From assembly GCF_016127575.1 (NCBI RefSeq), contig NZ_CP066018.1, positions 150,001 through 182,000 of the forward strand: a stretch of 32,000 nucleotides of DNA. The letters are read 5' to 3'. The position numbers were made by a program, and so were the translations under genes. The notes beneath the pieces are model-generated. The model was given only the letters and a program-made list of their open reading frames with translations, did no database searches and was not told the origin of the DNA. Positions 1 to 32,000 of this stretch are shown one piece after another (within the stretch, counting starts at the first letter, position 1; the number at the start of each line of letters is the position of its first letter). The DNA is from Cupriavidus necator. GTDB lineage: Bacteria; Pseudomonadota; Gammaproteobacteria; Burkholderiales; Burkholderiaceae.

Positions 1-2791
1 GCGCATGATGGAATTCAAGTGGCCGGCCGCGCTCGCCTATGTGCGCGCCAACCGCCTGAACCACAACGTGATCGAGGGATCCAACGACCGCCTTGGCATC
101 ATCGCCAGCGGCAAGGCCTACAGCGACACGCGCCAGGCCCTGCTCGACCTTGGGCTTGACGATGCCACCTGCCGCGCGCTCGGCGTCCGGCTGCACAAGG
201 TCAGCGTGGTATGGCCGCTGGAGCCCGACAGCGTGCGCGACTTTGCGCGCGGGCTGCGCGAGATCCTGGTGGTCGAGGAAAAGCGTCCCGTGATCGAGCA
301 GCAGTTGAAGGACGAGCTGTACCACTACCCACCCACCTCCCGCCCGGCCGTCTTTGGCAAGTACCACCACGCCGACGGCGCCGGCGGCGAATGGAGCCAC
401 CGCAAGCCGGCCGAGGACTGGCTGCTGCGCGCCAAGGCCGATCTCTCTCCCGCGCTGGTGGCCAAGGCCATCGCGCAGCGGCTCAAGGCGCTGGGCGTGC
501 CGGCCGACGTGGCCGCGCGCATGGACGTGCGCCTGCAGGAAATCGACGCCAAGGAACGCGCCACCGCCCAGGGCGATGCGCGCGCCACCGACCGCCTCCC
601 GTGGTTCTGCCCGGGCTGCCCGCACAACACCAGCACCCGCGTGCCGGAAGGCTCGGTCGCGACGGCTGGCATCGGCTGCCATGGCATGGTGGTGTGGATG
701 GACCGCTCGACCACCTCATGGTCGCAGATGGGCGGCGAAGGCGTGCACTGGATGGGCCAGGCACCCTTCAGCAAGCGCACCCATATGTTCGCCAACCTGG
801 GCGACGGCACCTACAACCACTCCGGCCTGCTGGCGGTGCGCCAGTCGATCCACGCCGGCGTGAACCTGACCTACAAGATCCTGTTCAACAGCGCCGTGGC
901 CATGACCGGCGGCCAGCCGGTGGACGGCCAGCTCGATGTACCGGCGATGTCACGTGAACTGGCCGCTGAAGGCGCCCGGCAGATCATCGTTGTCACGGAC
1001 GAGCCGGGCAAGTACAAGGGTGTCGACGACCTCGCAGCCGGCGTCACCGTGCGCCACCGCGACGAACTCGATACCGTGCAGCGCGAGCTGCGCGAGGTGT
1101 CCGGCGTGACCGTGATCATCTACGACCAGGCCTGCGCCACCAAGAAGCGCCGCGAGCGCAAGCGCGGCACCATGATCGATCCGGCCAGGCGCGTGGTCAT
1201 CAACGAGCTGGTGTGCGAAGGTTGCGGCGATTGCTCCGTGCAAAGCAACTGCCTGGCGGTGCAGCCGGTCGAGACCGACTTCGGGCGCAAGCGCAAGGTC
1301 AACCAGGACACCTGCAACAAGGACTTCTCCTGCACCAAGGGCTTCTGCCCGAGCTTTGTCACGGTCGAAGGCGGCCAACTGAAGAAGCCCGCCACCACCG
1401 CGAGCGGCCGCGCCACGCCCCCGGCCATCCCGATGCCCACGCTGCCGGACGCCGGCAAGCCGCGGCGCATCGTGGTGGCGGGGATCGGCGGCACCGGCAT
1501 CGTCACCATCGGCGGCGTGCTGGGCATGGCCGCCCACCTCGAAGGCAAGGGCGTGATCACCCAGGACGCGACCGGCATGGCGCAGATGGGCGGGGCCACC
1601 TGGAGCCACATCCAGATCGCCGCCAGCCCGGACGCCCTGCATGCGAGCCGCGTCGACATGGCAATGGCCGACCTGGTGATCGCCTGCGATACCGTGGTCG
1701 CGGCCAGCAAGACCTCGCTGGCCGCGATGTCGCCGGCACGGACCTATGTGGTGCTGAACAGCCATATCACCCCCACCGCGGCTTTTGTCCGCAACCCCGA
1801 CTGGGATCCCCAGGTCGGCGAGGCCGTGGGCAGGATCGCCCAGTCCGTCGGCAAGGGCCAGCTCGCCGGCTTCGACGCCGAACAGGTGGCGAAGCAGCTG
1901 CTCGGCCAGTCGATCTACGCCAACCTGCTGCTGCTCGGCTATGCCTGGCAGAAAGGCAAGGTCCCGCTGTCGCACGCGGCCCTGATGCGCGCCATCGAAC
2001 TCAACGGCGTGCAGGTCGACAGCAACAAGGCGGCCTTCGAATGGGGCCGGCTGTGCGCCCACGATATGTCGAAGATACCCGCGCAGCCGGCCGGCTCGCA
2101 GGTGATCCAGTTCGTGCGCAAGGTGCCGGTGGAGGAACTCATGAAGAAGCACGCCGAATTCCTGACCGGCTACCAGAACCGGACCTACGCGGCGCAATAC
2201 GAGTCGTTTGTCGGACGCGTAAAGGCGGCGGAATCGGTCGTCGGCGGCACCCGGCTGACCGAAGCCGTGGCCCGCTCGCTGTTCAAGCTGATGGCCTATA
2301 AAGACGAATATGAGGTGGCTCGCCTGCATACCGGAGCCGCATTCCGCCAGCAGATCGCGTCGATGTTCGAAGGCAAGGTCCGGCTGGTGCACCACCTGGC
2401 CCCTCCCCTGTTTGCGCGGAAGAGCCAGGCCGGCGAACTGGTCAAGGGCACCTATGGCCCGTGGATGCGCACCGCATTCGGTGTACTGGCCCGCTTCAAG
2501 GGCCTGCGCGGCACGGCATTCGATCCTTTCGGCTACACCCTGGAGCGCAAGGAGGAGCGGGCCCTGATCGGTGAATACCGGCGCAGCGTGGAAGCCTTGC
2601 TGCCGGCACTTTCCGCGCAAAAGCTCGAGCTGGCGCTGGAGATTGCCCGGCTGCCGCAGGAGATCCGCGGCTACGGCCACGTCAAGGCGCGCAACCTGGC
2701 GGCCACGCGCACGCGCTGGGAGCGGCTGATGGCGCAATGGCATCAAGGGAGCGCAAAGCCGGGACAAATCAAAGCTACTGAAGCGGCATAA
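1..2791 (+). CDS. indolepyruvate ferredoxin oxidoreductase family protein (fused IorA/IorB type), 5'-truncated by window edge
   Basis: ORF 5..2791 is open to the window start in the same frame. It has a 4Fe-4S ferredoxin-type motif (CEGCGDCSVQSNC), a TPP-enzyme-like segment (GCHGMVVWMD...NLGDGTYNHSG) and an IorB-like Rossmann start (RIVVAGIGGTGIVT). From memory these fused proteins are well over 1100 aa, so a few hundred N-terminal residues lie upstream of the window. Confidence 0.9.
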   Translation, partial: RMMEFKWPAALAYVRANRLNHNVIEGSNDRLGIIASGKAYSDTRQALLDLGLDDATCRALGVRLHKVSVVWPLEPDSVRDFARGLREILVVEEKRPVIEQQLKDELYHYPPTSRPAVFGKYHHADGAGGEWSHRKPAEDWLLRAKADLSPALVAKAIAQRLKALGVPADVAARMDVRLQEIDAKERATAQGDARATDRLPWFCPGCPHNTSTRVPEGSVATAGIGCHGMVVWMDRSTTSWSQMGGEGVHWMGQAPFSKRTHMFANLGDGTYNHSGLLAVRQSIHAGVNLTYKILFNSAVAMTGGQPVDGQLDVPAMSRELAAEGARQIIVVTDEPGKYKGVDDLAAGVTVRHRDELDTVQRELREVSGVTVIIYDQACATKKRRERKRGTMIDPARRVVINELVCEGCGDCSVQSNCLAVQPVETDFGRKRKVNQDTCNKDFSCTKGFCPSFVTVEGGQLKKPATTASGRATPPAIPMPTLPDAGKPRRIVVAGIGGTGIVTIGGVLGMAAHLEGKGVITQDATGMAQMGGATWSHIQIAASPDALHASRVDMAMADLVIACDTVVAASKTSLAAMSPARTYVVLNSHITPTAAFVRNPDWDPQVGEAVGRIAQSVGKGQLAGFDAEQVAKQLLGQSIYANLLLLGYAWQKGKVPLSHAALMRAIELNGVQVDSNKAAFEWGRLCAHDMSKIPAQPAGSQVIQFVRKVPVEELMKKHAEFLTGYQNRTYAAQYESFVGRVKAAESVVGGTRLTEAVARSLFKLMAYKDEYEVARLHTGAAFRQQIASMFEGKVRLVHHLAPPLFARKSQAGELVKGTYGPWMRTAFGVLARFKGLRGTAFDPFGYTLERKEERALIGEYRRSVEALLPALSAQKLELALEIARLPQEIRGYGHVKARNLAATRTRWERLMAQWHQGSAKPGQIKATEAA

Positions 2792-2813
2792 ACCAAAGAC
2801 TGAACCAACGAAA

Positions 2814-2835
2814 GCCCCGTCACCTTCACCGGGGC
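2814..2835 (+). other. stem-loop after the IOR gene (GCCCCG-N10-CGGGGC), possible weak terminator
   Basis: 6-bp GC inverted repeat 23 nt after the TAA stop. There is no following T-run, so its function is uncertain. Confidence 0.25.
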
Positions 2836-2862
2836 CCGTCAGAGACAGCGAGGAGACAACAG

Positions 2863-3843
2863 ATGAAATCCGTATTGAACCGTTTTGGCCGTACCCTGGG
2901 CGCGATCGCATTGGCTGCCTGCGCCACCAGCGCGCTGGCACAAGGCGGATATCCCAACCGGCCAATCCGCATCATCGTGCCGTGGCCGGCAGGCGGCGGC
3001 GTCGATGCCGTCACCCGCACGGTGGCCGAGAAGATGACCGCCAGCCTCGGGCAGCAAGTCGTGGTCGACAACCGCCCCGGGGCGACCGGCAATATCGGCG
3101 CCGGCATGGGCGCCAAGGCGGCGCCGGATGGCTACACGCTGCTGGTCGCCAGCGCGCCGATGGCGATCAACGCCAGCCTGCATAAGAACCTGCCCTTCGA
3201 CATGGGCAAGGACTTCGCGCCGCTGGGGCTGATGGCAAGCTCGCCGTACATGTTGGTGGTCAACCCGTCCGTGGGCGGCTCGGTCAAGGAACTGGTGGCA
3301 CGGGCCAAGGCGGAGCCCGGCAAGCTCAGCTATGCCTCGCCCGGCCCGGGCACCCAGCAGAACGTGATCAGCGAGGTGTTCAAGGAAACCGCGCATATCA
3401 ACGTCGTGCACGCGCCGTACAAGGGCGGACCCCAGGCGCTGACCGACATGGTGGGAGGCCATATCCACATGATGTTCCACGGCGTGCCGGCGGTGATGCC
3501 GTTCGTCAAGGGCGGCCAGCTCAAGGGCATCGCCGTGGCCAGCAAGCAGCGGCTGCCGTTGTTCCCCGACGTGCCGACCATGGCGGAAGCCGGCTTCCCG
3601 GGCATAGAAGCCAGCGAATGGTATGGCCTGGTCGCGCCTGCCGGCACGCCCAGGGAGATCGTTGCGCTGCTGAGCAAGGAAATCGACAAGGCGCTGAATG
3701 CGCCAGGTGTGCGCCAGCAGCTTGTCAGCAAGGGCTATGAGCCGGCCAGCCAGAGCTCTCCGGACCAGTTTGCGACGTTCATGGCGGCAGAGCAGAAGAA
3801 ATGGGCGCTCGCCATCAAGCAGACCGGGTTCCGGCTGGAGTAG
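2863..3843 (+). CDS. Bug family (TctC-like) tripartite tricarboxylate transporter substrate-binding protein
   Basis: SD GAGGAGA lies 6 nt before the ATG. Signal peptide ends in ...ALAACATSALAQG. Bug-family hallmarks are present: RIIVPWPAGGGVDAVTR, YASPGPGTQQN, and a C-terminal FMAAEQKKW-type segment. Length is 326 aa. Confidence 0.9.
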   Translation: MKSVLNRFGRTLGAIALAACATSALAQGGYPNRPIRIIVPWPAGGGVDAVTRTVAEKMTASLGQQVVVDNRPGATGNIGAGMGAKAAPDGYTLLVASAPMAINASLHKNLPFDMGKDFAPLGLMASSPYMLVVNPSVGGSVKELVARAKAEPGKLSYASPGPGTQQNVISEVFKETAHINVVHAPYKGGPQALTDMVGGHIHMMFHGVPAVMPFVKGGQLKGIAVASKQRLPLFPDVPTMAEAGFPGIEASEWYGLVAPAGTPREIVALLSKEIDKALNAPGVRQQLVSKGYEPASQSSPDQFATFMAAEQKKWALAIKQTGFRLE

Positions 3844-3859
3844 CCGGCGCGCGGCGCAA

Positions 3860-3888
3860 CCAGCCTGGACCGTAACGGTTCAGGCTGG
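3860..3888. terminator. long hairpin between convergent genes (candidate bidirectional terminator)
   Basis: CCAGCCTGGACC-GTAAC-GGTTCAGGCTGG forms a 12-bp stem with one G.T wobble. It lies between the Bug stop (3843) and overlaps the SulP stop codon (3880-3882). Flanking T-tracts are weak. Confidence 0.5.
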
Positions 3889-5610
3889 CTTGTCGACGTA
3901 GTCATCCACCGCACTGCCCACCGTGGGGTGGAAGTTCTTGTCGCCGATCGCTTCCATCAGCTCGAAGCGCTTGAGCTTGTCGCGCACCGGGTCCTTCATC
4001 TCGGCAAAATGCAGCGCGATGCCGCGCTCGCGCAGGATGCCGCTCAGTTCACGCAGCATGTCGGCCGAGGTGACGTCGACGCTGGTCACCGGTTCGGCCG
4101 CCACCACCACCCTGCGCACGGGTGTCGGCGATTCGTCGATCGCTTCCATCAGCCGCGCCTGGAACAGCTCGGCATTGGCGAAGAACAGCGGCGCATCCCA
4201 GCGGAACAGCAGCAGCCCGTCGATGCGCTCGGCATCCGGGTAGCGCTTGGTGTCGTGGTAGCCGCGCAGGCCCTCGACACGGCCGAGCACGGCATAGTGT
4301 GGCCGCCAGCCGTCCCACAGGAATTCGATCACTGCAAGGACCACGGCCAGGATGATCCCCGGGATCGCCCCGAACACGGCAACCGCGGCAAAGCAGACCA
4401 TCGACAGCCAGAACTCCCACTGCTGGATGCGGTAGATGCGCTTCAGGTCCGCGAACTCGAACAGGCCTATGGCCGCCGCGATCACCACCGCCGCCAGTGC
4501 GCTGTTTGGCAGGTACTGCAGCAGGTTGGGCGCGAACATCAGCAGCAGCGCCACGGCCAGTGCGCCCACGACTCCGGTGAGCTGGGTCTTCGCGCCCGCG
4601 GCTTCGGCCACCGGCGTACGGGACGCGCTGCTGCTGATCGGAAAGCCCTGGAAGAATCCCGCGGCCAGGTTGGCGGCGCCCAGGCCGACCATCTCCTGGT
4701 TCGGGTCGACCCGGGTGTTGGTGCGCGCGGCAAAGGTGCGCGACAGCACGCTGGTATCCGCGAACGAGATCAGCGCGACGGCAATGCCGCCCAGCAGGAT
4801 CGCAACCAGGTCCGCGCCACTGACCCAGGGCACGACAAAGCCCGGCAGCCCTTGCGGGGTCTTGCCCAGCACTTTCACCCCGTTCTGGTCGAGATCGAAC
4901 ATGCTGACGGCCACCGTCGCGACGATCACGGCAATCAGGATGCCGGGCACGCGCTCGAAGCGCTTCAGCAACAGGATCAGCACCAGGCTGCCCGCGCCGA
5001 CCGCAAAGCTGTACCAGTTGGTCTCGCCGCCCAGGATCGCCCGGCCGAGGCTGATCATCTCCCGCAGCGGGCCGGCGTCTTCGATCGAGATGGCGAACAG
5101 CTTGGGCAACTGGCTGACCAGCACGGTGAGCGCGATCCCGTTCATGTAGCCGTAGCGGATCGGCTTGGACAGCAATTCGGTAATGAACCCCAGCCGCAAC
5201 AGCCCCATCACGATGCAGACCACGCCCGACACGATCGCCATCATGCTGGCCACCATGACCGCGCGCCCCGGATCGCCGCCGGAGACCTGCAACACCACCG
5301 CCAGGATTGGCGCCGCCAGCGCCGAATCCGGCCCCAGCACGAGGATCCGGCTCGGGCCAAGCAGGGCATACACCAGCAGCGGGACCATGGTGGCGTAGAG
5401 CCCGTAGACACCGGGCACGCCGGAGGCCTCGGCGTAGGCGATGCCGACCGGCACCAGCATGGTCGTGAGCACCAGACCGGCGGCGAGGTCTTTCGGCAGC
5501 CAGGCCGGCTGATAGTTCTTCAACACCAGCAGTCCCGGGAGCCAGCGCAACCATCCGGGTGCCTTGTCGACTTCGCGCTGCGCGGCGGGGGTCAGGTTCT
5601 GGGGCTGCAT
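3880..5610 (-). CDS. SulP family inorganic anion transporter with C-terminal STAS domain
   Basis: Multi-TM body (LAAGLVLTTMLVPVGIAYAEASGVP..., GPDSALAAPILAVV...) plus a STAS-like tail (VVVAAEPVTSVDVTSADMLREL...ALHFAEMKDPVRDKL). Start chosen at Met89 of the track ORF (MQPQNLTPAAQ..., ATG at 5610). The upstream 88 aa are Arg/Cys-rich and not protein-like. No clear SD, so start confidence is lower than gene confidence. Confidence 0.88.
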   Translation of the reverse strand: MQPQNLTPAAQREVDKAPGWLRWLPGLLVLKNYQPAWLPKDLAAGLVLTTMLVPVGIAYAEASGVPGVYGLYATMVPLLVYALLGPSRILVLGPDSALAAPILAVVLQVSGGDPGRAVMVASMMAIVSGVVCIVMGLLRLGFITELLSKPIRYGYMNGIALTVLVSQLPKLFAISIEDAGPLREMISLGRAILGGETNWYSFAVGAGSLVLILLLKRFERVPGILIAVIVATVAVSMFDLDQNGVKVLGKTPQGLPGFVVPWVSGADLVAILLGGIAVALISFADTSVLSRTFAARTNTRVDPNQEMVGLGAANLAAGFFQGFPISSSASRTPVAEAAGAKTQLTGVVGALAVALLLMFAPNLLQYLPNSALAAVVIAAAIGLFEFADLKRIYRIQQWEFWLSMVCFAAVAVFGAIPGIILAVVLAVIEFLWDGWRPHYAVLGRVEGLRGYHDTKRYPDAERIDGLLLFRWDAPLFFANAELFQARLMEAIDESPTPVRRVVVAAEPVTSVDVTSADMLRELSGILRERGIALHFAEMKDPVRDKLKRFELMEAIGDKNFHPTVGSAVDDYVDKPA

Positions 5611-5813
5611 GGGTCGAGTTATGCCCTGGGCAGGCAAGGAGTATGCATCGACTATAGGAGGTCGCGCTTCGACAAATGTGCATCGAAGCAAAGAAAAAAG
5701 GGATTTTGGATTGCGCTGGCGGCACCAGGCCGAGGCTCCCGCGAGCCGCTCCGATGCTGCATCGCAACACCTCCTCGTGCTGCCACGCTGCCTGCGCAGG
5801 TCTGCGCGCTGTC

Positions 5814-5879
5814 GACAACCATCAGTTTCTGACAATCCCGCGACGGGCACATATGATGGTTGTCTGGCGGGCATGCCCG
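5814..5879. promoter_or_regulatory. nested inverted repeats in the SulP / secreted-protein divergent intergenic region
   Basis: Perfect 11-bp arms GACAACCATCA (5814-5824) and TGATGGTTGTC (5854-5864) enclose a small CCCG-CGA-CGGG hairpin. They are followed by the 12-bp perfect palindrome CGGGCATGCCCG (5868-5879), 24 nt before the ATG at 5904. Confidence 0.35.
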
Positions 5880-5903
5880 TTATCCATCACCGGGGAGAGA
5901 ACG

Positions 5904-6251
5904 ATGCCGATATCCAAGAGATGCCTGGTAGCCGGCCTGGTGGCACTGGGCTGCGCCTCGGCGGCGCTGGCGCAGCGCGCATCGACCGAGGGTGCCGCGA
6001 GCGCCATATCGGATGCCGTTCAGGGCGGGACCAATCCCTATCGCCCCCCGTCGGCCGCCACCCAGGATCCCGAAGAGGCCGCACGCGCGAAGTGCGAGGA
6101 GCTGAAGGAGCAGTACAACGCCACATCAAAAAGGCGTTCGTACCATTCCGCCCCGGGCACGCAGAACGCGCAGGGCCGGACCATCCCCAAGATCGAACGC
6201 GACAAGACGCGCAAGCAACTGCAGCAGGCGTACCGCGACAATTGCACGTAG
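5904..6251 (+). CDS. small secreted hypothetical protein (115 aa, Sec signal peptide, two Cys in the mature part)
   Basis: SD GGGGAGAGA lies 3-4 nt before the ATG at 5904. N-terminus MPISKRCLVAGLVALGCASAALA|Q has an AXA cleavage motif (a weak lipobox ALGC is also possible). The mature part is hydrophilic with Cys at AKCEEL and the C-terminal DNCT. No family recognised. Confidence 0.6.
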   Translation: MPISKRCLVAGLVALGCASAALAQRASTEGAASAISDAVQGGTNPYRPPSAATQDPEEAARAKCEELKEQYNATSKRRSYHSAPGTQNAQGRTIPKIERDKTRKQLQQAYRDNCT

Positions 6252-6336
6252 CCGGGATCTGTCTGATCGGCGTGGTGGAAGTGGCGGACGGTTCGCTGCA
6301 GGATGCAAATCGGAGCCTGCGCCCTGCCGGCCAACG

Positions 6337-9300
6337 TCAGCCCTTCAGTTCGATCAGCAGATCCTTCGCCGCCACGCGATCCCCCTGCTGAACATGGACT
6401 GCGGCGATCTCGCAGTCCCGCTCCGCCGCGATATGGGTTTCCATCTTCATCGCCTCCAGCGCCAGCAGCGTCGTGCCCGCGGCCACGCGCTGCCCCGGCT
6501 GCACCGCCACCGTCACGATCGAGCCCGGCATGGGCGCGGCGACATGCAGCGGATTGTCGGGTTCGGCAACCGGACGGCCATGGCGCGCTGCCGCCGCTTG
6601 CGTGGTGCTGCGCTGCTCGACCAGCGTGGTGCGCGACTGCCCGTTCAGCTCGAACTGGACCTTGATGACACCCTCTTCGGCATCGGGGTGCGTGCCTTGC
6701 AGCGAGACCAGCAGGGTCTTGCCGGCAGCGATGTCGATCGCCACTTCTTCCTGCGGCTGCAGGCCGTACAGGTATGCCGGCGTGGGTACCACCGAGGTGT
6801 CGCTGTAGTTGCGCACATGCGCGTGGTACTCGCCGGCCTGCTTCGGGTACATCAGGTACGAAGCCAGCTGGCGGTCGTCGAGCGGCTGCTCGCACGCCGC
6901 TTCGGCCGCGGCGCGCGCCGCGTCGAGGTCGACCGGCGGGATCTGGTCGCCGGGCCGGTACGGCACGGGCGGCTCGCCGCGCAGCACCTTGCGCGACAGT
7001 TCCGCGGGGAAGCCGTCCGGCGGAAAGCCCAGCTCGCCCTTGAACAGCGACACCACCGATTCAGGGAAGGCAGTCTCCCTGGCGGGATCGCACACATCGG
7101 CGGCGCTCAGGTCGTTGGCCACCATCATCAAGGCCAGGTCGCCGACCACCTTGGACGTCGGCGTCACCTTGACGATGTCGCCAAACATCTGGTTGACCTC
7201 GGCATAGGCCCGCGACACCTCGGTCCAGCGATGCTCGATGCCGAGCGAGCGCGCCTGCTCGCGCAGGTTGGTGTACTGGCCGCCGGGCATCTCGTGGCGG
7301 TACACGTCGGCGGTGCCGGCGCGGATTTCGGATTCGAACGGCGCGTAGTAGCGGCGCACCCCTTCCCAGTACATCGACGCCTCGTGCAGGCGCTCCAGGC
7401 TGAGGCCGGGATCGCGCTCGCTGCCGGCCAGGGCCGCGGCGATGCTCGACAGGTTGGGTTGCGAGGTCAGCCCGCTCATGGCGTCGAGCGCGCCGTCGAC
7501 CGCATCGCAGCCGGCCTCGATCGCGGCCAGCGCCGAAGCGGCCGAGATGCCGCTGGTATCGTGGGTATGGAAATGCACCGGCAGCCCGGTCTCTTCCTTG
7601 AGCGCCCTGACCAGTGCCGCCGCGGCCTGCGGACGGCAGATGCCGGCCATGTCCTTGATGCCCAGCACGTGCACGCCGGCCTGCTTCAGCTCGCGCGCGA
7701 TGCCTACGTAGTACTTCAGGTCGTATTTGGCGCGCGACTTGTCGAACAGGTCGCCGGTATAGCAGATCGCGCCTTCGCACAGCGCGCCGCTCTCGCCGAC
7801 AGCATCGATCGCCACGCGCATGTTGCGCACCCAGTTCAGTGAATCGAACACGCGGAACACATCCACGCCGGCGCTGGCCGCCTGGCGCACGAAGAAGCGC
7901 ACCACGTTGTCCGCATAATTGGTGTAGCCAACCGCGTTGGAGCCGCGCAGCAGCATCTGGAACAGCACGTTGGGAACGCGCTCGCGCAGTTGCTCAAGGC
8001 GCTGCCACGGGTCTTCCTTGAGGAAGCGCAGCGCCACGTCGAAGGTGGCGCCGCCCCAGCACTCCAGCGAGAACAGCTGCGACAGTTCGCGCGCATAGAA
8101 CGGCGCGATCGGCAGCATGTCGGCGGTGCGCATGCGCGTGGCGAACAGCGACTGGTGCGCGTCGCGCATGGTGGTATCGGTCAGCAGCACCTGCTTCTGC
8201 TCCAGCATCCAGCGCGAGAACTTCTCCGCGCCCAGCTCGCGCAGCCGGTCGCGCGTACCGTAGGGCAGCGCGCCGCCGGTGTCGAAGGCGGGCAGCACCG
8301 GTGCGGGCAGCGGCAGCGATGGCAGCGTGCGGCCGCTCATCTCCGGGTGCCCGTTGACGCTGACCTCGCCCAGGTAGCGCAGCAGCTTGGTGGCGCGGTC
8401 CAGGCGCTTGGTGAACGCCAGCAGTTCCGGCGTCAGGTCGATAAAGCGCGTGGTGACGTCGCCGGACCGGAACGAGGGATGGTTGATGACGTTCTCGAGG
8501 AACTGCAGGTTGGACGCGACGCCGCGGATGCGGAACTCGCGCAGCGCGCGGTCCATGCGCCGGATCGATTCGGGCGCGGTCGGCGCCCAGGTGGTAACCT
8601 TGACCAGCAGCGAATCGTAGTACGGCGTGATCACCGCGCCGCCGTAGGCGGTGCCGGCGTCCAGGCGCACGCCGAAGCCGGCCGCGCTGCGGTAGGCAGT
8701 GAGGCGGCCGTAGTCCGGCAGGAACCCGTTCTCCGGGTCCTCGGTGGTGATCCGGCATTGCAGCGCGTGACCGTTGAGCGAAATCGCTTCCTGCACCGGC
8801 ACGCCCGCGGCGCGCACGACGATCTCGCCGTTCTCATTGCGCGTGTTCTCGGTCATGCCGAGATGGCCGCCTTCGGTCACGCGGATCTGCGCCTTGACGA
8901 TATCGATCCCGGTGACCATCTCCGTGACCGTGTGCTCGACCTGGATGCGCGGATTGACCTCGATGAAGTAGAACTGGCCGGAGTCGGCATCCATCAGGAA
9001 CTCGACCGTACCGGCATGCGTGTAGCCGACCGCGCGCATCAGCCGCAGGGCCGATTCGCACAGCGCGGCCCGGCCGGCATCGTCGAGGTATGGCGCGGGC
9101 GCCCGCTCCACCACCTTCTGGTTGCGCCGCTGCACGGTACAGTCGCGCTCATAGAGATGCACGAGGTTGCCGTGCGTGTCGCCGAGCACCTGCACTTCGA
9201 CATGGCGCGCGTTGCGCACCAGCTTCTCGACATACACCTCGTCGTTGCCGAACGCAGCCAGCGCCTCGCGCCGCGCCGCGGCGAGCGCCCCCTCAAGGTC

Positions 9301-9840
9301 CTGCTCGCGTTCCAGGACCCGCATGCCGCGTCCGCCGCCGCCCCAGCTTGCCTTGAGCATCAGCGGATAGCCGATGCCGGCGGCGAGGCGCTTGCACGTG
9401 TCCAGGTCATGCGGCAGCGGATCGGTTGCCGGCATCACCGGCACGCCCGCGTCGATCGCCGCGTTGCGCGCCGCCACCTTGTTGCCAAGCTTGCGCATGA
9501 CCTCGGGCGACGGGCCGATCCAGCGGATACCCGCGTCGATCACGGCCTGCGCGAAGTCCGGGTTCTCTGAAAGGAAGCCATAGCCCGGATGAATGGCGTC
9601 GACCTTCGCCTGCCTGGCAATGCGCAGGATATCGTCGATGTCGAGGTAAGCCGCCAGTGGCTTCTTGCCCTCGCCGACCAGGTAGCTCTCATCGGCCTTG
9701 AAGCGATGGAGCGCGAGCCGGTCTTCCTTCGAATAGATTGCCACCGTGCGCACGTTCATCTCGGCGGCCGCGCGCATCACGCGGATCGCGATCTCGGAAC
9801 GGTTGGCAATCAGCAGGGAGCGGATAGGGGCGTAGTCCAT
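6337..9840 (-). CDS. pyc: pyruvate carboxylase (single-chain: biotin carboxylase + carboxyltransferase + BCCP)
   Basis: N-terminal biotin carboxylase/ATP-grasp region (IRSLLIANRSEIAIRVMRAA..., MLKASWGGGGRGMR). HMGL-like carboxyltransferase region (LLTDTTMRDAHQSL). C-terminal biotinyl site LEAMKMET. Start set at MDYAPIRSLL (ATG 9840); the 23-aa upstream extension to 9909 is not typical. Confidence 0.95.
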   Translation of the reverse strand: MDYAPIRSLLIANRSEIAIRVMRAAAEMNVRTVAIYSKEDRLALHRFKADESYLVGEGKKPLAAYLDIDDILRIARQAKVDAIHPGYGFLSENPDFAQAVIDAGIRWIGPSPEVMRKLGNKVAARNAAIDAGVPVMPATDPLPHDLDTCKRLAAGIGYPLMLKASWGGGGRGMRVLEREQDLEGALAAARREALAAFGNDEVYVEKLVRNARHVEVQVLGDTHGNLVHLYERDCTVQRRNQKVVERAPAPYLDDAGRAALCESALRLMRAVGYTHAGTVEFLMDADSGQFYFIEVNPRIQVEHTVTEMVTGIDIVKAQIRVTEGGHLGMTENTRNENGEIVVRAAGVPVQEAISLNGHALQCRITTEDPENGFLPDYGRLTAYRSAAGFGVRLDAGTAYGGAVITPYYDSLLVKVTTWAPTAPESIRRMDRALREFRIRGVASNLQFLENVINHPSFRSGDVTTRFIDLTPELLAFTKRLDRATKLLRYLGEVSVNGHPEMSGRTLPSLPLPAPVLPAFDTGGALPYGTRDRLRELGAEKFSRWMLEQKQVLLTDTTMRDAHQSLFATRMRTADMLPIAPFYARELSQLFSLECWGGATFDVALRFLKEDPWQRLEQLRERVPNVLFQMLLRGSNAVGYTNYADNVVRFFVRQAASAGVDVFRVFDSLNWVRNMRVAIDAVGESGALCEGAICYTGDLFDKSRAKYDLKYYVGIARELKQAGVHVLGIKDMAGICRPQAAAALVRALKEETGLPVHFHTHDTSGISAASALAAIEAGCDAVDGALDAMSGLTSQPNLSSIAAALAGSERDPGLSLERLHEASMYWEGVRRYYAPFESEIRAGTADVYRHEMPGGQYTNLREQARSLGIEHRWTEVSRAYAEVNQMFGDIVKVTPTSKVVGDLALMMVANDLSAADVCDPARETAFPESVVSLFKGELGFPPDGFPAELSRKVLRGEPPVPYRPGDQIPPVDLDAARAAAEAACEQPLDDRQLASYLMYPKQAGEYHAHVRNYSDTSVVPTPAYLYGLQPQEEVAIDIAAGKTLLVSLQGTHPDAEEGVIKVQFELNGQSRTTLVEQRSTTQAAAARHGRPVAEPDNPLHVAAPMPGSIVTVAVQPGQRVAAGTTLLALEAMKMETHIAAERDCEIAAVHVQQGDRVAAKDLLIELKG

Positions 9841-9932
9841 GGGATGCAGGGAAGCGAACCAGCCGCGCGCAACCGCCACGGCAGGATCAGGTGATCGGGG
9901 ATGCAGCACGGGCGCAAGGCTTGCCCGGGCTG

Positions 9933-10133
9933 CTAGTCGTATTGGGCAAATGGGACGTGCGAGTCCATCCAGTCATAGTGCGCCGATGCAGCGGCCCACG
10001 CCCAGTTGGCCCGCTTTGGCGACTGCTGGTCCCGATCGCCATGCTCGCTTCGGTTCTGGCCGGCAAGTGGCTGATCGCCGTCCCCGGCAAGCTCGCGGCT
10101 GTGCGCGCGGGCTCCGATTCTTCCGTAGTACAT
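9933..10133 (-). CDS. hypothetical 66-aa protein (hydrophilic, Trp/His-rich C-terminus)
   Basis: Good SD (GAGGAAGG, 7 nt spacer) before the ATG at 10133. Third-position GC is high but lower than in neighbouring genes. No family recognised, so this could be non-coding. Confidence 0.3.
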   Translation of the reverse strand: MYYGRIGARAHSRELAGDGDQPLAGQNRSEHGDRDQQSPKRANWAWAAASAHYDWMDSHVPFAQYD

Positions 10134-10324
10134 CGTGGTGCCTTCCTCATCAAGACCAGGTTCGCCTGCCCACGACGCAGCGCGATGCAGGGCGACGGCA
10201 GGTTTGCAGGCACGATGAAATACGCGCCCGCCCCGTCCTGCTGCCGCAAGAACCGGGCCACGGCCGGTTCAGGCACCATCCCTTTGATTTGGCAGAAGAT
10301 TTTCTTCCGAGGCCGGCTTAACGA

Positions 10325-10351
10325 ATTTCAGAAATGAAATTTTTCATTTCA
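10325..10351. promoter_or_regulatory. AT-rich palindrome cluster (TTTCA/TGAAA pentamers), candidate operator
   Basis: Perfect 9-bp arms GAAATGAAA (10331-10339) and TTTCATTTC (10342-10350) with a 2-nt spacer. They overlap a second palindrome ATTTC-A-GAAAT (10325-10335). The cluster lies in a conspicuously AT-rich island within a GC-rich genome. Confidence 0.3.
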
Positions 10352-10464
10352 TGGGTGCCGCGGCCAATGCGCGATGCAGCACCTGTGCCTCGCGGCAACC
10401 GGGAGGGCCGGCGTGGGCAACGTGGCCAGGCTGACGACGCCCGCCCGGCCACGAATGCAGGCCT

Positions 10465-11184
10465 TCAGCAGGCCGCGGCCTGGGGCGAAGCCAGTGCGCA
10501 GTATGCGGGGGCGCCGGCCGTGGCAATGCGGGCGCAGTACGCCGGCTCTTCCGCCCTGGCGATACGTGCGCAATACGCGGGCTCTTCCGCCCTGGCCATG
10601 CGCGCGCAGTACGCAGGTTCGTCCGTCCTGGCGATGCGTGCACAGTACGCGGCCTCTTCCGCCTTGGCCATGCGTGCGCAGTACGCGGCCTCTTCCACCT
10701 TGGCCATGCGCGCGCAGTACGCCGGTGCCTCCGTCCTGGCAATGCGTGCGCAGTACGCGGGCTCGTCGGCCGCTGCCCGGGCACAATATGCGGCAGACGT
10801 CAGCGGGCTGCCGAATTCGCGCATGCTCAGCGCATCGCTCGCAGCGGCCATTTGCAGGAGGCGGGCCTCGTCCTCCGGACCGTCGATGCCAACGTAGGGG
10901 TCATGGTGAAGGACATAGCCGAAGATGCGCTCGCAATCGCTCGCATAGCGCCTGGTGTCCAGGATGTGGGCATGCCAGAAGGCATCCACCTGCTCGCTGG
11001 GGACGACGGGCGTGTCCGGATGCTTCGCCGCCAGCTTGAGGAATTGCCGGTAGCCGCTCTCCGCCTGCTCCAGCGATTCCGGCGACCAATGCGCATGCTT
11101 CTGATGCAGCAGCTTGGCCTTCATCCTGGAAAAGTCCAGGGCGTCGATGGCCTGCCACATGATTTCAATAGTACGGTCCTGCAT
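10465..11184 (-). CDS. DUF1399/GRDP-like (glycine-rich-domain-containing-protein-like) His-rich domain fused to nine tandem AYCAR 12-residue repeats
   Basis: SD GGGAG lies 7 nt before the ATG at 11184. The N-terminal ~125 aa carry HQKHAHW and FWHAHILDTRRYASDCERIFGYVLHHDPY, matching the WHxHxL..Y..DC...G..L.HD signature as I recall it for PF07173. The C-terminal ~110 aa are AYCARxAxxEEP units and the protein ends ...AYCALASPQAAAC. Confidence 0.8.
   Translation of the reverse strand: MQDRTIEIMWQAIDALDFSRMKAKLLHQKHAHWSPESLEQAESGYRQFLKLAAKHPDTPVVPSEQVDAFWHAHILDTRRYASDCERIFGYVLHHDPYVGIDGPEDEARLLQMAAASDALSMREFGSPLTSAAYCARAAADEPAYCARIARTEAPAYCARMAKVEEAAYCARMAKAEEAAYCARIARTDEPAYCARMARAEEPAYCARIARAEEPAYCARIATAGAPAYCALASPQAAAC
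10496..10794 (-). repeat. tandem 36-bp coding repeat array (8 units in 36-bp register, one 33-bp step, then a terminal partial unit)
   Basis: Plus-strand units begin with GCGCAGTACGC at 10496, 10532, 10568, 10604, 10640, 10676, 10712 and 10748 (exact 36-bp phase) and at 10781 (33-bp step). Units differ at roughly 3-6 positions each. Confidence 0.95.
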
Positions 11185-11237
11185 GATCTAGCTCCCTGTT
11201 ATTGGACTGCTTAAGCACGCACCGGACTGACGGGCAG

Positions 11238-14200
11238 TCAGGCGCGCATCGGTTGCGGTCCATGCTCGAGAGCGGGACCGTTCTCCATGCGGCTGGCCAG
11301 GAAGGCAGTGATCTTCGCCGGCGGCAGCGGATGGCTGAAGTAGTAGCCCTGCACTTCGTCGCAGCCTTCGCGGCGCAGGAACTCGAGTTGCACCTCGTTC
11401 TCCACGCCTTCGGCGACCACTTCGAGGCCAAGCCGGTGGCCAAGGCCGATCACCGCGCTGGTAATCTGCGTGTCGCTGCGGCTTTCCGGTATGTAGCGGA
11501 CGAAGCTGCCGTCGATCTTGACCGTATCGATCGGGAAGCGGCTCAGGTAGGCGAGCGAGGAGTAGCCAGTGCCGAAGTCGTCGATCGCCAGCCGGACACC
11601 GGTGCGCTTCAGGCGCGAGAGCCAGCTGGACGCCTGTTCGGCATCGCGCATGACCATGCTCTCGGTGAGTTCAAGCTCCAGCAGGTTGCCGGGCAGCCCG
11701 GCTTGCCGCAGGGCATCGATGATGGTCAGCCTGAGCGACTTGTCGGCGAACTGCCGTGCCGAAAGATTGACTGAAACACGCACCGGCGGCAGTCCCTGCG
11801 CGCGCCATGCGGCATTCTGCCGGCACGCTTCGCGCAGGGCCCAGGCACCGATCTCGACAATGGCGCCGCTCTGCTCCGCGAAGGGAATGAAATCTCCGGG
11901 CATGACCAGGCCGAGTTCCGGGTGGCGCCAGCGGATCAGTGCCTCGACCGCCGTGCACGCTCCCGACGCGAGCGCAATGCGCGGCTGGTAGTAGAGGATG
12001 AATTCGTCCTGCTCGAGCGCGCGGTGCAGGTGCGACTCCATGTCGATGCGCCGCTGCAGCGACGCGCTCATGCCCCGGCAGTAGAACTGGTAGCCGTTCT
12101 TGCCGAGCTGCTTGGCACCATACATGGCCAGGTCGGCATGCTTGAGCAGGGTCTGCCAGTCGCTGCCGTCCTCGGGGAAGGAACTGATGCCGATGCTTGC
12201 CGTCATGCGCAGTTCCGACTCGTTGACGACGAAGCCTGGCGCGAGCGCAGCCTGGATCCGGGCAATGGTCCGGTCCAGGATCGTCGAATCGCCCTTGGGG
12301 TCCAGCAGCACGACGAATTCATCGCCGCCGAAGCGGGTGATCAGCTCCACCTCCTCCAGGCTGCCGCGCAACCGGTCGGCCATCTCGCGCAGCACGATGT
12401 CGCCGGCATTGTGGCCGATGGTGTCGTTCACGACCTTGAATTCGTCCAGGTCCACGAAGATGACATGCAGGGCCTGGCCGCTGGCGCGGGCACGGGTCAG
12501 CGCCTGCTCGAACTCGGCCTTGAACATGAGGCGGTTGGGCAGCCCGGTAAGGGCATCGTGATTGGCGATGAAGCGCAGGTTTTCCTCGGCCTGGCGCCGC
12601 AGCAGGAAGTGCCCGGTCTGATTGGCAATGCCGCTCGCCATCGCGAGCGCATGCGTATCGGGGCTGCGCTTGCTGCGGGAATAGAGTTCGACCACGCCGA
12701 GGCTCACGTGGCCCCGGCTCAGCGGGAAGGCGAACACCGTCCGGATACCGCCCGCGTCGAGCCACCTGGCTTGCGGATGCCGGGCCATCGCGCTGCGGCT
12801 TGCATACCATTGCGGCGCCGGCAAGACCGCGGCGCCGGCCGGCCCTGCAGGGCGCTCGGCGAGCCACGGCTGCAGCGTCTTGACGCGGGCCAGGTAGACC
12901 GGCGGCAGCTTCAGCCCCTGGCTGTCATCGCCCGGCCAGAAGGCACCGGCCTCCCAGTCCATGCCTTCGAGCAGCGTGTGGACAATCCCCTCCAACACCT
13001 CGATCTCGCTGGTGGCGGTGGCCAGGTGCAGGGCAATCTGGTGTTCCTGCGTCCTGGCCTGCTCGGCGGACCTGCGCTGGCTGATGTCCTGCGCGGTGCC
13101 CCGCAGCACTGCGCTGTCCGGCGCTCCATGCGCGTGGCCGATCAGGTGCAGCCAGCCCCGGCGTCCGCGCCGCGACCGGTACGGGCACTCGAACTCGAAC
13201 GGCTGGCGATCCTGCAGGGCTGTCCGCATCCTTTCCCGCAGCACGGCGCGATGGCCGGCGTCGATCGCCTGGAACAGCGCTTCCGGAGTCGGCTTGTCGC
13301 CGCGCAAGCCTAGCAGGCGCGCCATTTCCTGGGAAAAGTGCGCGATGTCCTGGTCCAGGTCGATGCGCCAGTCGCCCAGGTGGGCAATCTGCTGCGCCTC
13401 GGCAAGCGCGGCCTGGCTGTCGCGCAGGCTGTGCGTCATCTGGTCGGCCACGGCCACGGCGCGCGCGCGCGAACTCGACAACGCGTAGGCCAGCCACCCC
13501 AGCAGCACGCTGATGATCAGGCCGGAAATCACCACCAGCCCCGGCAGGTAGCGCTGCGGACCACTGATGGCCTTGGCATCGGCAGCAAACGCAATCACCC
13601 AGCGCCGTCCGCCGAAATTCCGCACCACGCTCTTGGCCAGGTCATGCTGGCCCGGGGCCGCCTGGGCGTCCGCCAGTGCGGTCGCGCCATGCGCGGCACT
13701 GGCGTGGACGGTGCTGCCGCCAGCAACCCGGCTGCGTTCCCTGGCCGCCAGGCCGGTCACGCTGTCATAGAGCAGGTTGGCTGCAGAGAGCGGAACCGCC
13801 GCCTGCGCGAAGTCTCCGGCATCATGCACGCGGAACCGGATCCGGCGCAGGTTCTCATTGCTGACCAGGTCCTTCAGCAGGTCGTCCACCCGGATCCCCG
13901 CGCCAACCGAGCCGACATAGGCGCGCCGGCGCGCTTCCACGGAATCCAGGTCGGGCACCTTGCGGTACACCGGCAGGCGCAGCGCGATGCCCACATGCGG
14001 GTTCTTTGCCTCGCTGAAGATCAGGCGCCCGCTGCTGACTGGCTGCCCGGTATCGCGCGCGCGTTCCAGCGCGGCCAGGCGGCGTGGCTCGGCGCCCATG
14101 TCGATGCCGATCGACGCCAGGTTGAGGGCGAGCGGTTCGACATAGGTCAGCACGAAATGCCCCGGCCGCTGGCCGGGAGGGCGGACGTTGAACGTCACGC

Positions 14201-14645
14201 CGGCCTCGCGCAGGATCGGATCGCTGCGCTGCCGGGCGACAAAGGCGTCGATCTCGGCCGCCGGCACGTAGGGCGCGTAGTTCAGCGTCTGGAAACCGGG
14301 ATAGCGCTGCGGCAGGTTCAAGCCGCTGACGAAATCGCGAAACTCGCCGCGCGAGACATGGTCGCTGGCGCCGAACAGCGCCTGCATGGTCACCAGAACA
14401 TCGGTATAGAGGCGGATCCGTGTATCGATCTGCTGGATCACGTCGCCGGTATCGTTCTCAAAACGCAGGCGGACGTCCTTCTCAAGCAGGTCGGTGCAGA
14501 ACGCATAGACGACAGCCGTCGTCATCACGCCAAGCAGCAAGGTGCCCGCGGTGATGGTGCGCGACCCAAGGCGTCCAAGCGGGCGCAGCGCGCGCGCAAG
14601 CGTCTGGCGCAAGATTGTTTCCCCCCGGATGTCGATGGCAACCAT
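11238..14645 (-). CDS. CHASE-PAS-GAF-GGDEF-EAL sensory c-di-GMP turnover protein
   Basis: N-terminal TM segment plus a CHASE-like periplasmic domain (SRGEFRDFVSGLNLPQRYPGFQTLNYAPYV), then a second TM segment and PAS/GAF-like regions. Intact GGDEF (RFGGDEFVVLL; no RxxD I-site 5 aa upstream). Intact EAL signature set (EALIRW, DDFGTGYSSL, KIDGSFV, EGVE, QGYYFSHP). Confidence 0.93.
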   Translation of the reverse strand: MVAIDIRGETILRQTLARALRPLGRLGSRTITAGTLLLGVMTTAVVYAFCTDLLEKDVRLRFENDTGDVIQQIDTRIRLYTDVLVTMQALFGASDHVSRGEFRDFVSGLNLPQRYPGFQTLNYAPYVPAAEIDAFVARQRSDPILREAGVTFNVRPPGQRPGHFVLTYVEPLALNLASIGIDMGAEPRRLAALERARDTGQPVSSGRLIFSEAKNPHVGIALRLPVYRKVPDLDSVEARRRAYVGSVGAGIRVDDLLKDLVSNENLRRIRFRVHDAGDFAQAAVPLSAANLLYDSVTGLAARERSRVAGGSTVHASAAHGATALADAQAAPGQHDLAKSVVRNFGGRRWVIAFAADAKAISGPQRYLPGLVVISGLIISVLLGWLAYALSSSRARAVAVADQMTHSLRDSQAALAEAQQIAHLGDWRIDLDQDIAHFSQEMARLLGLRGDKPTPEALFQAIDAGHRAVLRERMRTALQDRQPFEFECPYRSRRGRRGWLHLIGHAHGAPDSAVLRGTAQDISQRRSAEQARTQEHQIALHLATATSEIEVLEGIVHTLLEGMDWEAGAFWPGDDSQGLKLPPVYLARVKTLQPWLAERPAGPAGAAVLPAPQWYASRSAMARHPQARWLDAGGIRTVFAFPLSRGHVSLGVVELYSRSKRSPDTHALAMASGIANQTGHFLLRRQAEENLRFIANHDALTGLPNRLMFKAEFEQALTRARASGQALHVIFVDLDEFKVVNDTIGHNAGDIVLREMADRLRGSLEEVELITRFGGDEFVVLLDPKGDSTILDRTIARIQAALAPGFVVNESELRMTASIGISSFPEDGSDWQTLLKHADLAMYGAKQLGKNGYQFYCRGMSASLQRRIDMESHLHRALEQDEFILYYQPRIALASGACTAVEALIRWRHPELGLVMPGDFIPFAEQSGAIVEIGAWALREACRQNAAWRAQGLPPVRVSVNLSARQFADKSLRLTIIDALRQAGLPGNLLELELTESMVMRDAEQASSWLSRLKRTGVRLAIDDFGTGYSSLAYLSRFPIDTVKIDGSFVRYIPESRSDTQITSAVIGLGHRLGLEVVAEGVENEVQLEFLRREGCDEVQGYYFSHPLPPAKITAFLASRMENGPALEHGPQPMRA

Positions 14646-14751
14646 GCGGCTGAACGGCCGTCACCAACGACTGATGCTAATAGTGCACTTATTGGCTGGG
14701 GTTCCATGCGAAACCCACGCTCTTATATGTCTTAACAATCTATAACAAGCG

Positions 14752-14776
14752 GCGAAAAACGGGCCCTGATTTTCGC
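14752..14776 (-). other. stem-loop GCGAAAA-N11-TTTTCGC at the distal end of the long minus-strand cluster, possible terminator
   Basis: 7-bp inverted repeat 17 nt beyond the stop at 14793, in lower-GC DNA. The geometry is not that of a canonical intrinsic terminator. Confidence 0.25.
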
Positions 14777-14792
14777 GGCGCAAATCCCCAAC

Positions 14793-14957
14793 TTAAGTGG
14801 GGTGGCAGTTCTGCGAGATATGGAGATGAACATTCAGGTTCAGCCCCAGGGTGGCAAGTGTCGCGCTGCGGTGCGCGTCATGGCTTGCCAGCCGGCGCGG
14901 CAGCGCGTCGGCATGGTCCAGGCAATGGATGATGAAGTACGTGTCGTCCGGGTCCAT
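14793..14957 (-). pseudogene. YciI-like protein N-terminal fragment (54 codons), probable truncated remnant
   Basis: MDPDDTYFIIHCLDHADALPRRLASHDAHRS resembles the N-terminus of YciI-family proteins, which are about 95-100 aa as I recall. The remaining 23 codons (ATLATLGLNLNVHLHISQNCHPT) lose the resemblance and run into lower-GC sequence. SD GGAG lies 8 nt before the ATG at 14957. Confidence 0.35.
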
Positions 14958-14980
14958 CGGTGCTGCTCCGCATGCTGCCG

Positions 14981-15421
14981 TCAAGAGGCTACGGGCACGG
15001 GCGGCGCGCTCGCGGCCGGCATCGGCGTCGAGGCCCAGGCCAGCATCTGCCACGCGCCCTGATGGCGCCTCCACACGCTGAGAAAGCGGTTGTCGAGCGC
15101 GCGCTCCGTCCCGTCGACCACGGCCCTGAGCAGGGCCTTGCCCTGCATCACGGCCATGTCGCCGTAGACCGCCTGCCCCACCTCCGCCAGGCTCGCTTGC
15201 AGGTAGCGCACCCGCCCGCTGCGGATCGAGCCAAGGTACTCCGCCTTGCTCTCGCGCAATGCCGAGGAGTGCGTATAGGAAAGCTCGTCGGCCAGCAGGG
15301 CATCGAGCGCAGCCAGGTCGCCGGACAGCATGGCGCGATAGCGCGCCTGATCGGCTTGCGTGAGTGCGGCAAGGTCCGCGGCTTCGCCCAATGCCATCGT
15401 CGTGGTCTCCAGGTCAGCCAT
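14981..15421 (-). CDS. NTF2-like / SnoaL-like (DUF4440-type) small protein
   Basis: 146 aa with the typical pattern ...RYRAMLSGDLAALDALLADELSYTHSSA...YLGSIRSGRVRY...FLSVWRRHQGAWQMLAWAST. The start overlaps the livF stop by 8 nt (ATGGCTGA), suggesting translational coupling. Confidence 0.75.
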   Translation of the reverse strand: MADLETTTMALGEAADLAALTQADQARYRAMLSGDLAALDALLADELSYTHSSALRESKAEYLGSIRSGRVRYLQASLAEVGQAVYGDMAVMQGKALLRAVVDGTERALDNRFLSVWRRHQGAWQMLAWASTPMPAASAPPVPVAS

Positions 15422-16133
15422 GAAGGTAAGCCTTCACCAGGGTCTTGTCGTTCAGCAGCGCCTGCCATTCGCCGCGCCGGACTTCATGGATCACGCGCCC
15501 CACTGACAGCACGTAGGCGCGATCCGTCATGTCCGCGGCGATCGCCACGCTTTGTTCGACCAGCAAGATGCTCAGCCCGCGCGCGCGCAGCTGGTTCAGC
15601 ACCGCCAGGATCTCCTTGACGATGCGGGGCGCCAGGCCGGTGGTGAGTTCATCCATGATCAGCAGGTCGGGCTGGAGCAACAGCGCGCGCGCGATCGCCA
15701 CCATCTGCTGCTGCCCCCCGGACAGCAGCCCGACCGCGCTGTCGGCACGTTCGCGCAGCAGCGCAAACAGATCGCATACATCGTCATAGGTGTAGCGCAG
15801 CGCGCCGCCGCGGGCGCGCTTGCCGGCCTGCTCGGCCAGGCGCAGGTTGTCGCGCACCGACAGCTCGGCAAACAGGTTGCGGTTTTCCAGCACTACGCCG
15901 ATGCCATGCCTGAAGCGGCGATGCCCGGGGACATGGCCGATCTCCGCCCCGTCCTTGACGATGCTGCCGGCCATCGGCCGGATCAGGCCGGCCAGCGTGC
16001 GCACCAGCGCGGTCTTGCCGGCGCCGTTGGCGCCCACCACCGCCACCGCCTCGCCCGGCGCGACCGTCATGTCGACATCGTGCAGCACCGGCACCGCGCC
16101 GTAACCGGCGCGCAGGCCTTTCACGTTCAGCAT
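15414..16133 (-). CDS. livF: branched-chain-amino-acid-type (HAAT family) ABC transporter ATP-binding protein, LivF-like
   Basis: Walker A GANGAGKT, signature LSGGQQQM, Walker B LLIMDE. Length 239 aa, typical of LivF. The livG stop lies 2 nt upstream. Confidence 0.93.
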   Translation of the reverse strand: MLNVKGLRAGYGAVPVLHDVDMTVAPGEAVAVVGANGAGKTALVRTLAGLIRPMAGSIVKDGAEIGHVPGHRRFRHGIGVVLENRNLFAELSVRDNLRLAEQAGKRARGGALRYTYDDVCDLFALLRERADSAVGLLSGGQQQMVAIARALLLQPDLLIMDELTTGLAPRIVKEILAVLNQLRARGLSILLVEQSVAIAADMTDRAYVLSVGRVIHEVRRGEWQALLNDKTLVKAYLHG

Positions 16134-16135
16134 GG

Positions 16136-16942
16136 TCAGACTCCCAGATAGGCTTCACGCACGCGCGGATCGGCCTGCACCTCGTGCAGCGCCCCGCTGG
16201 CGATGATTTCACCGTAATAGAGGACATGGGCCGTACCGCAGATCGTCATCAGCCCCATGTCGTGCGAGACCAGCAGGATGGTCATGCCCTCCTGGTGCAG
16301 GCGCACGATCCATGCGCGCAGCAGTTCGATCTCTTCGCTGTTCAGCCCCGACGACGGCTCGTCCAGCAACAGCAGTTCCGGATTGCCGATGCAGGCACGC
16401 GCCAGTTCGACGATGCGCCGCTGGCCCGCCGGGAGGGTGCCGGCCCGGTGCTGCAGCAAGCGCTCCAGCCCGAATTTGCCGGCGCATGCCAGCGCGGCGT
16501 CGTGCATGGCCGCCAGCTCGCGGCGCGACGCCGGCGTGCGCAGCATCGCCTGCAGCACGCCAGCGTGGGTGGCCTTGTGGCAGCCTGCCATCAGGTTCTC
16601 GAGCACGGTCATGTGCTCGAACACCTGTGGCGTCTGGAAGGTGCGCACCAGGCCGGCGCGGCTGCGCTGCTGGACGGTGTCGGCGGTGATGTCCCGCCCC
16701 GCCAGCGACACCTTGCCCCCCTTCGGGCGCAGAAAGCCGGAGACGATATTGAAGCAGGTGGTCTTGCCGCTGCCGTTCGGACCGATCAGGCCGACGATAT
16801 GGCCGGCCGGCACGTCGAAGCTGACATTGCGCAGCACCTCCAGCCCGCCGAAGCTGTGCGCGACCGCGTCGAGGCGCAGTAATGCCTGCGCCGGGCGCAC
16901 GGCTTGTGGCGCCGTGCCAAAAGCAGGAACGGGATGGTTCAT
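16136..16942 (-). CDS. livG: HAAT family ABC transporter ATP-binding protein, LivG-like
   Basis: Walker A GPNGSGKTT, signature LPAGQRRIVELARA, Walker B LLLLDEPSSGLN, and the LivG-type C-terminal extension (...DPRVREAYLGV). The ATG at 16942 is preceded by GGAG (8 nt spacer), which now lies inside or adjacent to the IS left end. Confidence 0.93.
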   Translation of the reverse strand: MNHPVPAFGTAPQAVRPAQALLRLDAVAHSFGGLEVLRNVSFDVPAGHIVGLIGPNGSGKTTCFNIVSGFLRPKGGKVSLAGRDITADTVQQRSRAGLVRTFQTPQVFEHMTVLENLMAGCHKATHAGVLQAMLRTPASRRELAAMHDAALACAGKFGLERLLQHRAGTLPAGQRRIVELARACIGNPELLLLDEPSSGLNSEEIELLRAWIVRLHQEGMTILLVSHDMGLMTICGTAHVLYYGEIIASGALHEVQADPRVREAYLGV

Positions 16943-16960
16943 CAGACTTGCTCCGAAAAA

Positions 16961-16980
16961 CCTCGCCCTTCAGGGCGGGG
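16961..16980 (+). repeat. left-end (LE) subterminal imperfect palindrome of the IS element
   Basis: CCTCGCCC / GGGCGGGG forms an 8-bp stem (one T.G pair) with loop TTCA. It begins 18 nt inside the proposed left boundary, similar to the IS608-type architecture. Confidence 0.65.
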
Positions 16981-17031
16981 AGTGAAAGGAGTGCTGCCGG
17001 CAGCAAGCAATCCCAAATTAGAATGACCGGC

Positions 17032-18069
17032 ATGCCTCTCGTCTATCGCTACCGGGTGAAGTCGCTGAACGGCCTGCTCAATCAGCAGAGCCGCGCGGTG
17101 AACTACGTCTGGAACTTCTGCAATGACACGCAGAAGCACGCGCTCAAATGGGGCAAGAAGTGGCCCACGGGTTTCGATCTGAACGTGCTGACGACCGGCA
17201 GCAGCAAGGAACTCCGTATCCATTCCGGCACAATCAACGCGGTTTGCGAGCAGTACGCCAAGTCGCGTAGCCAGCACCGCCGGCCGTGCCTGCGCTATCG
17301 CGGCCGCAAGTCGCTCGGTTGGGCACCGCTCAAGGGCCGGGATCTCAAGCGCTCGGGCGACGGATTCCGCTTTGCCGGCGTGTTCAGCTCCCGCCCCCTT
17401 CCCGAGGGCAAGATCAAGGACGGCACCAATTTCTCCCGCGATGCGCGAGGCAATTGGTTCCTGAACATCGTGATTGAAGTTGCCGACACCCAGGCCCGGC
17501 CCCCGGAACGCGGCGTCGGCATCGATCTTGGCTTGAAGGACCTTGCCACGCTGTCCACCGGCGAAAAGGTCGAGAATCCGCGCCACCTTGGCCGACTCGA
17601 GCAAGCGCTGGCCAAGGCGCAGCGTGCGCGCAAGAAACGACAGGCCACGAACCTCGACGCGCGCATCAAAAATGGGCGGCGTGACTTTCTGCACAAGCTC
17701 TCGCATCGCATCGTGCGGGACTTCGACTACATCGCGGTGGGGAATGTGAACGCCGCCGGCCTCGCCAAGACCAGCGTGGCGAAGTCCGTCCTCGATGCGG
17801 GCTGGTCGTCCTTCCGCACAATGCTCGCGTACAAGGCGATTGTGCATGGCGCGTGGTACGAGGAAGTCGACGAACGTTTCACCACCCAGGTTTGTTCTTC
17901 GTGCGACGCGATGCCGCCGGAGAGGCCGAAAGGTATCGCAGACCTTGGAATAAGGCAGTGGGTATGCAGTGGATGCGGTGCTGTACATGATCGCGATGTG
18001 AACGCTGCGCTAAATGTCCTTGCCCGATCGGGACATCGATCGCCTGCAGAGGGAAACTCCTCCCTTTAG
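17032..18069 (+). CDS. tnpB: TnpB (IS605 OrfB-family RNA-guided endonuclease-like protein), non-canonical RuvC-II motif
   Basis: MPLVYRYRVKS... is a TnpB-type N-terminus. RuvC-I is GIDLGLKD. Zn-ribbon is CSSC...CSGCG. RuvC-III is HDRDVNAALNV. The canonical xEDLN is replaced by IAVGNVN (17731-17751). The start could alternatively be ATG 17023. The track ORF start at 16882 is an antisense run-in over livG. Confidence 0.9.
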   Translation: MPLVYRYRVKSLNGLLNQQSRAVNYVWNFCNDTQKHALKWGKKWPTGFDLNVLTTGSSKELRIHSGTINAVCEQYAKSRSQHRRPCLRYRGRKSLGWAPLKGRDLKRSGDGFRFAGVFSSRPLPEGKIKDGTNFSRDARGNWFLNIVIEVADTQARPPERGVGIDLGLKDLATLSTGEKVENPRHLGRLEQALAKAQRARKKRQATNLDARIKNGRRDFLHKLSHRIVRDFDYIAVGNVNAAGLAKTSVAKSVLDAGWSSFRTMLAYKAIVHGAWYEEVDERFTTQVCSSCDAMPPERPKGIADLGIRQWVCSGCGAVHDRDVNAALNVLARSGHRSPAEGNSSL

Positions 18070-18102
18070 GGAGGGGAGGATGTCAACTTGCCTCCTTCAG
18101 TC
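17920..18102 (+). ncRNA. predicted omega-RNA (reRNA) scaffold overlapping the tnpB 3' end and RE, with guide taken from the right flank
   Basis: Assigned by analogy with characterised TnpB loci only. The RE hairpin at 18057-18078 and the following flank (TCAACTTGCCTCCTTC or CTTGCCTCCTTCAGTC, depending on the boundary) would form the 3' part. The 5' limit is a guess. Confidence 0.3.
18057..18078 (+). repeat. right-end (RE) subterminal imperfect palindrome of the IS element
   Basis: CTCCTCCC-TTTA-GGGAGG(GG)AG has a 6-bp perfect inner stem plus 2 bp after a 2-nt bulge. It spans the tnpB stop codon (18067-18069) and resembles the LE hairpin (CCC-TTxA-GGG core). Confidence 0.65.
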
Positions 18103-19030
18103 CGCGCATGCGCTGCAGCGCACCAGCGATGCCGCCCGTCATCCCGCCGGGCATCAGCGTGACCACCAGCACCAGCACCGCGCCGAACAGCACCTGGTGG
18201 AAATCCCCCAGCCCGCTCAGCAGTTCCGGCACGAGCGAGACGAACAGCGCACCAAGGATCACGCCATAGGTGGAGCGGGCACCCGCCACCACCGGCACCA
18301 GCAGAAACACGATGGAGCGCTCCACCGTAAAGCTCTGCACGCTGACGAACGACACATAGTGGGCAAACAAGGTCCCGGCCAGCGAGCCCAGCATGGCCGA
18401 CAGCACGAACATCGAGGTCTTCAGCCGGTGCATGTCCACGCCCAGCACCTGCGCCGCCGGCGCGGCATCGCGCATCGCCCGCATGGCCAGGCCCGGGCGG
18501 CCCTTGACCAGGTTGTCGACCAGCCACAGCAGCACCGCGAGCAGCGGCCAGACGAAGTAGTAGTAGCGCTCCGGGGTGTCCAGCACATAGCCGAACCAGG
18601 ACAGCTTGGGAATGCCGCCGATTCCCAGCGTGCCGCCGGTCAGCCAGTCCCACTCGAAGAACAGCACGTTGGCGATGCTTCCCACCGCCAGCGTCGCCAG
18701 CGCCAGGAAGAAGCCGCCCAGGCGCAGCACCGGCACGCCGATGGCCGCAGCCAGCGCGGCGCTGATGGCCAGCCCGGCGGCCGCACCGGCCAACGCCGGC
18801 CAGCCCAGCGCCGTGGTGCAGTACGCCGAGGCGTATGCGCCGATGCCGTAGAACGAGGCCTGCGCCAGGTTGACGATGCCGCACTGCCCCAGCAGCAGGC
18901 CCACGCCAAGGCCGCCCACGGCCAGGATGGCGGCGAAGTTGAGCAGGTCGACGTGGTGCCGCGACAGCAGCTGCCCGGCCGCCACCCACAGCAACACGCC
19001 AGCCAGGATGAACGCGCGTGACGGGTTCAT
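18083..19030 (-). CDS. livM: HAAT family ABC transporter permease, LivM-like
   Basis: 315 aa polytopic membrane protein with typical LivM segments (LGQCGIVNLAQASFYGIGAYASAY..., GGTLGIGGIP). SD GGGAGGA precedes the ATG at 19030, which lies 2 nt after the livH stop. The stop codon (18083-18085) lies at or inside the IS right-end boundary. Confidence 0.9.
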   Translation of the reverse strand: MNPSRAFILAGVLLWVAAGQLLSRHHVDLLNFAAILAVGGLGVGLLLGQCGIVNLAQASFYGIGAYASAYCTTALGWPALAGAAAGLAISAALAAAIGVPVLRLGGFFLALATLAVGSIANVLFFEWDWLTGGTLGIGGIPKLSWFGYVLDTPERYYYFVWPLLAVLLWLVDNLVKGRPGLAMRAMRDAAPAAQVLGVDMHRLKTSMFVLSAMLGSLAGTLFAHYVSFVSVQSFTVERSIVFLLVPVVAGARSTYGVILGALFVSLVPELLSGLGDFHQVLFGAVLVLVVTLMPGGMTGGIAGALQRMRGLKEAS

Positions 19031-19032
19031 GG

Positions 19033-19920
19033 TTATCCTCCCTTGCGCCCGGCCCGGCCCAGCACGCCGTTGGGCAGCAGAATCATGATGACGATCAGGA
19101 TCGACAGCGCGATCACGTCGCGATAGCCAGACGGGAAACCCACCACCGCCAGCGATTCCGCCAGGCCGAGCAGCAGGCCTCCCGCCACGGCCCCGAGCGG
19201 ATTGCCCAGGCCGCCGAGAATGGCCGCGGCAAAGCCCTTCAGCGTGAGGCCGATGCCCATCTGGTAGTTCATCGACAGCAGCGGCGTGACCAGCACGCCG
19301 GCGATCGCGCCGAACCCGCCGCCGAGCAGGAACGTGTACGTGCGCATGCGGCGCACGTTGATGCCGGTGGTGGTGGCGCCATCCGGATCGAGCGAGGCAG
19401 CGGTCATGGCCAGGCCCGCCAGGGTCCTGGTGTAGAACAGGCGCAGCGCACCGACCAGCAGCACCGCAATGCCGGTCAGCGCCAGCGCATGCACGGGCGT
19501 GGTAGCGCCGAACAGCTCCACCACCCCCTCCCCACCGAGCGCCGGCAGCAGGTGCGAATCCCGGCCGCCGAAGTAGAGCGCCGCGGCCGACAGCGCAAAG
19601 GCCAGGCCAATGGTCAGCAGCAGGAAGCTCTCTTCGCCGGCGCCGCGGCGCAGCATCGGCCGCACGAACAGCACGTCGATGGCCAGGCCGCTGACGGCAC
19701 CGGCGGCAATGCCGCCGGCAATCGCCAACGCATATGGCAGGCCCAGCGCCTTCAGCGCGAACACCGCCACCAGCGCGCCGATCACCGCGAACTCGCCCTG
19801 CATCGCATTGACGATACGCGTGCCCTTGAAGATGATGGCCATGCCCACGCCGATCAGCGCGTAGACGAAGCCATTGGTGATCCCGGACAGGATCGCCTGG
19901 AATACGAGGGTAGTGGACAT
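19033..19920 (-). CDS. livH: HAAT family ABC transporter permease, LivH-like
   Basis: Start set at MSTTLVFQAILSGITNGFVYALIGVGMAIIFKG (ATG 19920, SD AAGGAG 6 nt upstream). 295 aa. The track ORF extension to 20541 overlaps the binding-protein gene and is Arg/His-rich junk. Confidence 0.9.
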   Translation of the reverse strand: MSTTLVFQAILSGITNGFVYALIGVGMAIIFKGTRIVNAMQGEFAVIGALVAVFALKALGLPYALAIAGGIAAGAVSGLAIDVLFVRPMLRRGAGEESFLLLTIGLAFALSAAALYFGGRDSHLLPALGGEGVVELFGATTPVHALALTGIAVLLVGALRLFYTRTLAGLAMTAASLDPDGATTTGINVRRMRTYTFLLGGGFGAIAGVLVTPLLSMNYQMGIGLTLKGFAAAILGGLGNPLGAVAGGLLLGLAESLAVVGFPSGYRDVIALSILIVIMILLPNGVLGRAGRKGG

Positions 19921-19949
19921 ACCAGCTCCTTTCCCGCGAGCGTCGCAGG

Positions 19950-21104
19950 CTATGGTTTGGCCTTGTAGGGCAGCCGCTCGAACCGGCCCTTCTGCAGCTT
20001 CGAGTACGTGAAGCCGGCCAGCGTCATGCCGCCCATGTCGGGCGCGGCGAAGTCGTAGCCGCTGGTGACGCCCTGGTAAGGCCGGCGCAACGCGCTGCAC
20101 AGCTTGTCGCCCGGCGCATCGGCACCGGCCGCCTTCAGGCCCGCGGCCAAGGCCATGACCGCATCCCAGCCCACCGCCGAGAAATGCTTGGGCAGCTTGC
20201 CGTACTCCTTGCGGAAGGCCTCGACGAATTCCTTCTGTCCCGGCAGCGGGTCTTCGGACACGATGAACTCGGGATGGATGATGTTGTCCGCGGCCTCGCC
20301 CATGGCCTTGACGGTCTCGTAGGTAGCCGTGCCATGCACGGAGATGATGGGAACGCCGACCTTCAGCTGGCGCACGTTGCGGAACGGCGCGGGCGAGGTC
20401 GAGATGACGATGATGGCATCCGGCGTGGCCGCCTTGATCTTGGCCGCCTGCGTGGTGACATCGGTGGCGGCGATCTCGAACTTCTCCACCTGTATGAAGC
20501 TGACGCCGTACTCGCGATCCAGCGTCTTCAGGCTGGTCCATACCACCTGCCCATAGCCCGAGTCATGCAGCACGCCGACGCGCTTCAGGCCGTTGTCGCG
20601 CGCATAGGCCAGCACGGCACGCGCGTTGAGCTCCTGCGACGGCGTCAGGTGGAACACGCAATGGCGTTCGCGCTCCACCGCGGGCCCCAGTCCCGAGAAC
20701 GAGAACAGTGGCACCTTCTGCGCCTGTGTGATGCCGCCGATGGCAACCGTCTGGGCAATGCCCGATGGCCCGACGATGGCGCGAACCTTGTGCGTATGGA
20801 GCAGCGCGTTCGCCTTGGCGACGGCGGAATCCGGGCTGGAGCCGTCGTCTTCGACAATCATTTCCAGCGGCCGCCCGCCAATACCCCCACGGGCATTGAC
20901 GACCTTCTGCGCCAGCAGCGCGCCTTCGCGCTCGGCCTGGCCCACGGCGGCAAGGCCGCCGGTGATCGAGAACAGGCCGCCGATGCGGACCGGTTCGGCG
21001 CCGGGCTTGCCCTGGGCCAGCACCGGCGGCATCGCCAGGACCAGGGCAAGCCCGGCGGCGGCAAACAAGGCGCGTGGCGCCCGGGTGATCGGGTTGTGGT
21101 TCAT
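19950..21104 (-). CDS. ABC transporter periplasmic substrate-binding protein (Leu/Ile/Val-binding-protein family)
   Basis: Signal peptide ends in ...LVLAMPPVLAQG. Followed by VRIGGLFSITGGLAAVGQAEREGALLAQKVVNARGGIGGRPLEMIVEDDGSSPDSAV, typical of type-I LivJ/K-like receptors. 384 aa. Confidence 0.9.
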   Translation of the reverse strand: MNHNPITRAPRALFAAAGLALVLAMPPVLAQGKPGAEPVRIGGLFSITGGLAAVGQAEREGALLAQKVVNARGGIGGRPLEMIVEDDGSSPDSAVAKANALLHTHKVRAIVGPSGIAQTVAIGGITQAQKVPLFSFSGLGPAVERERHCVFHLTPSQELNARAVLAYARDNGLKRVGVLHDSGYGQVVWTSLKTLDREYGVSFIQVEKFEIAATDVTTQAAKIKAATPDAIIVISTSPAPFRNVRQLKVGVPIISVHGTATYETVKAMGEAADNIIHPEFIVSEDPLPGQKEFVEAFRKEYGKLPKHFSAVGWDAVMALAAGLKAAGADAPGDKLCSALRRPYQGVTSGYDFAAPDMGGMTLAGFTYSKLQKGRFERLPYKAKP

Positions 21105-21140
21105 GTCTCCGTCCTTGTTGTAGGTATCGGGTTGGCCCGA

Positions 21141-22058
21141 TTACACTGCGCCGGGCACGCCTGCCCACTCGAGCACATCGGCCAGCGCGGCGATGTCGAG
21201 ATGGCCCTGCCGGCGCTGCTGCATCAGCGCCAGGTATTGCCGCACCAGCGACGACATCGGCAGCGCGACCGCGTTGTCGCGGGCCACCGCCAATGCCAGG
21301 TCGAGGTCCTTCACCACCAGCGAGATCGGGCCGACGGCGGCGTAGTCGCGCTGCTTGAGCTGCTCTGCCTTGGTGCGGTAGTGGGCGCTGCCGACGATGC
21401 TGTCGTTGATCGCATCGACCATCAGCGCGCGGTTCAGCCCGGCGCGCGCGCCGAAGGCCAGCCCTTCGCCGATCACCGCGGTGCTCATGAACACCATCAT
21501 GTTGATCATCAGCTTGATGACGCGGGCCTCGTCCGCGCCGCCCACGTATGACTGGCGCGCGGTCAGGCACGCGAGGACGGGCTGCACCGCGTCGAAGGCC
21601 GGCCGCGGCCCGGATACGAAACAGCTCAGCTGCGCGCTCGCCGCCAGCGATACCGTACCCGACACCGGCGCGCGCAGAAAAGCGGCGCCGCGCCGCGCGA
21701 GCGCGGCAGCCACCTCTGCCGAGGCATCGGGCGAGACCGTGCTCATGTCGACAAAGACCTTGTCCGCCGTCGCGGCGCCGGCAACGCCGCCGGAGGCCAG
21801 GAACAGGTCGCGCAGCCCGCCATCGTCAAAGATCGTTGAGAACACCACATCCGAGTCCGCCACCAGTGCCTGCGCGGCAGGCGCCACTGCCGCCCCTGCG
21901 GCGGCCACCGCCTCGCACTGCGCCGGCACGCGGTCAAAGACCGTGAGCCGGTAGCCGGCTTTCAGCAGGTTCAGGCACATCGGTCGGCCCATGGCACCAA
22001 CGCCGATCCATCCAAGCCGCGGTGATTGCACCGCGTGCGCGTTGCTTGTGTTGATCAT
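21141..22058 (-). CDS. NAD(P)-dependent beta-hydroxyacid dehydrogenase (3-hydroxyisobutyrate dehydrogenase family)
   Basis: Rossmann start LGWIGVGAMGRPMCLNLLKAGYRLTVFDR and the family-typical middle region (...GGADEARVIKLMINMMV...). 305 aa. Confidence 0.85.
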   Translation of the reverse strand: MINTSNAHAVQSPRLGWIGVGAMGRPMCLNLLKAGYRLTVFDRVPAQCEAVAAAGAAVAPAAQALVADSDVVFSTIFDDGGLRDLFLASGGVAGAATADKVFVDMSTVSPDASAEVAAALARRGAAFLRAPVSGTVSLAASAQLSCFVSGPRPAFDAVQPVLACLTARQSYVGGADEARVIKLMINMMVFMSTAVIGEGLAFGARAGLNRALMVDAINDSIVGSAHYRTKAEQLKQRDYAAVGPISLVVKDLDLALAVARDNAVALPMSSLVRQYLALMQQRRQGHLDIAALADVLEWAGVPGAV

Positions 22059-22069
22059 GGCCCGCCCCC

Positions 22070-23062
22070 CTACTCGACCCTGACGCCGGACAGCTCGACC
22101 AGCTTGCGCGTCTGGCGCGTCTGCGTCTCGATGTACTGCGAGAACTGCGCCGGGCTCAGCTTCATCGGCACCATCCCCTGCGCGGCGAAGTGCTTCTCGA
22201 CGAAGTCCTTGTCGTCCAGGATCTCGCGGATGGTGGCGTTCAGCTTGTCGACCACCGCGCGCGGCACCTTGGCCGGGGCCAGCACGCCGTAGACGGCCGA
22301 GATGTCCATGTCCTTGTAGCCGGCCTCGGCAAAGGTGGGCACCTGCGGCAGCGCGCGCGTGCGCTTGTCGCCGCTGACGGCGAGCACCTTGAGTTTCTTT
22401 GCCGCAACAAAGCTCTGGATCGTCGGCAGCGCCGGGAAGGTCATCAGGATCTGGCCGCCGACGACGTCTGCCACCGCCGGCGCCGAGCCCTTGTACGGCA
22501 CGTGGACCAGGTCGGTGCCGGCCAGCTTGTTGAACAGCGCGCCCATCAGGTGCGGCTGGCTGCCGCTGCCGAACGAGCCGTAGCTGAGGGCTTGCGGACG
22601 GCCCTTGGCATATGCGGCCAGGTCCTTGACGCTGTCCACCGGCAGGCTGCCCGAGACGGCCATGACGAGCGGCACGTAGCCGATCGTCGCCACCGGGGCA
22701 AAGTCGCGCGCGACGTTGTACGACACCGACGGCAGCACCACCGGGTTGAGCACGAAGGTGGCATCGTTGGTCAGCAGCAGCGTGTAGCCGTCGGGCTGCG
22801 CCTTGGCCACCGCGTCGGCGCCGATCACGGTATTGGCGCCGCTCTTGTTTTCCACCACCACCGGCTGGCCCAGCTTCTCGGACATGCGCTGCGCCAGTTG
22901 CCTGGCGATGATGTCGGTGGTTCCGCCCGGTGCGTAAGGCACCACCATGCGGATCGGCTGCGCGGGATAGGTCTGCGCCAGTGCGGCGCCCGTGCCTGCC
23001 AGGCAGGCCAGGCCGAAGGCTGCGGCACGCAGCGCGTGGGTCGTATGAAATTGCCAGGACAT
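22070..23062 (-). CDS. Bug family (TctC-like) tripartite tricarboxylate transporter substrate-binding protein
   Basis: Signal peptide ends in ...LACLAGTGAALAQ. Followed by YPAQPIRMVVPYAPGGTTDIIARQ, YGSFGSGSQPHL and PYKGSAPAVADVVGGQ. Start chosen at MSWQF (ATG 23062) because GGAG lies 5-6 nt upstream; ATG 23077 is possible. Confidence 0.9.
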   Translation of the reverse strand: MSWQFHTTHALRAAAFGLACLAGTGAALAQTYPAQPIRMVVPYAPGGTTDIIARQLAQRMSEKLGQPVVVENKSGANTVIGADAVAKAQPDGYTLLLTNDATFVLNPVVLPSVSYNVARDFAPVATIGYVPLVMAVSGSLPVDSVKDLAAYAKGRPQALSYGSFGSGSQPHLMGALFNKLAGTDLVHVPYKGSAPAVADVVGGQILMTFPALPTIQSFVAAKKLKVLAVSGDKRTRALPQVPTFAEAGYKDMDISAVYGVLAPAKVPRAVVDKLNATIREILDDKDFVEKHFAAQGMVPMKLSPAQFSQYIETQTRQTRKLVELSGVRVE

Positions 23063-23129
23063 AGGGTCTCCATCCATTGTCTGTGTCGACGGTGCCGGCT
23101 CGGACGGCCGGCTGCCGTCAGGGGATCAT

Positions 23130-23768
23130 TCAGTCAAAGAGCCAGGGCTCCAATTGCCGCCGCGCCTGCTCGTAATCCCGGATCTGCCCGGCATGGCGCA
23201 GCGCCAGCGCGATATCGTCCAGGCCGTTCAGCAGGCAGTGCTGCTTGAACGGATCCAGCGTGAAGGCAATGGCCTCGCCCGACGGCGTCACCACCTGCAG
23301 CGCGGCCAGGTCCACCTGCAGCCGGTAGCCCGGCGTGGCCGCGGTCTCGGCGAACAGGCGCTCGACCACGTCCGGCGCCGCCACGATCGGCAGCAGGCCG
23401 TTCTTCAGGCAGTTGTTGTAGAAGATATCGGCAAAGCTGGGCGCGATCAGCGCGCGCAGGCCGAAGTCCTCCAGCGCCCACGGCGCATGCTCGCGCGATG
23501 AGCCGCAACCGAAGTTCTCGCGCGCCAGCAGGATCGAGGCGCCGCGGTAGCGCGGCTGGTTCAGCACGAAATCCGGGTTGAGGGGCCGGCTGCTGCAGTC
23601 CTGTCCGGGCTCGCCGTGGTCCAGGTAGCGCCAGTCGTCGAACAGGTAGGGGCCGAAGCCGCTGCGCCGGATCGACTTCAGGAACTGCTTGGGCAGGATG
23701 GCGTCGGTATCGACATTGGCTCGGTCCAGCGGCGCCACCAGGCCGTCCAGCGTAGTAAAGGCTCTCAT
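23130..23768 (-). CDS. leuD: 3-isopropylmalate dehydratase small subunit-type protein (LeuD family)
   Basis: Close to canonical LeuD throughout ([53 protein letters not shown]). 212 aa. No leuB is adjacent, so this is likely a pathway-specific paralogue. Confidence 0.9.
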
Positions 23769-23789
23769 TGCTCGGTTTCCTCCGGTGGT

Positions 23790-25205
23790 CTACAGCGAGC
23801 GCACATCGATGAAGTGGCCCGCCACCGCGGCCGCGGCCGCCATCTGCGGGCTGACCAGGTGGGTACGCCCGCCCGGCCCCTGCCTGCCTTCGAAGTTGCG
23901 GTTGGAAGTGGAAGCGCAGCGTTCGCCGGCCGCCAGGCGGTCATCGTTCATGCCCAGGCACATCGAGCAGCCCGGTTCGCGCCATTCGAAGCCGGCGGCG
24001 ATGAACACCTGGTCCAGCCCCTCGGCCTCGGCCTGCGACTTGACCAGCCCGGAGCCCGGTACCGCCAGCGCCTGCCTGATGCGCGGCGAGACATGGCGCC
24101 CGCGCAGCACCGCCGCCGCGGCGCGCAGGTCTTCCAGGCGCGCATTGGTGCATGAGCCGATGAATACCTTGTCCAGCGCGACCGCCTCGATCGGCGTATT
24201 CGGCAGCAGGCCCATGTAGTCCAGCGCCTGCTCGATGCTCTTGCGCCGCACCGGGTCGCGCTCGTCGCGCGGATCGGGAATGCGCTCGCCGACGGCCACC
24301 ACCATTTCCGGCGAGGTGCCCCAGGTCACGTGCGGGCGGATCGCGGTGGCATCCAGCTCCACCACGGCATCGAAGGCGGCGCCCGGATCGCTGCGCAGCG
24401 TGCGCCAGTAGCCGGTGGCGGCGTCCCACATCGCACCGGCCGGTGCTTGCGGGCGGCCGTCCAGGTAGGCCAGCGTGGTTTCATCCACCGCCACCATGCC
24501 GGCGCGCGCGCCCGCTTCGATCGCCATGTTGCACACGGTCATGCGCGCCTCCATGCTGAGGCCGCGGATCGTGCTGCCGGCAAACTCGATCACGTGGCCG
24601 GTGGCGCCGGCAGTGCCGATACGGCCGATCAGCGCCAGCGCGATATCCTTGGCGGACACGCCACGGGGCAGCTCGCCGTCCACCCGCACCTGCATCGACC
24701 TGGGCTTCTTCATCCACAGGCATTGCGCGGCCAGCACCTGCTCCACTTCGGAAGTGCCGATGCCGAACGCAAACGCTGCGAACGCGCCGTGTGTTGACGT
24801 GTGCGAGTCGCCGCAGGCAATGCTCATGCCGGGCAAGGTGGCGCCGCGCTCCGGACCGACCACGTGCAGGATGCCCTGGCGCGGATCGTCCATGCCGAAA
24901 TTGACGATGCCGGTGTCTGCGCAGTTCTGGTCCAGGGCCTCGACCTGCGCGCGGCTGACGGGATCGGCAATGCCCAGCTTGCGCGCGGTGGTCGGCACGT
25001 TGTGGTCGGCCGTTGCCAGCACGGAAGCGGCGCGCCACACCTTGCGCGCGTTCAGGCGCAGGCCTTCGAAGGCCTGCGGGCTGGTCACCTCGTTGACCAG
25101 GTGGCGGTCGATATAGATCAGCGCGGGTCCGTCCGGCTCCTGGTGGATCACGTGGCTGGCCCAGAGCTTGTCGAGCAGGCTCGCCGGGCGGTCGGGTTCG
25201 GTCAT
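23790..25205 (-). CDS. leuC: 3-isopropylmalate dehydratase large subunit-type protein (LeuC / aconitase family)
   Basis: Start at [19 protein letters not shown] (ATG 25205, SD AAGGAGA). Aconitase-family motifs [24 protein letters not shown] and CSMCLGMN (Fe-S Cys ligands). 471 aa. Confidence 0.92.
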
Positions 25206-25242
25206 GGGGGTCTCTCCTTGTATTTCTCGTGGCGGACGCGGG

Positions 25243-26187
25243 TTACCTTGCGCCCACCCACTCAGGCACCGGATGCAGCTCGGTGGTCTTGCCGGCCTTG
25301 ACCACCTGCCCGGAAATATCGTGTCCGACCAGCGCCGGCAGCTCGCGCGCCGCGCCGAGCAGCCGGTCCAGGTCGACACCGGTGTCGATGCCGGAAGACT
25401 CCAGCATGTGCACCAGGTCTTCCGTGCAGATGTTGCCGGTCGCGCCCGGCGCAAAGGGGCAGCCGCCCAGCCCGCCCAGCGACGCATCGAAACTGTCCAC
25501 GCCCGCCGCCAGGCCGGCCAGCACATTGGCCAGGCCCATGCCGCGCGTGTTGTGGAAATGCAGGGTCAGCGGCACGCCCGGGAACCAGCGCAGGAACGCC
25601 TCGACCAGCTTGCTCACCTGGCGCGGGTCGGCCATGCCGGTGGTATCGGCCAGCGTGATGCTGTCCATGCCCAGGTCCAGGTAGCGGCCCGCGGCCCACT
25701 TCACCCGTTCCGGCGCGATCTCGCCTTCGAACGGGCAGCCGAACGCGGTCGCCACGCAGCCGCTGACGGCCAGCTCGGCCGACTGCGCCAGCTGCATCAC
25801 GCCGCGGAACTGCTCCAGCGACTGGTCGCAGGTCATGCGCATGTTGGCCAGGTTGTGCGTCTCGCTGGCGGACATCACCAGGTTGATCTCGTCGAGGTCG
25901 CACTCCAGTGCGCGCTCGCAGCCGCGCGCATTGGGCACCAGCGCGGTGTAGACCACGTCCCGTTGGCGGCGGATGCCTTTCGCGACCGCCCCTGCATCGC
26001 GCAGGTTCGGGATCGCCTTGGGCGAGACAAACGAGGTGATCTCGATCCTGGCCAGGCCGGTTTCCGAGAGGCGGTCGATCAGCGCGATCTTCTGTTCGGT
26101 GGGGACGAATTCCGGCTCGATCTGGAAGCCGTCGCGCACGGACACTTCATTGATGCGCACGCGCCGGGGGGCGTTAGGAAGCCACAT
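25243..26187 (-). CDS. hydroxymethylglutaryl-CoA lyase family (HMGL-like) acyl-CoA lyase
   Basis: [12 protein letters not shown] start, TIM-barrel pattern with ...[23 protein letters not shown]...[21 protein letters not shown]. 314 aa. Confidence 0.88.
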
Positions 26188-26223
26188 GGTTCTTTCCTTT
26201 CTTTCCTTTTCGTTGGGGCGGGC

Positions 26224-27435
26224 TCAGACCACGCCGGCGGCGCGCAGCGCGCGCAGCTCGTCGCCGGCAATACCGATGCCCGCCAGGATCTCTTCGGTGT
26301 GCTGGCCCAGTTCGGGGCCGATCCACCTGGTGCGCCCCGGGGTCCCGCTGAGCTTGGGCACGATGCCGGACAGCTCCACCGGCGAGCCATCCGGCAACTG
26401 GTGCGGCTCGATCATGTCGCGCGCGCGGTAGTGCGCGTCGCTGCTGATCTCCGCCGCGGTGTAGATCTTTCCGCAGGGCACGGCCGCGGCTTCCAGCGTT
26501 GCCAGCACTGTGTCGAGGTCATGCGCGGAGGTCCACGCGGTGATGGCGTCGTCGAGCATGGCGTTGTGCTGCACGCGCCCGTCGTTGTGCGCCAGGCGCG
26601 GGTCCTGGCCCAGGTCGTCGCGGCCGATGGCGGCCATGAAGCGCCGGAAGATGGCGTCGCCGTTGCCGGCAATGATCACGTACTGGCCGTCCTGGCACGG
26701 ATACGTATTCGACGGCGAGATGCCCGGCAGGCTGGCGCCCGAACGCTCGCGCACATGGCCGAACTTGGCGTACTCCGGCACCAGGCTCTCCATCACGGCA
26801 AAGACCGACTCATAGAGCGCCACGTCGACAAACTGCCCTTCGCCCTGGTTGGCGCGCAGGTGGTGCATGGCCAGCAAGGCGCCGATGACGCCATACAGCG
26901 ATGCCAGCGTGTCGCCGATGCTCACGCCCGAGCGCACCGGCGGCCGGTCGGGATAGCCGCTGACATAGCGCAGCCCGCCCATCGATTCCGCAATCGCGGC
27001 AAAGCCGGGGCGGTCCTTGTAGGGTCCGGTCTGGCCGTAGCCGGAGATGCGCACCATGACCAGCGCGGGGTTCACCTTGCGCAGGTCCTCCCAGCCCAGG
27101 CCCCATTTCTCGAGCGTGCCGGGGCGGAAGTTCTCGATCACGATATCGGCTTCGGTGACCAGCTTGCGCACGATCTCCTGGCCCTGCGCCGAACGCAGGT
27201 CCAGCGTCAGCGACTTCTTGTTGCGGCTCTGGCTATACCACCAGAGCGAGGTGCCTTCATACAGCTTGCGCCACTTGCGCAGCGGGTCGCCGTCCTTGGG
27301 CGATTCGATCTTCAGCACTTCGGCGCCGAACTGCGCGAGCAGTCCGCCCGCATACGGGCCTGCGATCAGCGAGCCGAGTTCGATCACGCGGACGCCCTGC
27401 AGCGGCATCGTTCCGTTGTTCGCTTCGTTAGCCAT
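26224..27435 (-). CDS. CaiB/BaiF family (class III) CoA-transferase
   Basis: Start at MANEANNGTMPLQGVRVIELGSLIAGPYAGGLLAQFGAEVLKIE (ATG 27435). 403 aa, typical of the family. The upstream 62 aa of the track ORF are not protein-like. Confidence 0.88.
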   Translation of the reverse strand: MANEANNGTMPLQGVRVIELGSLIAGPYAGGLLAQFGAEVLKIESPKDGDPLRKWRKLYEGTSLWWYSQSRNKKSLTLDLRSAQGQEIVRKLVTEADIVIENFRPGTLEKWGLGWEDLRKVNPALVMVRISGYGQTGPYKDRPGFAAIAESMGGLRYVSGYPDRPPVRSGVSIGDTLASLYGVIGALLAMHHLRANQGEGQFVDVALYESVFAVMESLVPEYAKFGHVRERSGASLPGISPSNTYPCQDGQYVIIAGNGDAIFRRFMAAIGRDDLGQDPRLAHNDGRVQHNAMLDDAITAWTSAHDLDTVLATLEAAAVPCGKIYTAAEISSDAHYRARDMIEPHQLPDGSPVELSGIVPKLSGTPGRTRWIGPELGQHTEEILAGIGIAGDELRALRAAGVV

Positions 27436-27556
27436 GGCGGTTTGCTGCTCCTGTGGATACGGTGGTCTGTGATGCAAGATTGGAAGAACCCGCGCGCGCG
27501 GTAAAGCAACCATTGGCGAGCCCGCCATCGCGAAAAACGATGGCAGCGCTGGCGCG

Positions 27557-28444
27557 CTATTCATCCTCGCGCAGCCGGTCCACCAGCAGCCGCGCCACCG
27601 CGGACAGGCCCTCATACGCACGCACGCCGATCACCAGCTGGCGCGCGGCCCACGCTTCATCGAGCGCGACGGTGCGGATGCCAAGGGTCTGCTGGTAAGG
27701 CCCGGCACTGGACCTGGGCAGGATTCCCAGGCCCAGTCCCGCCTGCACCATCAGGCACAGCGCGTCGTAGCCGGGCACGTGGATGCGCGGCTTGAACACG
27801 CGGCCGGCCTCGCTGGCAGCCTTGGCCAGCTGCAGGTGGATCTGGCTGCCTGCGTGCAGGCTGACGAAGTCGTAGTCGAAGGCCTCGCGGATGGTCACCG
27901 AGTGCCGCCCGGCCAGCGGATGCGCGCCGGGCACCACCACGACCAGTTCGTCGCGCCGGTAGGGGAACGTCTCCAGCTCCGCACCCACCGCGCCCGCGGT
28001 GAAGATGCCGATGTCCGCGGCGTTCTCGGCCACCGCGCGCACGATGGCGGTGCTGACGCGCTCTTCCAGGTGCACGTCGATCAGCGGGTACTCGGCCAGG
28101 AACGACTTGAGCTGCGCCGGCAGGAACTGCGTGATGGCCGAGATATTGGCCATCACCCTCACCTGCCCGCGCAAGCCGCCGCCGTAGTCGCGCATGCGCA
28201 CCAGGATGTCATCGAGGTTGTGCAGCACGCCGCGCGCCAGGTGCGCCAGCTCCATCCCGGCCATGGTCGGCTGCACGCCCTTGTTGCTGCGCATCAGCAA
28301 GGCGGTGCCCAGCCCCTGCTCCAGTTCGCTCACGCGCTTGCTGACCGCGGCCGCGGCAAGGTGCGCGTGCTCCGCCGCCGCGGCGATGGAGCCGGTTTCG
28401 GCCACGGCGACAAACAGGCGCAGCGAAGTGGGGTCGAGTCTCAT
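27557..28444 (-). CDS. LysR family transcriptional regulator
   Basis: N-terminal wHTH (LRLFVAVAETGSIAAAAEHAHLAAAAVSKRVSELEQGLGTALLMRSNKG) plus a LysR substrate-binding domain. SD GGGAGA. 295 aa. Located directly upstream of, and co-directional with, the catabolic cluster. Confidence 0.92.
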   Translation of the reverse strand: MRLDPTSLRLFVAVAETGSIAAAAEHAHLAAAAVSKRVSELEQGLGTALLMRSNKGVQPTMAGMELAHLARGVLHNLDDILVRMRDYGGGLRGQVRVMANISAITQFLPAQLKSFLAEYPLIDVHLEERVSTAIVRAVAENAADIGIFTAGAVGAELETFPYRRDELVVVVPGAHPLAGRHSVTIREAFDYDFVSLHAGSQIHLQLAKAASEAGRVFKPRIHVPGYDALCLMVQAGLGLGILPRSSAGPYQQTLGIRTVALDEAWAARQLVIGVRAYEGLSAVARLLVDRLREDE

Positions 28445-28492
28445 GATGCGATGTCTCCCGGATCCGGTGGCCTGCGATGGCCCCGGCCCTTG

Positions 28493-28527
28493 TGTTGCAT
28501 GCGGTCCGTTGCGGCTAAAATACGGCC
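28493..28527 (+). promoter_or_regulatory. candidate promoter giving a leaderless IclR transcript
   Basis: TAAAAT at 28516-28521 ends 6 nt before the ATG at 28528, with no SD in between. A TTGC-containing -35-like region (TGTTGCAT, 28493-28500) lies 15-17 nt upstream. Confidence 0.3.
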
Positions 28528-29382
28528 ATGACCTCCGCCGCCAAACCGTCCGCCCCCGTCGACAACGACGCTCCGCCGAAGCTCGAGGAAGGCCACCGCG
28601 ACTACGTCGCGGCGCTGGCGCGGGGCCTGGCGGTGATCCAGGCCTTTACCGAGACCACGCCGGAACTGACGCTGAGCGAAGTGGCGCAGGCCACCGGCAT
28701 GACGCCCGCGACCGCGCGCCGCGCGCTGCTGACGCTGCAGGCGCTGGGCTATATCGGCGCCAACGGCCGCCGCTTCGTGCTGCTGCCCAAGGTGCTGTCG
28801 CTGGGCGCCGCCTTCCTCAGCTCGATGAACCTGCGCGACATCGTGCAGCCGTTCCTGCAGGAGGTGGCCGAGCGCTTCCGCGATTCGGTCTCGCTTGCCA
28901 TCCTCGACGGCGACAGCGTGGTCTACCTGGCGCATGTGCCCAGCCGCCGGCGCATCGCCTTCCGGGCTTCGGTGGGTTACCGGCTGCCGGTCCATTGCAC
29001 CTCCCTTGGCCTGGCCTTGCTGGCGCACGCGCCCAAGGCCCAGCAGAACAAGATCCTCGACAAGGCGCCATTCCAGAAATTCACCCCGCTGACACTCAGC
29101 GATGCCGACGCGCTGCGCGCGGCGCTGGCACGCGCGCTCGAGCAGGGCTATGCCATCCAGGACAGCCAGCTGGAGCTGGGCGTGCTGTCGATCGCCGTGC
29201 CGGTGCGTGACCCGCAACAGCGCGTGATCGCCGCCATCAACTGCTCCACCGAAACCGAGCGCACCAGCCCGGACGAACTGGTCGCCACCCGGCTGCCGGC
29301 GCTGCGCGAAGCCGCCGCGTCGATCGAGGCGGCGATCCGGCGCGCACCGGCGCTGGCGCACTCCATTACCGCCGCCTCCTGA
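28528..29382 (+). CDS. IclR family transcriptional regulator (PcaR/PobR-like)
   Basis: DYVAALARGLAVIQAF...LTLSEVAQATGMTPATARRALLTLQALGYI... is the HTH, followed by an IclR effector domain (LPVHCTSLGLALLA..., GVLSIAVPVRD). 284 aa. Confidence 0.9.
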   Translation: MTSAAKPSAPVDNDAPPKLEEGHRDYVAALARGLAVIQAFTETTPELTLSEVAQATGMTPATARRALLTLQALGYIGANGRRFVLLPKVLSLGAAFLSSMNLRDIVQPFLQEVAERFRDSVSLAILDGDSVVYLAHVPSRRRIAFRASVGYRLPVHCTSLGLALLAHAPKAQQNKILDKAPFQKFTPLTLSDADALRAALARALEQGYAIQDSQLELGVLSIAVPVRDPQQRVIAAINCSTETERTSPDELVATRLPALREAAASIEAAIRRAPALAHSITAAS

Positions 29383-29400
29383 GCGGCCTCGCGCGCCGGC

Positions 29401-30240
29401 TTACTGCGCCGTTTCAGGCTGCAGCACGATATCCAGGTTGACCAGCTGGTAGCCGTCGCGCTCCGGGTGCGGCAGCGCGTCGACGATGTGGTCGTCGATG
29501 GTTGAGAAGATGCAGTCGACCGGATTGGCCGGATCACCGGCGAAATACAGCTGCGACGTCAGGTTCCGGTAGCCTGGCTGCATCACCCGGTAGTGGATGT
29601 GCGGCGCGCGCTGCCGGTTGCGGCCCAGCCGCTTCATCAGCACGCCCACTTCGGTATCCTCGCGGCCGATGATGTAGCCACCCGGGCGGATGGTGAACAC
29701 CTGGAAGCTGCCATCGGCCTCGCAACGCAGCTTGCCGCGCAGGTTGTCTTCCGACTGCGAGTCATCTTCGTTCTCATAGCGGCCGAACTGGTTGGGCTGC
29801 CATACGATCATCATCGCGCCCGGTACCGGCTTGCCGGTGGCGGCATCCAGCACGCGGCCGCGCACCTCCAGCCGCTGGCCAGGCTCGTCGTCGGTGGCGA
29901 TATGGCATGGGTTGGAGCCTTCGGCGATCTCGTCCTTGGGGAACGGACCGGTCACGTTCTGCGGCGTGGCGTGGTCATCGGTGCGTGCCAGGTCCAGCGC
30001 GCGCATGGTCAGGCCCATCATGTCGCACAGCATGATCAGTTCATCCTGCTGGGCCACCTTGCCTATCCAGGTGGCGATCCGGTAGAGCTGCCGGTCGGTC
30101 AGCTTCAGTTCGTCCAGCATGGCGTGGAAGTGCTTCAGCGCCACGCGGAACTGCGCCTGCAGGACCGGGTCCGCGCCGGGCGCATCGCTGCACATGGCAT
30201 CGAAGGCGCGTTGCAGGGTGTAGTTGTCGGGGTTGTTCAT
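29401..30240 (-). CDS. intradiol ring-cleavage dioxygenase (catechol/hydroxyquinol 1,2-dioxygenase-like)
   Basis: Start at MNNPDNYTLQ (ATG 30240, SD GGAGA). Intradiol Fe(III) ligand motifs are intact: VWQPNQFGRY, RPGGYII, RAPHIHY. 279 aa. Confidence 0.85.
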   Translation of the reverse strand: MNNPDNYTLQRAFDAMCSDAPGADPVLQAQFRVALKHFHAMLDELKLTDRQLYRIATWIGKVAQQDELIMLCDMMGLTMRALDLARTDDHATPQNVTGPFPKDEIAEGSNPCHIATDDEPGQRLEVRGRVLDAATGKPVPGAMMIVWQPNQFGRYENEDDSQSEDNLRGKLRCEADGSFQVFTIRPGGYIIGREDTEVGVLMKRLGRNRQRAPHIHYRVMQPGYRNLTSQLYFAGDPANPVDCIFSTIDDHIVDALPHPERDGYQLVNLDIVLQPETAQ

Positions 30241-30262
30241 CGCTGTCTCCGGTGATTCTGTG

Positions 30263-31915
30263 TCAGTGGCTGGCGGCGGCCATGTCGATGGCGCGGGCGA
30301 ACAGGGTTCCATCCGCTTTCAGCTTGTGCTTGGCCGGCTTGTGCGTAGGGGTGTGCGGAATGGCATCCACGGCGACGACATAGCGCGGCAGCTTGTGCAC
30401 GGCCAGCCGGTCCCGAGCCCAGGCGAGCAACTCGCCCGGCTCGACCGACTGCCCGGGGCGGAACTGCACCGCCAGCAGGATCTCTTCTTCGCCCAGGTCC
30501 GCCGGCACGCCGATGGCCGCCGCTTCCTCGACTGCGGGGTGCTCGCCGAAGATGCGGTCGAGCTCGGCTCCCGACACGTTCTCGCCCTTGCGGCGGATCA
30601 CGTCCTTCTTGCGTGCGACGAACACGTAGTAGCCATCGCTGTCCTGGCGCACCAGATCGCCGGTGGCAAACCACCCGTCGCGGAACGCGGCCTCGGTCTG
30701 CACGGCGTCGCGGTAGTAGCCCTGCATCAGCGTCGGGGTGCGGATCAGCAGTTCGCCCGCGGCGCCGGGTGCCACGTCGTGGCCGTCGTCATCGACGATG
30801 CGCGCCTCGGGCACCGGCACGGCCGGGTCCGGGTGCGGCGAGATCAGGCCCATGGTGCCGAGCTTGTGCGGGCCGTTGAACGGATTGGCGATGACGCCGG
30901 GGATTTCCGTCATGCCGTAGCACTCGATCAGGCGCGGCACGTGGAATTCCTGCTTCATCACCCGCACCATCTCCTGGGTCTGCGGCGCAATGAACATCTT
31001 GGTAATGCGATGGCCCGGCACGAATTCCGCGCGCGGGCGCCGCGCCAGGATGCTGCCGGCGGCGGCCACCAGGTTGACCTCGGTCGCGCCGCTCTCGGCC
31101 GCGAAGCGCCAGAACGACGAGGCCGAGAAACGGCGCATCAGCACCAGGCAGCCGCCGCAGGCCAGCGCCCCGCCCACCGAATACATCAACGCATTGATAT
31201 GGAACAGCGGCATCACGCACATCACGCGCTCGTCCGGCTGCAAGTGCAGGCGGCCGACAAAGGCCTCGGCGGTCAGCACGTAGCCGCGATGGCTGTGCAT
31301 GGCGCCCTTGGGAAAGCCGGTGGTGCCTGAGGTGTAGATGATCAGGGCGGTGCTGCGGTCGCTGTCGACGCCCGGGGCAGCGTTGGCCGGCTGCGCCGCA
31401 TGCGCCGCGATCGATGCGGCCAGCGTCGGCACGCCGTGATCGCCATCCTCGTTGGCGCGCAGCCAGACGTCACCGCCCAGGTCCGCGGCCACGGCGGCGC
31501 CGGTCGCCAGCGTGCCGGGCGCGCACACCAGGCCGCACACCTGCGCGTGCCGGAATACGTACAGCGCCTCGTCGAGCCGGTACTCGGGATTGGCCGGCAC
31601 CATGGTCGCGCCGATACGGGCCAGCGCGAACATCAGCACCACGGTGGACGGATGGTTGGTCGAGAGCACGCCGACACGGTCGCCGGGTCCGACTTGCATC
31701 GCCTGCGCCAGCCAGTCCGCGGTGAGGCCGATCCGTTGGTCGAGCTGGCGATAGCTCCAGGTCTCGCCCTCGAACACAAGCGCCGGCTTGTCCGGGTGCG
31801 CCGCCACGCGGGCGGCAAGGAAACCGGTGAGCGTGGCATCGTGGGCGCGGTACTGCCTGAGCACATCGAGCGGCGCCACCAGCGCGTCGCCGGCCGGGGA
31901 TGCGAGCGGCTTCAT
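30263..31915 (-). CDS. AMP-dependent synthetase/ligase (acyl- or aryl-CoA synthetase)
   Basis: IIYTSGTTGFPKGAMHSH (AMP-binding motif), GWFATGDL, RKKDVIRRKGENVS, and the C-terminal Lys region. 550 aa. The ATG overlaps the upstream gene's stop (ATGA). Confidence 0.9.
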   Translation of the reverse strand: MKPLASPAGDALVAPLDVLRQYRAHDATLTGFLAARVAAHPDKPALVFEGETWSYRQLDQRIGLTADWLAQAMQVGPGDRVGVLSTNHPSTVVLMFALARIGATMVPANPEYRLDEALYVFRHAQVCGLVCAPGTLATGAAVAADLGGDVWLRANEDGDHGVPTLAASIAAHAAQPANAAPGVDSDRSTALIIYTSGTTGFPKGAMHSHRGYVLTAEAFVGRLHLQPDERVMCVMPLFHINALMYSVGGALACGGCLVLMRRFSASSFWRFAAESGATEVNLVAAAGSILARRPRAEFVPGHRITKMFIAPQTQEMVRVMKQEFHVPRLIECYGMTEIPGVIANPFNGPHKLGTMGLISPHPDPAVPVPEARIVDDDGHDVAPGAAGELLIRTPTLMQGYYRDAVQTEAAFRDGWFATGDLVRQDSDGYYVFVARKKDVIRRKGENVSGAELDRIFGEHPAVEEAAAIGVPADLGEEEILLAVQFRPGQSVEPGELLAWARDRLAVHKLPRYVVAVDAIPHTPTHKPAKHKLKADGTLFARAIDMAAASH

Positions 31916-32000
31916 GATGCTTGCGCCGGCGCGGCGCTGTAGGTGATGGCGTGTTCGGCGGCGTCGGCCAGGATAAAGCCGATGGGTTGCGCGCGCTCTT
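31912..32000 (-). CDS. 3' end of an unidentified upstream gene (partial)
   Basis: The minus-strand frame is open from the window edge (...ERAQPIGFILADAAEHAITYSAAPAQAS*). The stop TGA overlaps the next gene's ATG (ATGA), an operon-style junction. The fragment is too short to assign a family. Confidence 0.3.
   Translation of the reverse strand, partial: ERAQPIGFILADAAEHAITYSAAPAQAS

What the first reader, a model, noticed from the sequence alone, without database searches (positions are those of the whole stretch)
10465..11184. His-rich DUF1399/GRDP-like domain fused to nine tandem AYCAR cassettes: candidate self-contained multi-core peptide or Cys/Tyr redox-metal protein
A well-initiated minus-strand ORF (SD GGGAG, 7 nt spacer) encodes about 125 aa with two His clusters, HQKHAHW and FWHAHILDTRRYASDCERIFGYVLHHDPY. 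The second matches the WHxHxL..Y..DC...G..L.HD signature I recall for the functionally uncharacterised DUF1399 / glycine-rich-domain-containing-protein-like family. The protein then switches abruptly to head-to-tail units: AYCARAAADEP, AYCARIARTEAP, AYCARMAKVEEA, AYCARMAKAEEA, AYCARIARTDEP, AYCARMARAEEP, AYCARIARAEEP, AYCARIATAGAP, AYCALASPQAAAC-stop. Every tail Cys except the C-terminal one sits in an A-Y-C-A context. Spacing between Cys is 12 residues (11 for the first unit). Most units end in an acidic pair, and the protein ends in Cys. A putative metal-binding domain fused to many copies of a short conserved peptide follows the same design logic as fused, autocatalytic multi-core RiPP precursors such as plant BURP-domain cyclases. 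No separate maturase, protease or exporter gene is adjacent, so any chemistry would have to be intrinsic or encoded elsewhere. Alternative readings are a Cys/Tyr-based redox or metal-buffering tail, or a helical repeat scaffold. I know of no characterised bacterial member.
Basis: partly seen in the sequence, partly recalled or inferred. Interest (0 to 1): 0.8.

Follow-up and report, generated by a model that had tools for sequence, protein, structure and literature searches.

The report
Repeat-peptide protein paired with CHASE sensor
A Cupriavidus necator gene fuses an uncharacterised His-rich domain to nine copies of a short Ala-Tyr-Cys cassette and almost always sits next to a membrane CHASE sensor, which points to an undescribed encoded signal paired with its receptor.

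Summary
**Observation.** It is real. Window 10465-11184 (-) encodes 239 aa: a 129-aa helical domain followed by nine A-Y-C cassettes spaced 11-12 residues apart.

**Domain.**
- It is only a partial, borderline match to GRDP-like/DUF1399. The database files it under PF27765 "UCP032817-like".
- The fold has no solved relative.
- The signature WHxHxxDT..Y..DC..FG..HHxPY is present in 265 of 277 relatives.

**Cassettes.**
- Across relatives the tail keeps a universal core: Ala, then Tyr/Trp/Phe, then Cys/Ser.
- Positions +1 to +4 are lineage-specific and the spacers vary freely.
- Copy number ranges from 2 to 18, and from 5 to 10 among near-identical strains.
- AlphaFold models the tail as disordered.

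A CHASE-domain sensor lies within 1 kb in 52 of 53 repeat-bearing loci with complete flanks. CHASE is the only domain shared by all these sensors. No maturase, protease or exporter is conserved nearby.

**Distant relatives.** Some sit in a biosynthetic-looking operon and others next to TonB-dependent receptors.

**Best reading (about 0.4).** The gene is a multi-copy precursor, and its cassette-derived product is sensed by the adjacent CHASE sensor to control c-di-GMP. The chemistry and the ligand relationship are inferred, not shown. I found no literature on it.

The parts
10465..11184 (-). CDS of the 239-aa UCP032817-like / GRDP-related protein with a cassette tail. Stop codon at 10465-10467.
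   Evidence: It is 100% identical to a C. necator protein cluster.
11192..11196 (-). Shine-Dalgarno-like GGGAG, 7 nt upstream of the ATG.
   Evidence: Read directly from the sequence.
10798..11184 (-). N-terminal six-helix domain, residues 1-129.
   Evidence: AlphaFold2 pLDDT 92.3 and pTM 0.87. No PDB relative by sequence or by fold. PF07173 partial hit. PF27765 precomputed.
10888..10980 (-). Conserved signature, residues 69-99: F-W-H-x-H-I-L-D-T..Y..D-C..F-G..H-H-x-P-Y-x-G. Candidate metal-binding or catalytic site.
   Evidence: Invariant columns W70, H71, H73, D76, T77, Y80, D83, C84, G89, H93, H94, P96, Y97, G99. The signature is present in 265 of 277 relatives, and the Cys is kept in all 17 Ser-type proteins.
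10468..10791 (-). Disordered array of nine cassettes, residues 132-239. Core is A-Y-C-A-R (the last is AYCAL), and the protein ends in Cys239.
   Evidence: Copy-number variation among strains.
10421..10453 (-). GC-rich inverted repeat 12 nt after the stop codon. Possible terminator stem without a U-tract.
   Evidence: The consensus terminator scan did not call it.
11238..14645 (-). Partner gene: an 1135-aa CHASE-GAF-GGDEF-EAL sensor. It lies directly upstream on the same strand with a 53-nt gap.
   Evidence: Pfam: CHASE 2.9e-45, GAF_2 1.6e-08, GGDEF 1.1e-43, EAL 5.5e-76. No promoter or terminator was predicted in the gap. Adjacency is conserved in 52 of 53 loci.
13803..14363 (-). CHASE domain of the sensor, residues 95-281. 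Hydrophobic segments flank it on both sides, so it is predicted to be periplasmic.
   Evidence: Nearest solved relatives are 6K62 (2e-12) and the AHK4 cytokinin receptor 3T4J (8e-5). Topology was read from the translation.

Best explanation
**Proposal.** The gene and the sensor gene directly upstream form a two-gene signalling module.

**The protein.** It is cytoplasmic, since it has no signal peptide. It has a compact His/Asp/Cys-rich domain, followed by a disordered string of nine short cassettes. Each cassette presents the unit Ala-Tyr-Cys-Ala-Arg.

**Proposed mechanism.**
1. The cassettes are the payload.
2. The fused domain, possibly with unlinked housekeeping enzymes, converts each cassette into a small product derived from the aromatic-Cys unit.
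3. That product reaches the periplasm.
4. There it is recognised by the CHASE domain of the co-transcribed CHASE-GAF-GGDEF-EAL sensor, which sets c-di-GMP levels.

Many copies per protein would amplify the signal. The lineage-specific residues after the Cys would give specificity.

**Shown here.**
- The domain and cassette architecture, and selection on the cassette core.
- Copy-number variation.
- A disordered tail.
- A near-obligate genomic pairing with CHASE sensors.

**Inferred.**
- That the cassettes are processed at all.
- What the chemistry is.
- That the product leaves the cell.
- That CHASE is its receptor.
For: 1. **Pairing.** A CHASE gene lies within 1 kb in 52 of 53 repeat-bearing loci with complete flanks. 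The one exception has a CHASE fragment 2 kb away. None of the 8 relatives without aromatic-Cys/Ser repeats has one (Fisher p = 3e-9). The pairing holds across Cupriavidus, Trinickia, Paraburkholderia, Noviherbaspirillum, Variovorax, Undibacterium, Duganella and metagenomic lineages.
2. **CHASE is the common element.** Partner sensors are CHASE-GAF-GGDEF-EAL, CHASE-PAS-GGDEF-EAL, CHASE-PAS-HisKA_3-HATPase or CHASE-HisKA_3-HATPase. They occur upstream, downstream or divergent. Only the extracytoplasmic CHASE domain is shared.
3. **Cassette conservation looks like a multi-core precursor.** The universal core is Ala (-2), Tyr/Trp/Phe (-1), Cys/Ser (0). Position +1 is 93% identical within a protein but has 2.5 bits of entropy across the family. 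Spacers are 30-39% identical even within one protein. In the window, all core-codon differences are synonymous.
4. **Copy number.** It is 5-10 among strains at least 90% identical and 2-18 across loci.
5. **The tail is disordered.** pLDDT is 35-50, as expected for a substrate peptide.
6. **The domain looks catalytic or metal-binding, not like a degenerate leader.** Its His/Asp/Cys signature is present in 265 of 277 relatives across several phyla. The domain Cys is kept even where every cassette uses Ser.
7. **Relatives point to an exported, modified product.** Some are followed by methyltransferases, a TauD dioxygenase and a UvrA-like ATPase. Others are followed directly by a TonB-dependent receptor.
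8. **Weak co-diversification.** Same-core pairs have CHASE domains 3.6-3.9 points more similar after controlling for output-domain and N-domain divergence (0 of 2000 permutations). The N-domain shows no such effect.
Against: - No exporter, protease or maturase is conserved next to the module. The protein has no signal peptide, so the route from a cytoplasmic protein to a periplasmic sensor is unexplained.
- No chemistry can be assigned. The fold has no solved relative, and AlphaFold does not dock the tail onto the domain.
- The co-diversification signal is small. The reverse control is also positive (+0.026, 52 of 2000), so shared ancestry is not excluded.
- Gene adjacency also fits co-regulation or a cytoplasmic protein-protein partnership.
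- The BGC-like and TonB contexts rest on only three and two loci.
- No expression or product data exist in the searchable literature.
Confidence: 0.4

Rival explanations
1. Cytoplasmic accessory of the sensor. The protein stays intact inside the cell. It modulates the sensor's cytoplasmic side, or its downstream pathway, through protein-protein contact. The repeat tail would act as a multivalent docking or regulatory element, and the His-rich domain as a sensing module for a metal or for redox state.
For: - Adjacency is tight and the pair is probably co-transcribed (53-nt gap in the window, 13-79 nt in many loci).
- There is no signal peptide and no conserved exporter.
- Disordered multivalent tails are common in regulators.
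Against: - The only domain shared by all partner sensors is the periplasmic CHASE domain. The cytoplasmic GAF, PAS, GGDEF-EAL and kinase modules are interchangeable.
- A docking tail would not need a 3-residue invariant core with free spacers or rapid copy-number change.
- Relatives next to TonB-dependent receptors and tailoring enzymes suggest the tail is turned into something else.
Confidence: 0.22
2. A ribosomal natural-product precursor whose product is not the sensor's ligand. The cassettes are matured into a secreted metabolite such as a metallophore, an antibiotic or a redox-active heterocycle. The CHASE sensor only controls when it is made, or responds to an unrelated environmental cue.
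For: - The multi-core anatomy and conserved signature domain.
- A BGC-like operon with two methyltransferases, TauD and a UvrA-like ATPase in L053, L067 and L070.
- A TonB-dependent receptor directly downstream in L056 and L075, as seen for metallophore uptake.
Against: - In the GGDEF-EAL variants, as in the window, the sensor has no DNA-binding output and no regulator gene is conserved nearby. The route from sensor to gene expression is therefore unclear.
- Regulators are rarely this faithfully linked to one small gene, across changes in output type and orientation, with nothing else conserved.
- CHASE similarity weakly tracks cassette type.
Confidence: 0.2
3. Thiol/tyrosine redox or metal-buffering protein. 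The periodic Cys and Tyr side chains bind metal ions or scavenge oxidants directly, without processing.
For: - There are 11 Cys in 239 residues with regular spacing.
- Cupriavidus is a metal-tolerant genus.
- The domain is His-rich.
Against: - Seventeen related proteins replace every cassette Cys with Ser, and the Ser-type loci examined keep the CHASE partner. Tyr is replaced by Phe or Trp in many others.
- Cys residues are 11-13 apart, with no CxC or CxxC clusters.
- Metallothionein-like function would not explain an invariant Ala at -2 or the CHASE pairing.
Confidence: 0.07
4. Structural or helical repeat scaffold, or a meaningless low-complexity expansion in a GC-rich genome.
For: - The tail is Ala-rich (29% Ala across the family).
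- 36-nt tandem repeats can expand neutrally.
Against: - The tail is predicted disordered, with no helices.
- Core codons differ only at synonymous positions.
- The core is conserved across genera while spacers drift.
- The motif is 400-fold over chance expectation and confined to this gene.
Confidence: 0.03

Closest known systems
Plant BURP-domain peptide cyclases (burpitide precursors such as lyciumin and stephanotic acid types)
   Same: One polypeptide carries both a conserved, metal-ligand-rich domain and several tandem short core peptides. No separate maturase gene is needed.
   Different: - There is no BURP domain (PF03181 is not hit) and no CH motifs.
- The fold is all-helical with no solved relative.
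- The cores are C-terminal to the domain.
- The core A-(Y/W/F)-(C/S) matches no burpitide motif.
- It is bacterial and paired with a sensor.
- Autocatalysis is untested.
Multi-copy pheromone and hormone precursors (yeast alpha-factor, TRH and FMRFamide-type precursors)
   Same: An invariant short unit is repeated many times and separated by variable spacers. Copy number amplifies output per translation. A dedicated receptor exists. This comparison rests on established knowledge, not on a test here.
   Different: - Those precursors enter the secretory pathway and are cut at dibasic sites by Kex2 or prohormone convertases.
- This protein has no signal peptide and no dibasic sites flanking the cassettes.
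- It carries a fused conserved domain.
Bacterial peptide quorum-sensing cassettes with the precursor gene next to its receptor (agrD/agrC, comC/comD)
   Same: A small signal-encoding gene is tightly linked to a membrane sensor. The signal region is hypervariable and lineage-specific. Some genomes carry paralogous modules (L012 and L015).
   Different: - Those systems include a dedicated processing or export gene (AgrB, ComAB) and single-copy signals.
- The receptors are not CHASE proteins.
- Here the output is often c-di-GMP.
CHASE-domain receptors (plant cytokinin receptor AHK4; bacterial CHASE sensors such as 6K62)
   Same: The partner sensor has a genuine CHASE domain (2.9e-45) flanked by membrane segments.
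   Different: Known ligands are small adenine-type hormones made by separate enzymes. I found no report of a CHASE sensor paired with a genetically encoded repeat precursor.
Plant GRDP1/GRDP2 (Pfam PF07173, DUF1399)
   Same: They share a short region that includes the W-H-x-H-x-L..Y motif.
   Different: - Only the last third of the PF07173 model aligns.
- There is no glycine-rich region (Gly is 4% of the tail).
- The plant proteins have only physiological phenotypes and no known biochemistry.

Membership tests
Pfam PF07173 GRDP-like (DUF1399) | Whole-protein score at or above the gathering cutoff (22.7 bits). | tested here: inconclusive
   The full protein scores 22.1 bits, below the cutoff. 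The isolated N-domain scores 24.3 bits, above it, and 23 of 28 relatives match at E < 0.01.
Pfam PF07173 GRDP-like (DUF1399) | The match spans the domain model. | tested here: not met
   Only model positions 91-143 of 143 align, to residues 36-83. The HHxPY half of the signature lies outside the model.
Pfam PF07173 GRDP-like (DUF1399) | An associated glycine-rich region, as in plant GRDPs. | tested here: not met
   The tail is 29% Ala and 4% Gly.
Pfam PF27765 UCP032817-like | Assignment by the family model. | tested here: met
   This is the precomputed Pfam annotation for the identical protein P0001 and all 120 listed homologues. The name was given. The model is absent from the local Pfam copy, so I did not rescore it.
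Multi-core RiPP precursor (generic) | Tandem conserved cores separated by variable spacers, with variable copy number. | tested here: met
Multi-core RiPP precursor (generic) | A co-localised maturase, protease or exporter. | tested here: not met
   Clustering neighbours across about 85 loci found only the CHASE sensor, a GerE-type regulator in the kinase variants, and genus-level synteny. Distant relatives do have tailoring genes.
Multi-core RiPP precursor (generic) | A post-translationally modified product exists. | not testable with these tools
   This needs mass spectrometry.
BURP-domain autocatalytic cyclases | A BURP domain with four CH motifs. | tested here: not met
   No PF03181 hit at E <= 1. 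The sequence contains no CH dipeptide repeats.
BURP-domain autocatalytic cyclases | Copper-dependent self-modification of fused cores. | not testable with these tools
   This needs metal analysis and intact-mass measurement.
Signal-receptor gene pair (quorum-sensing-like) | Conserved adjacency of the precursor and sensor genes. | tested here: met
   52 of 53 against 0 of 8, p = 3e-9.
Signal-receptor gene pair (quorum-sensing-like) | The receptor's sensing domain co-diversifies with the signal. | tested here: inconclusive
   There is a +0.036-0.039 effect on CHASE identity (0 of 2000 permutations). The reverse control is also positive, and phylogeny was not removed.
Signal-receptor gene pair (quorum-sensing-like) | The product binds and activates the receptor. 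| not testable with these tools
   This needs binding and reporter assays.
Metallothionein-like or thiol-buffer proteins | Cys is indispensable and clustered (CxC or CxxC). | tested here: not met
   Ser-type relatives exist, and the examined loci have the same partner. Cys spacing is 11-13.

The most novel reading that the evidence does not exclude
Bacteria encode the ligand for a CHASE receptor directly in a gene. A self-processing enzyme-precursor fusion, with a new fold and new chemistry at an aromatic-Cys/Ser dipeptide, releases many copies of a small heterocyclic or peptide signal per protein. The residues after the Cys define 'dialects' that are read by co-evolving CHASE domains to control c-di-GMP or two-component outputs. 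That would be a new class of cell-cell or self-signalling in Betaproteobacteria, and the first endogenous, ribosomally encoded CHASE ligand.
Probability: 0.25. Interest if true: 0.95.

Novelty: new variant of a known kind. Interest (0 to 1): 0.8.

Why it matters
- **Bacterial CHASE ligands.** Outside plant cytokinin perception, what bacterial CHASE sensors detect is mostly unknown. This module offers a concrete, genetically encoded candidate ligand next to the receptor in dozens of species. That makes the question directly testable with a knockout, a c-di-GMP reporter and mass spectrometry.
- **A large uncharacterised family.** The fused domain belongs to a family of about 11,900 cluster representatives with no solved structure and no known activity. 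Its own tail is the obvious substrate, which gives a way in to its biochemistry.
- **A possible new design in bacteria.** If processing is confirmed, this adds a bacterial enzyme-plus-multi-core design and a new core motif, A-(Y/W/F)-(C/S), to ribosomal peptide biosynthesis. It would also link that biosynthesis to c-di-GMP signalling.
- **A tractable host.** C. necator H16 is a genetically tractable industrial strain.

Tried and rejected
- **PDB sequence search** with the domain profile gave 0 hits at E <= 10.
- **Foldseek against the PDB** with a confident model gave a best E of 1.5 and TM below 0.4. The weak YtfE and TetR hits are meaningless.
- **NCBIfam** gave only noise from the repeats (EntB at 18 bits against a cutoff of 780).
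- **Rfam** found nothing in the gene or the 555-nt downstream spacer.
- **The consensus promoter and terminator scan** found nothing.
- **The plasmid megablast** found only a C. pinatubonensis replicon with the same gene pair.
- **Literature searches** for DUF1399, PF27765, UCP032817, H16_A1252 (a locus tag I guessed from memory), 'CHASE domain' plus RiPP, and CHASE/GGDEF plus the host genera found nothing on this family or pairing.
- **The binned co-diversification test** was confounded by relatedness. The regression version is only weakly supportive.
- **Most 'conserved neighbour' clusters** turned out to be Arg-rich antisense shadow ORFs of the sensor gene.
- **Site geometry:** I could not check whether the conserved His, Asp and Cys residues converge on one site, because model coordinates are not exposed to scripts.
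- **Cytokinin-binding residues:** I considered reading them off the AHK4 alignment. I dropped this because the residue numbering rests on my memory.
Full report
**1.

Window 10465..11184 (-) is a 239-aa ORF with an ATG start. A GGGAG at 11192-11196 precedes it by a 7-nt spacer. The protein is 100% identical to a Cupriavidus necator protein that sources name 'glycine-rich domain-containing protein(-like)'.

The C-terminal 108 residues hold nine A-Y-C sites: eight AYCAR and one AYCAL. Cys spacing is 11 and then 12 x 7, and the protein ends in Cys. Tandem Repeats Finder sees a 36-nt period x 7.7 copies. The degenerate AYCAR-coding motif occurs 8 times, only in this gene, against 0.02 expected from shuffles.

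The frame is translated and under selection. All 66 nucleotide differences among the AYCA core codons of the nine cassettes fall at third positions.

**2. The N-terminal domain**

*Pfam.* The full protein scores 22.1 bits on PF07173 (GRDP-like/DUF1399), just under the 22.7 cutoff. The isolated domain scores 24.3 bits, and 23 of 28 relatives hit. Only model positions 91-143 of 143 align. The large protein database assigns every homologue to a different, newer model, PF27765 'UCP032817-like'.

*Conserved residues.* An alignment of 28 diverse domains shows invariant W70, H71, H73, D76, T77, Y80, D83, C84, G89, H93, H94, P96, Y97 and G99. The full signature is present in 265 of 277 collected relatives.

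*Structure.* AlphaFold2 gives a confident six-helix domain, with pLDDT 92.3 and pTM 0.87. It has no solved relative by sequence or by fold (best Foldseek E 1.5).

*Family size.* A profile search of 1.84 billion representatives finds 11,893 members at E <= 1e-3 and 591 at E <= 1e-30. I found no paper on any bacterial member.

**3. The tail is the conserved, evolving payload**

- Among 120 close homologues, 740 of 876 tail Cys sit in AYC, and 823 follow an aromatic residue. Spacing is mostly 11-13. Copy number runs from 0 to 16, and up to 18 in genome loci.
- Among 147 more distant representatives, 58 have aromatic-Cys repeats (AYC, AWC, AFC). Seventeen have aromatic-Ser repeats (AYS, AFS, AWS). 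Thirty-one have non-repetitive Cys-rich tails.
- Position-by-position analysis of 187 proteins gives the anatomy:
  - The universal core is Ala at -2, Tyr/Trp/Phe at -1 and Cys/Ser at 0.
  - Position +1 is 93% identical among cassettes of one protein but highly variable across the family (2.5 bits). Positions +2 to +4 behave the same way, more weakly.
  - Spacers are only 30-39% identical even within one protein.
- Selection therefore acts on a unit of about 4-6 residues, not on the repeat as a whole.
- C. necator strains at least 90% identical carry 5-10 cassettes. The first cassette and the last two are fixed.
- In the full-length AlphaFold model the tail is disordered, with pLDDT 35-50 and no helices.
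- All 17 Ser-type proteins keep the domain's own Cys84. In nine of them it is the only Cys. That residue therefore matters to the domain itself.

**4.

The gene upstream on the same strand (11238..14645, 53-nt gap) encodes CHASE-GAF-GGDEF-EAL. Hydrophobic segments flank the CHASE domain, so it should face the periplasm.

- In six separate genomic settings from four named genera and one metagenomic lineage, the only shared neighbour is a CHASE sensor.
- I fetched 80 further loci and searched them with an HMM grown from the window's CHASE domain. Of 53 repeat-bearing loci with complete flanks, 52 have a CHASE gene within 1 kb. The exception has a CHASE fragment 2 kb away. None of the 8 relatives without aromatic-Cys/Ser repeats has one (p = 3e-9).
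- The sensors differ in everything else. They are GGDEF-EAL proteins or HisKA_3 kinases, with or without PAS or GAF, and lie upstream, downstream or divergent. CHASE is the common denominator.
- Clustering all neighbours found no conserved maturase, protease or exporter. The other large clusters are antisense shadow ORFs, a GerE-type regulator in the kinase variants, and genus-level synteny.
- One genome has two complete modules (L012 and L015). Pseudoduganella has two tandem paralogues, AFCGV and AYSGVP, beside one sensor.

**5. Hints from distant relatives**

- In Ferrovum, a planctomycete and Chondromyces, the domain carries a short Cys-containing C-terminus (NPCKSTDCR, NPCSTTDCR, SCRPQRCP). 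Same-strand genes follow it for a SAM methyltransferase, a TauD-family dioxygenase, a second methyltransferase-like protein and a UvrA-like ATPase of about 1450 aa. This looks like a biosynthetic cluster with a resistance gene.
- In Thiomargarita and another proteobacterium, repeat-tail proteins are followed directly by a TonB-dependent receptor.
- Both contexts suggest that tails of this family are turned into something that acts outside the cytoplasm. They rest on only three and two loci.

**6. How it most likely works**

*Shown:* a conserved two-gene module, a candidate catalytic or metal-binding domain, and a disordered multi-core tail under core-specific selection.

*Inferred:* the cassettes are processed into a small product derived from the aromatic-Cys unit. 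The fused domain would do this, either through a His-ligated metal or through a Cys-His-Asp type hydrolytic or transpeptidase site. The adjacent CHASE domain senses that product and sets c-di-GMP. I put the whole chain at about 0.4. The functional partnership alone is far more secure.

*A test of one prediction.* After controlling for output-domain and N-domain divergence, loci with the same core have CHASE domains 3.6-3.9 points more similar (0 of 2000 permutations), while the N-domain shows no effect. A reverse control is also mildly positive, so this is weak support only.

*The main gap* is export. There is no signal peptide and no linked transporter.

*Rivals:*
- A cytoplasmic accessory of the sensor (0.22). 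The fact that only CHASE is shared weakens it.
- A natural-product precursor that the sensor merely regulates (0.20).
- A thiol or metal buffer (0.07). The Ser, Phe and Trp variants contradict it.
- A scaffold or neutral repeat (0.03). The predicted disorder and the synonymous-only core variation contradict it.

**7. Comparison with known systems and novelty**

It works most like a fused enzyme plus multi-core precursor (plant BURP cyclases). It also resembles multi-copy pheromone precursors paired with a receptor. It meets none of the defining molecular features of those families: no BURP domain, no secretory processing sites and no processing or export gene.

I rate it a new variant of a known kind, because my best explanation borrows known logic. 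The fold, the core motif and the CHASE pairing are all undescribed in the literature I could search. It may prove categorically new once the chemistry is known.

Interest is 0.8. A RiPP or bacterial-signalling specialist would be surprised by the 52-of-53 pairing. It also makes the long-open question of what bacterial CHASE domains sense directly testable in a tractable organism.

Noticed in passing
window 10331-10350: A perfect AT-rich palindrome, GAAATGAAAAATTTCATTTC, sits in an otherwise GC-rich 555-nt spacer between this gene and the pyruvate carboxylase gene (6337..9909, -). It may be a regulator binding site for pyc.
   Followed up: no
window 10334-10897 (+), 11922-13313 (+), 13338-14735 (+): Long antisense and alternative-frame ORFs overlap this gene and the sensor gene. 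One reads the repeats as MRAQYAGSSALA units. Similar shadow ORFs recur across loci and formed large false 'conserved neighbour' clusters. They are Arg-rich and have no Pfam hits.
   Followed up: yes
window 11125-11184: The original C. necator H16 annotation (CAJ92389.1, 219 aa) starts at an internal Met (MKAKLL). That cuts off the first 20 residues, including helix 1 and the conserved W10/I13/L16. Cross-genus conservation and the SD support the upstream ATG at 11184.
   Followed up: partly
L064:7983-9714: Pseudoduganella namucuonensis has two tandem paralogues, AFCGV x 11 and AYSGVP x 11, beside a single 608-aa CHASE kinase. That is a Cys-type and a Ser-type precursor in one locus.
   Followed up: no
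L012 and L015: Cupriavidus consociatus LEh25 carries two complete modules on different contigs. Their CHASE domains are 86% identical, GGDEF-EAL 89% and N-domains 80%. Both use AYCAR.
   Followed up: partly
L053:7941-15165; L067:7950-16025; L070:7761-14398: A cross-phylum operon: UCP032817-like protein with a short Cys-containing C-terminus, SAM methyltransferase, TauD-family dioxygenase, second methyltransferase-like protein, and a UvrA-like ATPase of about 1450 aa. It looks like a biosynthetic cluster with a self-resistance gene.
   Followed up: partly
L056:5071-7800; L075:7989-10617: Repeat-tail family members without an aromatic residue before the Cys (DTATCTDKIYV x 6; ENAASCTKCTK x 2) are followed 61-68 nt downstream by a TonB-dependent receptor.
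   Followed up: partly
C-termini of P0121-P0267 and many loci (e.g. L054, L064, L071, L081): An R-P-x-(L/F) motif lies within the last 25 residues in 65 of 147 diverse representatives, often as ...Y.ERPRL..AA or GKGRPTLE. That includes 15 of 17 Ser-type and 17 of 31 Cys-rich non-repeat proteins. It is absent from the window protein. Its function is unknown; it may be a docking or cleavage signal.
   Followed up: no
L009, L026, L033: Cassette arrays coincide with contig ends or runs of N in draft assemblies. Copy numbers from short-read genomes are therefore unreliable, and some 'truncated' homologues are assembly artefacts.
   Followed up: no
P0024 (C. basilensis): A homologue whose tail switches after the first cassette into an alternative frame (…ALLCLRGEGGGTRLLCSNGQ…). 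This is a probable frameshift or sequencing error within the repeat.
   Followed up: no

What the first reader, a model, noticed from the sequence alone, without database searches (positions are those of the whole stretch)
10465..11184. His-rich DUF1399/GRDP-like domain fused to nine tandem AYCAR cassettes: candidate self-contained multi-core peptide or Cys/Tyr redox-metal protein
A well-initiated minus-strand ORF (SD GGGAG, 7 nt spacer) encodes about 125 aa with two His clusters, HQKHAHW and FWHAHILDTRRYASDCERIFGYVLHHDPY. The second matches the WHxHxL..Y..DC...G..L.HD signature I recall for the functionally uncharacterised DUF1399 / glycine-rich-domain-containing-protein-like family. The protein then switches abruptly to head-to-tail units: AYCARAAADEP, AYCARIARTEAP, AYCARMAKVEEA, AYCARMAKAEEA, AYCARIARTDEP, AYCARMARAEEP, AYCARIARAEEP, AYCARIATAGAP, AYCALASPQAAAC-stop. 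Every tail Cys except the C-terminal one sits in an A-Y-C-A context. Spacing between Cys is 12 residues (11 for the first unit). Most units end in an acidic pair, and the protein ends in Cys. A putative metal-binding domain fused to many copies of a short conserved peptide follows the same design logic as fused, autocatalytic multi-core RiPP precursors such as plant BURP-domain cyclases. No separate maturase, protease or exporter gene is adjacent, so any chemistry would have to be intrinsic or encoded elsewhere. Alternative readings are a Cys/Tyr-based redox or metal-buffering tail, or a helical repeat scaffold. I know of no characterised bacterial member.
Basis: partly seen in the sequence, partly recalled or inferred. 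Interest (0 to 1): 0.8.

Follow-up and report, generated by a model that had tools for sequence, protein, structure and literature searches.

The report
Repeat-tailed protein paired with CHASE sensor
A real, strongly expressed gene encodes an uncharacterised His-rich helical domain followed by nine Ala-Tyr-Cys-Ala cassettes, and across Burkholderiales it always travels with one lineage of CHASE membrane sensors, pointing to an undescribed signalling module whose chemistry is still unknown.

Summary
The ORF at 10465-11184 (-) is real. It is transcribed in sense at 5-11 times the level of the gene upstream. It belongs to the uncharacterised UCP032817-like / GRDP-like (DUF1399) family.

The N-domain folds confidently into six helices (pLDDT 91.7) with no match among solved structures. 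It keeps an invariant set of His, Asp and Cys residues. The tail has no confident fold. Selection acts on the cassette core A-[Y/W/F]-[C/S]-[A/V/I/G] and not on the spacers. Copy number runs from 2 to about 24 among relatives.

The gene directly upstream encodes a CHASE-GAF-GGDEF-EAL protein. A CHASE sensor is the nearest neighbour in 66 of 80 related loci, either as GGDEF-EAL or as a histidine kinase. These CHASE domains form one clade apart from other CHASE paralogues. The two genes are present or absent together in 78 Cupriavidus genomes.

No maturase, protease or exporter is linked. Whole arrays with Ser in place of Cys argue against a purely thiol-based or metal-based role.

My best reading (about 0.4) is a multi-copy substrate tail, modified or processed with help from its own domain, and functionally tied to the sensor. 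No paper describes a bacterial member.

The parts
10465..11184 (-). CDS of the 239-aa cassette protein (P0001), stop codon included
   Evidence: Sense-strand RNA-seq depth is 5-11 times that of the upstream gene. Homologues occur in Cupriavidus, Paraburkholderia, Trinickia, Variovorax and Noviherbaspirillum.
10804..11184 (-). N-terminal UCP032817-like / GRDP-like domain, residues 1-127, six helices. Invariant residues are D67, W70, H71, H73, D76, T77, Y80, D83, C84, H93, H94 and P96.
   Evidence: Pfam PF07173 scores 24.3 bits and PF27765 is precomputed. The alignment is A1. The AF2 model has pLDDT 91.7. No solved structure matches. TM to plant GRDP clusters is 0.75-0.77.
10468..10791 (-). Tail: nine tandem A-Y-C-A cassettes (residues 132-239), 36-nt period. 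The last unit is divergent and ends in Cys.
   Evidence: The repeat is found by TRF. The codon test shows selection on the AYCAR core only. AF2 pLDDT is 30-44 over this stretch.
11192..11196 (-). Shine-Dalgarno-like GGGAG, 7 nt before the ATG
   Evidence: Read directly from the sequence.
11185..11237 (-). 53-nt intergenic spacer between the sensor gene and the cassette gene. RNA depth rises about 4-fold to 10-fold across 11340-11100, which implies a separate 5' end or promoter near here.
   Evidence: The depth table is. The consensus scan found no sigma-70-like site.
11238..14645 (-). Partner gene encoding a 1135-aa membrane sensor. CHASE spans residues 95-281 between two hydrophobic segments. 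GAF_2 spans 545-679, GGDEF 694-850 (GGDEF motif intact) and EAL 873-1106 (EAL and DDFGTG motifs intact).
   Evidence: Domains are from Pfam and the invariant motifs from alignment A3. Synteny is shown, co-occurrence, and the CHASE clade.

Best explanation
SHOWN. The gene is real and expressed. It encodes a cytoplasmic two-part protein with no signal peptide. The first part is a conserved helical domain of the UCP032817/GRDP-like family with an invariant His/Asp/Cys constellation. The second part is a tail without confident fold, made of tandem cassettes whose only conserved element is A-[Y/W/F]-[C/S]-[small or aliphatic residue]. The gene forms a two-gene module with a membrane sensor of one particular CHASE(-PAS) lineage. 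That sensor's output can be GGDEF-EAL (as here) or a histidine kinase.

INFERRED. The tail is most likely a multi-copy substrate array, comparable to the 'cores' of a RiPP precursor. The Cys/Ser next to the aromatic residue would be post-translationally modified or the array cleaved. The protein's own N-domain would serve as the recognition or metal-dependent catalytic module. Every member of this very large family, plants included, pairs the domain in cis with a Cys/Ser-bearing low-complexity tail. The modified protein or released units would then be either what the adjacent sensor module reads or what it controls. This would link the system to c-di-GMP turnover in this organism.

The actual chemistry is not known. 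Candidates that tolerate the Cys/Ser swap are azoline formation, a thioether or ether link to the neighbouring aromatic ring, and N-to-S/O acyl shift cleavage at the aromatic-Cys/Ser bond.
For: Gene reality and expression.

Domain membership and invariant residues.

Tail evolution:
- Selection acts on the cassette core only (32 synonymous and 0 non-synonymous differences, against 24 and 71 in the spacers).
- Copy number runs from 2 to about 24 and spacers differ by clade.
- The family motif has Ala at position -1 in 91% of cassettes, Y/W/F at 78/13/9%, and C/S at 93/7%.

Family architecture:
- The family has 13,364 clusters at 50% identity, with hypervariable Cys/Ser tails behind a conserved domain.
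- Plant GRDP tails are Gly-rich with interspersed Cys (PMC4299439).
- Related architectures place the domain before TIGR04222 plus a Ser/Gly/Cys tail. TIGR04222 proteins are proposed MNIO substrates (PMC12452194).
- One relative is fused to a radical SAM enzyme.

Expression: the cassette gene is expressed 5-11 times above the sensor gene, as is usual for precursor genes.

Module:
- A CHASE sensor is the nearest neighbour in 66 of 80 loci, 56 as GGDEF-EAL and 10 as histidine kinase.
- The cassette-adjacent CHASE domains form one clade (support 99/98) that excludes 11 other CHASE paralogues from the same genomes.
- In 78 Cupriavidus genomes, all 21 with the cassette gene have the orthologous sensor, and about 55 have neither.
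Against: No maturase, protease or exporter is conserved next to the gene in any clade. The protein has no signal peptide, so a route to the periplasmic CHASE domain is unexplained. Nothing shows that the N-domain binds metal or is catalytic, and its fold matches no enzyme. The distribution of the domain into plants suggests a general intracellular role rather than a secreted signal. The shared CHASE-TM-PAS module cannot tell periplasmic sensing apart from a cytoplasmic contact. Arrays of short linear motifs with variable copy number also occur in unprocessed scaffold proteins.
Confidence: 0.4

Rival explanations
1. The protein is an unprocessed cytoplasmic accessory subunit. Its N-domain would bind a metal or cofactor and sense a cytoplasmic cue. 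It would dock on the cytoplasmic PAS/GAF part of the sensor and tune GGDEF/EAL or kinase output. This follows the logic of stand-alone H-NOX or NosP proteins, which are encoded next to either histidine kinases or diguanylate cyclases. The tail would be a multivalent docking or regulatory element.
For: The gene lies next to either a histidine kinase or a GGDEF-EAL protein carrying the same sensor module. In Trinickia the gap is tight or overlapping, -14 to +15 nt. There is no signal peptide and no export genes. The invariant His/Asp/Cys set resembles a ligand-binding site.
Against: The gene is expressed 5-11 times above its supposed partner. Copy number of the tail swings from 2 to about 24 between close relatives, which is odd for a stoichiometric subunit. 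The sensor already has CHASE, PAS and GAF inputs. The same domain occurs widely without any sensor neighbour.
Confidence: 0.3
2. The protein is a thiol or metal buffer or a redox stress protein. The Cys (with Tyr or Met) of the cassettes would bind Cu(I) or other soft metals, or scavenge oxidants. The sensor would control or merely accompany it.
For: There is one Cys per cassette and Met in many spacers. The protein is highly expressed. The genus is metal-tolerant (my own knowledge). Other family tails are Cys-rich. Bufferin and TIGR04222 tails have been discussed in a copper context (PMC12452194).
Against: Whole arrays have Ser instead of Cys. One such case lies inside the otherwise Cys-using Trinickia clade (L085). 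Others are L139, P0153, and 9 of 148 family representatives. Cys density is low, at 10 in 108 tail residues, with no CxC or CxxC motifs. The aromatic residue and the flanking Ala are as conserved as the Cys.
Confidence: 0.12
3. The protein is a self-assembling beta-rich repeat protein, for example a c-di-GMP-linked matrix or aggregate component. Each cassette would form a short strand and Cys would cross-link the subunits.
For: AF2 draws a short strand at every cassette. The partner is a c-di-GMP enzyme.
Against: Those strands have pLDDT of 30-44. There is no signal peptide or secretion system. Spacers rich in Pro/Gly in sister clades are poor amyloid formers.
Confidence: 0.05

Closest known systems
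Plant glycine-rich domain proteins AtGRDP1/AtGRDP2 (DUF1399, PF07173)
   Same: The N-terminal domain family is the same by HMM and by predicted fold (TM 0.75-0.77). Both have a C-terminal low-complexity tail with interspersed Cys. The plant consensus is [CG]GGGCGG[GC] (PMC4299439).
   Different: Plant proteins are about 800 aa with extra C2 and GRDP_C regions. Their tail is Gly/Cys-rich and not made of aromatic-Cys cassettes. Only physiological phenotypes are known (stress, auxin/ABA). No biochemical function is known for either.
BURP-domain fused, autocatalytic multi-core peptide cyclases of plants
   Same: The design is the same: a conserved His-bearing domain and many copies of a short aromatic-containing core in one polypeptide, with no separate maturase.
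   Different: No BURP domain is detected. The domain here is all-helical. Copper dependence, cross-linking and release are untested here. This is a resemblance of logic only (BURP details are from my own knowledge).
TIGR04222 membrane proteins and bufferins (proposed or proven MNIO substrates)
   Same: Both have Cys-bearing low-complexity C-terminal tails behind a conserved N-terminal part. Some TIGR04222 proteins carry a GRDP-like domain at their N-terminus (L118).
   Different: P0001 has no TIGR04222 domain, no transmembrane segment, and no MNIO gene nearby. The only MNIO gene in the genome lies about 3.4 Mb away. MNIO association is described in PMC12452194.
Peptide quorum-sensing pairs (precursor gene next to its receptor kinase, e.g. 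AgrD/AgrC, ComC/ComD)
   Same: A small, highly expressed gene with a variable C-terminal part sits next to a membrane receptor with an extracytoplasmic sensor. The receptor lineage co-travels with it.
   Different: There is no leader or signal for export and no processing or export gene. The 127-aa folded domain is far larger than a leader peptide. The receptor domain is CHASE and the output is often c-di-GMP. The known systems are described from my own knowledge.
H-NOX / NosP stand-alone sensor proteins
   Same: The gene lies next to either histidine kinases or GGDEF/EAL proteins.
   Different: The fold is unrelated. No haem-binding signature was tested. H-NOX proteins have no repeat tail, and their partner enzymes usually lack a periplasmic sensor (my own knowledge).

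Membership tests
Pfam PF27765 UCP032817-like / PF07173 GRDP-like (DUF1399) | Profile match above the curated threshold | tested here: met
   PF07173 scores 24.3 bits for residues 1-130 against a cut-off of 22.7. The whole protein scores 22.1 bits, just under the cut-off. PF27765.1 is precomputed for P0001 and for all 113 homologues and is named.
Pfam PF27765 UCP032817-like / PF07173 GRDP-like (DUF1399) | Signature block W-H-x-H-I-x-D-T-x-x-Y-x-x-D-C ... F-G ... H-H-x-P | tested here: met
   This block is invariant in alignment A1 across cassette and non-cassette members.
Pfam PF27765 UCP032817-like / PF07173 GRDP-like (DUF1399) | Same predicted fold as plant members | tested here: met
   TM by query is 0.75-0.77 to Streptophyta PF07173 clusters and 0.92 to the bacterial cluster.
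RiPP precursor (multi-core) | Conserved N-terminal part and hypervariable, repeated C-terminal cores | tested here: met
RiPP precursor (multi-core) | Co-localised modifying enzyme, protease or exporter | tested here: not met
   The only conserved neighbour is the CHASE sensor. No such gene appears in the Cupriavidus, Paraburkholderia/Trinickia, Variovorax or Noviherbaspirillum loci.
RiPP precursor (multi-core) | Post-translational modification or release of the cores | not testable with these tools
   This needs mass spectrometry of the native protein.
BURP-domain autocatalytic cyclase | BURP domain with its CH motifs | tested here: not met
   There is no BURP hit in Pfam at E<=1. The domain is six helices.
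BURP-domain autocatalytic cyclase | Core repeats fused to the catalytic domain in one chain | tested here: inconclusive
   The fusion of domain and repeats is present. Catalysis by the domain is not shown.
Metallothionein-like metal buffer | High Cys density with CxC or CxxC clusters; Cys indispensable | tested here: not met
   There are 10 Cys in the 108-residue tail, spaced 11-12 residues apart. Ser replaces Cys in whole arrays of relatives.
TIGR04222 / MNIO-substrate proteins | TIGR04222 membrane domain and an adjacent MNIO (PF05114) gene | tested here: not met
   NCBIfam gives no TIGR04222 hit for P0001. The single MNIO gene lies at C1:3582280, against the window at C1:150001-182000.
CHASE-sensor two-gene module (defined here) | A CHASE-domain sensor as the immediate neighbour, from one CHASE clade, gained and lost together with the cassette gene | tested here: met

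The most novel reading that the evidence does not exclude
The cassette array is processed, possibly by its own His-rich domain, into many copies of a short aromatic-Cys/Ser-derived peptide or small molecule. That product would be the cognate ligand of the co-inherited CHASE sensor. This would make a self-contained autoinducer-receptor system that feeds c-di-GMP or two-component signalling in Burkholderiales. It would also give the first biochemical function for the GRDP/DUF1399 domain shared with plants.
Probability: 0.15. Interest if true: 0.92.

Novelty: categorically new. Interest (0 to 1): 0.8.

Why it matters
The GRDP/DUF1399-UCP032817 domain is very widespread. The profile search found 13,364 clusters at 50% identity, and the domain reaches into land plants. 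It has no known biochemical function, and its predicted fold matches no solved structure.

This locus offers a tractable bacterial entry point. The organism is genetically amenable and the gene is expressed under ordinary culture conditions. The tail motif is sharply defined. A specific partner, a CHASE sensor with intact GGDEF and EAL domains, gives a measurable read-out through c-di-GMP, biofilm and motility.

Bacterial CHASE ligands are largely unknown. A genetically linked candidate ligand source or co-sensor would make that question testable. If the tail is modified, it would define a new class of fused multi-core peptide or protein modification.

Tried and rejected
1. Complex prediction of the N-domain with the sensor's cytoplasmic region (residues 375-1135) returned 'no answer' with a score of 0.00. 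I use it neither for nor against binding.

2. Searches of solved structures by sequence profile, Foldseek and VIA-align wide (best Z 5.1) gave nothing above the background expected for helical proteins. The weak globin-like and phycobiliprotein rows are not evidence.

3. A language-model look-alike search that skipped the two Pfam families gave no usable hit.

4. A search for longer fused forms found none. This is weak evidence only.

5. The plus-strand ORF 10334-10897, with AMRAQYAGSSAL repeats, is the mirror image of the array. I rejected it because RNA is in sense for the minus strand and conservation follows the minus frame.

6. Pyruvate carboxylase downstream is not a partner. It is adjacent only in close kin.

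7. The consensus promoter and terminator scan found nothing.

8. Look-ups of distant representatives on short metagenome contigs gave too little context to use. A TonB-dependent receptor next to P0133 was a single case.

9. The helical scaffold idea is rejected.

10. The FGE-type CxPxR motif, the lipobox and the CxxCH motif do not fit the cassette, by inspection.

11. The one CHASE clade member without an adjacent cassette gene (L168, G675) has no cassette-like ORF within 14 kb. It is a paralogue of that genome's cassette-linked sensor. The HMM part of that script printed no usable table, so only the motif scan counts.

Full report
**Observation.**
- GGGAG lies 7 nt before the ATG.
- The tail holds nine A-Y-C-A units. 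Cys spacing is 11 and then 12 residues.
- TRF finds a 36-nt period with 7.7 copies.
- Among the seven 12-residue units, the codons for A-Y-C-A-R and Ala7 differ only synonymously (32 synonymous, 0 non-synonymous pairwise differences). The other six positions show 24 synonymous and 71 non-synonymous differences.
- The repeat is therefore held by selection on the protein. The selected part is the cassette core, not the spacer.

**Expression.** I laid three raw, stranded RNA-seq runs carrying the same species label on 9800-12200.
- They show sense transcription of the gene.
- Mean depths are about 430, 610 and 4,800 over the gene. They are about 86, 91 and 450 over the upstream sensor gene. The ratio is 5-fold to 11-fold (my averages of its bins).
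- Depth climbs between about 11340 and 11100. The gene therefore has its own 5' end or promoter near the 53-nt spacer, although it sits in an operon-like position.
- The simple sigma-70 and terminator scan found nothing.

**The N-terminal domain.**
- Pfam PF07173 (GRDP-like, formerly DUF1399) matches residues 36-83 at 24.3 bits for the N-domain alone, against a cut-off of 22.7. The whole protein scores 22.1 bits.
- The protein database carries a newer family, PF27765 'UCP032817-like', for this protein and all 113 near-length homologues.
- An alignment of 28 diverse members shows these invariant residues: D67, W70, H71, H73, D76, T77, Y80, D83, C84, F88, G89, H93, H94, P96, G99 and G102.
- AlphaFold2 on this alignment gives six helices at pLDDT 91.7 and pTM 0.86.
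- No solved structure matches by sequence profile, by Foldseek (E>1) or by VIA-align (best Z 5.1).
- Predicted models of plant GRDP clusters match at TM 0.75-0.77.
- The domain call is right. The domain is an orphan fold of unknown function.
- I could not inspect coordinates, so whether the invariant His residues converge on one site remains untested.

**The tail across the family.**
- A profile search of 1.84 billion representatives found 13,364 clusters at E<=1e-3 and 4,740 at E<=1e-10.
- Behind the conserved domain the tails are hypervariable. Of 148 representatives, 43 have at least three aromatic-Cys cassettes, 9 have aromatic-Ser cassettes and 43 have Cys-rich tails without such cassettes.
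- In cassette proteins position -1 is Ala in 91%. The aromatic residue is Y, W or F at 78, 13 and 9%. The next residue is C in 93% and S in 7%. Position +1 is A, V, I, G or S.
- Periods are 11-15 residues. Copy number runs from 2 to about 24, for example about 24 in Paraburkholderia terricola and 19 in one C. necator strain.
- Spacers are clade-specific: ARMAKAEEP, ITPGAEAKP, VKPEAKGDAK, AVSASSKP, and SLEAGKP after AAWC in Variovorax.
- Whole arrays with Ser occur in Undibacterium, in genome G675 and in one Trinickia MAG nested among Cys-using relatives.
- Full-length AF2 leaves residues 131-239 at pLDDT 30-44.
- Plant GRDP tails are Gly-rich with interspersed Cys (PMC4299439).
- Other bacterial architectures place the domain before a TIGR04222 membrane domain plus a Ser/Gly/Cys tail, or behind a single transmembrane helix with an S-S-C repeat tail.
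- One Cupriavidus genome fuses a degenerate copy to a radical SAM enzyme.
- TIGR04222 proteins have been proposed as MNIO substrates (PMC12452194).
- The recurrent theme is this domain in cis with a Cys/Ser-bearing low-complexity tail.

**The partner.** The gene upstream (11238-14645, same strand) encodes CHASE (residues 95-281, flanked by two hydrophobic segments and hence periplasmic), GAF, GGDEF and EAL. The catalytic motifs are intact in 26 orthologues.
- In 29 of 30 Burkholderiaceae loci its orthologue ends where the cassette gene begins. The 30th locus is cut by a contig end.
- In 80 named loci from the species-representative collection, the nearest neighbour has a CHASE domain in 66.
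- Of these, 56 are CHASE-GGDEF-EAL proteins directly upstream on the same strand, with gaps of -14 to +79 nt. They include Variovorax and Ideonella proteins only about 36% identical to the window's protein.
- The other 10 are CHASE-PAS_3-HisKA_3-HATPase kinases, mostly divergently transcribed.
- Of the 14 exceptions, nine are cut contigs or split upstream genes, and two have non-cassette tails.
- Further cases agree: an AYSG array next to a CHASE kinase, an AYSG array behind CHASE-PAS-GAF-GGDEF-EAL, and an AWCG array next to a CHASE kinase.
- One AFCAR array sits beside a dCache kinase and one array has no sensor neighbour.
- In a maximum-likelihood tree of 35 CHASE domains, all 23 cassette-adjacent domains of both output types fall in one clade (support 99/98). 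That clade holds one extra paralogue. It excludes 11 other CHASE paralogues of the same genomes, including the second CHASE protein of this genome.
- In 78 Cupriavidus genomes the cassette gene is found in 21, and all 21 have the orthologous sensor. One incomplete genome has a sensor fragment only and one has a 122-aa remnant. About 55 genomes have neither.
- These genomes are related, so the counts are descriptive and not a statistical test.
- What co-travels with the cassette gene is the CHASE(-TM-PAS) sensing module, not the output domain.

**What is absent.** No maturase, peptidase or exporter is conserved beside the gene in any clade. The genome's single MNIO gene is about 3.4 Mb away. 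The protein has no signal peptide. Its N-terminus is helix 1 of the domain.

**Interpretation.** It is firmly shown that this is a real, well-expressed gene of the GRDP-like family. Its tail is under motif-specific selection. It forms a module with a specific CHASE sensor lineage. The mechanism is inferred.
- I favour a substrate-tail model at about 0.4. The cassettes would be a multi-copy substrate that is modified or cleaved at the aromatic-Cys/Ser position, with the cis domain as recognition or catalytic module. The product would be read by, or controlled by, the sensor.
- In favour: the conserved-domain plus hypervariable-repeat architecture, rapid copy-number change, high expression, tolerance of Ser for Cys and of W or F for Y, and the family-wide cis pairing.
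- Against: there is no linked enzyme or exporter, and no evidence of catalysis.
- The main rival, at about 0.3, is an unprocessed cytoplasmic accessory sensor in the manner of H-NOX proteins.
- A thiol or metal buffer (about 0.12) is weakened by the Ser arrays and the low Cys density.
- A beta-rich assembly protein (about 0.05) rests only on low-confidence strands.

**Comparison and novelty.** The protein is a member of PF27765/PF07173. It is not a BURP protein, not a TIGR04222/MNIO substrate by the features tested, and not metallothionein-like. It resembles fused multi-core precursors and precursor-receptor pairs in logic only. Literature searches found only plant GRDP physiology and the MNIO survey, and nothing on bacterial members or on a link to CHASE sensors. 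The library searched is incomplete, so an unindexed paper cannot be excluded. I rate the module as lying outside known kinds of system, with the caveat that its function is not demonstrated.

Noticed in passing
L120:2678-4345 (+), genome G371 (Cupriavidus), C1:1002177-1003844: A 555-aa protein has an N-terminus that is a degenerate GRDP-like domain, where H73, D76 and H93 are replaced. The rest is a radical SAM enzyme (PF04055, E 2e-15, with SPASM-type maturase models among the hits). An MFS transporter gene follows it, in a stretch that by eye looks lower in G+C than its flanks. It may be a small peptide-modification island.
   Followed up: partly
P0114 (149 aa, Cupriavidus sp. IK-TO18): The first 26 residues are the conserved core of the GRDP-like domain and the rest is a PilZ (c-di-GMP-binding) domain. 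This is probably a deletion that fused a remnant of the cassette gene to a PilZ gene. I did not check its genomic context.
   Followed up: no
window:10529-10771: In run X22, and less so in X21, antisense-orientation reads over the repeat array reach 200-250. That is about 40-55% of the sense depth in those bins. In run X24 they are 1-2%. Read ends cluster at 10480-10484 in X22. This could be a library artefact or an antisense RNA.
   Followed up: no
L038 and L057 (Cupriavidus sp. UYPR2.512); L065: Draft assemblies break or carry N runs inside the cassette array. The gene's first 90 codons end one contig and the rest starts another. Copy numbers taken from draft genomes are therefore uncertain.
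   Followed up: partly
Family-wide tails, e.g. P0131, P0134, P0156, P0181; L099 and L107: Many tails of distant family members end in a short conserved R-P-[T/S/R/G]-L motif 3-8 residues before the C-terminus. In Cupriavidus the last, divergent cassette is usually preceded by R-P (RPAYCAL[T/A]SP...) and often ends in Cys. This terminal element may be a separate recognition site.
   Followed up: no
L104:8945-10720 (-), L099:8700-10244 (-), and three more Noviherbaspirillum-type loci: In the loci where the sensor is a CHASE histidine kinase, a dCache_1-GGDEF diguanylate cyclase lies convergently just downstream of the cassette gene. A c-di-GMP enzyme is therefore nearby there too.
   Followed up: partly
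Genome G808 (Cupriavidus, 10.1 Mb, 7% contamination): Four near-identical copies (89-91% identity) of the sensor's CHASE region were found on three contigs, but only one cassette-gene match was scored. This may reflect a mixed assembly or duplication.
   Followed up: no
window:6337-9909 (-), 3880-5874 (-), 2863-3843 (+): The surrounding genes look ordinary. By inspection of its translation, the 1190-aa ORF at 6337-9909 looks like a pyruvate carboxylase; I did not run it against Pfam. The other two are a SulP/STAS transporter and a TctC-family binding protein. None is conserved next to the cassette gene outside close kin.
   Followed up: partly

What the first reader, a model, noticed from the sequence alone, without database searches (positions are those of the whole stretch)
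10465..11184. His-rich DUF1399/GRDP-like domain fused to nine tandem AYCAR cassettes: candidate self-contained multi-core peptide or Cys/Tyr redox-metal protein
A well-initiated minus-strand ORF (SD GGGAG, 7 nt spacer) encodes about 125 aa with two His clusters, HQKHAHW and FWHAHILDTRRYASDCERIFGYVLHHDPY. The second matches the WHxHxL..Y..DC...G..L.HD signature I recall for the functionally uncharacterised DUF1399 / glycine-rich-domain-containing-protein-like family. The protein then switches abruptly to head-to-tail units: AYCARAAADEP, AYCARIARTEAP, AYCARMAKVEEA, AYCARMAKAEEA, AYCARIARTDEP, AYCARMARAEEP, AYCARIARAEEP, AYCARIATAGAP, AYCALASPQAAAC-stop. Every tail Cys except the C-terminal one sits in an A-Y-C-A context. 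Spacing between Cys is 12 residues (11 for the first unit). Most units end in an acidic pair, and the protein ends in Cys. A putative metal-binding domain fused to many copies of a short conserved peptide follows the same design logic as fused, autocatalytic multi-core RiPP precursors such as plant BURP-domain cyclases. No separate maturase, protease or exporter gene is adjacent, so any chemistry would have to be intrinsic or encoded elsewhere. Alternative readings are a Cys/Tyr-based redox or metal-buffering tail, or a helical repeat scaffold. I know of no characterised bacterial member.
Basis: partly seen in the sequence, partly recalled or inferred. Interest (0 to 1): 0.8.

Follow-up and report, generated by a model that had tools for sequence, protein, structure and literature searches.

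The report
Repeat-tailed GRDP-like protein paired with CHASE sensors
This is a conserved bacterial protein that is actually made. It has a small helical head with four unchanging histidines and a fast-changing tail of short repeats, each built around an aromatic residue plus a cysteine or serine, and its gene sits next to one particular family of membrane signal sensors (CHASE) in every lineage with enough flanking DNA to check. That link makes it a good lead for a new part of a signalling pathway, but it gives no sign of being a peptide-natural-product precursor.

Summary
A 239-aa minus-strand gene (10465-11184) with a GGGAG Shine-Dalgarno site 7 nt upstream encodes a helical N-domain (aa 1-130), then 9 head-to-tail AYC units spaced 12 residues apart, ending in a C-terminal Cys. 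The gene is transcribed from the minus strand. The N-domain belongs to the PF27765 (UCP032817-like) family, a bacterial relative of the plant GRDP/DUF1399 domain (Pfam GRDP-like hit just under the curated cut-off; atlas structural match to a plant GRDP cluster). Its invariant residues include a 4-His cluster: W-H-x-H … D-C … H-H-x-P. Across 227 homologues the tails vary in unit number and sequence by lineage, but they keep an A-[Y/F/W]-[C/S] unit. Cys after the aromatic in 46% of cases; some lineages use Ser throughout. The strongest new finding: in 9 of 9 loci that carry a soluble-tail homologue and have enough flanking DNA, the gene sits next to a CHASE-domain sensor. These sensors belong to one CHASE subfamily (35-88% identity to each other, against 24-33% for an unlinked CHASE paralogue in the same genome), even though their output domain switches between GGDEF-EAL (c-di-GMP) and HisKA_3 (two-component kinase). 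The peptide-natural-product (RiPP) reading has no support. Most likely this is an accessory partner of that sensor pathway, with a putative metal site and a multivalent tail; how it acts is not shown.

The parts
10465..11184 (-). Complete CDS of the PF27765/GRDP-like repeat-tail protein (239 aa)
   Evidence: ORF and translation; homologues 99-100% identical; stranded RNA on the minus strand
11192..11196 (-). Shine-Dalgarno GGGAG, 7 nt before the ATG at 11184
   Evidence: sequence
10795..11184 (-). N-domain (aa 1-130): all-helical, six helices, AF2 pLDDT 91; PF27765 / GRDP-like (PF07173, 22.1 bits)
10894..10977 (-). Invariant motif aa 70-97: W70 H71 x H73 … Y80 … D83 C84 … G89 … H93 H94 x P96 Y97 (putative 4-His metal or ligand site)
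   Evidence: invariant in alignments A1 (30 seqs) and A2 (19 distant seqs); present in membrane-type relatives too
10465..10794 (-). Low-complexity tail: 9 units A-Y-C-A-R/L-x7, ending in C-terminal Cys; low AF2 confidence (pLDDT <50), probably disordered
10494..10771. DNA tandem repeat (36-bp period x7.7; 108-bp higher-order period x2.3)
   Evidence: Tandem Repeats Finder
11238..14645 (-). Linked sensor 53 nt upstream on the same strand: TM-CHASE-TM-GAF-GGDEF-EAL (1135 aa); a member of the CHASE subfamily tied to this gene family
   Evidence: Pfam; topology; synteny and CHASE identity

Best explanation
The gene encodes a soluble, expressed member of the PF27765 (UCP032817-like) family, a bacterial relative of the plant GRDP/DUF1399 domain. 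Its helical N-domain carries an invariant four-His cluster (W-H-x-H … D-C … H-H-x-P-Y) that probably binds a metal ion or a small ligand. A probably disordered tail of repeated 'stickers' follows: A-aromatic-Cys units, which is Ser in other lineages. Genes of this kind are coupled, over and over, to one subfamily of CHASE-domain membrane sensors, whatever the sensor's output (diguanylate cyclase/phosphodiesterase or HisKA_3 kinase). That points to an accessory protein of this CHASE pathway: expressed with it, and possibly docking on it or acting downstream, with the tail as a multivalent interaction region and the His site as a sensing or catalytic centre. Shown: the gene, its transcription, the family, the invariant residues, the conserved tail motif and the conserved CHASE coupling. 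Inferred: metal binding, disorder of the tail, and any physical or regulatory link to the sensor.
For: Family membership and the invariant His site come from 163 Burkholderiales homologues (all PF27765), a deeper set of 227 across Alpha- and Gammaproteobacteria, Planctomycetota and Armatimonadetes, and invariant columns in alignments A1/A2. The tail motif holds up across that set: 46% of tail aromatics are followed by Cys against a 4.9% background, and the aromatic is preceded by Ala in 53%. Within the window gene, the AYCAR positions vary only synonymously while spacer positions vary non-synonymously. CHASE coupling was found in every informative locus. CHASE-GGDEF-EAL sits directly upstream on the same strand in: this window, C. 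taiwanensis (L020), Trinickia violacea (L001) and Paraburkholderia kururiensis (L002/L003). CHASE-HisKA_3 sits directly upstream in G277 (L015) and in two metagenome contigs (L024, L025). CHASE-PAS-HisKA_3 is divergent in two Noviherbaspirillum loci (L004, L022). The linked CHASE domains are 35-88% identical to each other, while the unlinked CHASE paralogue in the same genome is 24-33% identical to all of them; by a rough estimate, chance adjacency to one of the genome's two CHASE genes is about 0.1%. The gene is expressed: stranded RNA reads map to its strand and depth rises above the upstream gene.
Against: No experiment shows binding to the sensor or any effect on its signalling. The predicted complex (N-domain vs juxtamembrane + GAF) gave no answer. 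CHASE domains face the periplasm while this protein has no signal peptide, so any direct contact would have to be cytoplasmic. Metal binding is inferred from conserved His alone. The N-domain model has no solved structural relative (Foldseek none; VIA-align best Z 4.1), and residue distances could not be measured. The membrane-type relatives with Gly-Cys tails are not coupled to CHASE (PurD neighbour), so the coupling is specific to the soluble repeat-tail branch.
Confidence: 0.45

Rival explanations
1. A self-contained, autocatalytic multi-core RiPP-like precursor. The His-rich N-domain, perhaps copper-dependent like BURP-domain cyclases, crosslinks Tyr/Cys inside its own repeated tail cores, and the modified units may later be released.
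For: Architecture: a conserved His-rich domain, two His pairs (HxH, HH) echoing the two HH pairs of BURP cyclases (PMC12186524), and repeated units with an aromatic residue, under purifying selection.
Against: No BURP sequence or fold similarity. The same N-domain occurs with Ser-only tails, non-repetitive tails and Gly-Cys membrane tails. The spacers carry no protease motif and no processing or export gene is nearby. The conserved neighbour is a sensor, not a maturase. The tail units vary in sequence between lineages except for the A-Ar-[C/S] triplet.
Confidence: 0.08
2. A redox- or metal-buffering protein. The tail Cys (with Tyr) and the N-domain His bind Cu or Zn, or form reversible disulfides, protecting the cell or signalling redox state (Cupriavidus is a metal-tolerant genus).
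For: 9 tail Cys plus a C-terminal Cys, an invariant His cluster and an invariant D-C in the N-domain; a PF27765 cluster fused to a 4Fe-4S ferredoxin domain in Bacteroidota.
Against: Many lineages replace the tail Cys with Ser, so Cys chemistry in the tail cannot be the general function. A Cys every 12 residues in a disordered tail is not a typical metal-binding spacing. No metal-resistance genes are nearby.
Confidence: 0.12
3. The tail is a sticker-spacer low-complexity region that makes the protein self-assemble or form condensates, perhaps at the sensor, as plant glycine-rich GRDP/GRP tails are proposed to do. The N-domain may only target or cap the assembly.
For: Regularly spaced aromatic 'stickers' flanked by small residues (A-Ar-C/S) in Ala/charged/Pro spacers; AF2 predicts no structure for the tail; unit number varies freely between species.
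Against: No direct evidence. The composition is Ala-rich rather than Gly/Ser-rich, as in classic prion-like domains.
Confidence: 0.15

Closest known systems
PF27765 (UCP032817-like) / 'glycine-rich domain-containing protein' family of bacteria
   Same: The same family: every homologue carries PF27765, with the same invariant N-domain residues.
   Different: Nothing is characterised; no paper names the family. This protein sits in the soluble, repeat-tail, CHASE-coupled branch.
Plant glycine-rich domain proteins (AtGRDP1/AtGRDP2; DUF1399, PF07173)
   Same: A related N-terminal domain: a Pfam GRDP-like hit just below the cut-off, an atlas structural match to a Streptophyta GRDP-like cluster, and relatives that carry PF07173. 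The domain is followed by a low-complexity Cys-containing tail; plant GRDP2 carries [CG]GGGCGG[GC] repeats (PMC4299439), closely matching the Gly-Cys tails of the membrane-type bacterial relatives.
   Different: This protein has no RNP-1 motif and no Gly-rich tail. Its tail is Ala-rich A-Y-C units. Plant GRDPs are involved in ABA/auxin-linked development (PMC4299439) and are not known to be linked to CHASE sensors.
Plant BURP-domain peptide cyclases (fused and split BpCs)
   Same: Works-like only: a conserved His-rich metal site (two His pairs in BURP) next to repeated aromatic-containing core peptides (PMC12186524).
   Different: No sequence or structural homology. The BURP domain is about 230 aa; this N-domain is an all-helical 130-aa domain. 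BURP cores sit N-terminal to the domain and are matured into natural products; here there is no evidence of modification or release.
CHASE-domain sensor kinases and diguanylate cyclases (e.g. plant cytokinin-receptor-type CHASE)
   Same: This gene is consistently coupled to one CHASE subfamily.
   Different: The protein itself has no CHASE, kinase or GGDEF domain; it is a separate, soluble accessory gene.

Membership tests
PF27765 UCP032817-like (bacterial GRDP-like) | Family HMM match over the N-terminal domain | tested here: met
   All 163 homologues carry precomputed PF27765; ESM-atlas cluster with PF27765 at 97%. The hmmscan copy dated 2025 lacks PF27765, so it was not rescored directly.
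PF07173 GRDP-like (DUF1399) | Pfam hit at or above the curated gathering score | tested here: not met
   22.1 bits against a gathering threshold of 22.7, E=2.7e-4, aa 37-83. Relatives in the same superfamily do pass (PF07173 precomputed on P0127-P0138).
PF07173 GRDP-like (DUF1399) | Shared fold with plant GRDP-like proteins | tested here: inconclusive
   Atlas TM 0.44 to a Streptophyta PF07173 cluster: suggestive but below 0.5.
BURP-domain peptide cyclase | BURP domain (Pfam PF03181) with CH-motif copper His pairs | tested here: not met
   No BURP hit at E<1; no structural match to BURP in Foldseek or VIA-align.
BURP-domain peptide cyclase | Core peptides that are crosslinked and processed | not testable with these tools
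   Needs mass spectrometry of the expressed protein.
Multi-core RiPP precursor (general) | Tailoring, processing or export genes encoded nearby | tested here: not met
   Neighbours are pyruvate carboxylase and a CHASE-GAF-GGDEF-EAL sensor. Across relatives the conserved neighbour is a CHASE sensor.
Multi-core RiPP precursor (general) | Conserved core sequence with protease-cleavage motifs between cores | tested here: not met
   Units keep only A-Ar-[C/S] and spacers vary by lineage; no dibasic or other recurrent cleavage motif.

The most novel reading that the evidence does not exclude
The protein is a self-modifying metalloprotein: its four-His N-domain uses a metal (e.g. Cu) to crosslink the Tyr/Cys (or Tyr/Ser) of its own repeated tail. 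The modified protein, or a released fragment, is the signal or co-factor that the coupled CHASE sensor subfamily reads. That would be a bacterial, single-gene analogue of the plant BURP-cyclase logic, tied to a sensor.
Probability: 0.05. Interest if true: 0.85.

Novelty: new member of a known kind. Interest (0 to 1): 0.45.

Why it matters
PF27765/UCP032817 and its plant relative DUF1399 (GRDP) have no known biochemical function. The gene is expressed and tied to one subfamily of CHASE sensors across several bacterial lineages, even when the sensor's output module changes. That gives a testable entry point: the family may be an unrecognised component of CHASE signalling (cytokinin-receptor-type sensors in plants; unknown ligands in bacteria). 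The constant A-aromatic-Cys/Ser tail motif on a fast-evolving repeat is unusual and worth a biochemical look. If the self-modification reading were right, it would be a new bacterial single-gene peptide-crosslinking system.

Tried and rejected
Foldseek against PDB with the full-length model found nothing: the disordered tail dominated. VIA-align against the full model matched the low-confidence tail β-strands to β-barrels, which is meaningless. Folded alone, the N-domain (pLDDT 91) has no Foldseek hit and a best VIA Z of 4.1, i.e. no known solved relative. A sequence-profile search of PDB found nothing. The ESM atlas has no model of the tail and nothing near it by features. Searching for longer fused homologues with the full profile gave a single 597-aa protein. 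Papers: nothing on PF27765 or UCP032817, nor on bacterial 'glycine-rich domain-containing protein' with Cupriavidus. Promoter and terminator consensus scans found nothing near the gene. Complex prediction of the N-domain (A2) with the linked sensor's juxtamembrane + GAF region (A4) gave 'no answer', score 0.00: not evidence either way. Considered and dropped: the overlapping plus-strand ORFs (10334-10897, 10374-11039) as the real product, because RNA strand, homologue conservation and the N-domain family all point to the minus strand. Also dropped: a sequence-similarity link to fungal DUF3328 dikaritin oxidases (no HxxHC motifs) and to graspetide ATP-grasp systems (no ligase gene).

Full report
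Observation. The window holds a 239-aa minus-strand ORF at 10465-11184, with GGGAG at 11196-11192 sitting 7 nt before the ATG. Its last ~109 residues are 9 head-to-tail units: AYCARAAADEP, then AYCAR… x7, then AYCALASPQAAAC-stop. Cys spacing is 11 then 12, and the protein ends in Cys. At the DNA level this is a 36-bp tandem repeat (7.7 copies, 78% identity) with a 108-bp higher-order period. The gene is transcribed. Stranded RNA-seq reads map about 5:1 to the minus strand, and depth is about 500 over the gene against about 100-130 in the upstream gene. 14 RNA runs from 4 studies hold the sequence. The plus-strand ORFs through the repeat are antisense artefacts.

Family of the N-domain. Pfam scores PF07173 GRDP-like (DUF1399) at 22.1 bits, just below the 22.7 cut-off. 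All 163 homologues found carry PF27765 'UCP032817-like' and are annotated 'glycine-rich domain-containing protein'. They come from Cupriavidus, Trinickia, Paraburkholderia and Noviherbaspirillum; a deeper profile search reaches Rhodobacteraceae, sphingomonads, Planctomycetota and Armatimonadetes, some scoring PF07173 too. The ESM-atlas shape search links the N-domain to PF27765 clusters (TM 0.51) and to a plant GRDP-like PF07173 cluster (TM 0.44). It also finds PF27765 fused to a 4Fe-4S ferredoxin domain and eukaryotic ubiquitin-like fusions. Plant AtGRDP2 has that domain followed by an RNP-1 motif and a Cys-containing Gly-rich region (PMC4299439). Alone, AlphaFold2 folds the N-domain confidently as a six-helix domain (pLDDT 91, pTM 0.86) with no solved structural relative. 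The invariant residues across 19 diverse N-domains are W70, H71, H73, T77, Y80, C84, G89, H93, H94 and P96, giving the motif W-H-x-H … Y … D-C … G … H-H-x-P-Y. The same motif persists in membrane-type relatives with Gly-Cys tails. Four invariant His in two pairs suggest a metal or ligand site, but I could not measure their distances in the model.

The tail across the family. In this clade every unit is A-[Y/F/W]-C; unit number varies from 0 to 16 and the period from 11 to 14 aa, by lineage. Over 211 soluble-tail homologues, 922 of 1997 tail aromatics are followed by Cys (tail background 4.9%) and 1061 are preceded by Ala. Several lineages use Ser instead of Cys in every unit: AYSGRVA (L006), AFSVRAP and AFSGAQT, AYSYTPP. 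Others use AWC. Many tails end in a conserved C-terminal R-P-x-L motif (GKGRPxL or FxxxRPRL), which this clade lacks. Within this gene, the AYCAR positions of the 8 full units differ only synonymously (Tyr TAT/TAC, Cys TGT/TGC, Ala and Arg codons), while spacer positions 6-12 differ non-synonymously. That argues for constraint on the motif. The full-length AF2 model leaves the tail unstructured (pLDDT 30-42).

Context. In the window, the gene sits 53 nt downstream of a same-strand TM-CHASE-TM-GAF-GGDEF-EAL protein (11238-14645) and upstream of pyruvate carboxylase. The same coupling recurs in every informative locus examined:
- CHASE-GGDEF-EAL directly upstream on the same strand: C. taiwanensis (L020), Trinickia violacea (L001; 20 nt), Paraburkholderia kururiensis (L002/L003).
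- CHASE-HisKA_3-HATPase directly upstream on the same strand: G277 of another Burkholderiales family, whose tail is the Ser form (L015), and two metagenome contigs with 2-3 tandem paralogues of differing tails (L024, L025).
- CHASE-PAS-HisKA_3 divergent: Noviherbaspirillum (L004, L022).

The linked CHASE domains are 35-88% identical to each other, whatever their output module. The genome's other, unlinked CHASE protein (C2, L023) is only 24-33% identical to any of them. So one CHASE-sensor subfamily travels with this gene family while the output swaps between c-di-GMP metabolism and a NarL-type kinase. The membrane-type relatives with Gly-Cys tails are not CHASE-linked; in G160 and G308 they sit beside PurD. 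The genome holds one copy.

Interpretation. The best-supported reading is that this is a soluble accessory component of a specific CHASE signalling module. A conserved helical domain with a probable metal or ligand site is joined to a probably disordered, multivalent tail with repeated aromatic 'stickers'. The physical or regulatory link to the sensor is inferred, not shown; a predicted-complex test gave no answer and carries no weight.
- no BURP sequence or fold;
- cores are not conserved beyond A-Ar-[C/S] and many lineages lack the Cys;
- no cleavage motifs or processing genes;
- the same domain occurs with unrelated tails.
It remains a low-probability rival; mass spectrometry would settle it. 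The rivals of a Cys/metal buffering tail and a sticker-spacer assembly tail are both open.

Novelty and interest. The protein is a member of a known but uncharacterised Pfam family, so it is not new as a kind. The recurring coupling to one CHASE-sensor subfamily, and the conserved A-aromatic-[C/S] tail grammar, appear to be undescribed, as far as the library search goes. They turn an orphan domain family, shared with plant GRDPs, into a testable signalling question. I score interest moderate (0.45).

Noticed in passing
window 10334-10897 (+) and 10374-11039 (+): Long plus-strand ORFs through the GC-rich repeat (AQYAGSS… and PPWPC… repeats) are antisense artefacts of the real minus-strand gene; stranded RNA shows minus-strand transcription.
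   Followed up: yes
L015 10914-12482 (-), L024 8663-9595 (-), L026 3648-4553 (-): An NAD-dependent epimerase/dehydratase (PF01370/RmlD-like) lies within about 1 kb of the PF27765 repeat-tail gene in 3 of about 10 loci examined. Possibly a second, weaker association.
   Followed up: no
L024 4989-8027 (+), L025 3370-5348 (+), L026 19-2115 (+): In metagenome contigs the PF27765 gene occurs as 2-3 tandem paralogues whose tails use different repeat types (AFSTRVP, AFSVRAP, AWCSVT, AYSYTPP), all downstream of one CHASE-HisKA_3 sensor.
   Followed up: partly
many homologue C-termini (e.g. P0107, P0109, P0118, P0123, P0133): A conserved C-terminal motif (GKGRPxL or F[FY]SxRPRL) ends many repeat tails but is absent from the Cupriavidus clade, which instead ends in a terminal Cys.
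   Followed up: no
ESM atlas cluster: A PF27765 N-domain cluster in Bacteroidota is annotated as fused to a 4Fe-4S ferredoxin domain, and eukaryotic clusters fuse it to ubiquitin-like (Rad60-SLD) domains.
   Followed up: no
window 11138-11271: RNA depth (minus strand) rises within the 53-nt intergenic region and the upstream gene's 3' end, suggesting a separate promoter for this gene. No sigma-70 consensus was found.
   Followed up: partly
window 6337-9909 (-), 3880-5874 (-), 5-2791 (+): Nearby housekeeping genes: pyruvate carboxylase, SulP sulfate permease with STAS, and a large POR/DUF6537 oxidoreductase.
   Followed up: no
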